Shown here piece by piece: positions 1 through 64,000 of a stretch of 64,000 nucleotides of DNA. Each line of letters starts with the position of its first letter. Positions within the stretch are counted from its first letter, which is position 1. The stretch comes from a bacterium. Lineage in GTDB: Bacteria > Babelota > Babeliae > Babelales > Vermiphilaceae. The DNA is taken from contig JAKBEL010000021.1 of assembly GCA_021833825.1 (NCBI GenBank), forward strand, positions 525 through 64,524, in the 5' to 3' direction. A model generated the notes under the pieces. The model was not told where the DNA came from, made no database searches, and saw only the letters and a program-made list of their open reading frames with translations. The translations under genes were made by a program, and so were the position numbers.

Positions 1-867
1 GTAACGAGTTAACGGATAGCAATATTTAATAAGTTGGGCTGCCTCATTTTGATCTGGAGGGTAGTTTCCAGTTGCCTCTTTGTTATACATGTCAAAAATA
101 GCAACTTTTTCATTATTGCCTAGAATCCAGGCATTGCCATTTCCTTGGTGAGCATCAAGGTCCACAATTAACACTTTATTTATATTATACTCAGAAAGTG
201 CTTTTAGTGTTGCTAATCCTTCATCAGAGACTGCACAATTGCCCCATTTGCTGTAATCTTCACCCTCTTTGCCGCCAACCTTTGCATGATGGAATCCTCC
301 ACCAAGATTTATTGCCCATCCGAATTTGCCCATATTGCGATTGTTTAATGCGATATCTACAGCATCAAGAGTGCCTTGTGTTGCAAGTAAAATGGGCCGT
401 AATGCAGCTTTTCTAAAGAAATCCATGTTATATGAAAATGGGGGGAAAGATAACGTTGGCAAAAAGCCCATCTCGCAGATATTTGCAATAATTCTTGGAT
501 CTGTGAAAAGCTCATCTATATATTTTTGTGAGTGAATTTTTTGTAGCTCTTCTTGAGATACTTCGCTTGCAGGTTTATGAAACATGCTTTTGGTAATATT
601 TGGATTTTCTTTAAGCATATTTTTGATGTTTTGAGGTCTGCACAGATCAACATACGCACGGGGAGCTATTGTTATAAAAAGTTTTTCCATGTTGATACAA
701 GAGGCAAGCCATCGGCCTGTATTAAATCCGTAGTCACTTGCTTGTAATATAGTCGGAATTAAAGATCCAACTTTATTGAAGTTATAATCTTTGTGATATA
801 CAAACTGTGCGTTGAGTTCTGTTTTGCCAATAAGAATAATGATTAAAAATAATAGTTTTTTTAGCAT
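1..867 (-). CDS. Histone-deacetylase-family protein (arginase/deacetylase superfamily, HDAC11/AcuC-like) with N-terminal signal-type leader; C-terminal end lies outside the window
   Basis: Absent from the ORF track because it is open at the window edge. Hand translation of the minus strand from ATG (865-867) is stop-free to base 1. It reads MLKKLLFLIIILIGKTELNAQ... and contains GGGFHHA and DLDAHQGNG. Confidence 0.8.
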   Translation of the reverse strand, partial: MLKKLLFLIIILIGKTELNAQFVYHKDYNFNKVGSLIPTILQASDYGFNTGRWLASCINMEKLFITIAPRAYVDLCRPQNIKNMLKENPNITKSMFHKPASEVSQEELQKIHSQKYIDELFTDPRIIANICEMGFLPTLSFPPFSYNMDFFRKAALRPILLATQGTLDAVDIALNNRNMGKFGWAINLGGGFHHAKVGGKEGEDYSKWGNCAVSDEGLATLKALSEYNINKVLIVDLDAHQGNGNAWILGNNEKVAIFDMYNKEATGNYPPDQNEAAQLIKYCYPLTRY

Positions 868-893
868 TTTTATCTCTTTCGTTTTAAATATTT

Positions 894-1604
894 TTATATA
901 ATGATTCCATACATATTTTTCAGATCTTGAGCCAGTTTCTTGGCACCCTGTTTTTTATCAAATTGAATAGCAAGCAGTCCAGCTTTACGGGCAGCCTCAA
1001 CATTCTCTTTTTTATCATCAATAAAGAGAATATATTGCCCGTCTGCAGCATTGATCTTGTTTTTGAGCATTTCAAAATAACGTGGATCTGGTTTTTCGAT
1101 CGGATTTTTTACGCTATAATCAACGGTCATGCAATGTTTAATGAAGTTATCATTAAACAGTTCAGGAAATCTCGTTTTTTGGTCTTCAAAGAAAATAGTG
1201 CCGATGTTTGTTGCTGTATAGAACCTGAATCCTTGTGCATGCAGTTTTTTGTAAAGTTCTAATGTTTCAGGAATAATATCTTTCTGTTTTACACATGCAC
1301 GAAGAAATTCTGCAGGTTTTGTTAGCCCTTTGGCCATCCATTTAACATATTTGCGTTCATTATTTATGCGTTTAAAATGTGACCAACCTTTAAAAATAGA
1401 TTTCCAATCAGAATGCCATAGATAAAGGTGTACATTTCGTGGGCGCTGTACCATATTTCTTTTTAAAATTACATCATCAAGGTCGGTTGCAATAAGGGTG
1501 TTTGCAGGTGTTAATTGAATGACTGTGCTTTCACTGCATCCAGTGTTTAAAGCGATAGTCATGGTCAGTAATAGTACTGATAACAGTTTAGATGTCTGTA
1601 ACAT
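894..1604 (-). CDS. HAD-superfamily hydrolase with N-terminal leader (possible lipoprotein, non-canonical ...NTGC)
   Basis: ORF track 236 aa. Hydrophobic leader. HAD motif I-like ATDLDDVIL and motif IV-like LFIDDKKENVEAARKAG. Confidence 0.7.
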   Translation of the reverse strand: MLQTSKLLSVLLLTMTIALNTGCSESTVIQLTPANTLIATDLDDVILKRNMVQRPRNVHLYLWHSDWKSIFKGWSHFKRINNERKYVKWMAKGLTKPAEFLRACVKQKDIIPETLELYKKLHAQGFRFYTATNIGTIFFEDQKTRFPELFNDNFIKHCMTVDYSVKNPIEKPDPRYFEMLKNKINAADGQYILFIDDKKENVEAARKAGLLAIQFDKKQGAKKLAQDLKNMYGIII

Positions 1605-1685
1605 ATAATCTCCATTTTCAGGTTAATTTTTAATCTTATCGTTAATAATACCATTTGCAATGAAAATAGCAACTGGTGGCTAAAA

Positions 1686-1743
1686 AGAGGATTTTGCAGG
1701 TTTGGGCCCGACTTTCATTTCTAGAAGCAGTATTCTGCAGGGT
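1686..1743 (-). repeat. Decayed direct copy of the last ~18 codons of the PASTA gene (compare 3041-3095)
   Basis: Hand alignment: a gattttgcaggtttg core followed by gcccga, tttca, ttcta and aag blocks in the same order. Roughly 80-85% identical by eye. The copy contains in-frame stops. Confidence 0.7.
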
Positions 1744-1784
1744 AACAAAGCTGTTTCTATTATGGGGCAGTAGATGTGAGCGTC

Positions 1785-2948
1785 TTATATCACAGAAAAT
1801 GAGCTCCAGCTCTCAATATCGATACCTTTAGCCCGCATAGGCTCATTGCCGCCATAAACGATAAGGCCTTGTTGCTGCTTTGAAAGCTCTAACCAATAGT
1901 TAACGCTATCCAAGAAGCTTTTGTGAAATGTCATGCTAGCTTTGATTTCGATCGGCAACAGTTGGTTTTCTCGTTCAATAAGACAATCAACCTCATGGCC
2001 ATGACTATCCCTCCAAAAATAAATCGGTGGATTTTTAGCCTTATTATAAAATTGTTTAGCAATGTCGGTTATAATAAGATTTTCAAAAAGAGGGCCGCGC
2101 AAGGAGTGTTGTTGTAACTGATCTGCAGTGTTGATGTGTAATAATGAACAGGCAACTCCAGTATCATAAAAATATAACTTAGCACTTTTAGTAAGTCGTT
2201 TGTTAAAATTAGCATGATGCGGTTGCAAGAGATAGATAATATAACTTGCCTGTAAAATAGAAAGCCACGCATTGGCGGTTGAAACACTAATCCCACAATC
2301 AGATGCTAGTCCTGAAACATTCAATAATTGTCCGATACGTCCAGCGCATAGTCCTAAGAATTTTTTAAAAAGCACTAAATCGGCCACTTTGCTAATTGTT
2401 CGCACATCACGTTCTAAATAGGTTTGTATGTATGATGGATAAACATATTCTGGATCCAATGCAGCATTTGCAAAAATGCCTGGATATCCACCTTTGACAA
2501 TTGCATTCTCACTAAATTTTGCTTGTAAATTCGCATCAGCTATCTCTTTAAGGGATAAAGGCAAGAGGGTCAAAATTCCTACACGTCCTGCTAGTGATTG
2601 TGAAATAGCTTGATTCATAAGAAAGTTATGAGAACCTGTCAAAATAAAAAATCCTGGCCGTTTTTCCCGATCAACAATCACCTGAATATAAGAAAGCATA
2701 TCAGGGGCATTTTGAAACTCATCGATAATGACCCCTTTATGGACCAAGAGTCGTTCTAGAAATCCTCTTGGATCATTTAGCGCTATGCCAAGGATATCTA
2801 AATTTTCAAGGTTGACATAATAATAATCCTGAAATGCTTGTTGTGCTAATGTTGTTTTGCCCGATTGGCGTGGCCCTAGGAGCGCTACTACGGGGAAAAA
2901 TGAAGCGAACTTTTCCAATATAGGGAGCATCTCTCTTGTGATAAACAT
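1785..2948 (-). CDS. AAA+ ATPase with DUF4143-type C-terminal region
   Basis: Walker A GPRQSGKTT and Walker B-like IIDEFQ. Colinear along its whole length with the paralogue at 12533-13702 (more than half of residues identical by eye). Confidence 0.85.
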   Translation of the reverse strand: MFITREMLPILEKFASFFPVVALLGPRQSGKTTLAQQAFQDYYYVNLENLDILGIALNDPRGFLERLLVHKGVIIDEFQNAPDMLSYIQVIVDREKRPGFFILTGSHNFLMNQAISQSLAGRVGILTLLPLSLKEIADANLQAKFSENAIVKGGYPGIFANAALDPEYVYPSYIQTYLERDVRTISKVADLVLFKKFLGLCAGRIGQLLNVSGLASDCGISVSTANAWLSILQASYIIYLLQPHHANFNKRLTKSAKLYFYDTGVACSLLHINTADQLQQHSLRGPLFENLIITDIAKQFYNKAKNPPIYFWRDSHGHEVDCLIERENQLLPIEIKASMTFHKSFLDSVNYWLELSKQQQGLIVYGGNEPMRAKGIDIESWSSFSVI

Positions 2949-3034
2949 AATATATCCTCTGTGTAATTCACATACCCTACCTTATAAATTACACAAATTT
3001 GGGTATAAAGAAAAGAGTTTTTTGTTTAAGTACT

Positions 3035-3868
3035 TTAATGAAGAGATTTTGCAGGTTTGAGCCCGATTTTCAGTTCTACAAGTAGTTTTTCAGGCTCCAT
3101 GAGGTTCAAAACAGTTCCAGCTTTGGGGTGTTGATCAATGATATAATAGGTCTTGGATTGCTCAGGGGCTATATCGGTCTGATAATGGTTAATGCTATAT
3201 TTTGTCAGTATTGTAACAACAGATTCCAATGTTTTGCCCTTAAAATTGGGAAATATGACAAGATTATCTTTTTCTTGAGCAATATAGCAGATCAAAGATC
3301 TGTTCTTAATTGGTTGACCTGCTGATGGCCATTGGCCAAAGCAGTGGCCAACTGGGTAAGAGTAGGAGATGGTATGGAATGTCGGTTTTAGGCCGATAGC
3401 TTGAGTGGTCTTTCTTATCTGGTCTATTGAGAGCCCAATGCATGAAGGGGCAACTTCTGCAGAGGGCTTTTCAGATATGACAATATAGACAGTCTGATTC
3501 TTTTTGATTAATCTGCCAGCTTGTGGCCTTTGATGAAGTACCGTTGCAGACGGCAGCCCAGTATCTTTTTTGATCTGAATAATTTCAGGATGAAGTTGAT
3601 AACTGGAGAGTAGTTTGGTCGCCTCAACTAAATGCATGCCGGTAATATCTGGGGTGATAAAGCAGGGATAGCCAAATAGTATATGTAGTGCAAAATAGGT
3701 AGAGATAAAGAGAACAAAAGGTGTGATCCATAGATGAGGATAGAGTGTTGATAGCTTCACAATTACACCATAATGTTCCAGAAGATATTGAAATTCATGG
3801 ATTGGCTGACAATAAGCCGGATTCTGTTCTACATTATCTGTAGTGGCAACCATTAATCTATGCAGCAT
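3035..3868 (-). CDS. Membrane-anchored protein with three PASTA-like repeats
   Basis: ORF track 277 aa. One TM segment (LWITPFVLFISTYFALHILFG) followed by three ~65-aa repeats (PDITGMHLVEATKLL..., PSCIGLSIDQIRKTT..., PNFKGKTLESVVTIL...). The first ~22 codons overlap the 3' part of rnpB, so the true start is probably internal, e.g. GTG at 3760. Confidence 0.7.
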   Translation of the reverse strand: MLHRLMVATTDNVEQNPAYCQPIHEFQYLLEHYGVIVKLSTLYPHLWITPFVLFISTYFALHILFGYPCFITPDITGMHLVEATKLLSSYQLHPEIIQIKKDTGLPSATVLHQRPQAGRLIKKNQTVYIVISEKPSAEVAPSCIGLSIDQIRKTTQAIGLKPTFHTISYSYPVGHCFGQWPSAGQPIKNRSLICYIAQEKDNLVIFPNFKGKTLESVVTILTKYSINHYQTDIAPEQSKTYYIIDQHPKAGTVLNLMEPEKLLVELKIGLKPAKSLH

Positions 3869-4160
3869 ACCCGCGTGTCAAAACCGGAATAGACAACCGT
3901 TCACGCTATTTGCCTTGCTCCAGATAGGGTTTACCCCGCATGGCTATTGCTAGACATACTCGTGCGCTTTTACCACACGTTTTCACCCTTACCAATGCGC
4001 ATAAAAACATATAAGCATGGCGGTTATTTTCTGTGGCACTTTCCATGGGCTTGCGCCCTCCTTAGTTGATGTTTTGCAACATCTCCGAAGGTATCTTGTT
4101 TATTGGGAGTCCGGACTTTCCTCTTATGACTTTCTCATAAGCGATTGCCTAGTCTGCCAA
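3802..4160 (-). ncRNA. rnpB: RNase P RNA, bacterial type A
   Basis: Minus strand carries AGAGGAAAGTCCGGACTCC (P4 5' strand), CACAGAAAATAACCGCC, GGGTGAAAACGTGTGGTAAAAGCGCACGAG and ACAGAATCCGGCTTATTGTCAGCC (P4 3' strand plus P1). The terminal TTGGCAGAC / GTCAGCCAA segments can pair as P1. Length is about 360 nt. Confidence 0.9.
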
Positions 4161-4596
4161 TTCCATGAATTTTCAAAGATATAATCAATAACACTAATAT
4201 ATTAACACAAAATTGCCACACAGTATAGCTTAGGGGTAGCTGTCCGATATTCAGCAAGCGGTAGGTTATCTCTCTCTCTATTACTAAAAAGAGTGCCAAC
4301 AGGAAAGCTGGAACAAAAAAGCTCTTTGTGAACCATTTTTTTGCCACTATAGTGAGTATGATGATAGGTATCATGCTGATATAGATGATGCCAAAGTGGC
4401 TATAGTGGGTAAATGAATAGAGCCCCAATAGTATGAGAGCTATCAAGAGTTGGCCAGTGATTGCAGGTGCATTATATGATGTTATCAAAAACCAACAGAG
4501 TAGGCCTTTTAGCAAACGGTAATGCAGTAATAGGTTGATGTTGTAATCGAATAGAAAGAGGAAAATAGGAATCAAAGTATAATTGCTCCGCTTCAT
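4135..4596 (-). CDS. Polytopic membrane protein, function unknown
   Basis: ORF track 153 aa with 4-5 hydrophobic segments and no recognisable motif. Its last ~8 codons overlap the predicted rnpB 5' end. Confidence 0.55.
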   Translation of the reverse strand: MKRSNYTLIPIFLFLFDYNINLLLHYRLLKGLLCWFLITSYNAPAITGQLLIALILLGLYSFTHYSHFGIIYISMIPIIILTIVAKKWFTKSFFVPAFLLALFLVIEREITYRLLNIGQLPLSYTVWQFCVNILVLLIISLKIHGIGRLGNRL

Positions 4597-4738
4597 ATGG
4601 TATCTTTCGCAAATCAGTTATTGTGGGGAATAGATGCTATTTTTATTGTATAAAATAATATCTATTTGTTATATTGTTATGGAGTGCTTGGATTATATTA
4701 CTCAAGTACATTAGATCATTTTTAGACCAAGGTATAGT

Positions 4739-6652
4739 ATGACGATAAAATATATTAACATAAAAGCATTGATGATATTGGTCTTTTCTCTATGTGCCCA
4801 TGATATAGTGGCTATGGATTGGCTTTCAAGCATATATCGCTCAGGGCGAAATTTTGTCAGTTTTTTAATGGCGCGCCCATTTACTGTTGAAGAATCTGTG
4901 CGCAATGTTCCCGTGTTGGAAAATCCTGAAGCTGGTCAACCTGGTGCGCAAGTAAATCCTGACCCGACTTATATTGCTGCATTGATGCGTTGGTTTTCAA
5001 GTTGGCGGCAACCGGCTGCGCCACAATCGCCATCATTACCCTCATCATCATCATCTTCTTCTTCTGACAAAGGAAAAATAGAAGATAAAGGTGAGCAGCA
5101 AGATATTCTTATATCAGATCAGCTGGAAGCTATTTTTGCTCGCATACGGAAGCTTCAAGATAATTCTCAATATTTGAGTCAAGAGAATCAGGAGAGGCTG
5201 GCAACGTTGGTATCTTTAGAAAGTTCTGAAGAATCTAAATTATTATTAAATGAGGATAATCTGAAACACTTAGATGAGCTAGAAAAAGAAATGTTTCAAT
5301 ATGTTGGATCCTCTTCTAGTTCAGTGCCATCGCATTCAGAAGTGCACCATGAAAAGATTTTATTGCCATCATCACAATCATTATCATCTCCTTCATCATC
5401 TTCTTCTGGGGAGTTGTCATCTCCTGATCATGATATTGAATCAAAGAAGAGTTTTCTTCAACATTTTGATCGTCCTGCGCGCATTCCTGGCCTTGTTCGT
5501 TTTTTAGCAGGTATTAAAGATAAGCCAGTGTTGTCAGTAGAGGAAGTACAAAAATTGGAACAATTTCATGACCTAGCTAGACAAAAAAACAGTGCTCAAG
5601 CTACATCAAAAGGTGAGCAGGAAAAAATTTATTTACCTAGTCAGGAGGATGTTGGATCCGCCTCTAGTTCAGGGCCATCATATTCAGAAGTGCGGCGTGA
5701 AGAGATTTCATTGCCGCCATCATCGCCATTGGGAAGATCATCGTTACGATTATTATCATCTCTTTCTGATAAAGAAGAAGATAAAGGTGAGCAGGAAGAA
5801 ATTTATACATCTAGTCAGCAGAAGAATTTTTCTGAACGTATAGATAAGCTTAAAAAAAGCTTTCAAAATTTAAGTGAAGAAGATACAGTGAGGGTGCTTT
5901 CTTTGGAAGAGGCTTTACAGCAAAACCCATCCTTATTTGATGAAAATATTTTAGCTGATCTAGAGGCGAAGATGTATCAGGCTAGTGAACAACCATCTAA
6001 AGAATTGCGGCATGAAGAATCGCAAGCATCATCACTGCCATTGCCATCACAATCACCATCATCTTCATTACCCTCTTCTGACGTACAATCTTTTTCACAA
6101 ACATTTGATAAAGTAGGGCAGTATATGCACAGTGGAAATATTCTTGAACCAGAAATGGCAGTATTAACTGAGTTTGAAAATTCTTCTGATCCTCAAGCAT
6201 GGTTAGAGGGTAAAAAAGAGCAGATATTGAAAAGATCGGGTCTTCTTGGTAAGAATCTAAAAGATGAACGTTTTTATGAAAAATTAAATGATATTGCAAT
6301 GCTTCAAGTTTCAGATTTAAAAAAGGATCCTCAAAAAATATATCAAGTTCACACACTGTTGAATGATATTAGCAAACTCTATGCTCAAGAGTTTTTAGGC
6401 TTAAAAAGATTAATTAGAAGTCGAAAAGTGAAAATTGAGAATACTAAAAATATTGCTCATGTGGCGTTGATGAGAAGGAGGGATGAGCTTAAGAAAGAGC
6501 TTGATTCTCTTGATTCATTATTAAATAATGATTGGTCGAATGCTGATGCAATAAATAGTTCTATTGCAGAATTTGATGAAAAATATAATTCTTTAATTTC
6601 TGATATCTCCAAGAGATCTCATACATTGCAAAAAGCCATAACAAAAAGGTGA
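4739..6652 (+). CDS. Secreted Ser-rich modular repeat protein (effector-like), function unknown
   Basis: ORF track 637 aa with a hydrophobic leader. Poly-Ser tracts. KGEQ(Q/E)xI appears three times. A ~100-bp DNA repeat occurs at 5301-5400 and 5649-5748. C-terminal part is helical. Confidence 0.75.
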   Translation: MTIKYINIKALMILVFSLCAHDIVAMDWLSSIYRSGRNFVSFLMARPFTVEESVRNVPVLENPEAGQPGAQVNPDPTYIAALMRWFSSWRQPAAPQSPSLPSSSSSSSSDKGKIEDKGEQQDILISDQLEAIFARIRKLQDNSQYLSQENQERLATLVSLESSEESKLLLNEDNLKHLDELEKEMFQYVGSSSSSVPSHSEVHHEKILLPSSQSLSSPSSSSSGELSSPDHDIESKKSFLQHFDRPARIPGLVRFLAGIKDKPVLSVEEVQKLEQFHDLARQKNSAQATSKGEQEKIYLPSQEDVGSASSSGPSYSEVRREEISLPPSSPLGRSSLRLLSSLSDKEEDKGEQEEIYTSSQQKNFSERIDKLKKSFQNLSEEDTVRVLSLEEALQQNPSLFDENILADLEAKMYQASEQPSKELRHEESQASSLPLPSQSPSSSLPSSDVQSFSQTFDKVGQYMHSGNILEPEMAVLTEFENSSDPQAWLEGKKEQILKRSGLLGKNLKDERFYEKLNDIAMLQVSDLKKDPQKIYQVHTLLNDISKLYAQEFLGLKRLIRSRKVKIENTKNIAHVALMRRRDELKKELDSLDSLLNNDWSNADAINSSIAEFDEKYNSLISDISKRSHTLQKAITKR

Positions 6653-6718
6653 TCAATCTTATTCAATTATTCTCTTTTATAGTATGCTGAGCCCGTATAT
6701 GTAGATGGGTAATCAGGT

Positions 6719-8632
6719 ATGTTAATAAGTAGAGTTTTGATTAAAGATGTTCTGTGTTCACTTTTTATTATGTTGGTATTCTGTATAGCGCTATGCTGTG
6801 GCGCAATCAGCTATATTGCACATAATAAATGCATAGATTTTTCACATCTTGAACAGTATAATCCAGGCAGGGCAACGATCTTGCTTGACCATGAGGGCAG
6901 AGAGTGGGCCCGTTTTGCCCTTGATAGGCGCAAGTGGATATCACTTGAACAGATGCCAAAGCATCTCATTCAGGCCTTTCTGGCTGCAGAAGATTGGGAT
7001 TTTTACAATCATTGTGGGCTTTCGTTTCGTGGCATAGTTCGTTCTCTGTTTGTTAATATATCTCATGGGCGTGTCATGCAGGGTGCAAGCACCATTACTC
7101 AGCAATTAGTTCGCCTTCTCTTTTTTGATCAAAAAAGAACATTCAGGCGTAAGATTAAAGAGCAGTTGATGTCACTTCTTGTTGAGATGCAGTTCAGTAA
7201 AGATCAGATACTTGAGACTTATTTAAATCATGTCTATTTTGGATGTGGCATTTATGGTGTTGAGGCTGCTGCGCAACGCTTTTGGAATAAATCTGTTTGT
7301 GATGTAACGGTTGATGAGGCTGCAGTATTGGCATCAATTATGCGATCTCCAGGTAGTTACACACCATTATTGCATCCACTTGCAACACAGCGGCAACGCA
7401 ATCTAGTATTGTTTAAAATGAGAAAGTTGGGATTTATTTCGCAAGAACAATTTCATGATGCCACATATAAGCCATTAGAGATCGTCAGCTATCATCAGGA
7501 TATCTTTGGTCAACATGCACGAGAATCGATCAGGCAGTTTCTTGAAGAGCTGTTTGGAGATGCTTTATATACTGGGGGATATATTGTCAAAACAACTATT
7601 GATGTCGCATTGCAAAAAAGAGCAGAGTCAAGTTTTTCGCAGCATATACAGACCATGCGCAAAACAATTAATAGCGGTATTGATGGTGCATTATTAACAA
7701 TGGCGGTAAATACAGGAGAGATTCGTGCTCTCATTGGCGGGTATGATTATAAAACATCCAAATTTAATAGAGCGTTACAGGCTTATAGGCAATTGGGCTC
7801 AGTCTTTAAAACGATTATATTTGCATCAGCATTACAACATGGTTTTAGTTTTGCAGATGTTGAGTGTGATGAGCCAATAACGATTGTTGATGCATATGGC
7901 AAAGAGTGGCAACCGAAGAATTATAATAGAATGTTTAATGGTCCGATCACTTTGGCCTATGCACTTTCACATTCAAATAATATTGTGGTTATTAAAACAT
8001 TCTTAAAGCTGGGAGCCGATCCAATTGTAGAGCTTGCAAAAAAATGTGGTCTGCCCGATCCAAAGCATCGTTACCCTTCATTGGCACTCGGCTGTGTTGA
8101 TGTAACATTAGATCAAGCCGTTGGTATGATGAATGTTTTTGCTAATAACGGTGTTTATGTGAAGCCCCATATGATCAGTTGGATTAAAGATCGGTGGGGC
8201 AGTAGAGTCTATAAGCATGTGGTAGTTCAAGAGCAGGTTATTGAGCCACATATCAGTGGGCAGGTTTTGAAGGTGCTTGGCATTGGCCTTGAGCGAGTCC
8301 GTGCAGTGATTGCTCCAAAGAAATGGATCGATAGTGAAGCTGCAAGTAAAACGGGAACAACCAATGATTATCGCACCTGTTGGTTTGTTGGATCAACACC
8401 GGAGTTGACAACGGGAGTCTGTATTGGATGTGATGACAATCGTTCAATGGGTGATGACGTCTATCCATTACATACAGCATTTCCAATATGGATTGGCCTG
8501 CACCGTGAAGTGAAGACTAAAAAAAAGAGATTCAGTTATGATCCATCATTAAAAGAGGTGGTTATTGATGAAAAGAGTGGCAAAAGGGTGAATGATAGAA
8601 ATGGCAAACATGTCATTTCAATATATGTTTAA
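6719..8632 (+). CDS. mrcA: Class A penicillin-binding protein (transglycosylase plus transpeptidase), PBP1A
   Basis: GT51 motifs EDWDFYNHCG and GASTITQQLVR. Transpeptidase motifs SVFK (SxxK), SHSN (SxN) and KTGTT. Confidence 0.9.
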   Translation: MLISRVLIKDVLCSLFIMLVFCIALCCGAISYIAHNKCIDFSHLEQYNPGRATILLDHEGREWARFALDRRKWISLEQMPKHLIQAFLAAEDWDFYNHCGLSFRGIVRSLFVNISHGRVMQGASTITQQLVRLLFFDQKRTFRRKIKEQLMSLLVEMQFSKDQILETYLNHVYFGCGIYGVEAAAQRFWNKSVCDVTVDEAAVLASIMRSPGSYTPLLHPLATQRQRNLVLFKMRKLGFISQEQFHDATYKPLEIVSYHQDIFGQHARESIRQFLEELFGDALYTGGYIVKTTIDVALQKRAESSFSQHIQTMRKTINSGIDGALLTMAVNTGEIRALIGGYDYKTSKFNRALQAYRQLGSVFKTIIFASALQHGFSFADVECDEPITIVDAYGKEWQPKNYNRMFNGPITLAYALSHSNNIVVIKTFLKLGADPIVELAKKCGLPDPKHRYPSLALGCVDVTLDQAVGMMNVFANNGVYVKPHMISWIKDRWGSRVYKHVVVQEQVIEPHISGQVLKVLGIGLERVRAVIAPKKWIDSEAASKTGTTNDYRTCWFVGSTPELTTGVCIGCDDNRSMGDDVYPLHTAFPIWIGLHREVKTKKKRFSYDPSLKEVVIDEKSGKRVNDRNGKHVISIYV

Positions 8633-8674
8633 AATTGTTCTTATGTTCAATATCTTTTTTTTATGTTATTTTTT

Positions 8675-8830
8675 TCACCCTGCCGGGTGGTGGCATTAAG
8701 AGAGTCTCGTCACCCTCTTAATAATCTGGACGCAAACATGCTGTTTGATGGCTCTTCTCACTCGTAACGCAGACCACATGCTCTGCGCCTAAAAGGCTTG
8801 AGCTTCGGGTCTGGGACTCGTTATCAGTCT
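8675..8830 (+). repeat. Dispersed GC-richer intergenic repeat, full-length copy 1
   Basis: Colinear with the reverse complement of 15241-15400 (GTGGCATxAAG..., TAATAATC, CTTCTCACTC, CTCTGCGCC-loop-GGCTTGA). The core forms a small hairpin, GCC-TAAAA-GGC. Confidence 0.7.
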
Positions 8831-8983
8831 TGTTTTTATAATTTTATATACAGAGAATATCACCAATCCGTTCATGGTGAGTAGCCCGGCATTTCTCAAA
8901 GCAATACATGAAGCATTGTTATTGAATTGGTCTGCATCATTATAGAAAATATAGATTAAAGTAGAAAATGACTGGTGTATTCA

Positions 8984-9062
8984 GCCACTTACGTCACCCC
9001 ACACTCTGCGCCCGGAGGGCTTGATCTTAGGGGTATCAAAGATCTCGATCAGAATTTTATTT
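8984..9062 (+). repeat. Dispersed intergenic repeat, partial copy 2 (3' half)
   Basis: CCCCACACTCTGCGCCCGGAGGGCTTGATCTTAGGGGTATCAAAGATCTCGATCAG matches the reverse complement of 15250-15310 almost base for base. Confidence 0.75.
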
Positions 9063-9148
9063 TATAAAATATGTCAGATATAAGGTTGAACCTGATTTTA
9101 TTTTATAAAATATGTCAGATATAAGGTTGAACCTGATTCGCAGTCGTT
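9062..9148. repeat. Tandem duplication of a 41-42 bp AT-rich unit (about 2.1 copies)
   Basis: ga(a)ttttattttataaaatatgtcagatataaggttgaacct is repeated head to tail, differing by one extra A. A third unit starts (gatt) and then breaks off. Confidence 0.9.
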
Positions 9149-9570
9149 TGATCGCAGATCAAAAAGACAAGTGATCACAACGTGTTGCGCTCAGCGGGTT
9201 TTCAACCGGTTAGGGATACAAAAGGTGCCCCTTTTGTGCCGTTTTGGTTGTTAGGGGTTTTGGGCAAGCAAAATCCTTAACAAAGGGGGAATAAAGTAAA
9301 AAATTAGAAAAAGAAATTTAGAAAAATAAAGGATGATAACTTTTTATGTTGCCAGTCCGGCCAGCACAAACAAAAAGAGTCTTCCTTTTCCAACTGTGCA
9401 ATAATTCTACATTTTATTTGTTCAATACATATTATGTTATCATGCTTTAAAAATCGCAACTGAATCGCTTCAATTTTTATATAAAACTATGTTTACAAAT
9501 ATTTTTTTATGGGTTATAACTGTCTGCATTGTATATATAAACTAACAGTTTAACTTCAAGGAGCAGGGCT

Positions 9571-9702
9571 ATGCTTAAGACACTTATGCTTTTCCTCCTT
9601 ATCTGTTTTCTGTATAAAGATGATAATCATGTTGATCATGATCATGTTGATACGCACATACAGGTAAAGGTCGAAGAGAAAAAGAGAATAAATAGAATAT
9701 GA
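9571..9702 (+). CDS. Small hypothetical peptide (43 aa): hydrophobic N-terminus, His/Asp-rich centre
   Basis: Read by hand; below the ORF-track size cutoff. AAGGAG lies 7 nt upstream of the ATG. Sequence is MLKTLMLFLLICFLYKDDNHVDHDHVDTHIQVKVEEKKRINRI. Confidence 0.35.
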   Translation: MLKTLMLFLLICFLYKDDNHVDHDHVDTHIQVKVEEKKRINRI

Positions 9703-9711
9703 TAAACAAAA

Positions 9712-9736
9712 ATGCGCGAGTGAATAACTCGCGCAT
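9712..9736 (-). terminator. Rho-independent terminator of the GH1 gene; the hairpin also faces the small plus-strand ORF
   Basis: Perfect 9-bp stem atgcgcgag / ctcgcgcat with a 7-nt loop. On the minus strand it is followed by TTTTGTTT. Confidence 0.75.
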
Positions 9737-9741
9737 CTTCA

Positions 9742-11304
9742 TTAGTTACTATTTTTCATCAACGAAATGAAATATTCTGTTCCTGGATCAGATTTGATCG
9801 TTCTTGTAAGGGTTGGGTCTTGAAAATCTACATGTACAAGACCATATTTTTTACTGTAACTTCCCCATTCATAATTATCCATTAATGACCAGTAGATATA
9901 TCCTTTGACGTCGTAACCATCAGCGATTGCTTTGTGAATAGCATAAAGATACCGTTTAAAAAAGAGTTCTCGCTTTTTAATATCTTTGCATGCAATACCA
10001 TTTTCAGTCACATAGATAGGCATAGGTTTGCCAGTTAACTCTTCAATCGGCTTGCATAGCTCATTAGTTAATCTGACAATGCCGCGATAGAGTGATTCAG
10101 GATAGATCGTATATGTTGGGTTATCACTTACCGTCTCTTGTGGATGATGTAAGCGGGTCATATTTTTAATGTAGCTGTGTGAATAACAATTAAGTCCAAC
10201 AAAATCAAAGCTATATGGTGCCAACAGGTTAACATGTTCAACATTTGCCATACATGGTGCGATATCAAATGGAATTTTTGCTTTGAATATCCCAGTCTTG
10301 AAAAAGTTTATCATGCAATCATCGGTCATTATTCGTGCAATGTTGCAAGCGAGCTTATCAAGTGGATGCCATGGTCTATAAGGATCAAGATGAATAATAT
10401 TTTTAAGCAATCCGATGGTAAAATGAGGGTCGATTTTTTTAGCTTGTTGATAGACCTGCACGTGAGCTTCTAACATATTTTTAAATACGGTCAATGTTAG
10501 TTGTTTGTTGCCTTTGATGCCAGGGGGAAAATCGCCAACAAGATATTTGTGGAAAGCATATCCACTAGGTGAATTGAAAACGGTCCAGAGGTCAACCTCT
10601 ATTCCTTGATCATGAAATGATTGAAAGACCTTTGTGCAAAAACGAACGAAATATGCAATATTCTCTTCGTGTTCAAAGCCGCCCATGTCAGCAAACCATT
10701 TTGGATCAGCATAGTGATGCAGGCCAATGAGGCTCTTAATATTATGTGCCTTTAATTCTCTGCATACATCGTGGTAGTGAGCAAGCGCTGCTTCATCAAA
10801 TGTGTCAGGAGTCGGTTGAATTTTATCCCACGCGAGTGAGAAACGGTAAATACCAGCACCAATCTCTTTAATCAATCCAATATCCTCTTTATATCTATTC
10901 CAATGATCACACGCTGCACCTGCAGGGTGTTCAACGCGAGGATTGCCTGCGGTATCAAGCTGTTGTTCCCAGTCGTGCCAGTCAGTGTTGGTGCAATCAC
11001 CTTCAATTTGATAAGCTGAAGTGCCAACACCAAACAGAAATGATGGGGGAAACTTGGTAACCGATGTATTGATATTGTCCCAATCCCAATAGATCTCTCT
11101 GTTTGAAAGATCGGTGGCACCATAATCGGTTGCAAGAAGTTGATGTGTTAGTGCACCAGTGGCGACAAGACCAGCTAAACCTAAAGCGGCCGTTTTATGC
11201 CCTTTTATGCAGTTTTGCATATAGGTGAAATATTCCATAGAGTGGGTCGATGGCCAAGAGGCCAAGAGGGAGGCAAGCAGGAGTCGCTTAGAGATAGCCT
11301 TCAT
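9742..11304 (-). CDS. Glycoside hydrolase family 1 (beta-glucosidase-like) with signal-type leader; acid/base Glu replaced by Ser
   Basis: FLFGVGTSAYQIEG, nucleophile motif YVTENG and WSLMDNYEW are present. The position of the canonical T(F/L)NEP motif reads TVFNSP. Confidence 0.85.
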   Translation of the reverse strand: MKAISKRLLLASLLASWPSTHSMEYFTYMQNCIKGHKTAALGLAGLVATGALTHQLLATDYGATDLSNREIYWDWDNINTSVTKFPPSFLFGVGTSAYQIEGDCTNTDWHDWEQQLDTAGNPRVEHPAGAACDHWNRYKEDIGLIKEIGAGIYRFSLAWDKIQPTPDTFDEAALAHYHDVCRELKAHNIKSLIGLHHYADPKWFADMGGFEHEENIAYFVRFCTKVFQSFHDQGIEVDLWTVFNSPSGYAFHKYLVGDFPPGIKGNKQLTLTVFKNMLEAHVQVYQQAKKIDPHFTIGLLKNIIHLDPYRPWHPLDKLACNIARIMTDDCMINFFKTGIFKAKIPFDIAPCMANVEHVNLLAPYSFDFVGLNCYSHSYIKNMTRLHHPQETVSDNPTYTIYPESLYRGIVRLTNELCKPIEELTGKPMPIYVTENGIACKDIKKRELFFKRYLYAIHKAIADGYDVKGYIYWSLMDNYEWGSYSKKYGLVHVDFQDPTLTRTIKSDPGTEYFISLMKNSN

Positions 11305-11668
11305 AGCTTTTTCCTTTAATATTGTTCGTGAACTATATTCTATTATTTAATTTTAATGTAATTTCGTGCAATAGCAATTGCTTGTCCTGATTTAGAAGCG
11401 CTCGGGCAAGCTATACTGCTCTTTACCTGTGATAACCCAGTCCGTCTCAGGTATATGAGTAAGGATACCTTCCAGATCAGAATCAGATGAAATAATGAGG
11501 TGATTAGCCTCTTTAATACGTGGTTTATGTGTATGCTCTTGATAAACCTGGATTGAATCAAGGGAAGAATCGTTTTTGTTGTATATTGGATAGAGCATAT
11601 AGACTGGTGCATACACATATAACGATTAAAAGTCTCATCATTAAATATGGAAATTTCACATTTGTCCC

Positions 11669-11709
11669 TAAATTAATTATATAAAATGCTCTTTTATATA
11701 ATTAATTTA
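11669..11709. repeat. AT-only palindrome (18-bp arms, 5-nt spacer) downstream of the toxin gene
   Basis: taaattaattatataaaa-tgctc-ttttatataattaattta. Confidence 0.8.
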
Positions 11710-11768
11710 ACAGATTGAATAGAAAGTCGCAAAATAATAGGGTGTAATATCTTGCTGATTTGTTGCTT

Positions 11769-12035
11769 TTAAAATAACTCTGAATGAGACCCTGTTCTGA
11801 TCAAAATCAGTTCAGATTCCGAAAGTTGATAGATGAGGAGCCAGTCGGGTTCAATATGGCATTCCCAACAACCAATATAATTACCTTTAAGTTTGTGGTT
11901 TTTGTTTTTTGGTGGCAGAGGACGTTCATGCTGAAGTTCAGTAATAATATAGGCTAATTTTTCGATTTTAAGGCGGCTCTTTTTAATCTTTTTGAAGTCT
12001 TTTTTGAATTGTGATTGCCAGATAAGATCAAGCAT
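11769..12035 (-). CDS. yafQ: Type II toxin, YafQ/RelE-family mRNA interferase
   Basis: 88 aa. HIEPDWLLIYQL...LIRTGSHSELF matches the YafQ C-terminal signature. A 2-nt gap separates it from the upstream antitoxin gene. Confidence 0.85.
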   Translation of the reverse strand: MLDLIWQSQFKKDFKKIKKSRLKIEKLAYIITELQHERPLPPKNKNHKLKGNYIGCWECHIEPDWLLIYQLSESELILIRTGSHSELF

Positions 12036-12037
12036 AG

Positions 12038-12301
12038 TTACTTTGCTAGTTTTTCAAAAAGTTCTTCTACGGTACCAGCTTTTTTCAATCCCTTTTTGAG
12101 CTTCGTGCTTTCAAGAGCTTTTTTTGTTACATCATTAGGAGTATGATTATGAGAACATTCCTGATATTGTTCCAATCCTTGCTCAATCAGTTCGATGAAT
12201 ATTTTACGCATACTTTTACCCTGATAAGCCGCTAGCAATTTAAGTTTTTTATGGTCTATGGTGGGTATATCGACCGTTACTCTAGTGTTTGTTTTACGCA
12301 T
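12038..12301 (-). CDS. RelB/DinJ-type (ribbon-helix-helix) antitoxin
   Basis: The ORF track start at 12355 is probably too long. ATG at 12301 (MRKTNTRVTVDIP...) has AAGGA upstream. C-terminal ...GTVEELFEKLAK resembles the RelB/DinJ toxin-binding tail. Confidence 0.75.
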   Translation of the reverse strand: MRKTNTRVTVDIPTIDHKKLKLLAAYQGKSMRKIFIELIEQGLEQYQECSHNHTPNDVTKKALESTKLKKGLKKAGTVEELFEKLAK

Positions 12302-12411
12302 ATCTATCCTTAATCTGTTTAAAAGAGATATAAAACCATAATACCATAAATACATATATATTTAAATAAGTTTATATGGTTACTGCAAAAATCCTAGAAG
12401 CTATAAAGGTG

Positions 12412-12456
12412 AATTCTATGCAAATCCAACTTTCAAAGTTGGATTTGCATAGAATT
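12412..12456. promoter_or_regulatory. 45-bp perfect palindrome (22-bp arms) in the divergent promoter region; candidate operator
   Basis: aattctatgcaaatccaacttt-c-aaagttggatttgcatagaatt. A third half-site-like caaatccgactt overlaps the -35 candidate at 12470. Confidence 0.55.
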
Positions 12457-12469
12457 ATAAAGTGATCTG

Positions 12470-12497
12470 TTGACAAATCCGACTTGAATTGTAGACT
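12470..12497 (+). promoter_or_regulatory. Candidate sigma-70-type promoter of the DUF4143 ATPase gene
   Basis: TTGACA (12470-12475), a 16-nt spacer, then TAGACT (12492-12497). SD AAAGGAGG lies upstream of the ATG at 12533. Confidence 0.4.
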
Positions 12498-12532
12498 TTA
12501 CTAATAAAGGGGTATAAATCTAAAGGAGGTCT

Positions 12533-13702
12533 ATGTTCATAAAAAGAGCGATTGCACAGGATATTCTTGAAGCGGCAAAGCATTTTTCAGCTTTAGCTGT
12601 TCTGGGGCCACGCCAATCGGGTAAAACAACGTTAGTACGTAATGTTTTTACAAACCATGCATATGTCAATTTAGAGCATCCCAAGACCAGAGATTTTGCG
12701 GTTGCAGATCCGGAAGGGTTTTTTGAACAGTATCAGAATGAATATGGGCTTATTATAGATGAGTTTCAGCATGTGCCTGAACTACTATCCTATATTCAGA
12801 TCTTTATTGATGAACGCAAAAGGCCCGGTTATTTCATTTTAACCGGTTCGCAAAACTTTTTAATGAATGAAAAGATCTCGCAAACATTAGCAGGTCGGAT
12901 CTCTATTCATACCTTATTGCCACTCTCTATTGGCGAGTTAAAAGAGGCAGCATTATTGCCACAATCACCAGAAGAACTTATCTGGAAGGGTTGTTATCCA
13001 TCGGTCTATATCGATAAAGAGCTCTCTCCAGAACGTTGGTATCAGAACTATATTCAAACCTATCTTGAGCGTGATGTTCGGCAATTAAAACAGGTTGAGG
13101 ATTTGCAACTGTTCAGAACTTTCGTGCAACTGTGTGCAGGGCGCGTTGGGCAGCTGTTAAATTTATCTTCACTTGGTAATGATTGTGGTGTTAGTGACAC
13201 CACTGCACGGCGTTGGATAGCGTTATTAGAGGCAAGTTATATTATTGTTCTATTGCAGCCATATCATAAGAATTTTAATAAACGGATCACAAAAAGCCCA
13301 AAGCTCTATTTTGTTGATACCGGTCTTGCATGTTCATTGCTTAATATTCAAGAGAATAGCGTTACTGATCATTATCTACGCGGTGGGCTGTTTGAGAATA
13401 TGATGATTGTTGATTTCTATAAACGAGCCTATAATCAAGGTGGTGTGCCACATTTCTATTTCTGGCGTGATCAAACTCATGAGATCGATCTTATTATTGA
13501 TCGTGGGACCAGTATCTATCCGGCAGAGATTAAATCGAGCAGGACCATCTCACAATCATTTTTCAGTAATGTTCAATATTTGGCGCAACTGGCTGCACTG
13601 AATCCAAAAGATAATGTTATTATTTACACAGGAGATGAGCATCAGAAGCGCACCATGGGGCAAGTGATTGGCTGGCGTGATGTCGATTCGATCGTTATAT
13701 GA
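12533..13702 (+). CDS. AAA+ ATPase with DUF4143-type C-terminal region (paralogue of 1785-2948)
   Basis: Walker A GPRQSGKTT and IIDEFQ. A strong SD precedes the start. Confidence 0.85.
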   Translation: MFIKRAIAQDILEAAKHFSALAVLGPRQSGKTTLVRNVFTNHAYVNLEHPKTRDFAVADPEGFFEQYQNEYGLIIDEFQHVPELLSYIQIFIDERKRPGYFILTGSQNFLMNEKISQTLAGRISIHTLLPLSIGELKEAALLPQSPEELIWKGCYPSVYIDKELSPERWYQNYIQTYLERDVRQLKQVEDLQLFRTFVQLCAGRVGQLLNLSSLGNDCGVSDTTARRWIALLEASYIIVLLQPYHKNFNKRITKSPKLYFVDTGLACSLLNIQENSVTDHYLRGGLFENMMIVDFYKRAYNQGGVPHFYFWRDQTHEIDLIIDRGTSIYPAEIKSSRTISQSFFSNVQYLAQLAALNPKDNVIIYTGDEHQKRTMGQVIGWRDVDSIVI

Positions 13703-13719
13703 TATTGTTGCAATAAAAA

Positions 13720-13745
13720 AGCCCCAGGAATAGTACCCTAGGGCT
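13720..13745 (-). terminator. Candidate terminator hairpin between convergent genes
   Basis: agcccc-agg ... cct-agggct imperfect stem. An A6 run on the plus side gives a T-run after the hairpin on the minus strand. Confidence 0.4.
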
Positions 13746-13774
13746 GTAATCTATGTGATCTAAGAGATGCTCCT

Positions 13775-14197
13775 TTAAGCTGGAGTCTCTTTTTCTTCAA
13801 CAATTTTAAATGGTAATTTTTGTTGACCAGCAAAGAATTTGTAAGCTAAAGGTGATAATACACCGAAGGATAGTAGATGAGATAAATAAGATGGTTGATT
13901 TTTTTCGGAGTTTAAACTGCAAAATCCTATGCAGATAATATTTATTCCCATGCTAACAATATTAAATAGTTGATCCAGGTTCACCTCTAGCTTTTTATTA
14001 TTAAACCAGGGTGTTTCTATAAGTACATCATATTCTGGTGGACGGTTCCAAGCAAACTCTTTAGCTAGGAATTTTCTGGCTCTTGATAATTTGCCTGTTT
14101 CTGGATTGTATTCCATTTTTTCGAAATGATTGCCATTTTGAGCTGTTACTGTTGAATAGATTATGGTAATCAATAAGCTAAAGACTAGCTTTTTCAT
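13775..14197 (-). CDS. Hypothetical leader-bearing membrane protein
   Basis: ORF track 140 aa. Leader MKKLVFSLLITIIYSTVTAQ and two later hydrophobic segments. No motif recognised. Confidence 0.55.
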   Translation of the reverse strand: MKKLVFSLLITIIYSTVTAQNGNHFEKMEYNPETGKLSRARKFLAKEFAWNRPPEYDVLIETPWFNNKKLEVNLDQLFNIVSMGINIICIGFCSLNSEKNQPSYLSHLLSFGVLSPLAYKFFAGQQKLPFKIVEEKETPA

Positions 14198-14372
14198 AAG
14201 AGTCCTGTTTTGTCTAAAGTTTACATTATGATAATAGCAATAATTGTATTGTAAATCTCTTTATTTGTATAGCTTTAATACATATAGCCAAGAGGTTTTG
14301 TAGCGATCATTGTAATTAAGGCCCTCTTGCCATTATAGTAGAAGTAACAGAGTATCAAAAAAAGGAGTGATT

Positions 14373-15239
14373 ATGTTGCAAAAGAGTTTTTTATGTTTTT
14401 TTATGGGGTTCATTACTATGAGCATGGCCCAGGATAATGACTTGTTGATAAGAGTTGCCACTTATAATATTCGTCGTGAAGGTAAAGAGAGATCTCCGGA
14501 GCGGTTGTGGCAGAATCGTAAACAGCAGGTTGTAGATTTGATAGCTCGTGTTAATCCAGATATTATTGGGATGCAGGAGGCAACTGAGTCTCAAATTTTA
14601 GATCTGGGGAGATTGTTGCCACAGTTTCTTTCAATTGGTAAAGGTCGTGGTGCAAGTTGGGGTGGGCTTGGAACCAATGAGTATAATCCAATTTTTTATA
14701 ATAGAGAGAAATTTGAGCTCTTAGATCAAGAGACATTCACTATCAATACCTATGAAAGTTTATTGCCACTCTGGAACATATGGTATTATAAGCAGACCGG
14801 TTGGTTGCCACGTATATGTACGTGGGCTCAGTTTAAGGATCGTGCAACAGGTAAGATTTTTTATGTTTATAATACTCATCTTGATAATGATTACCAAGAG
14901 GCTCGGCAATTGAGTGCCCAGATTATTAAGCAACATATGAATAATAAATCTCCTATTATAATGACAGGTGATTTTAATATGGGTTTTGTTGAGCCTTTAA
15001 CCAATATTTTTGATAATTTTGTCCATGCTCGAGATAATGCAAAAGAGCTTGCTGGCCCGCAAGAGACGCGCACCGGTTGGGCTGACGATGAATTAAAAGA
15101 GATTGATCATATCCTTCTTCAGAAAGGCGTCGCCAGTGTTAACCATTTTGAGGTAATTCAAGAGGAGAGGCCGTATTCAAGTGATCATAGATTTGTCTTT
15201 GCTGACATCTCTTTTTCACCTTTGTCCGTCCTTCAATAA
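14373..15239 (+). CDS. Endonuclease/exonuclease/phosphatase (EEP) family protein with signal-type leader
   Basis: VATYNIR, IIGMQEA, NTHLD, TGDFN and SDHRFV. The ATG at 14373 sits 5 nt after AAGGAG; the ORF-track start at 14367 is GTG. Confidence 0.85.
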   Translation: MLQKSFLCFFMGFITMSMAQDNDLLIRVATYNIRREGKERSPERLWQNRKQQVVDLIARVNPDIIGMQEATESQILDLGRLLPQFLSIGKGRGASWGGLGTNEYNPIFYNREKFELLDQETFTINTYESLLPLWNIWYYKQTGWLPRICTWAQFKDRATGKIFYVYNTHLDNDYQEARQLSAQIIKQHMNNKSPIIMTGDFNMGFVEPLTNIFDNFVHARDNAKELAGPQETRTGWADDELKEIDHILLQKGVASVNHFEVIQEERPYSSDHRFVFADISFSPLSVLQ

Positions 15240-15240
15240 A

Positions 15241-15400
15241 CCCGTCATTTCCTATCGAGCTCTCTGATGCCCTTAAGATCAAGCCCTTTTGGGGCGCAGA
15301 GCGTGGGGTAGAATTGAGCGATATAAGAGATCAAGCTGCAAGCTTGTGTCTCCGATTATAACGGGTTTGACAAGACACCCTTTATGCCACACGCGGTGAG
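15241..15400 (-). repeat. Dispersed GC-richer intergenic repeat, full-length copy 3 (inverted relative to copy 1)
   Basis: Fills the gap between the convergent EEP and murG genes. Its reverse complement is colinear with 8675-8830 and 8984-9062. Confidence 0.75.
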
Positions 15401-15442
15401 TGAGAAAAGAATATGAATAGAAAAAAAGCATATTGATTATAA

Positions 15443-16516
15443 TTAAGAAGCGGATATAGAAATATCATTATGATGATGAATTGAATAGAGATGTAACAAC
15501 TTATTAATAGTATTTGCCAATATCTGATTATTCTGTTCTATCTCCGCATGTCTTAGCAGAGTAAACAGTTCATCATATTCTTTTTGCATAGCCAGAGCAT
15601 TGGCCACTTGATGATTGTTATTTTTTGTCTCTAGTGGAATGGTGATGCAAGGTTTGCCAAAAAAGAGTGCTTCAAATAGTGCTCCGGCTCCCGATCTTGA
15701 GATAATCAGATCAGCTGCAGAATAATGTAATGCAATCTCCATACTGAATTGATATACAATTGCAGGTATGTGATATTCACTATAAAATTGTTGCCAATTG
15801 AAGTTATCTTGGCTGCCGATTTGGTGAATAATCTGTATCTGATTATGTATGTGCGGGTTTATTGTGATCCAATCTTTAATGTACTTGTTGATCTGCAATG
15901 ATCCTTGCGATCCGCCAATGATGAATACGGTTTTGCGGTGATCGTGTAGTTGTAATTGGCGAAGTGCATCTTTTTGAGTGATCTGTTTTGTGTTATCAAA
16001 AAAACGAATGGGATAAGCAGCAATTCGGCATTTCTGTTTGGCCAGATAACGTGCAGTTTGGGCAAAGCATATACGCAGGTCAATTGACCAATGGGTAAGA
16101 AAGCGTGTCGCTCTTCCCGGCTCAACGTTCAGCTCATAAAGCTCTACCGGAATGCCCAATATTCGTGCGCAGATAACAACGGGAATTGCTAAAAAACCAC
16201 CAGTAGATACCACTTTAAGTGGTCTATATCGTAACAAGGTGATGAATGTTTTCAAGATGGTTATGCATCCTTGCGTAAATAGTTTAAATAGCTCAAAGAT
16301 TCCTGTTGCTGATGTAGTTTTTAATGGTAAGCAGACTATCCATGAGATTGCATAACTCTGTTTGCTGATCATTAAGTCTAATGGTTCATCAGTAGTCAAT
16401 AACAATATATCAATGTGGGGATGTTTTTTCTGTTCTTCTTGGGCTAAGGTAAGACAGGGAATAATGTGTCCACCAGATTTGCCAGCAACATAACAGATAA
16501 TCTCTTTTTTTTTCAT
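15443..16516 (-). CDS. murG: Undecaprenyldiphospho-muramoylpentapeptide beta-N-acetylglucosaminyltransferase
   Basis: GKSGGHIIP, GGSQGS and SRSGAGALFEALFFGKPCITIP. The ORF-track start at 16546 is TTG; ATG at 16516 (MKKKEIICYVAG) fits the family N-terminus. Confidence 0.85.
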   Translation of the reverse strand: MKKKEIICYVAGKSGGHIIPCLTLAQEEQKKHPHIDILLLTTDEPLDLMISKQSYAISWIVCLPLKTTSATGIFELFKLFTQGCITILKTFITLLRYRPLKVVSTGGFLAIPVVICARILGIPVELYELNVEPGRATRFLTHWSIDLRICFAQTARYLAKQKCRIAAYPIRFFDNTKQITQKDALRQLQLHDHRKTVFIIGGSQGSLQINKYIKDWITINPHIHNQIQIIHQIGSQDNFNWQQFYSEYHIPAIVYQFSMEIALHYSAADLIISRSGAGALFEALFFGKPCITIPLETKNNNHQVANALAMQKEYDELFTLLRHAEIEQNNQILANTINKLLHLYSIHHHNDISISAS

Positions 16517-16542
16517 TATATTTATTGTACCCATCTTGTTGA

Positions 16543-17544
16543 TCAATGAGCCTGAGTTTTTATAAAGGAGAGTGGCTCATGTTGTATCTTTGCATAGTGA
16601 TTTTGATAATCACTATACCATTTTGTGACTGGATCCAGAAGAGTTGATGTAAGATTTGGATTATCAGTATTCTCTTGTGGCAATTGATATTCAGTAATCA
16701 TTTTTAGGGCCTCTCTATATTTTCGTTCTTTAAAATAGGCCAAGATCTTTTCAAGATATTTTGTGTTAATATTGATCTCTTTTCGATTCATCTTCTGTAA
16801 TTTTTCTTTAAATGCTAAGCGTAAAAGATGCTCTTGAATCTGAGCGGATGGTCTATCTGTCTCTTGAAGATAGTTGGTATACCCTTCAATTGCCTTTGAA
16901 GTTTCACCTGTCTGTTCATTAAGAAGGGCATAAAGGAGCCAGCCCTTATCAAATGATTGATTGAGCGACACTGATTGTGCAAGTTGTTCTATTGCTTCCC
17001 TTTTTTTATCGAGAGAGAGATATGCTTGCGCTGCCAAGAAATGGAATATGAAGTTGTTAGGGTTTCCTTGTGTATGTGCAAGATAGTCTTTAATGGTAGA
17101 AATTGCATTTTCAGGCTCTTTTCTTTTCATGAAAATCTGTGCCGCTTGAAAAGCAATCCGTTGATTATCTTTTGCTTTATGCAATAGGGAGAGAAATTTT
17201 TGATCAGCTGCCGCATGTTGCCCCGCCTCTTGAAGGCTTTGAGCAAAGAGTAGTTGTATTTCAGTATCATTGCAGCAGGTTTTTTCAAGTGATGGTATAA
17301 ATGAGATAATCTTATCAACATTATTGGTTCGTTTAAATAGGTGCAATAGGCCTTTATAGCGATATCCGGGAATATCTTTTTTTGCTAAAGCTTTATTGTA
17401 CCAGTTCATAGCCACTTGTGGCCTATTATTGAATTGATTATAGTCAGCCCAGAATGAATAGTGTAGATCATTAATTGAGAATGGGGTGGTTCGCTGAGTG
17501 ATCCATATGCATGTAAAGATAAGTGCTAAGTGATATATGTTCAT
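16543..17544 (-). CDS. TPR-like repeat protein with N-terminal membrane anchor
   Basis: Helical-repeat pattern (W/Y..A......A...Y repeats). ATG at 17544 overlaps the DciA-like stop by 1 nt (TAATG); the ORF-track start at 17562 is TTG. Confidence 0.6.
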   Translation of the reverse strand: MNIYHLALIFTCIWITQRTTPFSINDLHYSFWADYNQFNNRPQVAMNWYNKALAKKDIPGYRYKGLLHLFKRTNNVDKIISFIPSLEKTCCNDTEIQLLFAQSLQEAGQHAAADQKFLSLLHKAKDNQRIAFQAAQIFMKRKEPENAISTIKDYLAHTQGNPNNFIFHFLAAQAYLSLDKKREAIEQLAQSVSLNQSFDKGWLLYALLNEQTGETSKAIEGYTNYLQETDRPSAQIQEHLLRLAFKEKLQKMNRKEININTKYLEKILAYFKERKYREALKMITEYQLPQENTDNPNLTSTLLDPVTKWYSDYQNHYAKIQHEPLSFIKTQAH

Positions 17545-17975
17545 TAATTCTCCTGTTGGCAACGGCGCAAAAAGGCTGAGATAGCAGCACGAAGTTCAGG
17601 ATCTTCTATGCGATGTAAAGCCTGCTGTTCTTTGCTACTAAGTGGAATCATTCTGCAATTCAGCCGTTTTGTGGGTAGCTCTCTTTTTTCTTTCTGTTTT
17701 GGCATTCCTATCTTTTTAAAGCGTAAAGATTTTATGCGTGGCGCGTCTAGCTTTTTGTTGATTGTCTGTATTAATAGAGGTGAAAGCATATAAAGCTCTT
17801 GCAGCCAACAGGAATCGGCAACGCCGAGTACTAAGTGGTCATCATTGATCTTTTCAAGATGAACCTTGGTCTTTAAATTTCCTAAAATAGTTGGCCAATG
17901 TTGAAGGAGTTGGAGCTTCCAATTATCTTGATGATCAATAGCGTTGCGTATGAGATCTTTAATTGATTTTATCAT
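17544..17975 (-). CDS. DUF721/DciA-like protein (candidate replicative helicase loader)
   Basis: WPTILGNLKTKVHLEKINDDHLVLGVADSCWLQELYMLSPLLIQTINKKLD...IKSLRFK follows the DUF721 consensus pattern. Confidence 0.6.
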   Translation of the reverse strand: MIKSIKDLIRNAIDHQDNWKLQLLQHWPTILGNLKTKVHLEKINDDHLVLGVADSCWLQELYMLSPLLIQTINKKLDAPRIKSLRFKKIGMPKQKEKRELPTKRLNCRMIPLSSKEQQALHRIEDPELRAAISAFLRRCQQEN

Positions 17976-18087
17976 AGTCTTTTCTGCTTAGGGTGATATT
18001 AATTAAATCAATTCTGATCATTGTTATTATTATATTATTACATATTTTTTACATTTTTCTACTTGCAGTGAAAGAGGGTGTACAGAT

Positions 18088-18115
18088 TTGACAAATATAA
18101 CATGAGTCGTATTAT
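18088..18115 (+). promoter_or_regulatory. Candidate sigma-70-type promoter
   Basis: TTGACA (18088-18093), a 16-nt spacer, then TATTAT (18110-18115), about 50 nt upstream of the ATG at 18164. Confidence 0.4.
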
Positions 18116-18163
18116 TATTTTTAAATATACTATTGTTTACATTATTTAATCTTTAGGGGTGCG

Positions 18164-19186
18164 ATGAAAAGACTCTTTTTATTGTTTAGTTTAGTGAGTG
18201 TTATTTATCTCCGTTCGGCTGCCGATGAATCAAATTTAGTGTCTTATAATTGTCAGATAGAATCATTTGATGAATTAAATGATATTTTTGATCAATGTAA
18301 TGTCTCTATTGATAGAAAAGTCTGTGTGGGTATAGATTTCGATGAGACTCTGGTGGCAAAATGTATTGCTTTGCCAGGAGGGAAAAAGGTTTTACGTTTA
18401 ATGAATGGAGAGATTAAAAATCCAGAAGAGGCTGCATATAATGAAGCAAAAAAGCTGAAAGAGCAATTTGGCCTTGCGGAAGATGCTGATTTGGTCAATG
18501 AAGCTCTAGTAAGAGGTGGCTATGGTGATTTGATGATGAATACCATAGCATTGTTTCCAGATAAGATTGAAGAGATTGCCAAAGGTAGTGCTGGTGCAGG
18601 TATATCTCCAGAGCAATATGTGGTTGCGCAATATATTAAAAAGAGTTATAAGCAAGAATTTATAGAATCGGAAGATGTTATAAAGGCTGCAGTCAAATGT
18701 TTACAGATGAAGGGAGCATTTGTAACGATTGCTTCTGCCGGGAGCCCATCTGAGAGTCGCTCAAATATGGCCTGCAATGTTGGGTTTAAGTTTTGGGTTG
18801 CAGGCTCTTCAAAGTTTGCAAATCTGCATGGCACGGCTCAATTTGGCACGATATATAATTTGGCCATTAGAGATGAAAGCAGGGGCGCTATTGATACTAA
18901 AAAGCTAGCTTTGCAAACGCAGCAAGAGATTTATGGTAATGATCCACTTGTTGATCGATTTGAGACTTATGTATTGATTGATAATAATAAAAGAGCGGTA
19001 GCTGGGTTCTTAAGAGATGCTGCAAAATTACTATGGGATAAGCCTACTAAAGTGATAGGAATTCATTATCATTCAGAATACAATCAGATAACGGCTCAAA
19101 AATTGCTTGAAGAGTTTAATGATATAAGTGGAAAAAAGGACTCAGCATCAGGTTGGTGGGGATATTTAACTGGATATAGAAATTAA
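18164..19186 (+). CDS. Leader-bearing hypothetical protein with HAD-type DxDxT motif
   Basis: Leader MKRLFLLFSLVSVIYLRSAADE. VGIDFDETL resembles HAD motif I. The rest is unassigned. Confidence 0.55.
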   Translation: MKRLFLLFSLVSVIYLRSAADESNLVSYNCQIESFDELNDIFDQCNVSIDRKVCVGIDFDETLVAKCIALPGGKKVLRLMNGEIKNPEEAAYNEAKKLKEQFGLAEDADLVNEALVRGGYGDLMMNTIALFPDKIEEIAKGSAGAGISPEQYVVAQYIKKSYKQEFIESEDVIKAAVKCLQMKGAFVTIASAGSPSESRSNMACNVGFKFWVAGSSKFANLHGTAQFGTIYNLAIRDESRGAIDTKKLALQTQQEIYGNDPLVDRFETYVLIDNNKRAVAGFLRDAAKLLWDKPTKVIGIHYHSEYNQITAQKLLEEFNDISGKKDSASGWWGYLTGYRN

Positions 19187-19233
19187 GAATTTTACAAGGG
19201 GCCAAAGTTTAGAAAAAAGACTTAGGCCCTTTT

Positions 19234-19962
19234 TTATGAAAGATATTCTATGGCATGGTACTGTAAAAAGAGATTTTTCCAGAAAATTTTAGAGCTCCCT
19301 GGCATAGGTGGTTGCATTAAAGCTTTCTGAAATAGTTGTGCTCGTCTTAAATCAATCGCCTGTTGTGTTTCTCTGTATTGTTTCATCCAATAGGCCATCA
19401 GTTGATCAATAAGTTCCAATGATTCATGTTCATTAATCTCACTATTGCTGATTTCTGCCAAAAAGGGAGCAGCAAGTTGTGGTTTTTGTGCAGTAAAATA
19501 GGCATATAATGTCTGATATGTAGCAGATTGAAGATCGAATGATGTAAATGAGCGAATTATGCATCGAGAAACGATCGTTGGTAGCAGACTCTCTTTGCGT
19601 TCTGTACATAGAATAAAATGGTATCCTTGTGGTGGCTCTTCAACTGTTTTAAGCAGGCTATTTGCACATTGAGTAGTCAATAGATCTACTCGTTGTAATA
19701 TAAAAAAATAGCTCTGATCATGGTCAAGAAGAAAGGCGATCTGTTCTTGAATAATTTCTAGGGTTTCTAGTGTATAGCCATTAGTTGGACAGATCCATGC
19801 AATGTTATGAAACTGCTTTTCTCTGATCTGCCGACAGGTAACACATGTGGCACAACCATTTTGTGGGCAAAAATGATGTTGTAAGAAGGTAATGATCTCT
19901 GAATGTAGGTGGTCGTGCTTTCCGACCCAGAGTTGAGTCTGTGCTATTGGTTTTGCTATCAT
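19234..19962 (-). CDS. holB: DNA polymerase III delta-prime subunit (short form)
   Basis: Cys cluster CATCVTCRQI and LLKTVEEPPQGYHFILCTE...LPTIVSRC. There is a 4-nt ATGA overlap with tmk. Confidence 0.8.
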   Translation of the reverse strand: MIAKPIAQTQLWVGKHDHLHSEIITFLQHHFCPQNGCATCVTCRQIREKQFHNIAWICPTNGYTLETLEIIQEQIAFLLDHDQSYFFILQRVDLLTTQCANSLLKTVEEPPQGYHFILCTERKESLLPTIVSRCIIRSFTSFDLQSATYQTLYAYFTAQKPQLAAPFLAEISNSEINEHESLELIDQLMAYWMKQYRETQQAIDLRRAQLFQKALMQPPMPGSSKIFWKNLFLQYHAIEYLS

Positions 19963-20588
19963 ATTGTGTCAAGTCGTGGCATTAAAGCTGATAGGGTCTC
20001 TTGTATAACTGATTCTCTGTTCTGGTTACCATTAATAATTATAACATCAGTGCGATTTTTATAAAGATCACAAAAACCATCATTAATTTTGCGCATAAAG
20101 AGTTCCTCCTCTTTTTCAAAAGCGCTGAGATGATTGCTTCGCTTGATGCATCGTTGGCGAGCAATAGTGGGATCGATATGCACAAAAATGGTCAGATTTG
20201 GCATATATTCATTGAGCGCCCATCTATTGACCATCTTTATCATATCAATCTCAAGTCCCCGAGCATACCCTTGATAGGCGATAGAAGAATCTCCCATGCG
20301 ATCTGAAATAACAATGTTGCCTTGTGCAAGTGCGGGTAATATTACCTCTTGTGCATGTTGTGCTCTATCAGCTGCAAACAGAAGATATTCTGCTTTGGGG
20401 CATATTGCAACATGTTGTTCTTGGACAATAGATCGAATCTCCTTTCCTAATGGAGTATCTCCCGGCTCTTTTGTCAGAATAGCGGGGATATTTTTTGCAC
20501 AAAAATGGTCATAAAGTTCTTTGGCTAATGTGCTTTTGCCAGAACCATCGATGCCTTCAATGGCAATAAGAAGACCGTTTTTATTCAT
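19959..20588 (-). CDS. tmk: Thymidylate kinase
   Basis: IAIEGIDGSGKST P-loop and a DR(M/Y) region. The ATG at 20588 is preferred over the GTG at 20624. Confidence 0.85.
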   Translation of the reverse strand: MNKNGLLIAIEGIDGSGKSTLAKELYDHFCAKNIPAILTKEPGDTPLGKEIRSIVQEQHVAICPKAEYLLFAADRAQHAQEVILPALAQGNIVISDRMGDSSIAYQGYARGLEIDMIKMVNRWALNEYMPNLTIFVHIDPTIARQRCIKRSNHLSAFEKEEELFMRKINDGFCDLYKNRTDVIIINGNQNRESVIQETLSALMPRLDTI

Positions 20589-20693
20589 GAGATACCTTGC
20601 AATTAATTGGTTCTTGCATAACACTGCTTAATTATGATGATATGAGATAGTATACTAAAAATATGATTTTTAGCCTCAAAAAGGTGTTATAAA

Positions 20694-22256
20694 ATGAGAT
20701 CACTATTAGAAGAAAAAGATATTGAGTTGCAGCGATTTCAAGATCAGATGAAGAAATTGACAATCAATGGTCAATTGATGAGTTTAGGAAATATTCTCGC
20801 GTATGCAGCCGTTCAGCATGGAAGCGCTATTGCGCTAGAAGCAGAGTCGCACAGTATCAGTTATACGTCCCTTTATCAACGGGCATGTATGTTTTCAGTG
20901 CAGCTTAAAAAGAAGGGCATTAAAGAGGGTGATGCAGTTCTTGTCTGGCTTGAAAATTCCATTGAATTTTATATTGCATATTTTGGTGTTTTGCAGATCG
21001 GTGCAATTGTTGCTCCATTGAATGTCTATTTAACAGAGCATGAATTGACTCATATTGTCCATGATGCAAATGCGCAATTGGTGGTGACATCAAAAGATTT
21101 TTGTCAGCGCTTAAAAGAGGGGCACAATACTCTTCCGATTTTGCTTATCGAAGAGACTATAGATCTTGACGCGCATATTACGCTTGAGCATTGTGAAGTT
21201 GTGCAGAAGGATCCAGATGCTTTGACGTTGTTATTATATACATCTGGCACTACTGGATTGCCTAAAGGGGTTATGATCAGTTCAAGTAATGCACTTCATA
21301 ATGCCTGTCAAGCACTTGCTAGAATACGATTCGCGCAATGTCGTGTATTATGTGTATTGCCACTGTTTCATAGTTTTACGCAAAATGCTTGTGTCTGGAC
21401 CCCCTTGATATATGGTTGTACCGTTATTCTTGTGCGTAAAATAGATCGCCGCCTGATTTTAGAGGGGCTTGCAAAAAAGCCGGATATCTTTTTAGGTGTA
21501 CCAGCTCTTTATGGACTTTTGTGTCTGATGAAAACTGCGCCTATTGAAAATATTCAGTTGTTTGTTTGTGGAGCAGACGCTCTGCCAGACAGAATACGTT
21601 CATCATTTGCTCTGGTCTATAATCGTAAAATTGCCAATGGTTATGGCATGACTGAGAGTTCTCCTTTTATATCGGTTGATCTTGAAGATGTTACTGAACC
21701 GACTAATTGTGTAGGAAGGCCATGTGTTTATCTTGATGTGCAAATAAGAGATGAGCTGGGGAATGTTTTGCCGCAAGGGTCAGTTGGGCAATTGTGGGTT
21801 AAGGGGCCAAATGTTATGCTCGGTTACTATAATGCGCCTGAACAGACAGCTGAGGTTCTTAAGGATGGTTGGTTAAACACGGGTGATTTAGCCTATATCA
21901 ATAGGCATGAAAAGATAGTAATATCTGGTCGGGAAAAAGATATTATTAAAAATAAGGGGCTTATGATCTACCCACAAGAGATAGAGAATGTGATTCTTGG
22001 CCATGCTGACGTCTTGCGCGTTGGTGTTATTGGCAAACCAGATGAGGCTGGAGAGGTTCCTATTGCTATAGTGCAGATTCGTGCAGAGAATGCTGACATT
22101 GAATCGCAACTATTAAAGTTGTGTAAAGAGCGATTAGCTCCTTATAAAGTCCCAAAAGGTTTTATTATTATTCGCCATGATCCACCATTGACGGCCACAG
22201 GTAAGATGAATAAAAAAGCTCTCAAAAAAGAGTATCTGAAAGATGAAAAAATATAA
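20694..22256 (+). CDS. AMP-dependent acyl-CoA synthetase/ligase (long-chain-fatty-acid--CoA ligase-like)
   Basis: LLYTSGTTGLPKGVM, GYGMTE, TGDLAY and a KNKG... region. Confidence 0.85.
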   Translation: MRSLLEEKDIELQRFQDQMKKLTINGQLMSLGNILAYAAVQHGSAIALEAESHSISYTSLYQRACMFSVQLKKKGIKEGDAVLVWLENSIEFYIAYFGVLQIGAIVAPLNVYLTEHELTHIVHDANAQLVVTSKDFCQRLKEGHNTLPILLIEETIDLDAHITLEHCEVVQKDPDALTLLLYTSGTTGLPKGVMISSSNALHNACQALARIRFAQCRVLCVLPLFHSFTQNACVWTPLIYGCTVILVRKIDRRLILEGLAKKPDIFLGVPALYGLLCLMKTAPIENIQLFVCGADALPDRIRSSFALVYNRKIANGYGMTESSPFISVDLEDVTEPTNCVGRPCVYLDVQIRDELGNVLPQGSVGQLWVKGPNVMLGYYNAPEQTAEVLKDGWLNTGDLAYINRHEKIVISGREKDIIKNKGLMIYPQEIENVILGHADVLRVGVIGKPDEAGEVPIAIVQIRAENADIESQLLKLCKERLAPYKVPKGFIIIRHDPPLTATGKMNKKALKKEYLKDEKI

Positions 22257-23334
22257 GCTTGTGCATGTCACTTCAAGTTTATGTATAGGTGGTGCTGAAA
22301 AAGTTCTCTATATGCTCATCAAAGGGTTGCAACAGAAGGGTTATGATCAGGTAGTTGTGTATATCCATGGTGGCCCATATGTTGGTAAGTTACAGGAGCT
22401 TGGTATTAGAACGTATCAACTGCGTGGATTTTTTTCGCGCTATGATCTCATCTTTTTTATTCGTCTTTATCGATTATTAAAAAAAGAGCAACCATCAGTT
22501 ATTCATTCACTTTTATGGGCAGCCAATGTAGTATCACGCCTTTGTGGGTGGGCGGCCCGTATTCCAGTAGTTTCTGTCTATCATAATAATGTTGAGCAGG
22601 ATGGTTATATTCGATCATTATGTGATCAATTGACCATCTCTTTGGCAACCTATAATATTGCGGTCTCTGCTCAGGTAGCAGCGTCAGTTAGAGAAAGAGC
22701 ATGGGTTCCTGGTAGGCGCATATCAGTTATTACCAATGGGATTGATCTTGCATATGATAAGATTGTCTATCGATCAAAAAAAGAGTTGGGCATTCAAGAT
22801 GACTATTTTGTAATAGGTGCTGTTGGTAGATTGGTTCCGGTTAAACGGTTTGATTATTTAATTGATGCTTATGTTGCATGTGCGATTCCATCAAGTTGTT
22901 TGCTAATTATTGGCTCTGGTCCATTAGAAAAAGCATTGCGAAATCAGGTTGTTAGGTTGCATGTGGAGCATAAGGTCTATTTTTTAACCGATTCTGAAGC
23001 ATTAGCCTATTATAGGTTATTTGACTGTTTTGTTCAGCCATCAGAAAAAGAGGGGGTCTCATTGGCTCTTCTTGAGGCGATGAGTTTTTGCAAGGCAGTA
23101 GTGGTTATGGGCAATAATAAAGAACATCCAATTGTTACTCATGGGTATGATGGTTTAGTTGAAGATTCATATAGCAAAGATAAGCTTAAAGATGCTTTGT
23201 GCTATCTTTATAATAATAGAGATAAGCGTGTTGAATTAGGGCTTAGAGCGGGGAGCACAGTTCAGAAAAAGTTTGAATCGACCCGCATGGTTCAAGCGTA
23301 TCAAAATCTATTTGATCAATTGAGCTTTATGTAG
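22243..23334 (+). CDS. Glycosyltransferase, GT4-type (GT-B fold)
   Basis: N-terminal GGAEKV and C-terminal EKEGVSLALLEAMSF (E-x7-E). Confidence 0.8.
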   Translation: MKKYKLVHVTSSLCIGGAEKVLYMLIKGLQQKGYDQVVVYIHGGPYVGKLQELGIRTYQLRGFFSRYDLIFFIRLYRLLKKEQPSVIHSLLWAANVVSRLCGWAARIPVVSVYHNNVEQDGYIRSLCDQLTISLATYNIAVSAQVAASVRERAWVPGRRISVITNGIDLAYDKIVYRSKKELGIQDDYFVIGAVGRLVPVKRFDYLIDAYVACAIPSSCLLIIGSGPLEKALRNQVVRLHVEHKVYFLTDSEALAYYRLFDCFVQPSEKEGVSLALLEAMSFCKAVVVMGNNKEHPIVTHGYDGLVEDSYSKDKLKDALCYLYNNRDKRVELGLRAGSTVQKKFESTRMVQAYQNLFDQLSFM

Positions 23335-23464
23335 ATATTTTTGAGAGAAAAAGAGGGCTGGGGGGCGTTGTGTAGATTTTGTTTAGAAAAATTTGATTTT
23401 TAATAAGATATGGGTTACGATTTAAACATCAAATTATCTTAGATAACCTCCATTTCCCCTATCC

Positions 23465-24547
23465 ATGACGTTCTGTCAGGATGGGGGTAAACTTTTAAGT
23501 GCTTTCATGAAACATACCTGTAATCGTATCTATCCGTATGTGCAAAACGGACGATTTTATAACTATCCCAATGAAATTCCGGAAGGGTTCTTCTTTCGGT
23601 CATTGTATATTTATTTAAAATCACATGTGAACAGGTTGTTTTATCATCCACAGACGCAAGACTGGATTGTGAAGCCGAATGTTCCTCAAAGAAGTATAGT
23701 TCCCATTATCACCTGGATAGGCCATTCTACATTCTTAATACAGGTTGCAGGTTTTAATATTATTACCGACCCTATATTTGGCAATGCGACCACTCTGTTT
23801 CCTCGTATATTAAAGCCGGGGCTTGAATTGGCGCAATTGCCACCGATTGATTATGTTCTTATCTCTCACAATCATCTTGATCATATGGATGCTCCCGCTC
23901 TCTTTGTATTTAAAAATGATCATCCTCAGTGCTCTTATTTAGTCCCTTTGGGTGATAAAAAATGGTTCGATGAGCGTGGGTTTTCAAATGTTCGTGAATA
24001 TACTTGGTGGCAACAGGATAGTTTTTCTCTTGAAAATGAGCATGTCACCTTTACTTTTTTACCCGCCTTTCATTGGTCACAGCGGGGAATGTTTGATAAA
24101 AATAGGTCTTTGTGGGGCAGTTGGATGATTGATGTTGGGGGCAAGCGTATCTATTTTGCGGGCGATACAGCCTATACGCGCCATTTTAAGGTGATAGGGC
24201 AGGAGTTTGATCGTATTGATTGTGCTTTAATGCCTATCGGTCCTTGTGAGCCACATAAATGGATGAAGTTTTCTCATGCCAATGCTAAAGAATCATATCA
24301 AGGATTTCTTGATCTTCGTGCTCATCATTTTATTCCTATGCATTGGGGCACATTCTATTTTGGAACAGACACATTTGAGACGTCTCTTAAAGAGTTAGAA
24401 TCTGTGTGGAATAGTCTCCATCAAGATAGATTGTCTCAAAAGCGATTACATATAATGCATGTTGGCCAAACAATGCCATTGCCGACTAGTCAGCCCCCTG
24501 AATTAGAGAATGATCAATTGGTGGCAGGTTCTGTTGACGCAGCATAA
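23465..24547 (+). CDS. MBL-fold metallo-hydrolase, NAPE-PLD-like
   Basis: TWIGHSTFLIQ, ITDPIF and ISHNHLDHMD. An alternative ATG lies at 23507. Confidence 0.8.
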   Translation: MTFCQDGGKLLSAFMKHTCNRIYPYVQNGRFYNYPNEIPEGFFFRSLYIYLKSHVNRLFYHPQTQDWIVKPNVPQRSIVPIITWIGHSTFLIQVAGFNIITDPIFGNATTLFPRILKPGLELAQLPPIDYVLISHNHLDHMDAPALFVFKNDHPQCSYLVPLGDKKWFDERGFSNVREYTWWQQDSFSLENEHVTFTFLPAFHWSQRGMFDKNRSLWGSWMIDVGGKRIYFAGDTAYTRHFKVIGQEFDRIDCALMPIGPCEPHKWMKFSHANAKESYQGFLDLRAHHFIPMHWGTFYFGTDTFETSLKELESVWNSLHQDRLSQKRLHIMHVGQTMPLPTSQPPELENDQLVAGSVDAA

Positions 24548-24801
24548 TATGTCTCTTGGCCCAAAAAATCTGATGGCACATGTCGAATAAATTCAGATGG
24601 CGAAATTCAAGTTTTGCCCAAATTGGGTGAAGTTTTAGTGTGAGTGTGCCCAATGAGCAGAGGCACTTAAAGGTTGTAGAGTCTTTTTTCTCCGCATAAA
24701 AATTGTTTATATGTGATCAATAAAAAAAAATGGACCATTTTCCTTTCACATGGTATTATGGTTATGTTAATAAATATGTATCATGTTATACAGGATCGAT
24801 T

Positions 24802-25932
24802 ATGAAAAAATATATAGTAGCATTATTGCTTATTCAAGCAGTTCAATTGCTCAACGCAGCAGCTGATGAGGAAGATACTCCTGTTAATCCCCATCAGTTA
24901 TTGGGAGAGGCAGTTGCCCATTCTATTCATTTTTTTGCTCCAGCATCTTATTTGGGTGAACCATATGTAAGAAAATTATTATTAGGTGATCGCTTTCCTG
25001 TCCACAATGCGGTTGAACAAGGATCTCTCTTTAGGCTGGCATATTTTGTGTCCAGAGGGTTTGATTTGGAAGAAAGAGATAATATGGCATGGCGCACTCC
25101 ACTTCATAAGGCCTCTTGGTGGCTATTTGATAGAGATGTTCTGCTTTTTCTATTAAAAAAGGGCGCCGATGTTAACGCTCGTAATTATTTTGGGCACACA
25201 CCCATTTTTGAAGTTATTATGCAAGGCAACCCGGGTGGTGCGCAGTTGCTGTTAGAGCATGGTGCTGATCTTAATGCTCGAGATAATAGTGGCCGCACAC
25301 CATTTTTTCATGCGCGCAATGTGCCTACTTTTAGATGGTTACTAGAAAACGGTGCCGATGTTAATGTTCGAGATGATCATGACTGCACACCACTTTTTGG
25401 AGCTATTGAGCGCCTCAGGGGGCGAGATTGTGTTGAATTTTTACTGCAAAATGGTGCCGGTGTTAATGTTCGGGATACTTCTGGTAATACACCGCTTGGT
25501 TTTGCCATTTCAACGTATGGTAGAGCTCGGCTTGACTCAGAGCCTCTCTATTCTATTGTGCAACTATTAGTAGAAAGCGATGCTGATGTTAACGCTCAAG
25601 ATAATAATGGTTGCACTCCATTGCATAAAGCTGCATCTGTAGGGAATCTGCCTTGTGTAAAGCTCTTGCTAAAACAAAAAAATATTAATATTTATCTGAC
25701 GGATGCAGATCAAAAGAGTCCAGCACATTATGCTTTGAGAGGCATCAGAGATTGGAATAAAGATGATTATCTTCAGATTCTACAAGCATTAGCCCAAGAA
25801 GGCGCACCTCTTTCAGATGCTTCTTATCAGAATGATTTTGATCCACTGATTGAAGATGGAATAATTACGCAAGAAGAGTGGACTGATATTATGAGCTGGG
25901 TAGTTGAAGATGTTAAAATGGCGCAAGATTAA
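24802..25932 (+). CDS. Ankyrin-repeat protein with signal-type leader
   Basis: Repeated G.TPL...A...G....V..LL..GADVNA modules (about 7). Start taken at MKKYIVALLLIQAVQLLNAAADE, which is the same as in the downstream paralogue; the ORF-track start is 24730. Confidence 0.85.
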   Translation: MKKYIVALLLIQAVQLLNAAADEEDTPVNPHQLLGEAVAHSIHFFAPASYLGEPYVRKLLLGDRFPVHNAVEQGSLFRLAYFVSRGFDLEERDNMAWRTPLHKASWWLFDRDVLLFLLKKGADVNARNYFGHTPIFEVIMQGNPGGAQLLLEHGADLNARDNSGRTPFFHARNVPTFRWLLENGADVNVRDDHDCTPLFGAIERLRGRDCVEFLLQNGAGVNVRDTSGNTPLGFAISTYGRARLDSEPLYSIVQLLVESDADVNAQDNNGCTPLHKAASVGNLPCVKLLLKQKNINIYLTDADQKSPAHYALRGIRDWNKDDYLQILQALAQEGAPLSDASYQNDFDPLIEDGIITQEEWTDIMSWVVEDVKMAQD

Positions 25933-26004
25933 GAGAGTTCTTGTAAAACTACCATCTCATTATTCTGTTTAAAAAAAGATACATTTTATTATATAAGGTC
26001 GATT

Positions 26005-26685
26005 ATGAAAAAATATATAGTAGCATTATTGCTCATTCAGACAGTTCAATTGCTCAACGCAGCAGCTGATGATGAGGGTCTTTCTGTAGATATTGCGTGT
26101 TTATCAATAAAAAATGGTGCAGATATTGATGCTCGAGATAATTTTGGCCACACACGACTTTTTAAAGCTGTTTTAGGATATGATGAAGATCTCGTTCAGT
26201 CTTTACTAGCAAATGGCGCCGATGTTAATGCTCGGGACGTATCTGGCAACACTCCGCTTATTGCTGCGATTTCTGCTGTTTATCCGGATCAAAATTATTA
26301 TGGAGTTATTCTGGAATTGTTGATAGCAAAAGGCGCCGATATTAACAGTCAGGATAATTATGGTTACACTCCGCTACATCAAGCACTATCTTTTCGATAT
26401 CTGCCTTGCGTGCTACTTCTTTTAGAACAAGAAAATATTAATATTGATCTTAAAAGTAAATATGACGAGAGACCGATAGATTGCGTTTTGAATAGTTACT
26501 TCTGTTGGAAGAAAGATGATTATCTTCAGATTCTACAAGCATTTGCCCAAAGAGGCGCACCTCTTTCAGATGCTTCTTATCAGAATGATTTTGATCGATT
26601 GATTGAAGATGGAATAATTACGCAAGAAGAGCGGGCTGATATTATGAGCTGGGTAGTTGAAGATGTTAAAATGGCGCAAGATTAA
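26005..26685 (+). CDS. Ankyrin-repeat protein, shorter tandem paralogue
   Basis: The leader and the last ~60 aa (KDDYLQILQA..APLSDASYQNDFD.LIEDGIITQEE..DIMSWVVEDVKMAQD) are nearly identical to 24802-25932. The central ANK repeats differ. Confidence 0.85.
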   Translation: MKKYIVALLLIQTVQLLNAAADDEGLSVDIACLSIKNGADIDARDNFGHTRLFKAVLGYDEDLVQSLLANGADVNARDVSGNTPLIAAISAVYPDQNYYGVILELLIAKGADINSQDNYGYTPLHQALSFRYLPCVLLLLEQENINIDLKSKYDERPIDCVLNSYFCWKKDDYLQILQAFAQRGAPLSDASYQNDFDRLIEDGIITQEERADIMSWVVEDVKMAQD

Positions 26686-26776
26686 GAGAGCTCTTGTAAA
26701 ACTACCATTTATATTCGATACTTCATTAAATGAGTTGGAGATATTGTGGGGGCAACTCAAGAGGGGTGTATTGTTA

Positions 26777-26853
26777 TAAAAACGATTGCCTATCATGCAT
26801 GTTGGTCAAACCATAGCGATGACAGATCTTGAACTTATAGATAAAGCATTCAT
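26777..26853 (+). pseudogene. Decayed copy of the 3' end of the MBL-fold hydrolase gene (compare 24437-24520)
   Basis: Translates as KRLPIMHVGQTIAMTDLELIDKA..., versus KRLHIMHVGQTMPLPTSQPPELENDQL at the real gene end. DNA is about 75-80% identical by eye with one gap. It abuts the IS left inverted repeat. Confidence 0.65.
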
Positions 26854-27774
26854 AGAGCCTATCCCTAAATTCCGATCTTATTAAAATTAATGATTGAAGC
26901 CGCAAATTGGGCCATAGCCAAATAGTTTTTAGCATGCTTTGAAAAATGAATTAAAACATCTCTGAATCGGTTCATCCAGGAATGAACTGGCTCAATAAAC
27001 CAACGAGAGTAGCCTAAAGGATTTTTAGGTAAAGTCTTTGAGTTACGAGGATTAGGAGCAATTTTGGGTATGTAATAGAAATTGAATAATATTGTCTTCA
27101 CATGCTGATTGTCGCATGCGGCATCAAGGTGCATTTCTTTATAGCGTGGCATCTTGAGCGTAGATGGAATAGACTTAATGGTTTCAAAATAACTCATGAT
27201 CAGGCTGATTTGATCCTCCAATAGCAAGTCCCAGAATGACTCCATGTTTTTGTGCTATAACACTTATTTTTGTACCCATTTTTCTTCTATCCACTGGGCT
27301 ATTGCCGCTCTTATCTTTACTTAGAGGGCTTTTTCTATGCCCACAATCAATCGATTGCTTATCCAAGGACAATCCATGTATTTCGTCGTATTGTCTTACT
27401 TGATCATCAAATAAATCCTTGAACACATTCACTTTAACCAGCTTTTGAAAAAATCTATGCACTGCGGATGATGACCCAAAGCATTTTTGGCAAAGCATTC
27501 CAGTGAACAGAGGTCTTAAGAAGATAGTAAATTCCGTGAAGCATTCTTGATAAATCTAATGGTGGACGACCAACTTTTTTTGTAAATTCTTTATGTTTTG
27601 ATATGATCGATAGCAACTGAGTTAGCAAATTTTGTGACATCAAAAAGCGATTATTGATGCATTCTTCGTAACATGCTTTTGTTTTCATGGAAAATCTCCC
27701 TCTTGGATTGTGATTACTTCTTGAGGGAGATTATATTACTTTAAGTTATTTTTGGTAATTTAGGGATAGGCTCT
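26854..27774 (-). mobile_element. IS5-family (IS427/IS1031-like) insertion sequence, about 0.92 kb
   Basis: Perfect 18-bp terminal inverted repeats: agagcctatccctaaatt (26854-26871) and aatttagggataggctct (27757-27774). They enclose transposase fragments. Confidence 0.85.
26865..27688 (-). pseudogene. IS5-family transposase split over three reading frames
   Basis: ORFs 27455-27688 (GRPPLDLSRMLHGIYYLLKTSVHWNALP), 27184-27498 (FGSSSAVHRFFQKLVKVNVF...DRRKMGTK) and 26865-27245 (...YSRWFIEPVHSWMNRFR...) are colinear with one IS5-type protein. The first break lies inside the N-terminal domain. Confidence 0.8.
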
Positions 27775-27902
27775 TATAAAAGAGCCAGGCTGCAATTAGA
27801 AATATCTTTCTGTCGTAGAACAATCTTTTTCTTGGTCATTGAGCTTCTCATGTGTATAGTATAGTACGTCTATATCTGATATTTATCATGAGGAGCTCTG
27901 TT

Positions 27903-29555
27903 ATGATGATGCCATTCTTGTTATTTTTCTCAATACCAGTTCAACTTTTTTCTGCAGCTGAATATTGCTCCCCTCAACAGAGGCGGACTGTAGTATTATC
28001 GGGAGGTTTTGTGCCAGCGGCAAAAGAAGTTGCAATAGATGCTCCTGCTAGGTTTATGTCATATAGATGTGATCAGGAAGAGATTGTTTTTGATACCCAA
28101 TTTCTTGAAACAACATTCCGACATTCTTTATCATTCCAGAATAGATATTCTCGCAATAAAACTTTTGAGAATCTCATTAATGCTTTTTGCCAAGGATTAA
28201 AAAAAGATCAGATACAATTGCTTATTGCTGCGATTGGGAAAAATAATGAGGCGATTCAAGGCAGGATTGATTCTGCTCATATTTTTGCGCAGCAGATACA
28301 AGAGAATGATTTTCCATGGCTTCTTAAAAAGGCTCGCAATTATGGCATTGATTATGTTTACAGCGCGCTTATACATCGTATTGCTAGTGATCCGAATTTT
28401 GCACATACCATTTCAGACAGTTATCAACTTACTGATTCAACCTATTTTGCTATATCATCAAAAATTGACAGAGAAAAACTTCATGAAATAATATCTGGAG
28501 ATTTAAGAGAAGTTGTTCGATTTGATTATCAACCAGGAAAGATAAAGTCCATTTTGTTTGATAAAGATAATCCTTCAAAAATGTTTGTGGCCGGATCTTC
28601 AGGAACTCTCTTATACGATCTAGCAAAAGGTCAAATAGTACAACAATTTTTGCTTAAGAATATTATTAATGATGGTTTTGTTTGTTCTGATAGATCTGGT
28701 AATTACTGTTTTGAGCTGAATGATGGCCAAGTTTTTCTTTGGGAACTTCAATTCAGGCCCGCAAGAAGATCGGAGCTTAATCTTGCAAAGGGGATAATCA
28801 AGATTGGTCTTAATAGTTCTGATACGCAATTTTTTGCGCAATATAGAGATAGAGTGTTGGTTTATGATATTGAGACAGCAGGAGTAAAAGAGGTCTCTTT
28901 TGGTAAAGAGGGTAGCGCTTTACAATCTCATGAAGATAGTATCTCTGTATATTATAAAGATGATGATACTCTATGTATAAAACAGGGGGGCAACTTTTGC
29001 ATATATGATCCGAAAAGTGAGAGTAGCCGTATTGTTGTATTGCCAGAAAATGTTTATAAAGATAATAGTCTTGAAGTTGTATATAATGAGCAAGGAACGC
29101 AGGCCCTATTGAGATGTAATGATGCATTGCATATATATGATTTTGAAAAAGCATTAGAGGTTGACATAAGATTGCCCATTAAACAGTCAGAGCAGCTTCT
29201 TGGTGCCCAGTATTGTGATAATGATAGTAAGTTATTGTTGCGTACAGGATATAGAATATATGTATATGATATTCAGACAAGAAGTTGCACAGCCTCATAC
29301 CCTATATTGCCAGAATATGATAGACTTCTTTATAAATCAAAAAGAGTAATTGCTTTACATAATTCTAGCAGTATGTTTGTTTTATATCCAGATATTATGT
29401 TAAGAGACCTAAATCCTAAACAGATACTCTTTTTATTTAAAGCCTCCTCTTCTTGGCACATCAATAAAAAGTATATGTTGAAAAAAGAGGATCTTGAGAT
29501 CTTTAACTCATTGCCAGAACAGATAAAATCAGATTATCTCTTTTATTCAGAGTAG
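27903..29555 (+). CDS. Leader-bearing hypothetical protein: N-terminal helical region plus beta-propeller-like repeats
   Basis: GAGGAG lies 7-8 nt before the ATG at 27903 (MMMPFLLFFSIPVQLFSAAEY). Blade-like motifs recur: LLYDLAKG, VFLWELQF, VLVYDIETAG, FCIYDPKSES, LHIYDFEKA, IYVYDIQTRS. Confidence 0.6.
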   Translation: MMMPFLLFFSIPVQLFSAAEYCSPQQRRTVVLSGGFVPAAKEVAIDAPARFMSYRCDQEEIVFDTQFLETTFRHSLSFQNRYSRNKTFENLINAFCQGLKKDQIQLLIAAIGKNNEAIQGRIDSAHIFAQQIQENDFPWLLKKARNYGIDYVYSALIHRIASDPNFAHTISDSYQLTDSTYFAISSKIDREKLHEIISGDLREVVRFDYQPGKIKSILFDKDNPSKMFVAGSSGTLLYDLAKGQIVQQFLLKNIINDGFVCSDRSGNYCFELNDGQVFLWELQFRPARRSELNLAKGIIKIGLNSSDTQFFAQYRDRVLVYDIETAGVKEVSFGKEGSALQSHEDSISVYYKDDDTLCIKQGGNFCIYDPKSESSRIVVLPENVYKDNSLEVVYNEQGTQALLRCNDALHIYDFEKALEVDIRLPIKQSEQLLGAQYCDNDSKLLLRTGYRIYVYDIQTRSCTASYPILPEYDRLLYKSKRVIALHNSSSMFVLYPDIMLRDLNPKQILFLFKASSSWHINKKYMLKKEDLEIFNSLPEQIKSDYLFYSE

Positions 29556-29674
29556 ATCTATCCTTAATAATAAGCTTTCCTTTTGCAAAGAGCAAAAAGA
29601 TGCTATTTTATAAATTTTATTGATTATTTAATTCAATTAGTCAATAATAATATATAGGTAACAAAGGGGAGCTT

Positions 29675-30601
29675 ATGTACTATTTTTTGGTTGTGATATT
29701 TTTTTTATTCAATAGTTTAGATGCTTATATCTATCAAGCCATTATTATGAAAAAATGGAATGATCTGCGCAATAGATATCATTATGTTATTGGCTTAGGT
29801 GATTATCATATTAAACATGATAGTGTTATCAAAAAACAGCATAATCAATTAAGGTCATTGCTTACCAATATGGATGCTCAATGCTGTAAGGTTATAACTG
29901 AAGATTTGAGCGTTCCAAATGTTGATGGTAGATGTGGAAGTGGAAAATTTCGTATCAATTCTCGCGGAGGCTTTTTGGGAGGTATTACTGAAAAATGTCG
30001 AAATATGGGGCTTGATGCTGATAATTTTGAGTATCGATATGCACGAGTCTGCTCTATTGGTCCAGTTCTAAAAGATGTCACAAAAGATCCTAAAGCATAT
30101 CCCTCTGTAGTAGGAATATCGGTTGGAGATGTGGTCAAAGAGATTAAAGATGAATCTCAAAAAATTGTAAAGTTTGATGATGGGCGAGTTCTTAATGATT
30201 GGTATCGTGCATCGGTTGAACAGGTTGATAAAAAGATTGTTGCTTATGGTCTGACTGATCATAAGATGAGTATGGCCGATTATTTAGCGAGCAAACAAAA
30301 CAATCCAACGCTATTGGAAAAACTGCTCACCTTTGATCGTGCTCTGCTTGATGCACATATAGTCCACTCGGTTGTCAACACCAATAAAGAGAATATCTGT
30401 TTGCTTGCAGGTGGCTCGCATATTGAACGTGTTTCACAGATGTTGGAAAAAGTTGGCTATAAAAGGGTGTTAGAGTTACCAAAAATCAATGCTCATGCAG
30501 CTCGGATTGAAAGCTCTCTGCAATCTGAAAGTGGGGCAAGCGATAATATGAGTATCCCATATGCTATTGATCTTAGTGGTTTTCAGAATTTGAAGTTATA
30601 A
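29675..30601 (+). CDS. Leader-bearing hypothetical protein, possibly EreA/ChaN/TraB/TIKI-like
   Basis: GGGGAG SD. Motif order VIGLGDYHIKHD ... VITEDL ... LLAGGSHIERV resembles the GxxH...E...GxxH arrangement of that superfamily. Weak, by eye only. Confidence 0.5.
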   Translation: MYYFLVVIFFLFNSLDAYIYQAIIMKKWNDLRNRYHYVIGLGDYHIKHDSVIKKQHNQLRSLLTNMDAQCCKVITEDLSVPNVDGRCGSGKFRINSRGGFLGGITEKCRNMGLDADNFEYRYARVCSIGPVLKDVTKDPKAYPSVVGISVGDVVKEIKDESQKIVKFDDGRVLNDWYRASVEQVDKKIVAYGLTDHKMSMADYLASKQNNPTLLEKLLTFDRALLDAHIVHSVVNTNKENICLLAGGSHIERVSQMLEKVGYKRVLELPKINAHAARIESSLQSESGASDNMSIPYAIDLSGFQNLKL

Positions 30602-31670
30602 TAACAGGATTAAGTATATGATATGCTTTGTTTCCGTGGGGGAAAGATGAAGCTTGAGCAGCGCCTCTACGTGGTTCATTAGGTGTAGAGATTGTCAATG
30701 AGGCATTGCTCGATGAGGATGAAGAATTAAGTGTTTTTTGCAATGATGATGCTTGAAATATTGCATTCCCAGTGAATGGCGATGCGTTAGGCTTTGTTTG
30801 CTCTATCCTGGGAGAGTTCCGTATTTCTTTTATTATTTTGTTAGCAGCTTCTGTTGCAGATGTTTCAATTTTTACGTTCAATGCAGCGACATTTTGCGTG
30901 ATCTCAGTAATGCGTTCATTCTGTTGCTCCTGCATCTGATGTATTGTATCGAGTAAATTTTTAAGCTTTTCTTGGTGCTCAGCGCTTGCTTTTTTTTGGT
31001 ATTCCTTAAGACCCTCTGCAATAACAGTCAAATTCACCCCTTGTTTATCTATCATTTCCTGTATTTGTTTAGTTAGATTTAAATTTTGTGTAGTTTTCTC
31101 TTCTAAAGATGCAATCTGAGATGACTGTTGATTTTGCGTTAGAGAAATTTGTTTTGTTTGGGCTATCGATTGTTGATGATTTTCTTCAACCGTTTTTTTT
31201 AATGACTTAAGTTTTTCAGCCTGTTCCTCATTATACTGTATCTGTTGTTTGTTTTGCTCTATCACCATGTTTTTTAGAGCATTTATTTCACTTTTATACC
31301 AAAGCCGAGTCATTCCAGCGACAAATATTGTATAACCGGTTCTTTTGCTAAAAAGAAAATGTGCAATGCCTGAAACAGCTACTGTTGTGACGACGTCATG
31401 TTTGTTATCTTTTACCCAATTACAACTAGAGTTAATTATTTGTTGGTAATATTCTGGGGTTAAAAAATGTGGTACGGTTTGTGCTATGCTAGCAAAAATA
31501 TTAGTGGCAAACTTTAGATTAACATTTTGTGTATCATCAGAACATGATATATTAAAATGCGCGCATACCAAAAATATTAAAAAAAATAGCATCACTTTTT
31601 TTTCTTTTAAAAGAGTGTTTAATAAGAAATTACATTGTAAAATGTTACTATAACATATTAAATAAATCAA
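30573..31670 (-). CDS. Membrane-hairpin plus Gln-rich coiled-coil protein (family member 1)
   Basis: Leader (start may be the Met at 31592). Small-residue hairpin VVTTVAVSGIAHFLF-SKRTGY-TIFVAGMTRLWY, then a ~170-aa heptad-like Q/E/K-rich region and a Ser-rich tail. Confidence 0.65.
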   Translation of the reverse strand: MIYLICYSNILQCNFLLNTLLKEKKVMLFFLIFLVCAHFNISCSDDTQNVNLKFATNIFASIAQTVPHFLTPEYYQQIINSSCNWVKDNKHDVVTTVAVSGIAHFLFSKRTGYTIFVAGMTRLWYKSEINALKNMVIEQNKQQIQYNEEQAEKLKSLKKTVEENHQQSIAQTKQISLTQNQQSSQIASLEEKTTQNLNLTKQIQEMIDKQGVNLTVIAEGLKEYQKKASAEHQEKLKNLLDTIHQMQEQQNERITEITQNVAALNVKIETSATEAANKIIKEIRNSPRIEQTKPNASPFTGNAIFQASSLQKTLNSSSSSSNASLTISTPNEPRRGAAQASSFPHGNKAYHILNPVIITSNSENH

Positions 31671-31727
31671 CTTTGCATTAAAATAGACTTTTTTTGTTAT
31701 TTGAAAAAGTCTATATGAAAACGGCTC

Positions 31728-32510
31728 TTAAAGGCTCTCGTTAAGCGCTCTATTTTTGAATTGATCCTTGTCGTTGCGCTTTTCATTGAGAGGATTTTTT
31801 GATAGCTCTTTTAATATGTCTGCAGTAAATTTTGAATAAGCTTTTTCTGTAGTAGTCAATAACTTTGTGGTTGCATCTTTTAAATCTTCTGTTTGATGAG
31901 CTGATTCTGACATTATCTCTTGTAGATTAACAACCTCTTTTACGATATGTGCAGATCGTTCTGTGGCATCTGTAATCTCTTTTTTTATCTCTACAAGTAT
32001 TTCAGTCTGCTCCGATATGCTCTTGGCAATTGAGTTGAGCGAGCCATTTTGTTCTTGAATGTCTTTGCTTATTTGGTCAAGTGATGCATTTTGGTTTTCT
32101 AGGGTAGTTGAAATTTTTTGGAACTCAGCTTTGTGCGATTTATTATACTCTTCAACTATATTGAGTAGGCTTTGAGCTGCCCCATCAACGTTTGCTTGAC
32201 TATCTTCTAGATCTTTAAAACTTTGATTCAATTCTTTATCTAATTTTGAATCTTGCATGCATTTATATAATATAAAGCATCCACTTAGTCCACATGCACC
32301 TATAAGATATTTTTTATCCCATTTACATGCAGAGGCTGCAGCTCCAAGCCCTATCATTGATCCTGCAATAATAGGTGTTTGATGCTCCACTAGCCATTCG
32401 GACCAATCCATTTTTTCTTCTTGAAAGATATCAGAGTTCAATTCTTCCATTGCAGTAAGGTGTGTTGACATATTGAATAAAACAAGAGAAAGCATTAGAT
32501 GTTTGTCCAT
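31728..32510 (-). CDS. Membrane-hairpin plus coiled-coil protein (family member 2)
   Basis: Leader. Hairpin PIIAGSMIGLGAAASAC-KWDKKY-LIGACGLSGCFILY, followed by a long helical or coiled-coil region. Confidence 0.65.
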   Translation of the reverse strand: MDKHLMLSLVLFNMSTHLTAMEELNSDIFQEEKMDWSEWLVEHQTPIIAGSMIGLGAAASACKWDKKYLIGACGLSGCFILYKCMQDSKLDKELNQSFKDLEDSQANVDGAAQSLLNIVEEYNKSHKAEFQKISTTLENQNASLDQISKDIQEQNGSLNSIAKSISEQTEILVEIKKEITDATERSAHIVKEVVNLQEIMSESAHQTEDLKDATTKLLTTTEKAYSKFTADILKELSKNPLNEKRNDKDQFKNRALNESL

Positions 32511-32669
32511 GATATTATTTTCGTTATGATAAGGTTATACTATATCGACTATTATTATTTATATTATTTATATAATGCAGAATAATATTACTATATAAAA
32601 TCTTTTGCCGCAATTCTTTTGTGCAATTTTGTATTTTTCAAAAAAGAAAAAATTGCGATATGGAATTTG

Positions 32670-33920
32670 TTATGCATCTGCGCAGGGCCGGTAATGGGTT
32701 ATTATTTTTTCAAGTACAAGTGCGCTGGCAGGTGCGATAGCAAGTAGTGCTAATGGTATCAATTTTTTAATCTGGTTGTGTAATCGATCTGGTGCTTTAA
32801 AATGTTTAATTTCTGGTATTGCATCAAATGAATCTATGGTATTCTCTTGCCCATGATCAAGTGCAAATCTCTTTAATATCGTTTGATGTTCCTGTTCTAA
32901 TTCTTGGGCAAATAGCTGTTGTTGTTGTAATAGCTTTTCACGCTTACGCTTTAGCTTTGCTTCCGCTTTTGCTCTTTCATGCTCTATCTCATTTTCACAT
33001 TTCATCTCTAGCTGTGCAAATTTCTCTTGAATGAGTGGTTCGTACTCAGCTGGAGGTGCAAGCTCTATTGTAACAGGTTCATCTGTTATGAATGGTTCTG
33101 ATTCAAGATTGACCTGTATTTCTTGTGCGTGCGCAATTGCTTGTAACATCTTTTGAATATTGGTTTGTGTATGATGAGCGCTTGCAATAATTGAGCTCTC
33201 TATTTTGGGTAATTGGTTGCCTAGAGCCGTTATATTGCTCTGCATGAGATGTGATTGAGTCTGAGCAAATTGCCCAACGCCAATAATTTCTTGATGCAGT
33301 TTAATAAAGTTTTCGGTTGACAGGCTGCTCGTTTGGGTTATCTGTGCAAGAATTTCTTGTTTGTGTTCTGCAAGAGCAAGGTGCAATCGAGCACTCTCTT
33401 TAGATATGTGGGCGCGTATTTTGATCTCATGTGCAAAAAGCGCATAGCGCAGATTTTTATCAAGAAGGGTCATCTTTTTTTGTATGTCCTGTTGGTTCTG
33501 TTGTGCTTGGCTATAGAGTATGCGAAATTTTTTATCGATTCTTCGTTCAGCGGCATCTTGATGATCAAGTAACGTATTAGTGCTATCAACAATCAGTCTT
33601 TTTGTCTCTAGGTCAGATGCATACCAATATAATGTGCATCCGCATAATCCAATTGCTAAGGCATTAGTTGGAGAGATGCCCTTTTGATGTAGTTTATAAC
33701 ATGCAAAGCTTGCAGCCAATGATGTTGCGCATCCGGTTGCCAAAAGAGGCTTCCAATGATTGTAGGTCCATTGGCCAATATTTTTCCACCAGATTATTCT
33801 GTGCATGTTGTATTCAAGGCGATCTGTCCATTGATCAATTGGATGGTCATTTTCTCCCGGCTGTATAGCAGATGGTAGAAGAATGCATAATATGGTGAGG
33901 TATAACCTTGATATATACAA
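32670..33920 (-). CDS. Membrane-hairpin plus coiled-coil protein (family member 3) with extra C-terminal TM
   Basis: TTG start 8 nt after AAGGGGG. Hairpin PLLATGCATSLAASFACY-KLHQKGISPTN-ALAIGLCGCTLYWYA, a long coiled-coil, then C-terminal LIPLALLAIAPASALVL. Confidence 0.65.
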   Translation of the reverse strand: MYISRLYLTILCILLPSAIQPGENDHPIDQWTDRLEYNMHRIIWWKNIGQWTYNHWKPLLATGCATSLAASFACYKLHQKGISPTNALAIGLCGCTLYWYASDLETKRLIVDSTNTLLDHQDAAERRIDKKFRILYSQAQQNQQDIQKKMTLLDKNLRYALFAHEIKIRAHISKESARLHLALAEHKQEILAQITQTSSLSTENFIKLHQEIIGVGQFAQTQSHLMQSNITALGNQLPKIESSIIASAHHTQTNIQKMLQAIAHAQEIQVNLESEPFITDEPVTIELAPPAEYEPLIQEKFAQLEMKCENEIEHERAKAEAKLKRKREKLLQQQQLFAQELEQEHQTILKRFALDHGQENTIDSFDAIPEIKHFKAPDRLHNQIKKLIPLALLAIAPASALVLEKIITHYRPCADA

Positions 33921-34003
33921 ATAGGGCCCCCTTTTGATCTATCTGTTCTCATATCGATATATCTATTTTAATAGGTTATCATATGTGATGGTTGTACATG
34001 CAA

Positions 34004-34984
34004 TTATCTTATAGTTAATGATTCTGAATTTTCAGTTTTTACGAGCTTTAAAGAATCTTCTTGTTGATCTGATGCATAATAATTTCTCGTTAAATATGCT
34101 CTGCCTGAATCTCCAAAGATCATGATGCCGATATCTTTTGAGCAGAAATGGTTTTGGGCATAATGCATCGCTGCAAAGCAGACTGCGCCACTGCTTGGCC
34201 CAACAAGAAGCCCATGTTGATGTGAGAGTGTGGCAAGTATGCTTAAAGCCTGTTGATCGCTGACTAATATTGCCTCATCTATAATGGCCTCATCATACAC
34301 GGGGGAGATGAAATCAACTCCCATGCCCTCAATGTGGTATGGTTTTGGATGTCCGTTAGTTGCTCGATATGAATTGATAGAATCAATTGCTATGATACGA
34401 ATATTAGGATTCTGTTCTTTTAAAAATCTGCCAGCTCCAGATATAGTCCCTCCGGTTCCAGCTGCTGCAAAAAGATGTGTTATATGCCCTTCGGTCTGCT
34501 GCCAAATCTCTGGGCCAAGAAGCTTGTAATGGGCCTGTGCATTGAGTATGTTATAATATTGATTGGGCATGAATGAGTTGGGGGTCTGCTGGTGTAATTT
34601 TATTGCATGTGCATGATAACTCTCAGGATGATCAAGAGAGTCGGTTGTTGGAAATATATGGACCTGCGCGCCGTAAGCACGAAGTGTTTGCAACTTTTCT
34701 TGACTGATCTTTTCAGAGACACAGATGATAACAGTATATCCTTTTGCTGCACCAATCATTGCCATAGCAATTCCTTGATTGCCAGATGAGGCATCAATAA
34801 TGGTGCCACCAGGTTTTAATTGGCCATGTTTTTCAGCATATTCAATCATATAGAGTGCTGATCTATCTTTTACGCTGCCGCCTGGATTGAGGTATTCCAA
34901 TTTTGCATAGAGTTTACCAGAAGTGATGGGAACTCCTATAATAGGTGTGTTGCCAATCGCATGATATATCGCTCTATGTATCAT
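34004..34984 (-). CDS. cysK: Cysteine synthase (O-acetylserine sulfhydrylase) family PLP enzyme
   Basis: NPGGSVKDRSA (PLP Lys), SSGNQGIAMAM and GTGGTISG. CysK, CysM and a CBS-like enzyme cannot be separated by eye. Confidence 0.8.
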   Translation of the reverse strand: MIHRAIYHAIGNTPIIGVPITSGKLYAKLEYLNPGGSVKDRSALYMIEYAEKHGQLKPGGTIIDASSGNQGIAMAMIGAAKGYTVIICVSEKISQEKLQTLRAYGAQVHIFPTTDSLDHPESYHAHAIKLHQQTPNSFMPNQYYNILNAQAHYKLLGPEIWQQTEGHITHLFAAAGTGGTISGAGRFLKEQNPNIRIIAIDSINSYRATNGHPKPYHIEGMGVDFISPVYDEAIIDEAILVSDQQALSILATLSHQHGLLVGPSSGAVCFAAMHYAQNHFCSKDIGIMIFGDSGRAYLTRNYYASDQQEDSLKLVKTENSESLTIR

Positions 34985-34999
34985 AAGAATCCTCTAATC

Positions 35000-36148
35000 T
35001 TAGCAATGTGCCTGTCTCTGCAATTCATGATACAGTTCAAGATGCTGATTGATCATCGCTTCAGGTTTAAAATCATCGAGATTCTCTTTATACGCACTCA
35101 ATGGTTGATGAAGATTTTCCTGTTTGCTTATTTCTAGCATATATTTTCCCAGGCTCGTCCAATCATATTGTTCGCATAAGAGACCATTTTTCCCATGCAT
35201 AATGACATCATGAATGCCGCCAGTATTATAACTTATTACAGGTAGCTTTAACAATCGTGCTTCTATAATTGCGCAAGGAAGCCCTTCCCATAGGGAGCTT
35301 AACACAAATGCATGCCAATTGAGCATGAAGGGTGCAACAGTGTGTTGCCATCCATGCAATCTGATAACATCTTGTAAATGATGTTGGGCAATCCATGTTT
35401 CGATCTCATTGCGCAATATACCATCACCAATGATCTCTAGACGGGCAAGAGGATTTTGAGTATAGACGTGAGCAAAAGCTTGCAAAAGATCAAAGATGTT
35501 TTTCTGTCTTTTAAAGCAGGCGATGGTTCCAAAGATGAACGGTCGATCTTGTGGAAATTCGGGTAGAGTTTTTGTTTGTGATTCAAATTGTGACCAATCA
35601 ATAGCAGCGCGTATAATAGTGTGATGAGATTTAAATTTTCCAAATAGGCGAATGCCGGTCTTTACATCTTCAATTGATACGCAAATAAAGTGATCGGTAA
35701 TAAGACTTGTGACCCATTCTAAGCATATAATGGGAATGCGAATAAAAAATGGTTGATGATTATGAAATCCATAGCCATGAATAGTGTGAACTCTATATTT
35801 TACTTTGGCAAAAAATGCGGCCCATCTGCCAATCAGTCCAGCTTTTGTGCTGTGGGTGTGCACAATAATATTTGGATGTTTTTTTCGTAATCTGCGTAAT
35901 TCTTGTATTAAACGAAAAAAGGAGAATAATTCTTTGAGTATGCCATTGACTTCACGTGTCAATTGGTCAAGGAGTATTACGTTGTTATTATTTTTGATAT
36001 TTTCTGCTAATATGCCATCTTTTCCAGATATGAGAAGGGTGTTAATATCCCTTTTTTTTAGATCGTTAAGTAAAGTAAGGCATACTTTTTGGGCGCCGCC
36101 CAGTTCAAGCTTGGTTATAATATAAACAACATCTATAGGGTGCTTCAT
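35000..36148 (-). CDS. Glycosyltransferase, GT4-type
   Basis: LGGAQKV near the N-terminus and SLWEGLPCAIIEA...GGIHDVI near the C-terminus. Confidence 0.8.
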   Translation of the reverse strand: MKHPIDVVYIITKLELGGAQKVCLTLLNDLKKRDINTLLISGKDGILAENIKNNNNVILLDQLTREVNGILKELFSFFRLIQELRRLRKKHPNIIVHTHSTKAGLIGRWAAFFAKVKYRVHTIHGYGFHNHQPFFIRIPIICLEWVTSLITDHFICVSIEDVKTGIRLFGKFKSHHTIIRAAIDWSQFESQTKTLPEFPQDRPFIFGTIACFKRQKNIFDLLQAFAHVYTQNPLARLEIIGDGILRNEIETWIAQHHLQDVIRLHGWQHTVAPFMLNWHAFVLSSLWEGLPCAIIEARLLKLPVISYNTGGIHDVIMHGKNGLLCEQYDWTSLGKYMLEISKQENLHQPLSAYKENLDDFKPEAMINQHLELYHELQRQAHC

Positions 36149-36171
36149 AAACTAATCTCTTATAATCTTTG

Positions 36172-37131
36172 TTACGTAAGTAATATTAAAAAAAATGCTA
36201 TTAAAAATGAGTAGATTGCGCAGGTATCAATAAGGCCTTGTGCAAACATGCTGACTTTGGAAATATTAGAATAATATTTTGGTTGTAGAGCAATTTGATG
36301 TACGGCAGCAGCAGCTGTTTTTCCCGATGCTATTCCTGGCCCAAGTGTTCCGATTCCCATGCAGAATGCTGCTGCAATCCATGTAAGGCTTGCAAATAGC
36401 GTTGGGGTTGTTCCATAGAATATAAACATTAATGAGATGGTCAATGCAAAGATGATTGGCGTTTCGATGATTGCTTGGCTGATAAAGGTGAAGGACATGA
36501 GTTGAGGATAGGCCTTACGATTAATGCCAAGGCCACGGCATGCATTTTTTGCAAATAGAGCAAGCCCTATTGCGGGACCGATACTTCCAAGCCCTATACA
36601 CAATCCTGCTGCAATAAGCATAAAGCTTTGAGCGAGCGTCTGTGCATGTATAGCTTGTGATCTAATAAGTAGTGCAATAATAAAACCAAAAATAATTGGC
36701 GTCTGAATAATTGATTGTGTGATTAACATAAAGCGTAAAATTTTGTCAGCAAAGAAAGGTTGTCGCGCGATGGACATACATGCCTCTTGTGCTGGAAGTG
36801 ATGATGCAAGCCCAATGATAAATCCAGAGAGGCATATTGATAGAGCGATGCCAACTTCAGCGATGTTTGCGGGTACAGATTGTGTTATATCATGGCTGCC
36901 AAGCAAGAGGAAAAATGCTATGGTAACTCCCATGATTGCAGATGTTTCAATTAATGCTGTTCCTAAAATAGCAACTCGTGCAATGTCATTCTTAGCGCTC
37001 GGTTGTTTGTCTATTGCTTTTAAAGCCGCGCGGCTTGTGAGGCCTTCTCCGATTCCTACACTTACTGAGTTAATTCCGACCGTAAGTGCGATAGTGCAAA
37101 AATGCAAAAGACTTGCGATATATTCGATCAT
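36172..37131 (-). CDS. atpE: ATP synthase c-type (proteolipid) subunit made of four fused hairpins (8 TM)
   Basis: Four consecutive G-rich helix / polar loop / helix units. The loops are DKQPS, ARQPF, NRKAYPQ and ALQPK. The helix-2 key residue reads E (LIETSAIMG), Q (IIQTPIIFG), E (IIETPIIFA) and D (LIDTCAIYS). Confidence 0.75.
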   Translation of the reverse strand: MIEYIASLLHFCTIALTVGINSVSVGIGEGLTSRAALKAIDKQPSAKNDIARVAILGTALIETSAIMGVTIAFFLLLGSHDITQSVPANIAEVGIALSICLSGFIIGLASSLPAQEACMSIARQPFFADKILRFMLITQSIIQTPIIFGFIIALLIRSQAIHAQTLAQSFMLIAAGLCIGLGSIGPAIGLALFAKNACRGLGINRKAYPQLMSFTFISQAIIETPIIFALTISLMFIFYGTTPTLFASLTWIAAAFCMGIGTLGPGIASGKTAAAAVHQIALQPKYYSNISKVSMFAQGLIDTCAIYSFLIAFFLILLT

Positions 37132-37886
37132 GATTTGCCTATAGGTTTTTCTGTCTGTTCAGTTGATAGAGCAATTGATAAATAGGTTATGGTTAACATA
37201 GCAAATACAAATGCTTGAATAGCGCCTTCAAAGAGGCCAAAAAAGAGAAGAATAATGAGGTTGATGCCGCTCAGTAGCCCAATAGTTTGGAATAATGTTG
37301 AACCGTGAAGGGTGCTGAAATAGATAGTGGCTATAGTAGATCCTCCAAAAATATTTCCATAGAGCCTGAAGGCCATAGAGATAATAGATGCAAATTTACC
37401 AACTATATTGAGTGGCAACATGATAAAAATAGGATCAAAATATTCTTTGATATATGCTCTAAGTCCGTGGGTTATAATGGTGTAATATTGCACATAAAAA
37501 AAAGATATAAGGCTTAATGCTAGGGTTGTATTGAGATTTTTGGTCGGCTCTTCTGATCCAGGAATTAAGGAGATGCTATTGCATAAGATGATATATATAA
37601 ATAGGCTTGCGATAAATGAAAAATGATTAAATGAAAAAATTCCCAAAGATTGTATTGTTATATCGTAAAATGCTTTTATGAATGCCATAAGTGTATGAAA
37701 TAATAGTATGTGTTTTTGTCGACGAAAGAATATGTATCGGCAAAAACAACCAAATAGTCCAATTATGAGTATAACGAACCAAGTGTTTATGACCGTTGTG
37801 CGATCAATATTAAAAAAAGAATGAACAAACCCAAAATCAGCTAAGGGTTGCCATTGAGATTCTGATAAAAAATCAAAGCCTTCCAT
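37128..37886 (-). CDS. atpB: F-type ATP synthase a subunit
   Basis: SMAFRLYGNIFGG (conserved Arg) and EGAIQAFVFAMLTITYL. There is a 4-nt ATGA overlap with the c-type gene. Confidence 0.8.
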   Translation of the reverse strand: MEGFDFLSESQWQPLADFGFVHSFFNIDRTTVINTWFVILIIGLFGCFCRYIFFRRQKHILLFHTLMAFIKAFYDITIQSLGIFSFNHFSFIASLFIYIILCNSISLIPGSEEPTKNLNTTLALSLISFFYVQYYTIITHGLRAYIKEYFDPIFIMLPLNIVGKFASIISMAFRLYGNIFGGSTIATIYFSTLHGSTLFQTIGLLSGINLIILLFFGLFEGAIQAFVFAMLTITYLSIALSTEQTEKPIGKS

Positions 37887-38154
37887 GCGGGGTGGCCTTT
37901 TTTCTTAAAATGCTAGACCAAAAACCTGTAACAAAACACATTAATGTTAGTATAAAGTGTATTCGTGTTGTTATCAATAAATAATAGCAGATAAGTCCAA
38001 AAAGAACTATACGTGTGATGACTGGTATAATAAAGGTGATCAGAATGGATGCTTGTTGAGCAAAAAGGACTCTTTTCCGTTGATATACGAAAAAGAGTCC
38101 ATATAAGTAACCACCACATAACCCAACAATGCTAGATATAATATTATCAAACAT
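37873..38154 (-). CDS. Small 3-TM membrane protein, AtpI/AtpZ/AtpR-like by position
   Basis: 93 aa. It overlaps the a-subunit start by 14 nt and the FolC-like stop by 1 nt. Assignment rests on size, topology and position only. Confidence 0.5.
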   Translation of the reverse strand: MFDNIISSIVGLCGGYLYGLFFVYQRKRVLFAQQASILITFIIPVITRIVLFGLICYYLLITTRIHFILTLMCFVTGFWSSILRKKATPHGRL

Positions 38155-39563
38155 TATAGTTTTTTATTACCCTTATATTGAGAATATTGAGCGAGTAATG
38201 ATGTTGAACCAGCAACAACAATAAGGCCATGCCGTTCATCAACAGAACTTAAAGCTGCCTCAAAAGCCTCTTTAAAGTTTTTGGCTGAACGAGCTTTTAT
38301 TTTCATGCTCTTGATATCATTGGTCACTTTTTCTACATCAGATAAAGTTTTATCCATATCTCCAGGAATTGGATTTACAGGACATACAACAATGTTGCCA
38401 GATGTCTTTTTAAAGAAATAGCGCAATAATTTAAGAAATTCATCTTTCTCTAAGTCTGCATTATTTGAGCCTATGATTAAGCAGAGGCCCTTCAATGGTC
38501 TTTGATAATGGAGCAAGCGAATACCAAGAAGTAGGTTTTTAAAAGCATCTAAGTTATTAGCATTGTCAAGCAAGATTGTTGGCTTCTCTTTTTCAAGTAA
38601 TTGAAATCTGCAAGGCAAGTTGTTAACTGTTGTGCCCCAAAATTGCTCTACGGTCTCTTTTGGATTGAGTTCAGCTTGGCGTTTGGCTTCTAATGTTGGC
38701 CGGCCTCGCTGACCCTTCTGTTTTGCAAGTAATGAATTGTGCAGAACTTTTTCTTGGGGAACAAATGAATTTATATATATTTCGCCAATTCGTTCAGCAA
38801 GGGCTGCGCATCTACCATGTAGTTGTTCAAATGGATAACTTAATGTGGCAAGTTTTCGAATAGGCATTGCCCAGACGCCGCCCTTATTTTCGGTAAGCTC
38901 GAGCATATCTTGAAGATTTAATTTGCTCTGATCTGCAGAGACAACGTATGTGCCAGGTTGAACGATTTCAAGCATGCTCTCAAGAATCTGCTTATTTTCT
39001 TCAGCTTCAGGTTTTTCAGATCCAGATATGCGTGTTATCGCTACCAATTTTGGAGCGCAAATTTGTGATGAGTAAAGAGGATCATTCTCATTGATTTCAC
39101 AAATAAGAACATCGACTTTATTCTGATGGCTATATACAAGTGACATCATGGTCAAAAGTTCAAGAGTATCGGCATTAATACCGGAAGTTTCAGCTGTACT
39201 GATAACCTCATTTGCAAGATCGGTGAAAGCTTTATTTGATATAGTTTCATTGTTTATGCATATGCGCTCATTATAGCTTAGTATATGGGGTGCATAAAAA
39301 AGACCAACTTTGAGCCCTTCATTTGCTAGTAATTGTGCAGTGAAGTTCATGGTTAAACTTTTGCCATTATTACCAGAAACAAATATGGTATTGATTTTTT
39401 TAGATATCGATCCGAATGCTAGGTCAAGCTCTTTAATGCAAGAGACATGATTGCTATCAGGTTGAGACCAGTTCCGATCTAAAAATTCTACCAGTTCATT
39501 GTAGCTTCGCTGTTTTGCAACAGGTATAGCACCTTTTTGCGGTTGCTTATTTATTGTTTTCAT
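38154..39563 (-). CDS. folC: Mur-ligase-family protein, FolC-like (folylpolyglutamate/dihydrofolate synthase-like)
   Basis: VSGNNGKSLT...GLFYAPHILSYNERI resembles the FolC P-loop region (canonical GTNGKGS...SPHL...ER). ATG at 39563 follows GGAGA; the ORF-track start is 39638. Confidence 0.6.
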   Translation of the reverse strand: MKTINKQPQKGAIPVAKQRSYNELVEFLDRNWSQPDSNHVSCIKELDLAFGSISKKINTIFVSGNNGKSLTMNFTAQLLANEGLKVGLFYAPHILSYNERICINNETISNKAFTDLANEVISTAETSGINADTLELLTMMSLVYSHQNKVDVLICEINENDPLYSSQICAPKLVAITRISGSEKPEAEENKQILESMLEIVQPGTYVVSADQSKLNLQDMLELTENKGGVWAMPIRKLATLSYPFEQLHGRCAALAERIGEIYINSFVPQEKVLHNSLLAKQKGQRGRPTLEAKRQAELNPKETVEQFWGTTVNNLPCRFQLLEKEKPTILLDNANNLDAFKNLLLGIRLLHYQRPLKGLCLIIGSNNADLEKDEFLKLLRYFFKKTSGNIVVCPVNPIPGDMDKTLSDVEKVTNDIKSMKIKARSAKNFKEAFEAALSSVDERHGLIVVAGSTSLLAQYSQYKGNKKL

Positions 39564-39888
39564 GACATCTCCAATAAATGTTCGATTAGATATTTTATAG
39601 CCACTATTTTCTATTTGAAAAGTTAAATCTGCGCGCATCCTTTTTTACCAGATTGATAACTTCTGTTATACTTTAACTATACGCAAAATAACAAAAATGT
39701 CAAACAATCAATTATTGCTGATCCGTTGGACCTTTTTTTTCAAAAGAAAAATGGTATGTGGGATTGATGCGCTTCTTGGTAAGGGTTGTTGTGGACCTCT
39801 CTTTTTAAAGTCTTTTTGACACGATGTATCGGATTGGTTTATTCTTAAAAAAGTTAATATTAACTCAATAGATAAGGTTTTTAAAGAT

Positions 39889-40509
39889 ATGTTTAAGATA
39901 TTGAGATGGGATAGTAGTAAAGATATAGCGGAGCTTGCGGCATTTCTAATAGAAAATAAGCTGTTTATTGGATCAACAGATACGGTTTTGGGTCTTATGT
40001 GTAAAGTTAGTGCTTCATCAAAATCTTTGATTGACAATGTGAAAATAAGATCGGGAAAGCCTTACGTAATATTGGTCGATTCTATGCAGAAGGTTTCAAA
40101 AATTTGTGTTATAAATTCTAAGTTAAGATCTTTTTTGGCAGCCTGTTGGCCGGGGCCAGTTACGGTTATTTTGCCAGTTAATAAAGATGTTCCTGATTGG
40201 ATGAAGGAGATAGGAACAGTTGCAATTCGAATTCCCGACCATAAAGGGCTGCGGCATATCTTGTCAGATTTGCCTTTTGGTCTTTATTCTACCAGTGCAA
40301 ATATATCTGGCGAACCTGTGCCAAGATGTTTTGATGAGGTTGCTCAGCAGATAAAAGATGCTTGTGTATGCTATATTGATGATGAATCGGGTTGTAAGGA
40401 TATGCCTTCAACTATTATAGACTGCTCTCAAGATAGCTTTCAAGTTGTGCGACCGGGGGCTTATCCCATTGAGAGGCTGCAAGAATTATATGATAGGGCT
40501 TCAGATTGA
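39889..40509 (+). CDS. tsaC: L-threonylcarbamoyladenylate synthase (YrdC/TsaC family)
   Basis: STDTVLGL, KPYVILV, WPGPVTVIL, VAIRIPDH, STSANISGEP and PSTIIDCS. Confidence 0.85.
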   Translation: MFKILRWDSSKDIAELAAFLIENKLFIGSTDTVLGLMCKVSASSKSLIDNVKIRSGKPYVILVDSMQKVSKICVINSKLRSFLAACWPGPVTVILPVNKDVPDWMKEIGTVAIRIPDHKGLRHILSDLPFGLYSTSANISGEPVPRCFDEVAQQIKDACVCYIDDESGCKDMPSTIIDCSQDSFQVVRPGAYPIERLQELYDRASD

Positions 40510-40561
40510 CATGGCATAATAAAACCGGTTACGATCAATAAAAAAGGGGGAGTAAGAGTCT

Positions 40562-41002
40562 ATGAAAAGGGGATTTACACTTATAGAGCTTATGATTGTT
40601 GTTGCTATTATAGCCTTTCTTGCTATGGTTTCCATTCCAAGTTTTAAACGATTTTTAGCAAAAGCAAAGCGAACAGAGGCTTATATGAATCTGAATGCAT
40701 TAGCAACGGCAGAAAAGATTTATTGGGCTGAGCATGGAACATATATTTCTGATTTGAAAGCTATAGGCTGGAAGCCTGAAGGGCAAGTTCAATATACATA
40801 TGGATTTCCGGGTTCTGAAGGTACAAATTATATTACAGGATCACTTGGAGCGCCGGCTTCTCATCTTGGTGTTGGCAATGCTGGTAAAGATGCATTTTTG
40901 ATTGTTGCGGCAGGGGATATTGATGGTGATGGTCAAGCTGATATTATCACGATTAATCAAGATATGAAAATTGAGATAGTAAAAGACGATTTAGAAGAAT
41001 AG
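40562..41002 (+). CDS. Type IV pilin / pseudopilin with prepilin N-terminal methylation motif
   Basis: MKRGFTLIELMIVVAIIAFLA. Confidence 0.85.
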   Translation: MKRGFTLIELMIVVAIIAFLAMVSIPSFKRFLAKAKRTEAYMNLNALATAEKIYWAEHGTYISDLKAIGWKPEGQVQYTYGFPGSEGTNYITGSLGAPASHLGVGNAGKDAFLIVAAGDIDGDGQADIITINQDMKIEIVKDDLEE

Positions 41003-41004
41003 AG

Positions 41005-41757
41005 CTATAGGCCTGTAAGCCATGTGTGAATACTCTTTTGAAAAAAGATGTAGATTATCGCGCCGTATGATAGAAATGGTGCAAATGGGAGGCGACATTC
41101 TTTTGATTGCTTATATAAAAGTAGATATATAATTCCAATTATGCTTCCAATCCATGATGCAATAAAGAGCGTGTATATAGCGCCTTCAATTCCTGTAAAT
41201 GCACCAATCAGGGCCATGAGATCAAAGTCTCCTTCTCCCATCCCATCTCTTTTTGTTGTGAAGTGATAAAGGTATGCAATGCTCCATAATAGTCCATAGC
41301 CAAGAGCTGTTCCGAGTATACTTTGAAAGAAGGTAATTGGTAAAAGCTTATTATAACTCAATATCCAAGCTACGGGGATTGGATAAAAGCAGATTGTTGA
41401 AGCGATAAGCATATGTTCAAGATCTGTTCTTATGCTGACAATAAGAGCTGAAAATAGTATGAGATATCCAAAAAAGTAACTATGGGGAACATAATAATAG
41501 AGAGCAAGTATAGTCAAGGCTGTCAGTTCAATAAATGGGTAAAGTAATGAGATTGTGGTTGAGCATCTTCGGCACCTTCCCCGTAATATGATCCAAGATA
41601 ATAGAGGAATGTTGTCATACCATGCTATAATCTCTTTGCAACAGATGCAATGAGATCTGGGAGTTATAATACTCAATCCAACTATTAGTCTATGTGCGAC
41701 TACATTTAAGAATGATCCCCAAACAAGAGATAGGCAGAAGATTAAAAATGGCACCAT
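41005..41757 (-). CDS. pilD: Prepilin peptidase (A24 family)
   Basis: Cys pairs CICC...CRRC, GMGEGDFDLMALIGAFTG, polytopic. Confidence 0.85.
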   Translation of the reverse strand: MVPFLIFCLSLVWGSFLNVVAHRLIVGLSIITPRSHCICCKEIIAWYDNIPLLSWIILRGRCRRCSTTISLLYPFIELTALTILALYYYVPHSYFFGYLILFSALIVSIRTDLEHMLIASTICFYPIPVAWILSYNKLLPITFFQSILGTALGYGLLWSIAYLYHFTTKRDGMGEGDFDLMALIGAFTGIEGAIYTLFIASWIGSIIGIIYLLLYKQSKECRLPFAPFLSYGAIIYIFFQKSIHTWLTGL

Positions 41758-41764
41758 ATTAAGA

Positions 41765-42151
41765 TTAATCTACAGGATCAGCATCAAGATGATCTTCCTC
41801 TTTTAGCTGCTCCAGAAGTTCTTCTAATTTTAAATGTTTTTCATATGGATCATCATATTTGAATATGAGCTGTGGAGTGTAACGAGCATTAATAGATTGG
41901 GCCAATGCTTTTCTCATAGAAGGTTTATAGAGAATAAGATAGGGCATCACTTCTTGAAAATGGGCCTCTCCTAAAGTTGTATAAAAAAAGAGGGTACAGC
42001 AGCTTTTATCTTTTGATAATTTAACACGATTGATAGCGATATCTTTTATTCTATCGTCATCATTGGTAATACGCAAAAAATAGATTGATAGTTCGCGTAA
42101 AAGCAAAGATTCTTTTTGTGCTCGTTTGATATCAGCTACTGTTTTTGCCAT
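41765..42151 (-). CDS. rbfA: Ribosome-binding factor A
   Basis: KRAQKESLLLRELS...INRVKLSKDKS...RYTPQLIFKYDD parallels the E. coli RbfA layout. Confidence 0.75.
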   Translation of the reverse strand: MAKTVADIKRAQKESLLLRELSIYFLRITNDDDRIKDIAINRVKLSKDKSCCTLFFYTTLGEAHFQEVMPYLILYKPSMRKALAQSINARYTPQLIFKYDDPYEKHLKLEELLEQLKEEDHLDADPVD

Positions 42152-42183
42152 GTATACTCGTTTTGAATGTAAAAAGAATTGTC

Positions 42184-42399
42184 TTATTTGATAAGTTTTT
42201 GTGAAACCATGCGCATAAGGTTCTGCTTAATAGCGCGAACAAGTCTTTTGCGACGTTTTTGGGTTTCAGGTTCAAAATAGACAAGGCGCTTCATATCACG
42301 GACTATGCCTTCACGCTCAATCTTTTTCTTTAGCTGTCTGAGGGCTCTATCCACGTTGCTGGTAACTTGAACTTCAATGTTCGGTTTTTTTCTTGACAT
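42184..42399 (-). CDS. rpsU: 30S ribosomal protein S21
   Basis: 71 aa, basic. VDRALRQLKKKIEREGIVRDMKR..YFEPETQKRRKR. Confidence 0.85.
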   Translation of the reverse strand: MSRKKPNIEVQVTSNVDRALRQLKKKIEREGIVRDMKRLVYFEPETQKRRKRLVRAIKQNLMRMVSQKLIK

Positions 42400-42554
42400 A
42401 TGCCTTTAAACCTGTGCCTTTCTACAAAAAAGTAATTATACATTGTGACAATATTTCTATTTTATTCGATTTCTGGATTATTGTCCATATATTTAAAAAC
42501 AGAGATATGCATTTGAATCGAGAGCAATTGGCACCCCTCTGGTTATAGCTCTTT

Positions 42555-43940
42555 TTAATAGAATACGTTCAGAGAGAACATAATCGTTGTGCTTCTGAAG
42601 GCAAATTCTACCATCATTGGGGTCTGCCACAAAAATCCAATAGAAAGATGTGAAGAGATATCATAGTCGAGCCCGACATTACCCATTTGGGCTCTAAAGC
42701 TCGATATTTTCTCTAAAGCTTGAGGTTGGAATGCTGGATCGCAGACCTTTAGGTGTATCGAGTCTTTTTGGTGTTGAACAATTACATATTGGAAATAGAA
42801 GGAGAGATGCTCTAGAAAATGATATGCTCCAAGCTTAGCGGCAAAGTGCCAGTTCCAGCCTGGCGAGCGCCTTATATCTGTTACAAATGGAAATAGGGTC
42901 TGTTGGCAAATATGATTAGGAACTCTAAAGCAGTTGAAATCTCGAGGAAAGAAGTAGGTTCCACCAATTTCGCAACCTATATCTATTGTCTCCACAAAGT
43001 CAAGATTGACTCCGGCAGATGCTCCTATTGAATGATGATCATTATTGCCATGCGAGAGCCCAAATATTTGACTTGGATTTGGCTCTTTGCCTATGGCAAC
43101 AGTTCCGCTGAGCATTAAGAATGGCATAACATAAAGATTTGGCCAGTCATTGCGAATCATGTTTCCTTCATAGGCGTGTCGCCAGAAGAGGTTAAATCGC
43201 AAGTCTTCCATTGTTGTTGAATGATAGTTGTTAAGGTTTATGCATGTCTGGTCACCAATGATTTTTAGTTTATCCATTAAATATTTATCGACATTATCTG
43301 GTGTTAATGCTGGATCGCATGGGTTAATTAAATTTTCAGCCGAATATCCAGAAAAACCGGTCAAGTTGGTGATGCATGATGGTGTATTGGTGATATCAGA
43401 GACCCCGCCCTGAATTTCAAGCCCAACGTTGCTTAAGATGTGAAGATTGATGTCCCAGCGAAAACCTCTTTTGCGATATTTTGAGTCGACTGAAAAAAAA
43501 CCGAATCGTTGGCATGGATCTGTTGGTTGATCGCAAATTGGTGGTGTAATTGTTGGAAATAGAGCCTGCTGAGCTTCTAAAAGGACTGGCGGTAACATGT
43601 TGCATGCTGGTGTCTGTCCGTAAAGAAGTGCAATCATATTCCAGCGGCCATTAATATCTCCAAGGGGAATAAGCTCTTTGAAGTTGTCTCGTGAGCTGTC
43701 AGAATTTTGTCCAAATGGAGAGAATGATATATAGAATTTCTGTGGAACATATCGTTGGCGCTCGATGCCATCTTTATCTATAAATCGTTCTCTTTTGTAT
43801 AAAAAGGTATAAGGATCGAGTGTTGTAAAGACGGGAAATGGATCATTCCTTGAATAAGAAGTAGGTACAGCAAATAAATCTATACTTAATATACTCATTA
43901 AAAAGCCTAACAATGAGAGGCTGAATCTTTGTGCTAACAT
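42555..43940 (-). CDS. Cys-rich putative outer-membrane beta-barrel protein (porin/MOMP-like candidate)
   Basis: Signal-type leader. Alternating hydrophobic pattern with a terminal aromatic residue (...FSLNVFY). Many Cys. Local motif similarity to 60705-62642 (GNNDHHSIGASAG versus GDNGHFATKLGAEG). Confidence 0.55.
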   Translation of the reverse strand: MLAQRFSLSLLGFLMSILSIDLFAVPTSYSRNDPFPVFTTLDPYTFLYKRERFIDKDGIERQRYVPQKFYISFSPFGQNSDSSRDNFKELIPLGDINGRWNMIALLYGQTPACNMLPPVLLEAQQALFPTITPPICDQPTDPCQRFGFFSVDSKYRKRGFRWDINLHILSNVGLEIQGGVSDITNTPSCITNLTGFSGYSAENLINPCDPALTPDNVDKYLMDKLKIIGDQTCINLNNYHSTTMEDLRFNLFWRHAYEGNMIRNDWPNLYVMPFLMLSGTVAIGKEPNPSQIFGLSHGNNDHHSIGASAGVNLDFVETIDIGCEIGGTYFFPRDFNCFRVPNHICQQTLFPFVTDIRRSPGWNWHFAAKLGAYHFLEHLSFYFQYVIVQHQKDSIHLKVCDPAFQPQALEKISSFRAQMGNVGLDYDISSHLSIGFLWQTPMMVEFAFRSTTIMFSLNVFY

Positions 43941-44011
43941 TACTGTCCTTTCTTGGATTTTACTACTTTTAACTATATAGCATCATTCCTGCTAATAGGT
44001 CAATTGAATAA

Positions 44012-45208
44012 TTATATAAGTTCGCAAATAATTCCTTCAAATGCAAATACGAAGATTGCAGTTGCCGTAATAATGCCAAAAATAGTCTGTATATTTTGTT
44101 GGTTTTTCCATTCTTCTTTTAGGGTCAATAGTGTAATTATAGACATAACAAAAGCAAATACGATAAACAGAGCTGTTAAATAAAAAAATAGATCTATATT
44201 TTCCAAGAGGATATAACTTAGTAAAATAGGAAATCCGATGAATAATACCATGTTTTGATTGTTTATGTAACCGCCTGAAATCAATTTTTTAGCAGTTATG
44301 CTATGCATTTTTGAAATAATGTCTGTAAATAGATTGCTTGATGACCATATCATTGAGTGGATTGTTCCTACAATTGCTGAAAGTATTGAAAAGTCTATAA
44401 GTGTGATAATCCAACGATGTTCTGGGAACAGTTTAATAAGTACTTCAGAAATGCGCATAGAAGAATTAATAAAATATTCACTTGGTGTTGAGATTATTAT
44501 CGAGCCGATAAATAATGTATAAATAATTCCCACTAATAGAATGGAATAGGCTAATGCTCGAGGAACATTTTTGGCGGGATTTTCAACAATATTAAATAAT
44601 GATGTTGCGCATTCAAATCCAAAAAAACTGAAAATAACAATGCGCGTTGCCTTCATTACGCTTGTAAATCCATAAGGTGCAAAGGGTAATATGTTCGCTA
44701 AGCTCGCTTTTGATAGACACATAATTGTTGTTGCTAAAAGAGGAAACACAGTGCAGACAATTAAGATATGCTGACCTGCTTGAGACATGCGCACGCCAAA
44801 CATATTAATAAGAATGAGAGAGACAAGTGTTATAATTCCCAATGTATAGGGGGCGATAAATGGAATAAATGTGTGCAGATAAATACCGGCTAATTTGCAT
44901 AGAAGTCCCATTGCAATAAGAAGTCCAATTAAATAAGAAGTGACGGCAAACATTCCTCCTGTATGGCCGCTCCATTGTTTTGCGTAAGTGTAGAAAGATC
45001 CCTCTTCTGGAAATAGATATGCAAGTCGAGCTATTGATGTTCCCATAAACCAGATTGAGAGAATCACAAATACTAAAGCCAATATTCCTGCTGGCCCAAC
45101 ATGTGCAGCTAATGTTGCTGGAATTGAGAAGATGCCTGCGCCAATCATAGCATTCATACCGACTATGGTGGCCGTTGATACTCCTATTTTTCGAATCGTC
45201 TCTGCCAT
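44012..45208 (-). CDS. APC-superfamily amino-acid permease
   Basis: About 12 TM segments. N-terminal GVSTATIVGMNAMIGAGIFSIPA. Confidence 0.8.
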   Translation of the reverse strand: MAETIRKIGVSTATIVGMNAMIGAGIFSIPATLAAHVGPAGILALVFVILSIWFMGTSIARLAYLFPEEGSFYTYAKQWSGHTGGMFAVTSYLIGLLIAMGLLCKLAGIYLHTFIPFIAPYTLGIITLVSLILINMFGVRMSQAGQHILIVCTVFPLLATTIMCLSKASLANILPFAPYGFTSVMKATRIVIFSFFGFECATSLFNIVENPAKNVPRALAYSILLVGIIYTLFIGSIIISTPSEYFINSSMRISEVLIKLFPEHRWIITLIDFSILSAIVGTIHSMIWSSSNLFTDIISKMHSITAKKLISGGYINNQNMVLFIGFPILLSYILLENIDLFFYLTALFIVFAFVMSIITLLTLKEEWKNQQNIQTIFGIITATAIFVFAFEGIICELI

Positions 45209-45293
45209 AATGACCTTTATGTATTATACTGTTTTTGCTGTATACTTAATTAATAATCATCTTAGTATATATCGCAAATTTCGATTGTAGAAA

Positions 45294-45590
45294 ATGATTA
45301 TGCAATATTTTATAAATAATGATGAAAGTTATCATATGAAATTTGGTTCCTATTATCAAGCACAAGTTGATCCGTCCTACGGTTGGTTTTTTGTAGGAGC
45401 TTTGCGCAGCTTTGAGCATTTGGCTTTTGATCGAACTTTAGATGTTTCAACAAGTACGTTTGAATTTTTTGTTCCTCAGTATAATGAGGCGTTCTTTCTT
45501 GATCTGATGAACTATTTTATAAAAGAGGACATTGTCTCTGATCTTAAAAAACTTCCTAATAGACTCATAAATGATGATGAAGAAGTTTGA
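45294..45590 (+). CDS. Hypothetical 98-aa protein
   Basis: ORF track only. No motif that I can name. Confidence 0.45.
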   Translation: MIMQYFINNDESYHMKFGSYYQAQVDPSYGWFFVGALRSFEHLAFDRTLDVSTSTFEFFVPQYNEAFFLDLMNYFIKEDIVSDLKKLPNRLINDDEEV

Positions 45591-45656
45591 TTCTTTTTTC
45601 TGTTATTACTACACTTCTTCATATTTGTTTATCTAAGTTTATTGCGGAGAATTGTT

Positions 45657-46604
45657 ATGAATATCTTTTGTAAAGGCTCTGTTTTATTGAGTCTTTTGAT
45701 AAGTATAAGTGCGCCTGTAAAGGCTGGAGATAGTTCTTCTTGGCCGTATTATGTTGGTGTAGGAGTTGCTGGGATTGCTGTAGGGGTAGGCGGAACTCTT
45801 CTTGTAACTGATCAGGTAAATCGATCTATTGATCATGCAATTGAAAAATTAACAGTTGATGCAGAAGCTGGTCTGACAAGAGTTGTTGATCATGCAACTG
45901 AAAAATTGACAACTGAAGCAGAAGAACAAGCAGAACATCTTGTTACATTTTTCCTTGGAGAGAAAAAGGGAGATGAAAATATGAATAGTGTTGATTGCAG
46001 TAATGTTGTGGCAGCAGAAAGAGGTGGGTTGGTTTCACCGCTTGAAAAGGTTGCAGAGATAGCAAAAAATACTATTGAATCATCGGGGCATCAGGTTGCT
46101 ATTGATTTTACAACTATGATGGAAGAATCTGGTCAAAAGATTGTATCAGATTTTTCGCAGGTTGTAGAGGCGTCAAGCCCTAAAGTAGCCGTTGATTTTT
46201 CTAAAGCTATGGAAGAAGTGGGCCAAAATGTAACAGCAGATTTGGCCAAAAATATTGTGCAGTCAGGTAATCAACTAACCGTTGGTTTGGCTCAAAATGT
46301 TGCAAGGATGATGCTCTCCTATACATTAGGTCTTTTTGGTGCATTTTTTGCCTATAAGCAGATTGTCGATTATTTTGCATCTCAAGAAAAAATTGATCAT
46401 CTTGATATAGTTGCTCAAGAACAGGTGATGCCCCTGTTGCCACAAGGTAAGCTTCTTCAGGCTTTAGAAAGGCGGGAGGCGGCTCTCATTAATGCAGAGC
46501 GGAAACATCTAAAGCAAAAGCAGAGCAGAGCATTTTATCTAGCAGGATGTGGGTCGCTCACCTTTGCCGTAGCTTGCGGCCTCTGTTCTTATTGGATTCA
46601 GTAA
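45657..46604 (+). CDS. Leader-bearing protein with glycine-zipper TM, internal helical repeats and C-terminal TMs
   Basis: ATG at 45657 (MNIFCKGSVLLSLLISISAPVKA). YYVGVGVAGIAVGVGGTLLV. Repeats IDHAIEKLTVDAE / VDHATEKLTTEAE and VAIDFTTMMEESGQ / VAVDFSKAMEEVGQ. Confidence 0.6.
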   Translation: MNIFCKGSVLLSLLISISAPVKAGDSSSWPYYVGVGVAGIAVGVGGTLLVTDQVNRSIDHAIEKLTVDAEAGLTRVVDHATEKLTTEAEEQAEHLVTFFLGEKKGDENMNSVDCSNVVAAERGGLVSPLEKVAEIAKNTIESSGHQVAIDFTTMMEESGQKIVSDFSQVVEASSPKVAVDFSKAMEEVGQNVTADLAKNIVQSGNQLTVGLAQNVARMMLSYTLGLFGAFFAYKQIVDYFASQEKIDHLDIVAQEQVMPLLPQGKLLQALERREAALINAERKHLKQKQSRAFYLAGCGSLTFAVACGLCSYWIQ

Positions 46605-48034
46605 TTAAAATTGATAAGAGTGCGCAGTCGTCTTTTGCTCTCATCGATGCCCAATATTTCAATGAGATCGTTAATTGATGGACCCTCTATTGTGCCTATT
46701 AACCCTATTCGAATAAAACCGAATAGATCTTTTATTTTAATCTCATGCTCTTTTGTCAATCTTTTTGCAGAGTCAATAAAAGATTGGCTATCTGTTGTTT
46801 TATCAAGAAGTTTAGATAGAATCACATTCAGTTTTGCTGTATTGTCAAAATGGCTGAATAGCTCTTTGTTAAGGGTCGGTTGTTCAAAGTAAAAACGGAT
46901 TGCGGAAACAGTATCTTTAAGTGTAGAGAGATCAGTTTTTAAAAGTTGCAAGATTTGGCTCAGTCTCTCTTGAGAAATATTGTTAATTTGAGGATAGGCT
47001 TCTATTAAATAGGGTATAGATCGTTTGAGCAATTCATCTGCAGGAATGCGGGCGATCCATTTGTTGTTCATCCAGCGCATTTTTTCCGGATCAAATTTCA
47101 CTTGACCTGTAGTGCTGATGTGGTCAAAGTTGAGGGCCTTAATAAGTTCATCGAACGACATCACTTCTTCTTTAAATGAACCTCCGCCGATGATACTCAG
47201 GTAATTGAGTAATGCTTCTGGTAAAAAGCCTGCTATTTTTAAATCTCGTAATGAGAATCCAAAGTCACGTTTTGATAATTTTTTGCCCTCAACATTACAG
47301 ATCATTGGAAGGTGCCAAAAGGTTGGCAAAGGCTCCTTAAATGCTTCAAATAGAGCAGCTTGGCATGCTGTATTGGTCAGATGATCTTCGCCTCTTATTA
47401 CATGTGTGATTTTCATAAGCATGTCATCTACAAAATTGGCAAAAATAAAGGTAAAGCTTCCATCGCCGCGTGTGAGAGGAAAGTCAGAGAAATTTTTTAA
47501 TTCAAAGGTTATTGTGCCATGCGATAGATCATTGATAGTCACGCTTTTTTCTTGATCAAGTTTATAACGCCAAATAAAGGTTGTTTTTTTATTAAGAAGT
47601 TCTTCGATCTCTTCTGGGTTGAGCATAAGGCAACTGCGATCATAACGTGGAGGTTTTTTGAGGGCTATTTGACGAGCGCGACGTTTTTCAAGTTCTTCAG
47701 AGGTGCAAAAGCATCGATAAAGAAGATTGTTTGCAAGAAGTTTATTAAGAGCATCTTGATATAGATTGGTTCGTTGTGATTGAAAGTAGGGAGTATAAGG
47801 GCCGCCTACTTCAGGTCCTTCATCATAAAATAGACCAAGCCAGTGAAGGTCTTCAATAATCTCTTTTGCTTGAGGGTCAAAGTTTCTTGCTGAATCGGTA
47901 TCTTCAATACGTAAGACAAAGGTGCCATTCTTCTGCTTAGAGAATAGCCTGTTCATAAGTGCAGTGCGAATGTTTCCAAGATGCATCATGCCTGTAGGAG
48001 ATGGGGCAAAGCGCAGGCGAATTATCTGTTTCAT
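46598..48034 (-). CDS. gltX: Glutamate--tRNA ligase
   Basis: RFAPSPTGMMHLGNIRTAL (HIGH) and KLSKRD (KMSKS). Confidence 0.9.
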   Translation of the reverse strand: MKQIIRLRFAPSPTGMMHLGNIRTALMNRLFSKQKNGTFVLRIEDTDSARNFDPQAKEIIEDLHWLGLFYDEGPEVGGPYTPYFQSQRTNLYQDALNKLLANNLLYRCFCTSEELEKRRARQIALKKPPRYDRSCLMLNPEEIEELLNKKTTFIWRYKLDQEKSVTINDLSHGTITFELKNFSDFPLTRGDGSFTFIFANFVDDMLMKITHVIRGEDHLTNTACQAALFEAFKEPLPTFWHLPMICNVEGKKLSKRDFGFSLRDLKIAGFLPEALLNYLSIIGGGSFKEEVMSFDELIKALNFDHISTTGQVKFDPEKMRWMNNKWIARIPADELLKRSIPYLIEAYPQINNISQERLSQILQLLKTDLSTLKDTVSAIRFYFEQPTLNKELFSHFDNTAKLNVILSKLLDKTTDSQSFIDSAKRLTKEHEIKIKDLFGFIRIGLIGTIEGPSINDLIEILGIDESKRRLRTLINFNY

Positions 48035-48205
48035 CTATATTTACCTTGTATAAAGATTCTATATCAATTTCTATTTTAAAAAGAGCTTCCTTGGAATTTT
48101 TGTACAAATAAAGAAACAAGCTATATATTGTGGGCTCTTCTTGTTTTGTAATTATTTTCACAGTATATATTATAACAAAAGGATCTATAAAAAAGGAGTA
48201 GGGTG

Positions 48206-48484
48206 ATGTACAAATGTTTAAAAATTACCTTTAGTGCTGATTTGCCTGAAGGGTTTATGCAGAAAGCTATTCAAAAAAATGCTCGAAAATTGGATATTGA
48301 GGGCGTGGCTCAGTTGATGATGAGTAATCTAGTCAGGATCATAGTCTGTGGAGCTATGGATCAGGTTGATGCTTTTCTTGACCTGCTTTATAAAGAGGTC
48401 AATGCTGTCAATATGAATGAGTTTCAAGTAGAGCCTTTTTTAAAAGACAGAGATTATAGGGGCGTCTTTCGTGTTGTTGAGTAA
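48206..48484 (+). CDS. Small protein with acylphosphatase-like layout but no canonical VxGxVQGVxFR motif
   Basis: AAGGAG lies 7 nt before the ATG at 48206. The beta-alpha-beta-beta-alpha-beta-like pattern and the ...GVFRVVE end are a weak assignment. Confidence 0.4.
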   Translation: MYKCLKITFSADLPEGFMQKAIQKNARKLDIEGVAQLMMSNLVRIIVCGAMDQVDAFLDLLYKEVNAVNMNEFQVEPFLKDRDYRGVFRVVE

Positions 48485-48562
48485 TTAGCGGGGCTTGTTG
48501 ATTAATTCACTAGCCTAATAAATTCGGGCCTTAAATGATTTTATGCTTTATGGTAAACTGAT

Positions 48563-51541
48563 TTGATGTGTCATAGTTTGCCGAATATATTCAAGAGTCA
48601 TAAGGCTTTCAGTGTGCTTATAACGTTAGTGAATCGCTGTTACCCCATTTTATCTATTTTTTTCTTTTTTTATATAGGCGCATCGCAACATCATGAATCT
48701 ATTGTTATAACAATAACTGCAGATCAAGATGATCGAGAGCTGTATGGGGCAAAGTTAAAAAAACTTTTGCCAGAGAGCTTTATGATTAAAGAGATTGGAT
48801 TTGATGCTGATGTCTATCTGCAGCGGGATGAATTTGATTATCTGGTTGGTATGAGAGAGCGCGATACAGTGACCAGTCAGACATTGACTCAGTCTGTCTA
48901 TTATTTAATGAAAAAGCAGAAGTTCGATGCCATAACGATTACTGTTGATTGTTATGCAGATGGTGCAAGGATTCATTTTCAATTAAGTTCTTTCTGGACG
49001 TTTAAAAAAGTAAAATTTAAGGGTATTTTTGTCGGCAAGGAGTATTATCGGCAATATTATATTATGGAATGTGGAGATCGATTTGATCTTCAGAAGCATG
49101 AGGATTCCATTAAAAAGATAACAGAATCATTTAAGCAGGATGGTTATTTTGCCGCTCATGTTAAAGCTGATCTTATATATGATAATAAGACAAAATCTGT
49201 AACTGTATGTTTGTATATTTCAAAGGGGCCTCGATTTGCTATAGGTTCTGTTCAGATGGCAATTGAATCAGATTTATTGTGTGATGGAGAGAGGGATGCT
49301 CTGTATGAATCTATTCAGGTAGTCTTTATTCAACCGTTCTTGCGCAATTGGTATAATCGAGATCTTATCAATAACCAGACAATTTTATTAAGAGATTTTT
49401 TGGCCAAGAGGTCCTATTTGCATGTTGATGTTGATTTGCAAGAGCATGTTCATTATATGTCAAAGCGAATAGATCTCGATTTTATTATTCATCTTTCTTA
49501 TAAAAAGGGATTTGAATTTGTTGGTAATCATTTTTATTCTAATTCTGAGTTACTCGATTTTATGCTAGCATTTGGACGTTCGACATCTCTTTTGCCGGCA
49601 TCGATATTATCTGAAGAGATTATAAAAAAATATCATGATAAGGGCTTTTGGGCAGTTTCCGTTGATGCCCAAGAATGTGAGGATGGATGTCGCTTTATTA
49701 TTAATGAGGGCGCTCGTTCTCGTATTGTAGATATTGAGTTGCGGAATCTTTTTTATTTTAATAAGCAACAGTTGATTAAAAAGTTTTTTATGCCCATTTT
49801 GCGCAAAAAGTATTATGATGCTCATCTTATTGATAAAGCAATAGATAAAGCCTTGGCCTATTTTTTAACATTTGGTTTTTGGCAATGTGCTCTACTTCAT
49901 AAAAAGATAGAATTAATTGATAAGACAGATAATGCTTACACATTAATTATAACTTTTGAAGAGGGAATTCAGAGCTTTTTAAATAGCGTAAATATTGAAG
50001 GGTTTAATGATCTTCTTTCTCAGGGACCATTTAGAGAGTTTCATGAGCAACAGAAAAAGATTCCCTTTGATGTTGCTTTTATTGAAGAGCAGCGCCAGTG
50101 GTTACAGCAATATTTTCAAAAGGAGGGCTACTACCAGCCGCAGGTGCGCCCTCTCTTTGATAAGCATGAGGGTGATATTGATGTGACTTGGCAGGTCGAT
50201 GTGAATGGCCCTCAGGTGCAGTTTGGCAAAACAGTTCTGCTTGGAGCAACCAAGTTTCCATTTAAATCTATTCAAAGAGAGCTTGACTATAAAATAGGTG
50301 ATCCATGGCATAATAATGCGTTGCGCCATTCTATAAGTCGTCTTCAAAAGCTTGAAATATTCGAGTCGGTTCATCTTTTTCCTGATAAAAAAATCGATTC
50401 GGGCCATGAACATGTTATGTTGCTCAAGCTTCAAGAGGATGATCCATTTGAGTTGAAAATGAGAATTGGTGCTGGCCTACAGCATGTAACAAAAAGTTTA
50501 ACAACAGGTGGTCCAACTTATCGATTAGGTGGAAGTTTTATTTGGAAGAATCCAGCAAATTGTGGGGATCAGTTTCGTTTTGATGCTGATTTCACCAGAG
50601 CAATTAGGCTTGTTAATGCGCAATATCGCCTTCCATGGATTTTTAATGTGCCTGTTAATGCAATGTTGCAGGGATATACGAATAGATTTGAGTATCCTGG
50701 ATTTATAGGTAGTCAAAAGAATCTATATACGGTCATTCAACAGGGTTTTTTAGTAAATTTAACAGGTGTTTATAATGTTATTGATGCTGCATTGAGTACT
50801 GGGGTTGAAGTTGTTGATACCTATATAGATGAATCAAAAGAGGATGGTTGCTTTGCAAAAGAGGTCGCTCGTGCGATCAATTTCAGGCCTGAATTGCTTG
50901 ATAAAAATATTCCCTTTTTTCTTATTCAACCTACATGCATTCTCTTCTATTTAGATAACACGGTCAATCCAACTAGAGGATCATTCTCTGTGCTCTCTAT
51001 TAAAGGAATGTTTCCTATGGCCAAGTTAGCTCCAAGTAATTTTTTTATTCGTATATTGGCTGAGCAATCATTTTTTATTCCATGTTTACCTCTGGTATTT
51101 GCATTGAGAATTCGATTTGGTCATATTTTCCATCCCAAATTTAGTACCATTATTCCTATAGAGCGTTTTTATTTGGGTGGAGCAAACTCTATTCGTAGCT
51201 ATGAGACTGATCAGTGTCCGCCCTTGGGGACTGTTTGTGATAATGGAAAAGAGTTGTTTGTTCCTCAGGGTGGCAGATCACTTGCCAACCTCAATCTTGA
51301 GATGAGGTTTCCTCTGTATAATCAATTTGGTGGAGTTGTGTTTACAGATGTGGGTGTGCTGAGCAACAATCGGTTGGCAGAAATTCGCGCACAAGATTGT
51401 CTTTCAGGTATAGGATTTGGGTTGCGCTATAATACTGCTATTGGACCTTTAAGGTTTGATGTTGCATGGAGAGGTCGTAAGCATGATGGAGTTGGCAGAC
51501 CTTATGCATGGTTCTTATCTTTTGGTAATGCATTCATATAG
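48563..51541 (+). CDS. bamA: Omp85-family outer-membrane assembly factor (BamA/TamA-like) with POTRA repeats
   Basis: 992 aa. Repeated POTRA-like modules and the C-terminal barrel motif ERFYLGGANSIRSY. The start is uncertain (TTG 48563 or ATG 48566). Confidence 0.8.
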   Translation: MMCHSLPNIFKSHKAFSVLITLVNRCYPILSIFFFFYIGASQHHESIVITITADQDDRELYGAKLKKLLPESFMIKEIGFDADVYLQRDEFDYLVGMRERDTVTSQTLTQSVYYLMKKQKFDAITITVDCYADGARIHFQLSSFWTFKKVKFKGIFVGKEYYRQYYIMECGDRFDLQKHEDSIKKITESFKQDGYFAAHVKADLIYDNKTKSVTVCLYISKGPRFAIGSVQMAIESDLLCDGERDALYESIQVVFIQPFLRNWYNRDLINNQTILLRDFLAKRSYLHVDVDLQEHVHYMSKRIDLDFIIHLSYKKGFEFVGNHFYSNSELLDFMLAFGRSTSLLPASILSEEIIKKYHDKGFWAVSVDAQECEDGCRFIINEGARSRIVDIELRNLFYFNKQQLIKKFFMPILRKKYYDAHLIDKAIDKALAYFLTFGFWQCALLHKKIELIDKTDNAYTLIITFEEGIQSFLNSVNIEGFNDLLSQGPFREFHEQQKKIPFDVAFIEEQRQWLQQYFQKEGYYQPQVRPLFDKHEGDIDVTWQVDVNGPQVQFGKTVLLGATKFPFKSIQRELDYKIGDPWHNNALRHSISRLQKLEIFESVHLFPDKKIDSGHEHVMLLKLQEDDPFELKMRIGAGLQHVTKSLTTGGPTYRLGGSFIWKNPANCGDQFRFDADFTRAIRLVNAQYRLPWIFNVPVNAMLQGYTNRFEYPGFIGSQKNLYTVIQQGFLVNLTGVYNVIDAALSTGVEVVDTYIDESKEDGCFAKEVARAINFRPELLDKNIPFFLIQPTCILFYLDNTVNPTRGSFSVLSIKGMFPMAKLAPSNFFIRILAEQSFFIPCLPLVFALRIRFGHIFHPKFSTIIPIERFYLGGANSIRSYETDQCPPLGTVCDNGKELFVPQGGRSLANLNLEMRFPLYNQFGGVVFTDVGVLSNNRLAEIRAQDCLSGIGFGLRYNTAIGPLRFDVAWRGRKHDGVGRPYAWFLSFGNAFI

Positions 51542-51651
51542 ATGGGCCAGTAACTTTTGATAGCCTTGAACTATAATACTTTTTGCTAAAAGAATAATAA
51601 TGCTATACATTAATAGACGGATAATATGAAAAATTTATAGAAGGGTTATAC

Positions 51652-52329
51652 ATGGCTCATCACAACAATAACCATGCGCATGAACATACTCATGAGCATA
51701 GCCTTACACAAGAGTTAATCTGCCATTTTCCTTACGCAGTATTTTCTGTTGCGTTTGCTCTTATTTTGGTCAGTTTTATAACCAAGCCTGGTCTTGAATC
51801 GGTTGGGCTTCTTCAGATGCAGTCACATATTCTGTTTCATAGTTTCCATTTTATGCATATAGTCTTTGCATCAGCGGGATCTATGATAACCTTTTTGCGT
51901 TATTCAAAAAATCTATTCATGGGTGTTCTTATTAGTATTTTATCTCCGGCTGTATTTTGTATTCTTTCTGACGTTATTTTGCCCTATATTGGTGGGCGGA
52001 TGTTAGGTGTTGATATGCATTGGCATATCTGTTTTATTACTGAACTTCACAATGTATTGCCATTTCTATTTACAGGAATTTTAACTGGTATAGCATTGAG
52101 TTATCATGGTTCAGAACAACAGGGTTTTTACAGTGTTTTTTCCCATTTTTTTCATATCTTTGTAAGTTCTATTGCGTCAACACTCTATCTTGTTTCACAC
52201 GGATTTACTACATGGTATGATTCAATAGGGTATGTTTTTGTATTTTTAATTATTGCTGTTGTTATTCCATGTACCTGTTCAGATGTGCTTGTTCCTGCAT
52301 TGATAGCAAAAGCACATGCCAAACAATGA
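51652..52329 (+). CDS. Polytopic membrane protein with His-rich N-terminus (possible metal transporter)
   Basis: MAHHNNNHAHEHTHEHS followed by about 6 TM segments containing conserved-looking His and Cys. Confidence 0.5.
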   Translation: MAHHNNNHAHEHTHEHSLTQELICHFPYAVFSVAFALILVSFITKPGLESVGLLQMQSHILFHSFHFMHIVFASAGSMITFLRYSKNLFMGVLISILSPAVFCILSDVILPYIGGRMLGVDMHWHICFITELHNVLPFLFTGILTGIALSYHGSEQQGFYSVFSHFFHIFVSSIASTLYLVSHGFTTWYDSIGYVFVFLIIAVVIPCTCSDVLVPALIAKAHAKQ

Positions 52330-52341
52330 GGGTTGTTATAG

Positions 52342-53433
52342 ATGCGAAGCATTCAATTAAAAGATATAACTAAATCATATAATGGTGAACTGATTCTTGA
52401 GAAGTTAAACTTAACAATACCAAGTGGTCAGTTTTTTGCTCTTTTGGGCCCTAGTGGCAGCGGCAAAACAACATTATTAAGGCTTATTGCAGGGTTTGAA
52501 GAGCCAGATTCAGGGCAGATCTTCTTAAAAGATAAAGATATCACTCACACACCTGTCAATGAGCGAACTATTAATACTGTTTTTCAACATTATGCTCTTT
52601 TTCCACATTTGAATGTATTTGATAATGTTGCATACGGGTTACGTATTAAAAAATTTTCTGAAGAGGTAATTGCTCAAAAGGTCAATAGGGTATTACATGC
52701 TATGCATCTTGAGAAACAGATATATAAGTCGATCAATCAACTCTCTGGTGGCCAAAAACAGCGTGTAGCTTTGGCGCGCGCAGTGGTCAATGAACCGGAT
52801 GTTCTTCTTTTTGACGAACCTTTGGCAGCATTAGATGCCAAGCTGAGAGAGCGCATGCTTGTTGAATTGATTGAATTGCAAAGCACCTTAAAAACAACCT
52901 TTGTATATGTAACTCATGATCAGACTGAAGCCTTAACCGTTGCAGATACTATGGCGATTATGAATCAAGATGGTGAGATTGAGCAGGTTGGAACGCCGCG
53001 AGAAATTTATGAATTTCCAGCCTCATCATTCGTTGCTCGATTTGTTGGTACCACGAATATTTTTTCAGGAAGGGTGATCATTGAGGCGGATAAAGGGTAT
53101 TTTGATATTCCGCATTTAGGTAGATTTGCTCTGCTGATTCCTCAGGATAAGCTCACATTATACAATGAAAATAAAATGCTTATGAGCTTGCGACCTGAAA
53201 AAATTATGATAAGTAAAAAGCCTCTTGAAGGTTTTTCAAATCATATAGAGGGCGTTGTGAATTCTATTATCTATTATGGTCGTTCAACACAGTATAATAT
53301 TCTTCTTGCAAACGAGATGATTATGCATGTGTTTGAACAGAATGATGAGCATTTTGCAACAGAAGAGATCAGTTATGATGATAAAGTATATTTATATTGG
53401 CAAAAAGAGAATGTGGTTTTATTACTAAAATGA
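52342..53433 (+). CDS. potA: Spermidine/putrescine ABC transporter ATP-binding protein
   Basis: GPSGSGKTT, LSGGQKQRVALARA and LLFDEP, plus a C-terminal TOBE-like extension. Confidence 0.85.
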   Translation: MRSIQLKDITKSYNGELILEKLNLTIPSGQFFALLGPSGSGKTTLLRLIAGFEEPDSGQIFLKDKDITHTPVNERTINTVFQHYALFPHLNVFDNVAYGLRIKKFSEEVIAQKVNRVLHAMHLEKQIYKSINQLSGGQKQRVALARAVVNEPDVLLFDEPLAALDAKLRERMLVELIELQSTLKTTFVYVTHDQTEALTVADTMAIMNQDGEIEQVGTPREIYEFPASSFVARFVGTTNIFSGRVIIEADKGYFDIPHLGRFALLIPQDKLTLYNENKMLMSLRPEKIMISKKPLEGFSNHIEGVVNSIIYYGRSTQYNILLANEMIMHVFEQNDEHFATEEISYDDKVYLYWQKENVVLLLK

Positions 53434-54299
53434 GACAAGAGATTAAAGAGATTATTTCTCAAGAACAACCCTTTTTTTTAGCGATACCGGCGCTCGTGTG
53501 GCAATTACTCTTTTTCTATATGCCATTGCTGTTTGTTGTATTTATTAGTTTCAAACGAGCCGGTAGTGGTATTTTTTCTGGGTTTTCATTGGAGAATTAT
53601 GCAGCATGCTTGACCTGGAGTTTTGTTCATATTATTTTTCGTTCTCTATTTTTCTCATTTTGCGCAGCGACGTTCTGCCTGTTGATTGGGTATCCTGTTG
53701 CTTACTATCTAGCCCGTAAGGCGACAACATGGAAAAATACATTACTTTTTTTTTTAGTGCTTCCCTTTTGGACCAATATGTTGGTTCAAGTCTATGCTTG
53801 GTTTGCTATTCTTGAACGTAAAGGGTTACTCAATTCGTTACTTATTGATCTCGGTCTTATTAATGAGCCTCTCTCTTTAATGAATACGCCATTTGCCATC
53901 TATCTGGTTATGATCTATTATTACATACCTTTTATGGTGATCCCTATTTATGTGATTCTTGAAAAGCTTGAAGATGATTATATTGAAGCTTCATTTGATT
54001 TAGGTGCTACCACATTACAGACTTTTGTGAAGGTAACATTACCTTTATCAATGTCTGGTATTGTTACAGGATTCTTTTTAGTCTTTGTTCCAGCTTTTGG
54101 AGAGTTTGTTATTCCAGGTTTAATGGGTGGAAATAAATTCATGTATGTTGGAACTTTGATCAGTTACTATTATCTTAATGTACGAGATGAATCTTTGGGT
54201 GCTGCATGCACTGTAATGAGTCTGATTGTGCTTGCGGTTGCATCGATTGTTCTTTATCGATTCTTTTCTATCTTTATGCGTCGTGAAGGAAAATCATGA
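53430..54299 (+). CDS. potB: Spermidine/putrescine ABC transporter permease
   Basis: The ATG at 53430 overlaps the potA stop (ATGA). EAA-loop-like EASFDLGAT. Confidence 0.8.
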   Translation: MRQEIKEIISQEQPFFLAIPALVWQLLFFYMPLLFVVFISFKRAGSGIFSGFSLENYAACLTWSFVHIIFRSLFFSFCAATFCLLIGYPVAYYLARKATTWKNTLLFFLVLPFWTNMLVQVYAWFAILERKGLLNSLLIDLGLINEPLSLMNTPFAIYLVMIYYYIPFMVIPIYVILEKLEDDYIEASFDLGATTLQTFVKVTLPLSMSGIVTGFFLVFVPAFGEFVIPGLMGGNKFMYVGTLISYYYLNVRDESLGAACTVMSLIVLAVASIVLYRFFSIFMRREGKS

Positions 54300-55081
54300 G
54301 TATTAAACGTTCAAGAGCATATTGGGTTTTACCATGTACGGTTTTTGGGGTTTATCTTTTTTTATATATACCGATTATCATACTCATTCTTCTTTCATTT
54401 AATAAATCTCCATTTTTTACTCAGTGGCAAGGTTTTTCATTAGATTGGTATTATCAACTGTTTCAGTCAGTTGAGGTATGGGATGCTTTGCAAAATTCTA
54501 TAATTGTTGCATTGTCAGCAATGTTTTTAAGTTTGACGTTAGGAATATTGCTTGTTTTTTATGCTAAGCGAACTCTATTAAAGCCAATATCACTTCTCTT
54601 TTATGGTACATTGGCGGCACCAGAAATTGTACTCGCAGTAGGGCTTTTAAGTATTTTTGTATATTTTTCTATTTCGCTCGGCCTGTTGAGTGTTATTGCA
54701 GGCCATACATTAATTGGACTTGGATATGTGGTTCCAATGATTTATACTCGCATTCAAGAGATGGATGCTGCGCTTATTGAAGCATCCATGGATTTGGGAG
54801 CTAGTTACGCACGAACCCTCTATGCAGTTGTTTTGCCATTTTTAAAACCAACATTAATAGGTGCGGGATTATTGGTATTTATTATATCATTTGATGATTT
54901 TATTGTTGCTTTTTTCTGTGCTGGAGCCACTGCGCAGACGTTGCCGCTCTATATATTTTCCGTACTGCGTTCAGGCGCAACGCCAATGATCAATGCTCTT
55001 TCGACTATACTTTTGTGTATTAGTGGTCTTTTTGTGCTGCTCTTTTCATTGTTTACGCTCCGAAAGGTTGGTTTTCAATGA
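54296..55081 (+). CDS. potC: Spermidine/putrescine ABC transporter permease
   Basis: ATGA overlap with potB. EASMDLGAS. Confidence 0.8.
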   Translation: MSIKRSRAYWVLPCTVFGVYLFLYIPIIILILLSFNKSPFFTQWQGFSLDWYYQLFQSVEVWDALQNSIIVALSAMFLSLTLGILLVFYAKRTLLKPISLLFYGTLAAPEIVLAVGLLSIFVYFSISLGLLSVIAGHTLIGLGYVVPMIYTRIQEMDAALIEASMDLGASYARTLYAVVLPFLKPTLIGAGLLVFIISFDDFIVAFFCAGATAQTLPLYIFSVLRSGATPMINALSTILLCISGLFVLLFSLFTLRKVGFQ

Positions 55082-56139
55082 GATATGAAATGGTTTTGAG
55101 AGGAGTTATCAGAACATCTATTGTCCTTTTTTGGATTATAGTTATTTTCTTTATTTATCAATTATCAAATTATAGATTTCCATTTGCAGAGCAGAAAACA
55201 TTATCTGTTGCCGTATGGCCTTTAATGTTAGATGCTCAAAAACTTGTAGAATTTGAGCAAGAGACTGGCATTAAGTTAAAGATCACTTATTTTGAATCAA
55301 GTGAAGAGTTGTTGAGCAAAGTTCAGGCAACCAAAGGTGTTGGCTATGATATTATTTTTCCATCAGATTATACAGTTGGCTCTTTTATTAGACAGGGTCT
55401 TTTGCAGAGGCTTGATAGAAGCAGATTAAATTTTTGGAATGATCTTGATAAGCGATTATTGAATGCTTATTTTGATCCTCAAAATGAATATACAATTCCA
55501 TTTTATTGGGCAGCATATGGAATAGGTATTAATAAGAAGTTATTTGGAGAGAATCCCCCTAATACATGGGGGTTGCTTTTTGATCAATCTTATAATCCTC
55601 AGCAGATCATTATGACCAATAGTCCTCGTGAGGCTATTTCTATTACTGCGCTTTATCTATTTGGCTCCCTTGATGCACTAAAAAGTTCTGAAAATCAAAA
55701 GCGCATAAGAGATGTATTAGTGACCCAAAAATCTTGGGTTGATCTCTACACAGAGGAGCGACTTGATGAGTTGTTGGCATCGGAAAATAATAATTTAGTT
55801 TTTGGATTGAGTGCCGATATAACTCGTGCAATGAGAAGAAATAAGGATATCATTTTCATGATTCCCAAAGAGGGAAGTTTTATTGTTATTGACAGTATTG
55901 CTATTCCAGCTAAAAGTAAGAATATAGAACTTGCATATGAGTTTATTAACTATATCTATCGGCCAGATATTGTAGATCATCATATTAGACTATATAATAT
56001 GTGTTCACCTATCATCTCTAATCGCGAAAAGTCTGGATATGCTCCAGACAATAATGCTTTTACAAAACTTCATTTCTTAGTGGATAGCATATCTGAATCA
56101 GGATTAAATAATCTTTGGATAGATTTACTTGCAAATTAA
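55078..56139 (+). CDS. potD: Spermidine/putrescine ABC transporter substrate-binding protein
   Basis: ATGA overlap with potC. FEQETGIKLKITYFESSEELLSKV...GYDIIFPSDY is PotD-like. Confidence 0.8.
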   Translation: MRYEMVLRGVIRTSIVLFWIIVIFFIYQLSNYRFPFAEQKTLSVAVWPLMLDAQKLVEFEQETGIKLKITYFESSEELLSKVQATKGVGYDIIFPSDYTVGSFIRQGLLQRLDRSRLNFWNDLDKRLLNAYFDPQNEYTIPFYWAAYGIGINKKLFGENPPNTWGLLFDQSYNPQQIIMTNSPREAISITALYLFGSLDALKSSENQKRIRDVLVTQKSWVDLYTEERLDELLASENNNLVFGLSADITRAMRRNKDIIFMIPKEGSFIVIDSIAIPAKSKNIELAYEFINYIYRPDIVDHHIRLYNMCSPIISNREKSGYAPDNNAFTKLHFLVDSISESGLNNLWIDLLAN

Positions 56140-56292
56140 TCTACATGTAATGGCTCTGGTTATAAAGTATTTTTATGCTTTTTTGTTACAAAAAAAATTG
56201 TTGACAATGTAATTTAAAAGTTATAAGACTAGGTTAACTGTATTGAAAAGAGAGAAGTATCTATAACTAATGTTGAAGAAGGGAAAGAGTGT

Positions 56293-59200
56293 ATGAGCGA
56301 TAGATTTTTTATACATAAATGGAAATTTACCATCTGGTTTTTGTTATGTGCGGTACCTTCTTTAGTGAACGCCATACCGACTATAACATGGACTAATTTA
56401 AATACACCATCAAATATTTCTGGTGGATTTGTAGCGAGCGTGCTTCTTGATGCAACCGGAAGTGGGGGCGTTATTGAGCTTCAACCAAACTCACCTACTG
56501 TCTTTCCTGGCACAGTTGGAACCAATGTCATCTCTAGTTATAATGTAGGGCCTGCTATGATAGGCGTCAGTTTAGCCGGTGATACCATTATTAGAGGTAA
56601 TGCTGCAGGTAATTCTAGACTCTATGTTTATGCACAGCTTGGAGCAGAAGTTGTTTTTGATTTAAGCACATATAGTTTGACCTTTGAAGGTTCTGCAAAT
56701 GGGGATGATCTTCTTATTGCAATACAGGGTCAAGGAAAGGTTGTATTTGTCTTAGGGGACGGGAAAAAACTTATATTGACTAATAATAGTGTAGCGGGCG
56801 GTGGTCGTGTACAGATGTATAGACAGTTAGATGATAATATGACTGCAAGACCAGGAGCTCAACTCATATTTGTAGGCAATACAGGTTCAGTGAATCCAGA
56901 AGTTGTTATTGAAGAAGGCTCGATTGTAAGTTATTTAGGTTATACTGCTCAACCAAATGCACCGACCTCTGAAAATGGTATTATTCTTTTTGATACAACA
57001 AACAATAGTGGTTCCAATGAGATGATTTTGACTATAGGGCAATTGGGTGCTGTTATTGTCAGAGGGCGTCTTGTAAGTAATGTTACACCTCCTGAAGATT
57101 ATAATTATACGCTTGCCGATATTGATCCTAGTATGCCAGCTGGATTTAATGCAATTTTTAATGTTATAAATATGAATGGGTCATCTGCTAGTGGCGGCTT
57201 GTTAGTGCAGAACTATAATAATACATTAGGAGAGCTCATTTGGGATCCATGGTGCAATTTAGATGTTCGTAGCAATCCTCCATTTGGTAATTTCAATGGA
57301 GTTCAATGGGGCTTTGTATTAGGTTCTTATGCAACTTTAAATGTTAATGGTTATGCGTACCTTGATTATGTCTCATTGACCGGTACACAGTGCCCAGTTG
57401 TATCCTCTCTTGTAAATGCTTCATCGCTCATTAAGTCACGTAATCCATCAGCACTCTTTACCGATGGTCAACCAGATCCATTATTTATACCGCCCCAGAT
57501 TACTATTGGCCAAGTTGGTCAACCTGCAGGAATCTTCTTCCGTTCAGGAGTTGATAATAATGGAACCATTCGTTCTTTATCTGATCCAAATCCATTTACT
57601 ATTGATCCTGCAAATCGTACGCCGGGTGAAGGATTTGTTGTTTTTGATATAGAAGGTCCGCTGAATATAACCGGTTTTAATACGGCTTTACAAGAGTTTT
57701 CGGGCATAGAGTTACTCTCTCTTGAAGTTGATCCGACAGGAGGATCACTATTTGTTGGAGATGGACAGACTATATTTCCATTAAGAACTTTTGCAACTCA
57801 ATCAGTAACAGATCAATGCACAGGGCAAGTTACAGAGACCTATTTATCATATAATAATGCATGCTTCTTGAATAATGGTCGTGTCAATTTGCAATCAGTT
57901 TCAATTATTCATACAGATCAGAATCATCATGTTTTTGAAGATAATGATGTTGCCTCAGAGCCAGCATATATTGGTGGCGAGACGTGGCTCTTCAAATCTT
58001 GTGTAGGATGCATCGCAAAACCAAAATGGGCTTTTTATAATTCACGTTTTGATGTGCAGACGAGCGTTGCATTAACAGGAGTTGATCTCTTGGTGCCTAA
58101 TGGATCTGATTATGCAACACCATGTGGTGCAAATCTCTCACAGTTTGCATTCTATCAAAATGGTAAAGCGATTGATCATGGCAATGGTCGTAATATGATT
58201 TTAGGTACCTATATTGGTTCAACGGCATGTGATGGTTGTACAGTGCTCGATAAAGATGCTCAATTAGATGTTATGCAGGATCAAGATTGTGACAGTCCTA
58301 GCCCTCAAGAGCTTCAATTGGTTAATGGGGTCAATGATAATACTATTGTTCAAGGCATAACGGGTGATATTAGTAATCAGTATTCGATACAGACGATTTA
58401 TTTAGGTAACAATAGTAACATTTCAGTTGGAACACAGGGCAGTCTTGGCACCACTATGAGTGTTACAGTGCCAGTTCAATCGACCTTCCCATTGACTACG
58501 TTGCCAATATTAACCATTGATGGAAATTTCTTCTCATTTGAAACGCGCGGTGGAGAAAACGGTCTACCAGATACAAGCAATGTGACAGGTCAAGGTGGTA
58601 TCTTTGTTGATACAAATGGTACATTCCAAATAGGGAGTCAAGTTTGTGGCTATCGTACTAATATTGGTGCCATGGTAACAAAGAGTAGTAATGGTGTAAT
58701 TAATCTACCTTCAAATCGTGTGTTTTTTGATCCTACTATCGGTATTGCAACTTGGAACTTAGATTTAAGTGATTCAAATCAGTGGGTTATTGTGCCAAAT
58801 GGTGTTGAATATGAAGAGTATAATCTCAATTGGATGTTTACCATTAAGGATTATAATCAGTTCATGCCATATTATTTAACAGATTGTTACAATCCATGTG
58901 TATGTCCACCTGTTATAGATATGAACGTAACAGCGATTCCAGAAGTTCAAGGGACTGTGCAACAGTTTAATATTCAAGGTTCACGCATTGGTGATCCAGC
59001 TCATCTAAAAGTGAACGGTGGAACAATAGAAGAGCTTGTGATGCTTGTTGGTTTTAATTCAGCAGAGGCTCCAGTTGCGGTATTAGTACTTGAGAATAAT
59101 GCTGAAGTTGGACTTGGTTCAACACATCGTAATGTTGATTCATTGCATGCATCAGTGCAGCTGGGTGTGAATGGTATCAATCTTATTATGGATGGTGGAG

Positions 59201-60612
59201 ATGCAACAGTAGTTCTTAATGAAGATGTTATTATTAATAATATCTGTTCAATTTTACCTGGTCCAAATATCTCTTCAACATCAAAACTAAAATTCACCTC
59301 CGATTGTTGTAAAACATTGCGTGTTACTAAAGATGGTATACTTGACTTGAGTGGTTTTGATGAAGGTCAAGTTATCGAATTTGCAGGTAATGTGCACGTG
59401 GTTTTTGAGCCGGGATCAACAGTAATCTATAATCCTATCTCTCAAGGAACGGGGCCAACATTACGTTTTGCAGATCAGGCTACATGTCTATTTGAACCAG
59501 TACATAATCTTGATGGTATTTTTGGAACCGATTTGACAGGAACAGATACTGTTCGCGTTGTATTTACTGGAGTAGGAGTATTAGAGTTTGCAGATTGTGC
59601 TCGAGCAGATCTGCCGCGCGATGCATTTGTTGGTATTGAGTCTTTAGCATCTTGTGATATAAGCGGTGCAGTTGTGCGACTTCATATAACTGATAGCGCA
59701 GAATTCTATATTGGTGATACTGATTGTAGAACGCCCGGTGGTGTGTTACAAGTTGGCAATACTATTCCGTTCACTATGAATGTTGATCCAGTAATTACTT
59801 TTAGTCTTATCTTAGATGGTCCTCAAGCTAAATTTGAAATTGGGCCACAAGGGTTCTTAGGTCTTGGTATGGGGATTGTCAATAAGCCTGCACTGGGGCA
59901 TGACAATTGGCTTGTAACTCAAGCATATAATTTAAATACAGTCAGTTTAGATTTGCCTAATGGCATTTTCCGTCATGCTCAACTCTATGCTGGAAATGAT
60001 GATCGCTCAGCATTGATAGCATTAGGTGATTCTATTTTGGGTGGAACAAATCCATTTGAATTCTATAGTGACCCACTGCCAGGTACAGCGCCTGATAAAT
60101 ATTCAGCATCATTGCTTTCAAATACTAATCTGTTGGGTGGTGGTAACATAATTGCAGCAGCGCCATCAACAACAGAGGTGTTCGCTCCAGTTGTTGATGA
60201 TGTGAATGGTGCTATAAATTCAGGTCAATATTTTGCAGGGATTTTGGCATCAACACCGATATTACAAGAGCCACAATTTTCAGGCAATGCAGCAGTGAGC
60301 GCTCAAGAGGCTCAATTGTTATTAAGGGCACAAGATATATTATTATTAGCTCCAACAACTAATCGTGCGGTTGCAGCACCAAGTGACCTGCTCAATCAAG
60401 TGCGTGTTGGTTATATTGATTCTGCTAATATTCCTGGATCTGAAGGTTTAATTGGAAGAATAGAAGTTATTAATATTCTTGGAAAGACTCCGCAGACTGT
60501 TGTTCAGCAACATACATTGCAGATTGGCGTTGCACAAGTAACCCCAACTCCATTGAGTGCTGGAAATAATCCTCCACGTCCAATTTTATCAGTAAATGAA
60601 TTAGGTAATTAA
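56293..60612 (+). CDS. Giant (1439 aa) secreted G/N/T/V-rich, Cys-containing protein, beta-helix/adhesin-like
   Basis: Leader ...LCAVPSLVNA. Recurrent short strand-turn patterns (GAEVVFDLSTYSLTFEG, GKVVFVLGDGKKLILTN, GAQLIFVGNTG). Close Cys pairs SCVGC, ACDGC, DCYNPCVCPP and SDCC. No C-terminal barrel signature. Confidence 0.7.
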   Translation: MSDRFFIHKWKFTIWFLLCAVPSLVNAIPTITWTNLNTPSNISGGFVASVLLDATGSGGVIELQPNSPTVFPGTVGTNVISSYNVGPAMIGVSLAGDTIIRGNAAGNSRLYVYAQLGAEVVFDLSTYSLTFEGSANGDDLLIAIQGQGKVVFVLGDGKKLILTNNSVAGGGRVQMYRQLDDNMTARPGAQLIFVGNTGSVNPEVVIEEGSIVSYLGYTAQPNAPTSENGIILFDTTNNSGSNEMILTIGQLGAVIVRGRLVSNVTPPEDYNYTLADIDPSMPAGFNAIFNVINMNGSSASGGLLVQNYNNTLGELIWDPWCNLDVRSNPPFGNFNGVQWGFVLGSYATLNVNGYAYLDYVSLTGTQCPVVSSLVNASSLIKSRNPSALFTDGQPDPLFIPPQITIGQVGQPAGIFFRSGVDNNGTIRSLSDPNPFTIDPANRTPGEGFVVFDIEGPLNITGFNTALQEFSGIELLSLEVDPTGGSLFVGDGQTIFPLRTFATQSVTDQCTGQVTETYLSYNNACFLNNGRVNLQSVSIIHTDQNHHVFEDNDVASEPAYIGGETWLFKSCVGCIAKPKWAFYNSRFDVQTSVALTGVDLLVPNGSDYATPCGANLSQFAFYQNGKAIDHGNGRNMILGTYIGSTACDGCTVLDKDAQLDVMQDQDCDSPSPQELQLVNGVNDNTIVQGITGDISNQYSIQTIYLGNNSNISVGTQGSLGTTMSVTVPVQSTFPLTTLPILTIDGNFFSFETRGGENGLPDTSNVTGQGGIFVDTNGTFQIGSQVCGYRTNIGAMVTKSSNGVINLPSNRVFFDPTIGIATWNLDLSDSNQWVIVPNGVEYEEYNLNWMFTIKDYNQFMPYYLTDCYNPCVCPPVIDMNVTAIPEVQGTVQQFNIQGSRIGDPAHLKVNGGTIEELVMLVGFNSAEAPVAVLVLENNAEVGLGSTHRNVDSLHASVQLGVNGINLIMDGGDATVVLNEDVIINNICSILPGPNISSTSKLKFTSDCCKTLRVTKDGILDLSGFDEGQVIEFAGNVHVVFEPGSTVIYNPISQGTGPTLRFADQATCLFEPVHNLDGIFGTDLTGTDTVRVVFTGVGVLEFADCARADLPRDAFVGIESLASCDISGAVVRLHITDSAEFYIGDTDCRTPGGVLQVGNTIPFTMNVDPVITFSLILDGPQAKFEIGPQGFLGLGMGIVNKPALGHDNWLVTQAYNLNTVSLDLPNGIFRHAQLYAGNDDRSALIALGDSILGGTNPFEFYSDPLPGTAPDKYSASLLSNTNLLGGGNIIAAAPSTTEVFAPVVDDVNGAINSGQYFAGILASTPILQEPQFSGNAAVSAQEAQLLLRAQDILLLAPTTNRAVAAPSDLLNQVRVGYIDSANIPGSEGLIGRIEVINILGKTPQTVVQQHTLQIGVAQVTPTPLSAGNNPPRPILSVNELGN

Positions 60613-60626
60613 CGATAAAGAGTATG

Positions 60627-60660
60627 CGAGTAAGAGTCTTAGAAAATAGATTCTTACTCG
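60627..60660 (+). terminator. Strong hairpin between the giant gene and the barrel gene (attenuator/terminator candidate, no U-tract)
   Basis: A 13-bp stem (one G-T pair): cgagtaagagtct / agattcttactcg, with an 8-nt loop. Confidence 0.4.
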
Positions 60661-60704
60661 TAAATGTATAGAAGCATATGAAGATATAATCAAAAAGGAG
60701 AGCA

Positions 60705-62642
60705 ATGAAAAAAGAACTCTTAATGGCAGTTGGCCTGCTGAGTTTGTCGGGGATTTCCCTTTATGCAACAACAAGTTATTTCAGAACACCGCTAAGTTTT
60801 ATTGAGAGTCGTTGGGGATATGTGCATTATCCATTTCCATGGCTTGATGATTGTGCAGATTGGGAAATTGATGCAATGGGCGTTGCGTATGAACGCACAG
60901 CGTGTAAAGCTTATGGCAAAAATCCAGCATGTATTACTAATGATGATGAGTGTAATAATTCATGTGATAGTAACAATAAGGTAACAAGAAATACTGTTCC
61001 GCTTTCACAATTGTGGTTTGGTAAAGAATCATTCTTAGCTTCAGAAATTTTTGCAGGGGGGGCAGTTGCAGGTCCATCGGCAAATCCATTTCTTAATTTT
61101 GTGAGAATTACTCCTAATTTTGACTATAATGAGAGCGGTGCAGCACTTGCATTTAATGCAGTACGTAAAAATTTAGGATGTGATAAATCATGGTTTGTTG
61201 GTGGTCGTGTTGCAATGCCAATTGCTACGGTTGATGTAAGGCAGCGCCATTCAGGGCCAATTGCTGTTGCAACTGAAGAGCTTGCTAGCGTTATTTTGAC
61301 CATTGGCCAACAATATAATGCAAATGGGCCAACAGTTCCCGGTTCGACCGATTCGCGCCAGGTCAAAGCGTATCGTCTAGATTTTTTAACTGGCCTTCAG
61401 ATGCCTGATGGGACACCGATGGTCAAATATGGTACCGTGGGATTAGATGCAACATCAGATACTTTTATTGCTGGTCAGGATATTACAACTAATAATGATC
61501 AACATACTTCTGGTGCAAGTCCGAAGCGTGCACCAATATATGTCTATAAGCAGAGTGATGGAGTTTTTCCGTTGGCAAAGCAAGGGCTTACAGAGAATGA
61601 TGCAAAATTTCCTTTGACTATTGGTGGGCAGCGCGCTTACCCTATGGTTGACTTGGAGGCAGATGCCATTTTAGATGCTGCAGGAGGGGCAGTATTAACA
61701 GATGGGCAAGTTGCCGCATTTGGAGGGTATAACAGTGCTCCATCATCAACAAATTTACAGGCAAATTATGCAGGTGGTCTTGGTGCTGATGTTAATGCTC
61801 AAAAGCAACTGTTTGTCTTTCCTGTAGCAGCATCATCTGGTGGTATGACATGGGAACCGATTGGTCTGTTGGTAGAAAATACCATAGAATATGTTTTAGA
61901 TGCTTTACAAAATGCGAATGCTTCTGAATCTGAGTCAGTTCTTACCTTCTTTGATATTCATGGTATCGATTTTGGCAATTCTGATTGTTCAACCGGTGCT
62001 GGTGATACATTGTTCGAATTTTATGGTGGCAAAATGCATGATTGTTGGTTTGTTGATGGTCTTGTGGGATTACGTTTGCCAACAGGTTCTGATGCGGATA
62101 ATCCAAGGCGCATTTATCAGCAGACAACTGGTGATAATGGCCATTTTGCAACTAAACTTGGAGCAGAAGGTGGTTATGTGCCATGCCATTGGTTTGGTAT
62201 GAAATTTGATTTCTTTTGGTCACATTACTTCTCTCATACTGAAAAACGTGCAGTACCATTTAAAGGGTCAACGATTCGCAACATTGGTCCATGTATTGAT
62301 GCTAAAGTGCATTGGGATGATTTCCAGGCGCATGCTGATTTTACATTCTTTAGTCCACGATGCCCCGATTTAGGTTGGGATTTTGGTTATGAATTTTTTG
62401 CAAAGACTGACGATAAAGTCTGTCTTTGTGCAACACAGGCAATTGATTTTAATGGCAATACGCAATTTGTAGATGCATCTATTTTGAGTGAAAACACCAA
62501 TACTCAATCACATAAGCTTCGTGCTGAAATTTTCAATAGATGGGGATGCTTCGAACTATTCTTTGGCGGATCATATATTATTGCTGGTCGTCAGGTTATG
62601 AAGGAGGCTGAGTGTCATTTGGGTATGAAGGCTTATTTTTAA
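60705..62642 (+). CDS. Cys-rich putative outer-membrane beta-barrel protein (larger relative of 42555-43940)
   Basis: AAGGAG SD and a leader. Cys-dense N-terminal region (DDCADW...ACKAYGKNPACITNDDECNNSCD). Terminal ...GMKAYF. Confidence 0.6.
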   Translation: MKKELLMAVGLLSLSGISLYATTSYFRTPLSFIESRWGYVHYPFPWLDDCADWEIDAMGVAYERTACKAYGKNPACITNDDECNNSCDSNNKVTRNTVPLSQLWFGKESFLASEIFAGGAVAGPSANPFLNFVRITPNFDYNESGAALAFNAVRKNLGCDKSWFVGGRVAMPIATVDVRQRHSGPIAVATEELASVILTIGQQYNANGPTVPGSTDSRQVKAYRLDFLTGLQMPDGTPMVKYGTVGLDATSDTFIAGQDITTNNDQHTSGASPKRAPIYVYKQSDGVFPLAKQGLTENDAKFPLTIGGQRAYPMVDLEADAILDAAGGAVLTDGQVAAFGGYNSAPSSTNLQANYAGGLGADVNAQKQLFVFPVAASSGGMTWEPIGLLVENTIEYVLDALQNANASESESVLTFFDIHGIDFGNSDCSTGAGDTLFEFYGGKMHDCWFVDGLVGLRLPTGSDADNPRRIYQQTTGDNGHFATKLGAEGGYVPCHWFGMKFDFFWSHYFSHTEKRAVPFKGSTIRNIGPCIDAKVHWDDFQAHADFTFFSPRCPDLGWDFGYEFFAKTDDKVCLCATQAIDFNGNTQFVDASILSENTNTQSHKLRAEIFNRWGCFELFFGGSYIIAGRQVMKEAECHLGMKAYF

Positions 62643-62661
62643 TTTATAAAGAAAGAAGAAC

Positions 62662-64000
62662 ATGAAAAAAAGGAATGAGTATCAAATTCTGCTTTACTCC
62701 AAGATGTTAAGTGTATTCTTGTTGGCATTAGCTCCATTGCCTTTAGATGCTTTTAGCCGTGCAAGTAGAGCTCCTATATCAAAGAGTATGTCTAGAATTG
62801 GTCGTGAAGCAGTAGGGGCAGATTTTAGCCGTATAGGGCTTGATAAAAATCGAGCGCCTAGACCAGATGCCTTATCATATCAAGGTTCAACTCCTCAAAT
62901 TGCATCGCCATTTAATGCGGCCTGTTGTGAAGAGCTGAAGTTGGCGATCTGTAATTTGAAGCAATTTATTATTGACAATGGCGGTTGCTCTTCTGCTTGT
63001 GAAAATCTTCAAAAAGATCTTCAGACACTGATAGATTTGGCAAATTCGAATTTGCTATGTTGTAATGTAAATACAGCTCAGGGTGCAGAAGCCAATAACA
63101 AACTGAATTATATCACCTCAGTTGTTGACCAAACAGAATCATTATTGATCGAAATAGATCAGACAGACCAGATGATATTATCAAAGGTCTGTAAAATTGA
63201 TACACAAGTTGATGTTATTATTGCAGCTTTGGGGTCTATAAGTAATTTAGATCTTTTTATTAGTGAATTGGACATTCTAGTAAGTACCATTGAAAAGCTT
63301 GATGTTGGTATAGTCTCATCGCTTATTGTTACGATACAGGGTCTTAATAGTGTAATAGATAATATATCATCAAAAATAGACGTAGATATTAATCTTGATG
63401 AAATGATATTATCAAAAGTCTGTAAAATCGATACGCAATTGGATACAGTAGAATCTCTTGTAGAGCTTGTGGTTGGTCAAGATTGCAGTAGTGCAACAGC
63501 TATTATTTTAAGTGGATTAGATAGTCTGGGTACTCATATAGAGCAGTTGACGAGTATTGTTGAAAGCATTGATGTGACATTGATCTCTGTTGAATCGACC
63601 GTTAATGTGATCGATACAAGAACAAGTAGTATCTACAACGTTGATCAGACCATTTTGTCATTGGTTGAGGATATTGACCCTAGAGTGATATCAATACAAT
63701 CATCAATTGACAACACAGTTAACTGTTGCAGCGCGGTCAATGTGATTGATACAAGAACAGCATCAATCTATAACGTTGATCAGACCATTTTGTCATTGGT
63801 TGAGGATATTGACCCACGAGTGATATCAATACAATCGTCGATTGATAATACAGTTAACTGCTGCAGCGCGGTCAACGTGATTGATACAAGAACAAGTAGT
63901 ATCTATAATGTAGATCAGACTATCTTGTCATTGGTTGAAGACATTGACCCTAGAGTAATATCGATTCAATCATCGATTGACAATTCAGTTAACTGCTGTA
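62662..64000 (+). CDS. Leader-bearing Cys-pair coiled-coil repeat protein (partial; continues past the window end)
   Basis: Not in the ORF track because it is open-ended. Hand translation from ATG 62662 is stop-free: MKKRNEYQILLYSKMLSVFLLALAPLPLDAFS... CC pairs occur at AACCEE, LLCCNV and VNCCSAV. It lies 19 nt after the barrel gene. Confidence 0.75.
   Translation, partial: MKKRNEYQILLYSKMLSVFLLALAPLPLDAFSRASRAPISKSMSRIGREAVGADFSRIGLDKNRAPRPDALSYQGSTPQIASPFNAACCEELKLAICNLKQFIIDNGGCSSACENLQKDLQTLIDLANSNLLCCNVNTAQGAEANNKLNYITSVVDQTESLLIEIDQTDQMILSKVCKIDTQVDVIIAALGSISNLDLFISELDILVSTIEKLDVGIVSSLIVTIQGLNSVIDNISSKIDVDINLDEMILSKVCKIDTQLDTVESLVELVVGQDCSSATAIILSGLDSLGTHIEQLTSIVESIDVTLISVESTVNVIDTRTSSIYNVDQTILSLVEDIDPRVISIQSSIDNTVNCCSAVNVIDTRTASIYNVDQTILSLVEDIDPRVISIQSSIDNTVNCCSAVNVIDTRTSSIYNVDQTILSLVEDIDPRVISIQSSIDNSVNCC
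63604..64000 (+). repeat. In-frame 135-bp (45-aa) tandem repeat, at least 2.9 copies, truncated by the window end
   Basis: Units start at 63604, 63739 and 63874 and encode NVIDTRT(S/A)SIYNVDQTILSLVEDIDPRVISIQSSIDN(T/S)VNCCSAV. Confidence 0.9.

Follow-up and report, generated by a model that had tools for sequence, protein, structure and literature searches.

A DUF4143 ATPase gene inserted between two copies of the 3' end of its upstream neighbour in a Dependentiae genome

The window analysed here is a 64,000-nt stretch of the genome of what we take to be an amoeba-associated Dependentiae bacterium. Near its left end, the RNase P RNA gene (3798-4160, minus strand) adjoins the upstream region of a gene for a PASTA-domain membrane protein, a cell-wall sensor (3035-3760, minus; three Pfam PASTA domains, E=1.9e-20; stop TAA at 3037-3035). 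The start of this gene is likely the GTG at 3760, because the longer open reading frame, which extends to 3868, overruns the RNase P RNA gene. Orthologues of the PASTA gene are present in 37 of 41 relatives. Its native downstream neighbour encodes a HAD-family hydrolase (894-1604, minus; Pfam Hydrolase) and is preceded by a native promoter predicted by consensus scan (1645-1672, minus), with a -35 element TTGCTA, a 16-nt spacer containing TG and a -10 element TATTAT. Between the two genes lies a 1.3-kb insert. The sequence-only reading held that this segment carries only an ATPase gene (1785-2948, minus) and no integrase, and both statements agree with our annotation: integrase, transposase and other mobility genes are absent from within and next to the focal repeats described below. 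The insert likewise lacks a restriction and modification gene pair and a methyltransferase, no terminal inverted repeats were reported in the focal region, and no compositional anomaly is apparent, the GC content being 0.377 compared with 0.372 for the window.

The encoded protein (387 aa) combines an AAA_14 domain (residues 19-136, Pfam E=2.9e-28) with a DUF4143 domain of the PD-(D/E)XK fold (residues 179-338, Pfam E=2.3e-49). Over residues 2-372 it matches PDLC04790, the PADLOC single-gene defence candidate PDC-S01 (E=1.5e-96), so that its likeness to the PDC-S01/COG1373 AAA ATPases with a C-terminal PD-(D/E)XK (DUF4143) domain is a whole-length profile match covering both Pfam domains. In PADLOC, PDC-S01 has the status of a candidate only. 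In this genome each paralogue has an upstream palindromic site of its own. A literature search returned no functional paper on PDC-S01 or DUF4143 AAA ATPases, a sequence search against solved structures returned nothing related to the ATPase, and no NCBIfam family matches it. The insert begins on its left side with a spacer of 86 nt (2949-3034, minus) that comprises the ATPase promoter region, with a palindromic operator-like site formed by TGTGTAATT (2960-2968) and AATTACACA (2987-2995). This spacer is conserved in the relatives L031 and L035, is retained as a remnant in L032 and also occurs in L036, where an ATPase orthologue sits in another genomic context. The dN/dS of the ATPase relative to L031 is ~0.06. 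DUF4143 ATPases emerge as long-lived cargo under strong purifying selection and with private operator-like sites, and the present dataset provides an entry point to the role of this very common, uncharacterised family.

The insert is bracketed by two direct copies of the PASTA gene end. A repeat search of the window paired 1690-1734 with 3045-3089 (45 nt, 87% identity without gaps). Smith-Waterman alignment of 1685-1734 against 3041-3089 extended over 50 columns at 86% identity with a score of 63, compared with a mean of 16 and a maximum of 30 in 2000 shuffles, and under lenient gapped alignment the repeat grows to approximately 1680-1775 versus 3035-3130 (score 80; shuffle maximum 46). The repeat originally placed by hand at 3041-3095 and 1686-1743 is accordingly real, lies well above shuffled sequence in formal alignment and was located correctly to within a few bases. 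The longest exact run shared by the two copies of this old event is 15 nt, GATTTTGCAGGTTTG. Six of 42 core sites differ between them, with mismatches spread over all bases.

The proximal copy is the functional gene end: its best-kept core spans 3041-3089 (minus), with gapped homology to ~3130, and its translation, ...EPEKLLVELKIGLKPAKS, closes with the new end LH*. The distal copy (1680-1775, minus; core 1685-1734) is the 3' end native to the PASTA gene, now displaced. In-frame stops had been ascribed to it, incorrectly; in the homologous frame (1784 to 1680, minus) 34 codons are open, ...LLPCRILLLEMKVGPKPAKSSF, and the frame ...CRILLLEMKVGPKPAKSSF closes at a native TAG (1682-1680), the position homologous to the real PASTA stop. 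What makes the distal copy a relic is that gene body and start are missing; the copy itself is not broken. The description of this copy as a decayed relic is correct as regards the relic, whereas simple decay does not apply, the copy having evolved in concert with the functional tail (see below). The HAD promoter begins 7 nt past the native stop, and neither RNA structure (z=0.02) nor a terminator-like site was detected in the relic region.

Comparison with relatives establishes which copy is native. Empty sites, which the sequence-only reading had proposed to look for, occur in L030, L033 and G001, a member of the same genus. In all three, the intergenic promoter and HAD come directly after the PASTA tail, and in G001 the two genes lie 72 nt apart. 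The relic, its TAG and the intergenic block CCACCAGTTGC.ATTT...TGGTATTATTA are colinear with L030 and L033, and the promoter block TTGCCA...TATTAT is kept in L030, L033, L035 and the genome studied here. Since relic, stop, promoter region and HAD gene follow one another as they do in the empty sites of L030 and L033, the distal copy represents the native end. The proximal copy supplies a different last codon, in agreement with the earlier proposal of a displaced original end and a supplied replacement. The last PASTA codon precedes the stop as His in all four occupied genomes (our own, L031, L035 and L032), whereas Phe-stop is found in both empty sites (L030 and L033) and, among three relics, in all but that of L032, which ends in Gln-stop (CAA TAG). 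The old 3' end has been kept downstream of imported DNA, and the new end is in frame with the resident gene.

Among the occupied genomes, L031 and L035 encode orthologous ATPases (91% and 90% amino acid identity), in each case preceded by this spacer with its operator. In L035 the same right junction bears a relic 94% identical to the tail of that genome, and L032 retains an operator remnant and a relic of ~170 nt together with other cargo. Synonymous divergence (dS) from L031 and L035 amounts to 0.8-1.1 for the PASTA gene and 0.72-0.74 for the ATPase, and dS relative to L032 is 1.5-2.7. With orthologues or remnants at the same junction in L031, L035 and L032 and a synonymous divergence of ~0.7-2, the insertion is old, and the locus constitutes a dated comparative case with empty, occupied and cargo-swapped versions of a single site. 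Exact-protein look-ups revealed the same arrangement in samples ERZ27236853 and SRR17201898; the 401 nt surrounding the relic are 100% identical in both, and hence no polymorphism was seen. When the occupied genomes were tested as a clade, the PASTA protein tree was unresolved among the six closest sequences and therefore did not show them as one; repeated site-specific gain at the PASTA junction, instead of one ancestral insertion, may account for their distribution. The ATPase orthologue of L036 (83% identical, with the same operator but in a different genomic context) has neither a PASTA-tail remnant nor a local flanking repeat, and the idea of portable arms, in which the cassette would travel with copies of the PASTA tail, was rejected on this basis.

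The two gene-end copies have evolved in concert. Tail and relic of the genome studied here have five exclusive derived bases in common, whereas every other pair has two at most. These shared derived bases point to gene conversion as the probable homogenising process.

The arrangement is not confined to the PASTA locus. Same-strand copies of gene tails in downstream non-coding DNA were detected for 15-20 of 1066 genes, compared with 0-4 in each of seven control arrangements and none in a reversed-sequence null, and the numbers in two other Dependentiae were seven versus 0-2 in controls (G021, 400 kb) and six versus 0-4 (G011). The scar recurs a dozen times or so in this genome (15-20 genes in the above scan), with the same bias in G021 and G011, which bears out the suggestion of a recurrent process and makes the gene-end relic the common mark of gene gain in all three. 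Duplicated gene starts are 4-5 times rarer than duplicated tails. A second footprint reported from the sequence at 24437-26853 is real but weaker: the 3' part of an MBL-fold hydrolase gene (24430-24474, plus; gene 23465-24547) is recopied beyond two ankyrin genes as a relic at 26770-26814 (plus), over 45 nt at 80% identity and with a gapped score of 79 against a shuffle maximum of 59. Scar cargo elsewhere includes AbiEi/AbiEii, Gp49/HTH (HigB-like toxin-antitoxin) pairs, a DUF5674 pair, IS5 with GNAT, HDAC and ankyrins. Across the footprints, no recombinase is present in the bracketed cargo and no common motif is visible by eye at the cargo ends. Repeats range from 33 to 170 nt with sequences unrelated between sites, and in most footprints the downstream repeat edge falls within ~10 nt of the stop codon, a position that could also mean true targeting of stop-codon regions. 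Some tail repeats are plain tandem paralogue arrays (C5 23.1-24.1 kb, C19 55.9-57.9 kb and C23 20-23 kb). A diversity-generating retroelement was considered and rejected: the sole reverse transcriptase is encoded on contig C3, where nearby repeats proved to be promoter or leader copies without adenine-specific changes.

Differences between tails and their relics carry a codon-position signature. Of the 93 differences pooled over 14 footprints, 57 occupy third codon positions and 48 (52%) are synonymous, compared with ~22% expected (p=4e-10), which suggests that the incoming DNA in many cases carried an allele of its own for the gene end. The GNAT/AbiE pair has six synonymous differences and no non-synonymous one. 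In the focal pair, with one synonymous and five non-synonymous differences, the His-stop ending is the sole direct sign of a donor allele.

Insertion with long target duplication was reportedly described for restriction-modification gene units by Nobusato and colleagues in 2000. Repeats in such insertions are longer than 30 bp, variable and often placed over the 3' end of a neighbour, the duplicated sequence is single at the empty site of a related genome, and the mechanism is unexplained (PMC2853133). The focal locus appears, from its sequence, to belong to this class, the closest known kind. It has in common with the examples of Furuta et al. a small defence-related unit without a mobility gene, a long variable repeat and a single-copy empty site; the insert, at 1.3 kb, lies within the <20 kb limit of the Furuta et al. 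2010 criteria, and the repeat (core 45-50 nt, ~95 nt gapped) is longer than their >30 bp threshold. It differs in that the cargo is a single AAA ATPase rather than a restriction-modification pair, with toxin-antitoxin genes, HDAC and ankyrins at other sites, that the host is an intracellular member of the Dependentiae, and that the insertion, an old one, has repeats with concerted evolution. The genome-wide directional bias, towards tails and downstream positions, and the allelic signature of the replacement ends go beyond that class. The codon-position signature argues for guidance of incoming DNA by its homology to the upstream gene, a testable hypothesis for these insertions.

Displaced orphan 3' ends are also known from Rhs, CDI and T6SS effector loci, where they have been ascribed to homology-facilitated illegitimate recombination (Kirchberger et al. 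2017, PMC5361080). The likeness lies in the anchor of homology in the upstream gene, in the new 3' end that arrives with cargo and pushes the old end downstream, and in the absence of an integrase. In those loci, however, the new end is a different toxin tip, whereas old and new ends are homologous here and close to equivalent, and a separate gene under a promoter of its own forms the cargo. Integrative elements target tRNA genes or gene 3' ends and restore them, leaving attL and attR. Their order of target gene, replacement end, element and displaced original end is the one seen here, but the present elements have no integrase, no apparent conserved core and a variable length of duplication. 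The analogy of mechanism drawn in the sequence-only reading between this locus and such tRNA or gene-end elements finds no support, given that no cargo contains an integrase and that the repeats vary from 33 to 170 nt and are unrelated in sequence. Target-site duplication of the transposon type was likewise rejected, as the duplications are long and variable, no terminal inverted repeats were reported and no transposase is present.

Our preferred explanation, which we consider probable, is an ancestral insertion of the 1.3-kb cassette between PASTA and HAD, with duplication of the gene end and joining by host recombination. A single-gene cassette, consisting of the ATPase with its own operator and promoter, would have entered the PASTA-HAD junction in an ancestor of the lineage and doubled the last 17-30 PASTA codons (more in one relative). 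The distal copy is the original end, still joined to its stop, the HAD promoter and HAD, and the proximal copy closes the PASTA frame with ..SLH* in place of ..SSF*. The incoming DNA may have consisted of the cargo and a homologous piece of the upstream gene, joined by host recombination and by neither the ATPase nor a cassette integrase. Candidate routes are single-crossover integration of the Campbell type and homology-facilitated illegitimate recombination. De Vries and Wackernagel in 2002 and Prudhomme and co-workers in the same year are said to have described the latter. The duplication would have spared both neighbours, one copy keeping the PASTA reading frame whole and the other the HAD promoter region; in a genome without spare intergenic DNA, this would allow both to survive. 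After insertion the copies would have been kept alike by gene conversion, and precise removal of the cassette by recombination between them could account for the empty sites of interleaved relatives. Set against this explanation, neither a fresh joint nor a donor has come to light; a one-sided anchor should also yield duplicated gene starts, whose rarity is explained only by a selection argument.

Little is understood of how obligate intracellular bacteria with very compact genomes still acquire genes of the defence, toxin-antitoxin and effector-like kinds. We raise as a speculative and rather unlikely extension that Dependentiae may acquire most of their accessory genes by a directional, recombinase-free route, in which incoming DNA carries an allelic copy of a host gene end. 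The resulting pair of gene ends, kept alike by conversion, would then act as a switch for precise loss of the cassette, possibly with circular release and re-entry. If true, this would amount to a mobile-cassette life cycle with host gene ends as attachment sites.

Among the alternatives, a staggered break followed by fill-in would have produced a true target-site duplication, identical at time zero, whose distal copy then decayed neutrally. We regard this as unlikely. It is the simplest way to a direct target duplication, and the mostly non-synonymous differences of the focal pair (one versus five) are as expected for a decaying copy. The pooled synonymous share of 52% nevertheless exceeds the ~34% roughly estimated for duplication with decay (z ~3.6) as well as the 22% of the neutral case, the six-to-zero ratio of the GNAT/AbiE pair runs the same way, and the last codon sets functional and native ends systematically apart. 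Fill-in would moreover need overhangs of 33-170 nt, for which we know of no enzymology.

A site-specific recombinase acting in trans might instead integrate circular cassettes at gene 3' ends, with the gene-end copy as attachment site; we judge this improbable. The order of gene, new end, cargo and old end is the classical attL/attR picture, the downstream repeat edge clusters at the stop codon, the bias of tails over heads is strong, and the genome encodes three tyrosine recombinases, with PF00589 matches on contigs C14 and C19 only, neither of which carries the insert. One of these, C14:14719-15105, is not obviously Xer-like. Against such a recombinase stand the lack of one in any cargo, the 33-170 nt repeats unrelated between sites and without a common cargo-end motif by eye, a longest exact focal match of just 15 nt and pooled differences that resemble diverged alleles joined by homology.

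More improbable still, in our estimate, is that the ATPase is a selfish mobile gene whose nuclease domain cuts the target, leading to homing- or restriction-modification-like insertion with long target duplication. DUF4143 is a restriction-endonuclease-fold domain (PMC3424549) and the protein matches a defence candidate; DUF4143 copy number varies from 0 to 15 among Dependentiae genomes of ~1 Mb; the 83% orthologue of L036 shares the operator in another context; and the same scar is enriched around restriction-modification genes (Furuta et al., PMC2853133). The paralogues in this genome, including the diverged second copy correctly noted at 12533-13702 (50% identical to the focal one), are however only 20-59% identical to one another, which argues against recent spread within the genome. 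Inspection of 500-nt flanks at all 12 DUF4143 loci revealed a repeat only at the focal locus, and a wider self-BLAST added a paralogue on C16. Two of 11 paralogues are thus repeat-bracketed, which compares with roughly 2% of all genes and favours a selfish gene, but the other nine lack flanking repeats. The tail of one paralogue has itself been displaced as a target, nuclease-free cargo (toxin-antitoxin, HDAC, ankyrin and IS/GNAT genes) bears the same scar, the gene has stayed at its site over a dS of 0.7-2, and the L036 orthologue has no flanking repeat or PASTA-tail remnant. The earlier hint that DUF4143 copies spread with the footprint is contradicted by these results; the ATPase is cargo, not the agent of insertion.

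Tandem duplication of the PASTA tail and ATPase with loss of the second ATPase, or chance similarity, is scarcely credible, even though tandem paralogue arrays underlie some tail repeats in the genome: next to the relic come the native stop and intergenic promoter, not the left spacer of the cassette that a tandem duplication would give; empty sites exist in relatives, and the colinearity of the relic with these in effect refutes tandem duplication; and the shuffles, together with relics at the corresponding site of L035 and L032, exclude chance.

The HAD gene has a tail copy of its own: its last 16 codons (893-941) are recopied past the next gene, an HDAC (window 1-867), at C7:135-232, outside the window.

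The window spans 525–64524 of contig C7 in a Dependentiae (TM6) genome of 1.23 Mb and 37% GC. At the left end of the window every gene lies on the minus strand, and the transcription order runs from a small membrane protein gene (4135–4596) through the RNase P RNA (3798–4160), a PASTA-domain membrane protein (stop codon at 3035–3037), an AAA_14/DUF4143 ATPase (1785–2948) and a HAD hydrolase (894–1604) to a histone-deacetylase-family (HDAC) gene (to 867). The longest open reading frame called for the PASTA gene extends ~70 nt into the RNase P RNA (3798–3868), so that translation more likely begins at a GTG at 3760.

The 3' end of the PASTA gene recurs beyond the ATPase gene. A repeat search of the window recovered a direct repeat of 45 nt and 87% identity (1690–1734 and 3045–3089), and local alignment of 1685–1734 with 3041–3089 scored 63, where 2000 shuffles averaged 16 and never exceeded 30, confirming the duplication proposed in the sequence-only reading. 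Gapped alignment carried the homology to ~1775 and 3130 (score 80, shuffle maximum 46), thereby placing the beginning of the distal copy, hereafter the relic, ~10 bases past the ATPase stop codon. The in-frame stops previously ascribed to the relic were not recovered: in the homologous frame it remains open for 34 codons, ending in ..LLPCRILLLEMKVGPKPAKSSF and then a TAG that corresponds in position to the true PASTA stop. This frame continues that of the ATPase ORF, the ATPase stop alone lying between them (1680–1787 of the window; 3003–3107 of the related locus L035). The agreement is probably due to chance; read-through of the ATPase stop would append a 34-aa tail.

Comparison with relatives indicates which end is native. 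Closer relatives obtained by PASTA protein search (64–75% aa identity, against 44% in species-representative genomes) included two loci, L030 and L033, with no insert between PASTA and HAD; the same-genus genome G001 also has the two genes in direct succession, so that the empty site sought in related genomes does exist. Another genome, G002, carries two small unrelated ORFs at this position. In L030 and L033 the PASTA gene ends in Phe-stop (TTT TAG); beyond it lie a conserved block, CCACCAGTTGCCATTT..CAAaTGGTATTATTA, which resembles a sigma-70 promoter (TTGCCA, 16 nt, TATTAT; window 1672–1645), and then the HAD gene. The relic aligns colinearly with both loci over the tail, TTT TAG, promoter block and HAD start, whereas the functional copy matches them only to ..AAACCTGCAAA, continuing with CAT TAA and the cassette spacer. 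This colinearity shows that the distal copy is the native gene end, still where it originally stood, and that the proximal one is its replacement, in agreement with the earlier proposal that the inserted DNA supplied its target with a new 3' end and displaced the original. His-stop (CAY TAR) ends all four functional tails in occupied genomes, those bearing the ATPase cassette or its remnant, and Phe-stop ends both empty sites and two of three relics; the relic of locus L032 ends in CAA TAG.

The insert (~1776–3034, minus strand) consists of an 86-nt spacer, holding the palindrome TGTGTAATT, 18 nt, AATTACACA, and the ATPase gene. Loci L031 and L035 encode orthologous ATPases (91% and 90% aa identity) behind a corresponding spacer and palindrome, and the L035 relic occupies the same right-hand junction (51 nt, 94% identical to the L035 tail). 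At L032 what remains of the spacer and palindrome adjoins the functional tail, the cargo now being a PP2C phosphatase gene and a 145-aa ORF, and the ~170-nt relic is open for 55 codons; at L034 the ATPase abuts the next conserved gene and HAD genes are absent. Relative to L031/L035, the window's synonymous divergence amounts to 0.8–1.1 for PASTA and 0.72–0.74 for the ATPase; L032 stands at 1.5–2.7. Together with the shared site, these divergences indicate that the cassette was already present when these lineages diverged and has since been inherited vertically under strong constraint (dN/dS ~0.06). By divergence, occupied genomes are intermingled with empty ones, L031 and L035, for example, lying nearer the empty L033 than the window, a pattern that fits precise loss of the cassette at empty sites by recombination between the repeats, the tree being too weak for proof.

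A neutral copy of such age is expected to be unrecognisable. The relic is not merely decayed, as had been supposed: 6 of the 42 core sites separate it from its own tail, against 10–16 for the tails and relics of other lineages, and relic and own tail exclusively share five derived bases, every other pair sharing at most two. The L035 and L032 relics are likewise each nearest their own tail. Separate recent duplications in the window and L035 are unlikely because the right junction is common to both, and gene conversion between tail and relic offers the economical reading of these substitution patterns. L031 and L035 are ~100% identical save for one patch (L031 950–1750, 79–93% identity) that starts in mid-PASTA and reaches ~100 nt into the ATPase gene. 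The patch points to allelic replacement through recombination spanning the insertion junction, and thus to a recombinationally active region.

Genome self-comparison revealed many gene 3' ends that recur in non-coding DNA downstream. A controlled scan of 1066 genes compared each gene's last 120 nt plus 15 nt with non-coding DNA up to 8 kb away. Copies downstream on the same strand numbered 20, 17 and 15 at score thresholds of 36, 40 and 50, whereas the seven control arrangements (upstream, opposite strand, gene starts) gave 0–4 matches apiece and the reversed-sequence null none. The same asymmetry was found in two further Dependentiae genomes over 400 kb scanned in each (G021, 7 versus 0–2; G011, 6 versus 0–4). 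A handful of matches are plain tandem arrays, and about a dozen are inserts of 0.8–5 kb, whose cargoes include AbiEi/AbiEii, two Gp49-type toxin/HTH pairs, a DUF5674 pair, an IS5 transposase with a GNAT gene, an ATPase with a hydrolase, the neighbouring HDAC gene, and the ankyrin pair from which a recurrent process had first been argued; the number of inserts and their directional bias uphold that argument. The repeats of these footprints span 33–170 nt, are unrelated in sequence between sites and, in most cases, have their downstream edge within ~10 nt of the stop codon. The youngest clear footprint (C12:29005–30722) places an AbiEi/AbiEii pair behind a GNAT gene, with 128-nt repeats at 95% identity, all six coding differences synonymous, and the relic supplying the AbiEii stop codon. 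Beside the focal locus, the last 16 codons of HAD (893–941) are repeated beyond the HDAC gene at C7:135–232 (ending in ..KLAQDLKNLYGITL and a stop), after which come a degenerate HAD-like ribosome-binding site and start (MLQTKILSL, then a stop). The secreted-type HDAC gene thus also appears to have been inserted, in its case into what was once a tandem of HAD genes.

Insertion with long target duplication has been seen for restriction-modification units without mobility genes, with repeats of 46 to >400 bp, often over a neighbour's 3' end, by a mechanism left unexplained (Furuta et al. 2010, PMC2853133). The focal locus shares this structure but differs in cargo, which does not comprise R and M genes. 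Orphan 3'-end displacement at Rhs/CDI/T6SS loci, attributed to homology-facilitated illegitimate recombination (PMC5361080), works similarly, although at the focal locus the displaced end and its replacement are equivalent. We regard the locus as a genuine, well-supported case of a known, mechanistically unexplained insertion class, which had not been described in the phylum Dependentiae; a literature search found no paper combining Dependentiae with such repeats. The added knowledge lies in the concerted evolution of the relic, the genome-wide directional bias and the allelic signature.

The evidence says that the ATPase did not drive its own insertion. The genome encodes 11 full DUF4143 genes and one fragment, sharing only 20–59% identity, and the target-end duplication did not generalise when the flanks of all paralogues were examined: repeats bracket only the focal gene and the C16 copy, and the C19 paralogue is itself a target with a displaced tail. 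Copy number ranges from 0 to 15 among 40 relatives, as expected of accessory genes. The ATPase matches the PADLOC single-gene candidate PDC-S01 (E=1.5e-96), and DUF4143 has been classed as a PD-(D/E)XK fold (PMC3424549); our literature search found no published account of a function for DUF4143 ATPases, and a sequence search of known structures matched no solved structure. An integrase-type island is not supported, since the repeats vary in length (33–170 nt) and are unrelated in sequence, and no footprint cargo contains a recombinase, which extends the absence of an integrase first remarked at the focal insert; the genome's three tyrosine recombinases and one reverse transcriptase sit away from the footprints. 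A transposon was also rejected for the focal insert. A diversity-generating retroelement (DGR) is excluded, the sole reverse transcriptase gene (C3:7580–8893) lying on another contig and the repeats near it, a ~110–185-nt promoter/leader block upstream of three minus-strand genes (C3:933–1117, 2095–2206 and 7297–7480), lacking adenine-specific mismatches.

Pooled over 14 footprints, 57 of 93 tail-versus-relic differences fall on third codon positions and 48 of 93 are synonymous, against 22% expected under neutral change (p=4e-10) and ~34%, by our own rough estimate, for copies identical at time zero that then decayed. Because the synonymous excess surpasses both expectations, the copies in many footprints would have been diverged alleles, each selected as coding sequence, when they were joined. 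Related-strain DNA would enter with the cargo and part of the gene upstream of it, homology on the upstream-gene side would integrate the incoming DNA, and the other side would be closed by an illegitimate joint or by single crossover of a circle. The focal pair, with one synonymous and five non-synonymous differences, fits decay since the last conversion, leaving the His-stop ending as its only donor-type mark. Since the HAD promoter starts 7 nt past the PASTA stop, both ORF and promoter can survive an insertion only if it duplicates the junction, and genome compactness thus explains why the scars are visible. Selection of this kind may also be why duplicated gene starts are rare and why repeat edges cluster at stop codons, and is the only explanation offered for either.

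All 11 full DUF4143 genes carry a private palindrome or direct-repeat motif within ~100 nt upstream of the start (window 2960–2995 and 12412–12532; contigs C5, C11, C12, C16, C19 and C22). The focal motif, TGTGTAATT-N18-AATTACACA, is kept in orthologues down to 83% aa identity, including one in another genomic context (L036), and the private motifs suggest that each gene has its own operator, which the ATPase itself might bind. Elsewhere (C1:40556–41371), the 5' half of tRNA-Arg(CCT) and 49 nt upstream of it are duplicated (100 nt, 97%) on the other side of a small GIY-YIG nuclease gene.

Follow-up and report, generated by a model that had tools for sequence, protein, structure and literature searches.

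In the window, by which we mean the whole 64,000-nt stretch analysed, an intact gene for an MBL-fold hydrolase of 360 aa occupies positions 23465..24547 of the forward strand. Its Pfam match to Lactamase_B_2 (PF12706; E 9e-32, 110.8 bits against a cut-off of 27) lies above the curated threshold, the labels UlaG and NAPE-PLD-like being source annotations of its homologues, and the ligase-GT-hydrolase order is kept in all relatives compared. Codons 1-303 form the native body, which closes with the most conserved stretch of the protein, HWGTFYFGTDT (codons 293-303, 24341..24373), near-identical across all lineages. Codons 304-360 (24374..24547) make up the present 3' end, which we call type A and which reads ...HQDRLSQKRL...SQPPELENDQLVAGSVDAA. 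Behind the hydrolase stop follows an insert (24548-26713) of unremarkable composition, in which, as the earlier note had stated, only two ankyrin-repeat genes are found: there is no other ORF of at least 80 aa, and the Pfam matches are to Ank families only. The insert begins with a spacer (24548..24801), for which a promoter scan predicted a promoter-like site at 24731-24759, and continues with ank1 (24802..25932), encoding a leader-bearing ankyrin-repeat protein of 376 aa from the ATG at 24802, and its tandem paralogue ank2 (26005..26685; 226 aa), all on the forward strand. The two genes share the repeats D2 (25752-25955 versus 26505-26708, 96%) and D3 (24769-24884 versus 25972-26087, 84%), and the 3' flank of ank2 is repeated behind ank1, up to ~25948. 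Apart from ank2, no close homologue of ank1 was found among 5.8 billion proteins. The 3' flank of ank2 (26686..26713, forward strand) closes the insert and contains, on alignment, an out-of-register junction (~26702-26713) with a relic of the hydrolase end.

The relic is interrupted by an IS5-family-like insertion sequence of 921 bp with perfect 18-nt inverted repeats (26854..27774, reverse strand), whose transposase is split into three ORFs (27455-27688, 27184-27498 and 26865-27245). Pfam detected no DDE domain in these three pieces, and their match to DUF4096 (E 1.2e-5, 25.9 bits) stays below the Pfam cut-off of 34.3. The element is single-copy in the assembly and missing from the sister L044; a possible 2-nt TA target duplication is ambiguous. 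Further downstream on the forward strand, a conserved native spacer with the promoter block (27800..27902; promoter-like site at 27833-27860) leads to a gene for a propeller-like, leader-bearing protein of 550 aa (27903..29555), which synteny identifies as the native neighbour of the hydrolase. The block CTTGGTCATTGAGCTTCTCATGTGTATAGTATAGTACG upstream of this gene is conserved in L044, L045, L047 and L049, and homologues of the protein are 83, 67, 57, 55 and 56% identical to it. The variable slot is closed by a conserved gene of 308 aa (29675..30601, forward strand), homologues of which stand behind the slot in G001, G002, G010, L029, L031 and L033-L037.

The earlier note had observed that the end of the hydrolase gene recurs downstream on the same strand, and this similarity exceeds chance. 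When the hydrolase protein was compared with the whole genome in six frames, the fragment was recovered unprompted at 26711-26821 (query residues 303-339, 54% identity, one TAA, E 2e-5 per genome). A separate tblastn search of the genome gave E 6e-5 for the same match, a repeat finder returned a 45-nt repeat at 80% (24430-24474 versus 26770-26814), and the hydrolase gene end of L049 matched the relic over 124 nt (blastn, 72.6%, E 2e-13). The relic peptide, FDTSLNELEILWGQLKRGVLL-stop-KRLPIMHVGQT, and hydrolase residues 304-336, FETSLKELESVWNSLHQDRLSQKRLHIMHVGQT, are identical at 20/33 amino acids and 63/99 nucleotides, with no indel and a single in-frame TAA at 26777-26779. The fragment originally reported at 26777-26853 is real but represents only the second half of the relic, since the in-frame match begins at 26714, 21 codons before that start, which makes the relic twice as long (26714..26853, ~codons 304-349 of the putative original hydrolase end). 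Nor does the frame end exactly at the inverted repeat of the IS, as had been proposed: with the IS flanks joined, it extends 8 codons further to a TAG at 27797-27799 and reads ...IDKAFIIKEPGCN-stop. The relic thus probably continues past the IS, with the last ~8 codons and the stop of the original end at 27775..27799, and its match to the gene is in frame and collinear over 54 codons. The joined sequence is also collinear with the tail, stop and spacer of relatives (L045, L049); the relic tail measures 21 aa plus stop and the tails of those relatives, here called type B, 22 aa plus stop, the best gapped alignment of the relic tail being with L045. Upstream of 26711-26714, junction alignment gave no similarity to the hydrolase gene.

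Comparison with relatives bears out the view that the ankyrin genes are inserted cargo rather than ancestral neighbours. Genomes with the MBL gene and no ankyrin insertion, which the earlier note had proposed to look for, exist: in four close lineages (L045/L046, L047 and L049), whose flanking genes are 80-86% identical to the window at the nucleotide level, ligase-GT-hydrolase is followed directly by the propeller-like gene and then by the 308-aa gene, without any ankyrin gene. In the more distant relatives compared, the same slot is empty or holds other genes, and ankyrin genes are absent from it as well. Once the IS is taken out, everything from the relic through its tail, its stop and the spacer to the propeller-gene promoter block is collinear with the native junction. 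L048 and L044, which share a sample and show 85-90% identity with the window, have the type-A end, the spacer with the ankyrin start, and an ankyrin-like C-terminus followed by the propeller-like gene; neither the relic nor the IS is present in them. Since window positions 24699-24813 match L048 1809-1923 (82% identical), the left part of the insert is common to the sister lineage, while in L044 an ank2-type flank (GAT TAA GA.AGC) is joined straight to the propeller-gene spacer. The type-A end is common to the window and the sister lineage L048 (P0251) only, with no further carrier among 80 family genomes; the ankyrin genes are likewise confined to the window and its one sister. Searches of family genomes and homologues found no donor in which a type-A end stands in its native context. 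The switch between end types falls at codons ~293-304, with the hydrolase frame uninterrupted. Third-position differences to L047 amount to 6/33 in codons 265-297 versus 24/33 in codons 298-330, and in codons 293-303 the window and its sister differ from type-B relatives at a few synonymous sites. The stretch coding for HWGTFYFGTDT is likely the zone of an in-register homologous junction. As read from these alignments, an insertion, its site, its sharing with the sister lineage and the positional homology of the relic are established.

Gene end and relic differ at 9, 8 and 19 first, second and third codon positions (pS 0.73, pN 0.27; corrected ratio 0.13), a synonymous excess with P ~0.01 or below by hand calculation from the counts, and the 20 identical amino acids exceed the 11.4 +/- 1.9 predicted for wholly neutral divergence (P 5e-5). 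The same pS/pN profile is seen between orthologues of different species. A divergence of this kind, as between two genes that both function, makes import of a replacement end more likely than decay of a local duplicate, the signal of these 99 nt for the one or the other being weak. In a tree of codons 1-303, the window and L048 are nested within the type-B group. For codons 304-336, it is the relic that falls within this group, beside L045 (support 0.75, weak), and the window and L048 form a long branch outside the type-B group, which is not clearly anomalous. The 99-nt block contains 13 fixed A/B differences, of which the relic shows the B state at six, the A state at four and neither at three; over this block, its distance to type-B ends is not significantly smaller than that to type-A ends. 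On nearly every branch, codons 304-336 evolve ~3-5x faster than the remainder of the gene, and the rise in divergence at codon 304, from 13.5% to 34-37%, is therefore largely a rate effect; in synonymous sites only, the rise is modest (0.32 to 0.59, p 0.018).

Other cargo lies between a gene end and its relic elsewhere in the genome too, as the earlier note had suspected. One such instance, which it had already placed in the window, was recovered as a PASTA gene end, a DUF4143 ATPase gene and a relic, with a 50-nt repeat at 86% (1685-1734 versus 3041-3089). Across the 1.23-Mb genome, at least seven other loci have the gene-end/relic layout. The target genes in this genome, with the hydrolase among them, are ordinary enzymes (hydrolase, GNAT, DNA ligase, glycosyltransferase), and the cargo of the other loci differs from one to the next and includes toxin-antitoxin pairs, secreted proteins and an IS. 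The AAA_14/DUF4143 ATPase family, present in ten copies, occurs repeatedly at such sites. The repeats at these other loci stop within a few nucleotides of the stop codon. Two loci, C19 56969 and C16 54077, are of a simple tandem-duplication type (X-Y-x'-Y'). This arrangement was rejected for the hydrolase locus, where what comes after the relic is the IS and then the propeller-like gene, with no second ankyrin cargo; the ankyrin tandem repeat has boundaries of its own.

We consider it probable, on the strength of the alignments, that the hydrolase gene originally ended in what is now the relic, which was stranded by a spliced-in segment that brought a replacement end and an ankyrin gene. This segment, consisting of a complete replacement 3' end (codons 304-360), the spacer and an ankyrin gene, would have been spliced into the hydrolase at ~codon 304 in an ancestor that the window has in common with one sister lineage. 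The left junction would have formed in register, within or just past the HWGTFYFGTDT-coding stretch (codons ~293-303), and the hydrolase would therefore have remained intact. The right junction would be out of register and without homology, joining the ankyrin 3' flank to codon 304 of the old end, and at most ~30 nt of recipient sequence were replaced at the insertion. The old end would have turned into a promoterless relic that is still attached to its original spacer and the propeller-like gene; what the earlier note described as a decayed copy of the present end is thus indeed a gene-end relic but presumably the original end in its original place. Afterwards, the ankyrin gene would have been duplicated in tandem, an IS5-like element would have entered the relic tail in the window lineage only, and the relic would have been deleted in the sister lineage, an order of later events that the sequence comparisons establish. 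Most likely, the DNA came from a related bacterium and was joined by homologous recombination at one side and by illegitimate recombination at the other, be it through homology-facilitated illegitimate recombination (HFIR) or because foreign DNA served as template when a break at codon 303/304 was repaired. We infer this route and, with fair though limited confidence, the import of the present end, its duplication in place being the lesser possibility.

Duplication in place, to which the decayed copy of the earlier note corresponds, would mean that the insertion copied the last 57 codons of the gene, with the proximal copy becoming type A and the distal one decaying, which we regard as unlikely. 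It would account for the four fixed type-A states of the relic, as if this branched from the type-A stem, for the ATAGCG with which both the relic tail and the L048 tail begin, and for a type-A stem in the block (0.29) that is about as long as predicted from the upstream stem (0.077) and the 3-5-fold acceleration. However, duplication in place predicts a pN/pS (or dN/dS) of at least 0.5, against the corrected 0.13 observed here and 0.15 when the seven other loci are pooled (pS 0.21, pN 0.033; P ~1e-4 versus duplication in place). Besides, several indels separate type-A from type-B tails, while lineages just as distant from each other have type-B tails that align ungapped. We also counted against this explanation that no insertion mechanism is known to duplicate ~170 nt of its target. 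Site-specific integration of an element carrying a surrogate gene end, followed by loss of its integrase, would yield the same geometry of intact gene, replacement end, cargo and displaced pseudo-end. The repeats of the younger pairs end at the stop codon, as if only coding function had been preserved, and the three tyrosine recombinases and one large serine recombinase of the genome could act in trans. Such an origin is nevertheless quite improbable, considering that neither the 2.2-kb insert nor the cargo of the three other loci checked contains a recombinase gene, that the junctions here share no core and the relic has no conserved motif upstream of codon 304, that the junctions of 14 pairs have no motif in common, and that a separate specificity would be required for each of at least eight different target genes.

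Very improbable, in turn, is that the relic is the remnant of a second full hydrolase paralogue or xenologue, or was imported together with the propeller-like gene by right-anchored recombination. One genome of the same order (G032) does have tandem hydrolase paralogues, and the distance between relic and resident end equals that to orthologues of other species. Yet the relic is placed exactly where the single hydrolase gene of the four close lineages ends, collinear with their junction, and no relative compared has two hydrolase copies at the locus. From ~27807 on, the closest match to the window is its sister L044 (85% nt), ahead of the type-B lineages, so that there is no place for a right anchor by homology. 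Destruction of a second paralogue by the IS, the scenario that the earlier note had set against its own reading, is excluded, since the IS sits ~8 codons before the relic's own stop, removing nothing of note from it, and the missing 303 codons would belong on the ankyrin side. Chance similarity or an assembly artefact, finally, has a negligible probability. The nucleotide match to the resident end is admittedly short (45 nt at 80%; 34 nt, E 9e-5, in a 161 x 201 nt comparison), but the E-values for the protein against the genome and for a relative's gene end, and the 54 in-frame, collinear codons, speak against chance. As for an artefact, six assemblies have the hydrolase gene, in the same gene neighbourhood, on contigs of 50-200 kb, and each comparison made gave 100% identity with the window: a single long contig covers the complete locus, and three shorter ones, of other samples, match just as fully.

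The kind of event is already known from e14/icd, HFIR and the orphan ends of Rhs and T6SS loci; its setting and its recurrence are new. According to PMC13626634 (citing Hill et al. 1989, PMC210168), e14 and phage 21 reside in the 3' part of E. coli icd, where a replacement end keeps the gene working; the original end persists as the C-terminal fragment pseudogene icdC, and the two ends differ mostly synonymously. Similarly, 24374-24547 and 26714-26853 (plus 27775-27799) bracket 24548-26713 in the window. However, e14 has its own integrase and excises, while the insert here consists of ankyrin genes only, the junctions share no identical att core and the left edges of the copies no sequence, and the hydrolase ends, at 64% nucleotide identity, are too diverged to recombine back. 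In HFIR, incoming DNA is anchored by homology at one end and joined without homology nearby at the other, trapping foreign genes (PMC3240628), as described in transformable bacteria (de Vries & Wackernagel 2002, Prudhomme et al. 2002, as cited in PMC5361080). The hydrolase locus resembles this: its left junction keeps the register and lies in the best-conserved stretch, and its right junction, ~0-30 nt downstream in the recipient, shows no homology; yet HFIR was defined experimentally, whereas here it is read from a scar in an uncultured intracellular bacterium, with a very short visible anchor. HFIR has also been proposed as the route for T6SS effector-immunity arrays, where, as in Rhs/CDI loci, modules enter beside a conserved 5' region and displace old 3' ends and their partners downstream, so that series of orphan ends accumulate (PMC5361080). 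The C12 locus of the present genome, with its two nested relics, is reminiscent of these arrays, but there the variable 3' ends are themselves the cargo of polymorphic toxins, while here the targets are enzymes and the cargo consists of separate genes. Diversity-generating retroelements, too, have a non-coding repeat of the gene's 3' end that is located downstream in the same orientation. These were rejected: 10/36 mismatches fall at A's of the relic, equal to its A content of 29% and hence not adenine-specific, the mismatches are mostly synonymous, and the ankyrin genes are the only ORFs of at least 80 aa between the copies.

Ankyrin-repeat proteins are presumed host-manipulating effectors of amoeba-associated bacteria, to which the present bacterium, a member of the Dependentiae, belongs, and effector gain in the genomes of such bacteria is mostly inferred from gene counts. 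At the hydrolase locus, an acquisition would be readable base by base, at codon 303/304 of a core gene whose old end was kept as a scar, and the insertion is common to a sister lineage and absent from four others. One-sided homologous recombination best explains the at least seven other gene-end/relic pairs as well, which suggests that slots just behind core genes may be the main entry points of accessory genes in Dependentiae and that exchange with relatives may be ongoing despite intracellular life. Intact genes for RecA and DprA are present in the genome; the ComEC-family match has internal stops, so that any DNA uptake route would be putative. More speculatively, and in our view with a small likelihood, Dependentiae could own a dedicated system that loads accessory genes just behind the stop codons of core genes. 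Small cassettes carrying the surrogate last 10-60 codons may then be inserted by a factor acting in trans, for which a recombinase or the ten-copy ATPase family may be candidates, and gene-end relics would be products of this system rather than accidents of recombination. A gene-end relic with a pN/pS well below 0.5 could serve as a simple, testable signature for dating and counting gains in other reduced genomes. Hypervariability among relatives is also seen at a second slot, the one behind the GNAT gene on C12.

The genome holding the window (contig C7, 525-64524) amounts to 1.23 Mb in 23 contigs at 37% GC, and the names given to its homologues point to the Dependentiae (TM6). On the forward strand, the locus comprises genes for an acyl-CoA ligase (20694-22256), a glycosyltransferase (22243-23334) and an MBL-fold hydrolase (23465-24547), the tandem ankyrin-repeat genes ank1 (24802-25932) and ank2 (26005-26685), and a dead hydrolase gene end, the relic (26714-26853), which lies between ank2 and a single-copy IS of 921 bp with perfect 18-nt inverted repeats and minus-strand genes (26854-27774). 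There follow genes for a propeller-like leader-bearing protein (27903-29555) and a conserved 308-aa protein (29675-30601). The hydrolase gene is recorded on nine contigs, six of which measure 50-200 kb and have mostly the same neighbours; all four contigs compared were 100% identical to the window, one of them (an NCBI record of 111.7 kb) across the entire locus. An Rfam search of 24300-28000 gave zero matches, and base composition and GC3 of ank1, ank2, the relic and the propeller-like gene fell within about 2 sd of the genome and are uninformative. At the hydrolase N-terminus (23465-23507), some relatives conserve the initial 11-14 residues (MTFCQDGGKLL...), while in others these sit before the called start or in a different frame (products of 344 aa versus 358-360 aa); the start codon as called is tentative.

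An earlier note had claimed that the hydrolase gene end recurs downstream on the same strand with only the two ankyrin genes in between. ORFs and Pfam agree on the gene content, and alignment bears out the repeat, with 20/33 aa and 63/99 nt identical. A repeat finder paired 24430-24474 with 26770-26814 (45 nt at 80%), and a six-frame protein search of the whole genome recovered the relic unprompted (hydrolase residues 303-339, 54% identity, one TAA, E 2e-5). The second half of the relic was as claimed; its true start, at 26714, is 21 codons earlier, and the match runs from there in frame without an indel, with an in-frame TAA at 26777-26779. Differences at codon positions 1, 2 and 3 number 9, 8 and 19 (pS 0.73, pN 0.27), and 20 residues are identical where neutrality of the 36 differences predicts 11.4 +/- 1.9 (P 5e-5). 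The relic, the resident end and the orthologue ends of other species are about equidistant (61-67% nt) with the same codon-position profile, and the gene end of one relative (L049) aligns to the relic across 124 nt (E 2e-13). This alignment and the genome-wide search rule out a chance match; adenine-directed mutagenesis by a DGR is excluded by the mismatch pattern, and a plain tandem duplication at this locus was rejected by repeat analysis.

Close relatives were found via the propeller-like protein and via the 90% cluster of the hydrolase, whereas contig scans of genomes and metagenomes with the hydrolase protein gave more distant relatives only. Four lineages (L045/L046, L047 and L049), 80-86% nt identical to the window in the flanking genes, carry the order ligase, glycosyltransferase, hydrolase, propeller-like gene and 308-aa gene, and their hydrolase ends in ...GQTM[AP][ML]PVLED... 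(type B). Thus, relatives with the hydrolase gene and no ankyrin insertion, which the earlier note had proposed to seek, do exist. A sister lineage is represented by two contigs from one sample (L048 and L044), 85-90% identical to the window. The L048 hydrolase shares the window's present end (type A, codons 304-360; ...HQDxLSQKRL...SQPxEL...QLVAxSVDxA) and is followed by a spacer and an ankyrin gene start. L044 opens inside an ankyrin-like gene that matches ank1/ank2 in its final about 35 residues and its 3' flank, and passes from this flank directly to the propeller-gene spacer, without relic or IS. In the more distant relatives, the slot between the hydrolase and 308-aa genes is empty (L031, L036, L037), is filled by unrelated genes on the minus strand, one or two in number (L029, L033-L035, G001, G002), or contains a gene distantly homologous to the propeller-like one (L030); ankyrin genes and relics are absent there from all of these. 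Relics were absent from the same slot at 19 related loci, a search for non-coding similarity between the hydrolase-ank1 spacer and relatives found none, and attempts to trace where the ankyrin genes came from returned generic ankyrin similarity only (at most 38%).

With the IS removed, the relic tail (IAMTDLELIDKAF up to the IS, IIKEPGCN past it), its stop, the spacer and the promoter block are collinear with the type-B tail, stop and spacer. The relic tail counts 21 aa plus stop, compared with 22 in type B and 24 in type A, and its best gapped alignment is to L045. Because of this collinearity and the L049 match, the relic reads as the original hydrolase gene end in its original place, and the insert as the stretch from codon 304 to about 26713. 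The earlier description of a decayed copy holds as far as kinship with the gene end goes; its pN/pS is unlike that of a decaying duplicate, which argues that the relic is not derived from the present end. Nor does the relic end exactly at the IS, as had been stated: the IS interrupts it about 8 codons ahead of its old stop, and the frame resumes beyond. This position also rules out a second paralogue destroyed by the IS, while collinearity with the sister contig L044 from about 27807 rules out that the relic was imported together with the propeller-like gene. The view of the ankyrin genes as inserted cargo rather than ancestral neighbours was upheld, given the native junction in type-B lineages and a relic collinear with it. 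Upstream of the propeller-like gene, the CTTGGTCATTGAGCTTCTCATGTGTATAGTATAGTACG block (27811-27860) is conserved in five lineages and contains a promoter-like -35/-10 pair (27833-27860).

The insertion predates the split between the window and sister lineages. In the window lineage, a tandem duplication of the ankyrin gene (repeats D2 and D3) followed, as did the IS, which is absent in L044, while the sister lineage lost about 190 nt including the relic. The two lineages share an ankyrin C-terminus (...SWV[IV][DE]DVKMAQD and stop) and 3' flank (L044 1-1128 versus window 25830-25945 and 26586-26697), yet the repeat body in L044 is only 30-34% identical to ank1/ank2; the conserved C-terminal stretch could act as a tag for sorting or secretion, or as a handle for recombinational body swapping.

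How the type-A end came about can be read in two main ways, and we lean towards its arrival with the cargo over a local duplicate made in place, which we consider rather unlikely; some weight is left for other routes. Duplication in place requires a dN/dS ratio of at least 0.5, against the pN of 0.27 and pS of 0.73 between gene end and relic, a synonymous excess with P about 0.01 or below (hand calculation from codon counts). Besides, type-A and type-B tails are separated by several indels, whereas equally distant type-B tails align gap-free. In a tree of codons 1-303, the window and L048 are nested among type-B lineages; with codons 304-336, that position goes to the relic, beside L045 (support 0.75), and type A sits on a long outside branch. 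Measured against L045 and L047, the share of identical-residue codons that differ is 0.32 upstream and climbs to 0.59 within the block (p 0.018), with no rise against the more distant L029 (0.42 and 0.41). Import, on the other hand, has to contend with the fast evolution of the block, about 3-5 times faster than elsewhere in the gene on almost every branch. Most of the raw jump in divergence (13.5% to 34-37%) therefore reflects rate, and the type-A stem does not clearly stand out; as proof of a foreign end, the jump at codon 304 is weakened by this fast block and by neutral sign tests. Likewise, the relic is split at the 13 fixed A/B differences, with 6 B, 4 A and 3 other states, and no donor of the type-A end was found in 80 family genomes, a search of low sensitivity with so short a query.

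On the left, the junction keeps the reading register and lies within or immediately behind HWGTFYFGTDT (codons 293-303), where the lineages resemble each other most; against L047, third positions differ in 6/33 of codons 265-297 and 24/33 of codons 298-330. At the right junction, where the ankyrin 3' flank meets codon 304, similarity is absent. The geometry is that of homology-facilitated illegitimate recombination (HFIR), or of a break repaired from a foreign template by one-sided homology (PMC3240628, PMC5361080). RecA and DprA are intact in the genome, and ORFs and Pfam gave no recombinase-like sequence in the insert. The sole ComEC-family (PF03772) match, on contig C22 (31060-31482), is interrupted by one TGA and one TAA; a pseudogene or a problem with the frame may be the cause, and this bears on the organism's capacity for DNA uptake. 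Displaced 3' ends are known from Rhs/CDI and T6SS arrays, for which HFIR was proposed as the route (PMC5361080); here, they occur at ordinary enzyme genes with separate cargo. Similarly, e14 and phage 21 at icd leave an icdC pseudo-end (PMC13626634), a like geometry, although the hydrolase locus lacks an integrase and att cores. The hydrolase-ankyrin locus is a well-resolved acquisition scar, and informs how intracellular Dependentiae acquire ankyrin and other accessory genes.

The pattern recurs in the genome, as the earlier note had suspected, with further gene ends and relics bracketing toxin-antitoxin pairs, leader-bearing proteins and other cargo. When every ORF of at least 150 aa was compared with its own contig, 8 of the 14 short intergenic matches (E < 1e-3) were C-terminal ends lying downstream on the same strand, other classes counting at most 2 each; a nucleotide scan yields additional cases. 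The downstream copies hold the gene's last 11-48 codons, on the same strand and 0.5-5 kb away, with mainly synonymous differences. On the minus strand, such genes are C12 83697-84644 (nested relics 82910-82969 and 81379-81529), C12 30597-31397 (29005-29132), C5 23920-24864 (23078-23334) and C14 61426-62550 (59709-59812); on the plus strand, C14 29516-30682 (35989-36034), C17 23367-25091 (26014-26049) and C19 27369-28187 (30185-30232). C19 56969 and C16 54077 are plain tandem duplications; at the other loci, the repeat begins abruptly within the gene and ends about -13 to +25 nt from the stop codon, mostly 0 to +7. The two-relic locus on C12 carries a Gp49/HigB-like protein plus an HTH pair and a 406-aa leader-bearing protein; cargo elsewhere includes an AbiEi/AbiEii pair, a GNAT gene with an IS5-type transposase, small leader-bearing proteins and a DUF4143 ATPase, with no recombinase among it. 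Like the hydrolase slot, the one that follows the GNAT gene on C12 is hypervariable among genomes of the same genus. Seven loci taken together give a pS of 0.21 and a pN of 0.033; their ratio, 0.15, is incompatible with in-place duplication and subsequent decay (P about 1e-4). No motif common to the junctions of the 14 pairs was seen, and simple one-sided recombination does not explain the strong bias for 3' over 5' ends. A dedicated insertion system behind the gene-end relics would be of much higher interest; we regard it as improbable.

The C12 gene with two nested relics encodes a leader-bearing DXD glycosyltransferase, an effector-like enzyme (Pfam Gly_transf_sug, E 1.5e-12, and, weakly, the catalytic glycosyltransferase domain of TcdA/TcdB, E 1.3e-5). 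Contig C14 (13442-15105) has a large serine recombinase (544-aa frame) beside a tyrosine recombinase (356-aa frame), possibly inside a mobile element; C19 has another two tyrosine recombinases, candidates for XerC/XerD. Also on C19, the 3' end of an 899-aa gene is spanned by a 211-nt direct repeat (73%; 73566-73775 versus 76485-76695), and the downstream copy adjoins a tyrosine recombinase match (72659-73171), the only gene-end repeat seen beside a recombinase. Finally, the genome encodes ten AAA_14/DUF4143 ATPase paralogues: two in the window (12533-13702 and 1788-2948, the latter C7 2312-3472) and the others at C22 9413, C22 128235, C22 114783, C16 51497, C12 27477, C5 16429, C11 5366 and C19 4055. 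Three of the ten are at or beside gene-end relics. The window copy at 12533-13718 is 84% nt identical to the relative L029, compared with about 73% for neighbouring genes, which hints that it may be mobile.

Follow-up and report, generated by a model that had tools for sequence, protein, structure and literature searches.

A three-gene cluster in a Dependentiae genome encodes candidate Sec-exported, hairpin-anchored rods, Inc-like in design only

Three tandem genes of a Dependentiae bacterium, here named C, B and A, encode proteins of one layout. Judging from their sequences, there is about an even chance that these are rods peculiar to this lineage, exported by Sec and anchored by the hairpin at the envelope or the host interface, and that they resemble chlamydial Inc proteins in design only. 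We favour a host-facing site (bacterial surface, outer-membrane vesicles or host membrane) over a purely periplasmic role as the likelier one. The genes lie in a 64,000-nt stretch of DNA (the window, on contig JAKBEL010000021.1) from a 1.23-Mb, 96%-complete genome of an uncultured member of the Dependentiae (TM6), a phylum whose members live as obligate intracellular parasites in protists.

The C-B-A cluster and its shared layout

The first-pass annotation had described three tandem genes with a common architecture, and both the minus-strand ORFs (C, B and A, of 416, 260 and 365 aa) and the layout were borne out (Table 1). The genes are real and are probably transcribed separately. From its start context, A probably begins at GTG/ATG 31595/31592 and not at TTG 31670, giving about 339 aa. 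The order C-B-A, between a cysK-like gene and a convergent gene for a 308-aa protein, was found in four syntenic loci, and 12 of the 12 proteins encoded there keep the leader, hairpin and helix, even at about 20% identity. Because the same three-gene cluster recurs in three other syntenic contigs, across which only about 20% identity is left in B and A, the layout is more than chance.

Table 1. Positions of the cluster's features in the window (residue numbers of A refer to the ORF)
Feature	Position	Strand	Description
Gene C	32670..33920	-	416 aa; leader, hairpin, juxtamembrane motif, helical region, C-terminal hydrophobic segment
C hairpin	33618..33749	-	aa 58-101: PLLATGCATSLAASFACY / KLHQKGISPTN / ALAIGLCGCTLYWYAS; WWKNIGQWTYNHWK motif upstream
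C juxtamembrane helix	33516..33617	-	aa 102-135; family motif SD-ETK-LIVDSTN-LLDHQDA; alignment of 9 family members
C helical region	32850..33617	-	aa 102-357; Gln/Glu-rich; AlphaFold2 and composition
C C-terminal hydrophobic segment	32697..32774	-	aa 383-408; hydropathy scan
Gene B	31728..32510	-	260 aa; leader, hairpin, one long coiled-coil helix
B hairpin	32265..32378	-	aa 45-82: TPIIAGSMIGLGAAASAC / KWDKK / YLIGACGLSGCFILY
B rod	31800..32246	-	aa 89-237; single helix of about 149 residues
Gene A	30573..31670	-	ORF 365 aa; leader, hairpin, Gln-rich helix, Ser/Asn-rich tail
A hairpin	31296..31394	-	ORF aa 93-125: VVTTVAVSGIAHFLFS / KR(TG) / YTIFVAGMTRLWY; CNWVKDNKHD upstream
A helical region	30783..31304	-	ORF aa 123-296; Gln 14.4%, Glu 12.1%, Lys 11.5%
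Hypervariable cassette	30787..32262		1.48 kb; B rod, B-A spacer, A leader, hairpin and rod; blastn breakpoints

Leaders, arms and heptads were called by simple sequence scans (hydropathy; heptads against shuffles). A Sec-type N-terminal leader with a hydrophobic core was found in each protein; that of C has a poor cleavage site, which counts against the preferred reading. A Trp lies 8-12 residues upstream of the first arm (NWVKDNKHD in A, DWSEWLVEHQ in B, GQWTYNHWKP in C). Each hairpin consists of two uncharged arms of 13-18 aa, about 48-62% Gly/Ala/Ser/Cys/Thr, joined by a turn (SKRTG in A, KWDKK in B, KLHQKGISPTN in C) that is basic, as first described, but measures 5-11 aa instead of 6-11 aa. 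An acidic stretch precedes the B hairpin, which has small-xxx-small faces. With a summed Hessa scale of +4.6 or worse, the arms are marginally hydrophobic and equal only the least hydrophobic helices of polytopic proteins in the same genome. The ATP-synthase c subunit of this genome, an inner-membrane hairpin, is similarly marginal, so weak arms do not exclude retention in the inner membrane.

The helical regions of the three proteins are 150-255 aa long, Gly/Pro-poor (Gly plus Pro 1.3-3.9% vs 9.4% in the proteome) and Gln/Glu/Lys-rich, with Gln at 14.4, 7.3 and 11.7% in A, B and C vs 4.7% in the proteome. A heptad-like helix had been proposed for all three; the periodicity is clear in B (z=5.4 vs shuffles) but patchy in A (z=1.8) and C (z=1.5). 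AlphaFold2 modeled residues 89-237 of B as one helix, with pLDDT above 90 over about 120-190. Its model of C was all-helical (H84-196, H202-266, H291-357) at low confidence (pLDDT 44), and an acidic, Pro-containing linker breaks the helical region of C at about aa 267-290. The extra C-terminal hydrophobic segment reported for C is indeed present, and it is kept in the orthologues and in a database relative, P0007; the basic residues upstream of it are more easily reconciled with a rod in the cytoplasm than with one outside it.

A hypervariable cassette in B and A

C is 88, 69 and 61% identical to its orthologues in L004, L006 and L008, respectively, and its hairpin region is almost invariant in four orthologues and kept in distant relatives. 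Its dN/dS is 0.19 (vs L004), with neighbour genes at 0.03-0.21; by this estimate C is under purifying selection. B matches its L004 counterpart at 86% identity over the N-terminal 84 aa and at 25% over the rest of the protein, and the hairpin is duplicated in the B of L004. The leader-plus-hairpin segment of A is 49% identical to that in L006 but 21% to that in L004.

At the nucleotide level, identity to the syntenic L004 is 91% up to 32262, no similarity is found within the cassette, and identity resumes at 85% past 30787; flank identities between the two genomes are thus 85-91%. CysK is 91% identical to L004 and 90% to L006, and the 308-aa protein 88% and 74%. The allele type of A conflicts with these flank relationships, its N-terminal part being nearer to the more distant L006. 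On these alignments, the cassette has been replaced between close strains. A sharp loss of identity together with alleles discordant with their flanks is what loci exposed to an antagonist typically show, and exposure of B and A may be the selective cause of the exchange. The cluster had been said to adjoin an IS; the predicted IS relic (26854-27774) lies 2.8 kb and two genes away and falls outside the variable segment.

Streptococcal M proteins are hypervariable coiled-coil surface proteins with LPXTG sortase anchoring. Like them, the proteins described here combine a conserved anchor and export part with a rod that is unalignable between close strains and swapped by recombination. Unlike them, they have an N-terminal hairpin in place of the LPXTG anchor, belong to a diderm intracellular parasite and are only putatively surface-exposed.

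Proposed topology and location

According to the preferred reading, Sec export and leader removal would leave the mature N-terminus outside the cytoplasm. By topology rules, the hairpin would insert as one unit and leave its basic turn on the side of entry, which would put the rod outside the cytoplasm, together with the N-terminus. The arms would pack through their small-xxx-small faces, and the rods, clearly that of B, may form coiled-coil pairs or oligomers about 22 nm in length. C would be the conserved scaffold member and B and A the exposed, variable members, their rod-encoding cassette being exchanged between strains by recombination.

An extracytoplasmic or host-facing site is suggested by the leaders on all members, the acidic stretch before the B hairpin and the basic turns. 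Two further observations are in line with it. One is the weakness of the arms, since exported membrane effectors avoid being inserted into the bacterial inner membrane through sub-threshold hydrophobicity (Krampen et al. 2018, PMC6110835). The other is that the same leader and hairpin stand ahead of a MavL-like ADP-ribosylhydrolase domain (PF16062, E 1.5e-103) in the protein encoded at G000:C20:14406-16244. We know of no periplasmic substrate for a MavL-like ADP-ribosylhydrolase. MavL-like homologues were present in 17 of the 80 genomes from the same taxonomic family, and most of the 11 whose N-termini were inspected start with a hydrophobic leader-like segment; the one characterised member of the MavL-like family acts on host ubiquitin (PMC10951314). 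In Dependentiae more widely, the cultured C. destructans carries signal peptides on 44% of CDS and 78% of ankyrin proteins, and vesicle release was seen (PMC6561590). The present genome has two secretins and no known route over the outer membrane, the latter being a point against the preferred reading.

Possible, but on balance rather unlikely, is that A, B and C are envelope rods of the inner membrane, inserted by Sec/YidC as a double pass, with the coiled coil acting as a periplasm-spanning spacer, tether or scaffold. C would then be held additionally by its C-terminal segment, and the rapid divergence would reflect low constraint on coiled coils. A leader with two hydrophobic segments and a basic turn behind it would by default end up in the inner membrane, and similar marginal small-residue hairpins, such as that of the c subunit, do sit there. 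At 149 residues (about 22 nm), the B rod has the dimensions of the periplasm, the genome has no T3SS or VirB4-type T4SS, and C is conserved. However, drift cannot yield a drop from 91% to no DNA identity within one gene, nor allele types in conflict with the flanks, and it is the same layout that carries the MavL-like domain with its ubiquitin-directed relative.

C belongs to a small family that may include B and A

The first-pass annotation had found little primary sequence common to the three, and this held: pairwise BLASTP reached E 0.004-0.005 at best, phmmer of A, B and C against all ORFs of the genome gave no cross-matches, and first hhalign runs gave 20-23%, the level of negative controls. 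Homology to MCP, LemA or another known family, raised earlier as a counter-explanation, was looked for in known-family searches and none was found.

A profile of C, run against a library of 1.84e9 proteins, retrieved the relatives P0007-P0011, the distant ones at E 1e-5 to 5e-4. Common to these are the leader, a W-x-Y-x-H/N-x-K motif, the two arms and a DEEIKNLIIDGTN-like motif; the juxtamembrane helix of C is part of the 92-position domain HMM. Members were so far found in that library only on Dependentiae-like contigs; the profile had no matches in 79 other genomes of the same taxonomic family, and a 400-kb sample of another genus held no clear member. The slot between the cysK-like gene and Acs holds a single gene in related genera, where P0011 is a significant C-family match and P0012 and P0013 are marginal ones. 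By these matches, C is the local member of a small family with a conserved slot downstream of the cysK-like gene.

Profile comparison tied B, and more weakly A, to this family through the hairpin. The broader C-family profile gave an hhalign probability of 80.6% with B (E 1.3e-5), aligning the Trp motif, both arms and the juxtamembrane helix, and 57.6% with A (E 1e-4), aligning the Trp motif, first arm and turn; controls with unrelated hairpins gave 1-27%. The aligned segments are short and compositionally biased, and the domain HMM scored A and B members at only E 0.02-13. The database relatives of B are positional orthologues only, and cross-position matches were found between A-slot and B-slot proteins of different genomes. 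B is thus a probable, and A a possible, diverged tandem copy of C. A related layout had also been claimed for the gene at about 45657-46604, but comparison with the C-family profile gave a probability of 0.4%; this gene (45642-46604) is unrelated and differs in layout, its leader being followed by a single Gly-rich TM segment and, far from it, by two segments at the C-terminus.

It is unlikely that the three are unrelated orphans, without common origin or function, whose likeness is a by-product of the many leader-bearing orphans in Dependentiae. Such a view would be in line with the BLASTP, phmmer and first hhalign results and with the share of CDS bearing signal peptides in C. destructans (44%; PMC6561590). 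It is opposed by the layout kept in all 12 positional orthologues at about 20% identity, by the in-register alignment of Trp motif, arm lengths and basic turn to the broader profile (81% and 58%), and by the cross-matches between slots; the single-gene slot of related genera also fits tandem expansion in this lineage. A genome-wide count of like-built proteins gave at least four more, in a second family unrelated to the C family, whose profile had no matches in the 79 other genomes. The earlier view of an expanding family of host-interface or envelope proteins fits this picture of fast divergence, B/A links to C and a second family.

Comparison with glycine-zipper and Inc proteins

The hairpin had also been likened to glycine-zipper 2-TM domains. 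An outer-membrane arrangement of the SlyB / Rickettsia 17-kDa-antigen type, with a periplasmic rod and a hairpin that dips into the inner leaflet of the outer membrane, seems very improbable. Like those proteins, A, B and C have a Sec leader and a short (13-18 aa), small-residue-rich hairpin, with small-xxx-small faces and marginal hydrophobicity. But the isolated hairpins match no Gly-zipper or Rick_17kDa model even at E<=10, the orthologues have no conserved lipobox Cys, and what follows the hairpin is a long helix, unlike the fold found in those families.

The first-pass annotation saw in this layout a hallmark of Inc proteins, and the likeness turned out to be one of layout only. In chlamydial Inc proteins (Dehoux et al. 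2011, PMC3048545), too, a pair of close hydrophobic helices joined by a short turn lies near the N-terminus, the C-terminal part is long and helical or coiled-coil, the genes form tandem hot spots, and members have little sequence in common; their bearers are likewise obligate intracellular bacteria. Inc helices are 15-32 residues long (PMC3048545), and the A/B/C arms lie at the short end and are only marginally hydrophobic. That A, B and C are true chlamydial-type Inc proteins or other T3SS/T4SS substrates can be practically dismissed despite the bilobed hydrophobic domain, coiled coil and clustered genes described for inc genes (PMC3048545): the organism belongs to another phylum, PF00771 (SctV/FlhA) and PF03135 (VirB4) are absent from the 96%-complete genome, the N-termini are predicted cleavable Sec-type leaders instead of T3S signals, and no Inc family model matches any of the three. 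As in membrane effectors of these systems (PMC6110835), the segments are weak compared with inner-membrane proteins of the same genome; unlike those effectors, which avoid Sec/SRP, A, B and C have a Sec leader in a genome without both systems. If they do face the host, they would work like Inc proteins through a Sec-dependent route.

Three adjacent genes encode predicted hairpin-anchored helical rods

Genes C, B and A encode a predicted set of Sec-exported, hairpin-anchored helical rods that is undescribed and lineage-specific. The set consists of a conserved member, C, and of members B and A, which are diversified by cassette exchange.

Coordinates of the genes and loci discussed (G000, the window's own genome; other positions without prefix refer to the window)
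Feature	Location	Strand	Description
Gene C	32670-33920	minus	ORF, 416 aa
Gene B	31728-32510	minus	ORF, 260 aa
Gene A	30573-31670	minus	ORF, 365 aa
Leader-bearing gene of different layout	45642-46604	plus	320 aa
Convergent leader-bearing gene	29675-30601	plus	308 aa
Region with two ankyrin genes	24730-27774
MavL-like gene (locus L049)	G000:C20:14406-16244		612 aa, outside the window
Second-family member	G000:C2:25291-26541		leader + hairpin + helical body
Second-family member	G000:C22:130286-131608		leader + hairpin + helical body
Second-family member	G000:C13:236-1429		leader + hairpin + helical body
Probable second-family member	G000:C19:100223-101296		leader + hairpin + helical body
Orphan gene	G000:C10:21511-22521		336 aa
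B orthologue with second hairpin copy	L004:10001-10801
Interposed genes	L005:14145-18786		873-aa membrane protein, acetyl-CoA synthetase

The genome carrying them comprises 1.23 Mb in 23 contigs, is 96% complete and has about 37% G+C; among relatives that bear a name, the closest is a MAG, Candidatus Dependentiae bacterium. The genes around A, B and C are housekeeping and ankyrin-repeat genes. The spacers between the three genes (159 and about 135 bp) are AT-rich, and each opens with an AT-rich inverted repeat just past the upstream stop codon; therefore, A, B and C are probably separate transcription units. A consensus promoter and terminator scan was uninformative, with fewer sites than in shuffles. 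The most likely start of A is the GTG/ATG at 31595/31592, immediately ahead of the hydrophobic leader.

The ORFs and an architecture check bore out the first-pass annotation, which had described three consecutive minus-strand genes of common layout. Using simple heuristic scans to call leaders, arms and heptads (for the arms, a summed Hessa scale with cut-off +6), we found in each protein an N-terminal leader built around a hydrophobic core, a Trp 8-12 residues ahead of the first arm, and a hairpin whose two helices, the arms, are uncharged, 13-18 residues long, and composed of Gly, Ala, Ser, Cys and Thr to about half or more. The arms measure 16+13 aa in A, 18+15 aa in B and 18+16 aa in C. 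The shared leader, Trp, small-residue hairpin and long helix thus stood as annotated, but the loop, given as 6-11 aa, is a basic turn of 5-11 residues. An extra C-terminal hydrophobic segment, also annotated for C, was located at aa 383-408.

The long region of A, B and C is enriched in Gln, Glu and Lys, and its Gly plus Pro content is 1.3-3.9% versus 9.4% in the proteome. The heptad-like helix ascribed to all three was strongly periodic in B (z=5.4 vs shuffles) but only patchy in A and C. The AlphaFold2 model of B showed the hairpin (H47-63, H67-84) followed by a single helix from 89 to 237, with pLDDT >90 over about 120-190. The model of C, built on a 4-sequence alignment, was all-helical with a pLDDT of 44, unusable for fold search.

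Comparison with known families

Chlamydial Inc proteins, which reside in the inclusion (vacuole) membrane during infection, display a bilobed hydrophobic domain, coiled-coil enrichment and clustered genes (PMC3048545), and the first-pass annotation had read the layout of A, B and C as their hallmark. The hairpin, the coiled coil and the clustering are present, and the two-arm hairpin is common to both groups (PMC3048545), but in A, B and C the arms fall at the lower end of the Inc length range and are only marginally hydrophobic. Unlike Inc proteins, which use an N-terminal type III secretion signal and the T3SS, A, B and C carry Sec-type leaders; and whereas Inc proteins are restricted to Chlamydiota, A, B and C come from another phylum, Dependentiae. 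The 96%-complete genome lacks PF00771 (SctV/FlhA), which was positive in control genomes; VirB4 is likewise absent, and two secretins are present. No Inc model appeared among the Pfam matches of A, B and C at E<=1. On this comparison, we regard the Inc interpretation as a functional analogy only.

The annotated resemblance to glycine-zipper 2-TM domains was not confirmed, as six isolated hairpins compared with Pfam at E<=10 yielded no Gly-zipper family. A Cys after the leader occurs only in A (NIS-C) and is not kept in the orthologues from the syntenic metagenomic contigs L006, L008 and L004. With no model match and no conserved lipobox, glycine-zipper 2-TM, Rick_17kDa_Anti and SlyB-like proteins were excluded.

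Clear homology to MCP signalling domains or LemA had been named as an observation that would speak against an expanding host-interface or envelope family. Scans of A, B and C against Pfam, NCBIfam and PADLOC returned only sub-threshold, generic coiled-coil matches (ZorA tail, SMC, DUF1664, keratin); those in PADLOC were coiled-coil noise for A and B (ZorA tail, JetC), with nothing for C. MCP chains of the PDB reached E 0.33-0.97 with the B profile, a search that gave nothing meaningful, and Foldseek of the B model against the PDB found nothing at E<=0.001. SLATT and other 2-TM conflict-system effectors were rejected, there being no HMM match and the neighbours being housekeeping genes rather than a defence operon.

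The gene at 45657-46604 had been credited with a related layout. Its reading frame (45642-46604) differs in layout, and its product has no profile similarity to the family of C described below and is unrelated to the cluster. After its leader come a single Gly-zipper-like TM segment (YYVGVGVAGIAVGVGGTLLV), an acidic helical region containing the internal repeats VDHAIEKLT / VDHATEKLT and VAIDFT / VAVDFS, and two C-terminal hydrophobic segments; it matches no family.

Relationship among A, B, C and the C family

Pairwise BLASTP among A, B and C gave best E values of 0.004-0.005, and phmmer of each against all ORFs of the genome returned no cross-hits and no paralogues. Weak phmmer cross-position matches were seen between A-slot and B-slot proteins of different genomes, where the slot is the position downstream of the cysK-like gene that holds the hairpin gene or genes.

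A profile search with C in a library of 1.84e9 proteins recovered P0007 (E 2.7e-121) and P0008-P0011 (E 1e-5 to 5e-4). These relatives have in common with C a W-x-Y-x-H/N-x-K motif, two small-residue arms and a DEEIKNLIIDGTN-like motif; the arms of this C family end in Tyr/aromatic-Lys and are followed by a conserved acidic juxtamembrane helix.

Profile comparison had been proposed as a test of common ancestry. Initially, hhalign with 4-sequence profiles for C, B and A remained at background (2-23%, the level of controls). We then used A4, the C profile broadened with distant relatives from the same library; it contains P0012, the slot gene of the more distant locus L005, whose own C-family link is marginal. 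A4 aligned with the B profile at 80.6% (E 1.3e-5, 70 columns) across the Trp motif, both arms, the turn and the juxtamembrane helix, and with the A profile at 57.6% (E 1e-4, 46 columns) across the Trp motif, first arm and turn. Controls with A5, an unrelated hairpin family of the same genome, gave 2%, 27% (leaders only) and 1%. An HMM of the C-hairpin domain did not significantly recover B and A members (E 0.017-13); it matched the L005/L014 slot gene marginally, and the family membership of that gene rests mainly on synteny. In our reading, a C-like ancestor probably gave rise to B, and possibly to A, as diverged tandem copies.

Word-indexed homologue searches found positional orthologues only, and such a search with a 9-sequence profile returned nothing beyond P0008 itself and the slot gene of L005/L014. 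A scan of genome contigs with A found nothing. Profiles of the C family and of a second family described below had no match among the 79 further species representatives that belong to the same family, two of which share the genus. A crude architecture scan of a 400-kb sample from another genus revealed no clear member; in the window's own genome, the same scan overlooks A and three proteins of the second family.

A recombining cassette in a conserved locus

The window and the syntenic contigs L004, L006/L007 and L008 share a FolC-like gene, atpB, a fused c subunit, a GT4 glycosyltransferase gene and the cysK-like gene. The slot holds three genes in all of these contigs, and beyond it synteny resumes with a convergent 308-aa gene. 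Leader, hairpin and helix are kept in 12/12 cluster proteins, the L006 leaders being visible if starts further upstream are admitted. C shares 88/69/61% identity with its orthologues in L004/L006/L008, and its dN/dS against L004 (0.19) falls among the values of the neighbouring genes.

Amino-acid identity to the window across the slot and its flanks
Segment	L004	L006
CysK-like	91%	90%
B leader plus hairpin	86%	41%
B rest	25%	32%
A leader plus hairpin	21%	49%
308-aa protein	88%	74%

The DNA of the window and L004 is collinear at 91% identity down to 32263, has no detectable similarity over 1.48 kb (32262-30787), and returns to 85% identity within the Ser/Asn-rich tail of A. The dS of the flanks is only 0.3-0.5; therefore, neutral drift cannot explain the unalignable DNA of this cassette, which comprises the B rod and most of A. 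Allele types also disagree with the flanks, because the A leader plus hairpin is closer to the more distant L006. The alignments indicate that recombination with a divergent allele replaced the cassette. A polymorphic toxin/immunity cassette, prompted by the conserved-N/variable-C pattern and the variable downstream gene, was rejected, since what varies is no more than a coiled coil and the gene that follows retains a C-terminus of its own.

In the more distant relatives, the slot is occupied by a single small leader-bearing gene, which comes after an acetyl-CoA synthetase gene in L013 and L014, and after this gene plus one for a large membrane protein in L005. One of the single slot genes, P0011, is a statistically supported C-family member. 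The single gene in these relatives points to the three-gene cluster being a local expansion.

The B orthologue of L004, the closest syntenic contig, has a second hairpin copy (FIMALGAASSLYKWDKRPIIISSAITSGLLIYKW) right behind the first, an intragenic module duplication. In L005, the genes for the 873-aa polytopic membrane protein and acetyl-CoA synthetase separate the cysK-like gene from the single slot gene, and therefore the slot region appears to be a hot spot for gene gain and loss.

Other leader-plus-hairpin proteins in the genome

The layout is common to at least seven proteins and a MavL-like enzyme in this genome. In the latter, a Sec-type leader is followed by a small-residue hairpin (LALPVGGLGLAYVAY / KAENPKIK / YPAAFASATAFMYPFL) and then by a MavL-like ADP-ribosylhydrolase domain (PF16062, E 1.5e-103). 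In the MavL-like family, the characterised member comes from Legionella, where it serves as an effector that targets host ubiquitin (PMC10951314). MavL-like genes were found in 17/80 same-family genomes, and most of the 11 N-termini read start with a hydrophobic leader-like segment; the protein at locus L042 has a leader, a WW motif and a small-residue TM segment.

The second family, whose members are 27-36% identical to one another with helical bodies of 250-320 aa, has no profile relation to the C family. Among 80 same-family genomes, it was found only in the window's own. In addition, an orphan protein with a leader, several Ala/Gly-rich, weakly hydrophobic segments and a helical tail could represent one more variation on this design.

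Site of action

Dependentiae are widespread obligate parasites of protists. To our knowledge, they have none of the injection systems on which Chlamydia, Legionella and Rickettsia rely. In A, B and C, a cleaved leader and a hairpin with a basic turn would place the rod outside the cytoplasm. The summed Hessa score of the arms is +4.6 or worse, some arms do not meet the +6 cut-off, and their hydrophobicity matches only the least hydrophobic helices of the genome's AtpB, c subunit and amino-acid permease.

We lean towards a host-facing site over a purely periplasmic one for A, B and C, because a recombining, hypervariable cassette is a signature of exposure to an antagonist, because the arms are only marginally hydrophobic, and because a leader and small-residue hairpin precede the MavL-like domain in the same genome. 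Marginal hydrophobicity was described by Krampen et al. in effectors that escape inner-membrane insertion and integrate in host membranes (PMC6110835). The host-facing reading also agrees with reports on C. destructans, a cultured member of the Dependentiae, in which signal peptides occur on 44% of CDS and 78% of ankyrin proteins and which sheds vesicles in the food vacuole (PMC6561590). However, small-residue hairpins that are about as hydrophobic are found in genuine inner-membrane proteins such as the c subunit, the charges ahead of the last segment of C fit the opposite topology, and no outer-membrane route is known. If the rods are periplasmic, the locus would be an ordinary lineage-specific envelope family.

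Extending the host-facing reading, we speculate, while considering it rather unlikely as a whole, that Dependentiae, without T3SS/T4SS, use a Sec-dependent two-step route to plant hairpin-anchored proteins in host-facing membranes, with the leader and weak hairpin as a portable anchor and C-B-A as a recombining, antigen-like set convergent with the Inc system. If so, this anchor would carry both coiled-coil rods and a MavL-like ADP-ribosylhydrolase in the same genome. The recurring module offers a testable handle on protein placement at the host interface, and the sharp cassette replacement in near-identical backgrounds suggests a strain-level arms race readable from the metagenomes of an uncultured phylum.

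Genes next to the slot

The 308-aa protein has GDYH...GGSH motifs and matches no family. Its gene flanks the slot on the right in all loci reaching that far (L004-L006, L008, L014), more distant genera included. The two ankyrin genes of the window are absent from the syntenic L006 and L008, where an MBL-fold hydrolase gene directly adjoins a 549/535-aa propeller-like gene; therefore, the ankyrin pair appears to be a recent insertion in the window's lineage.
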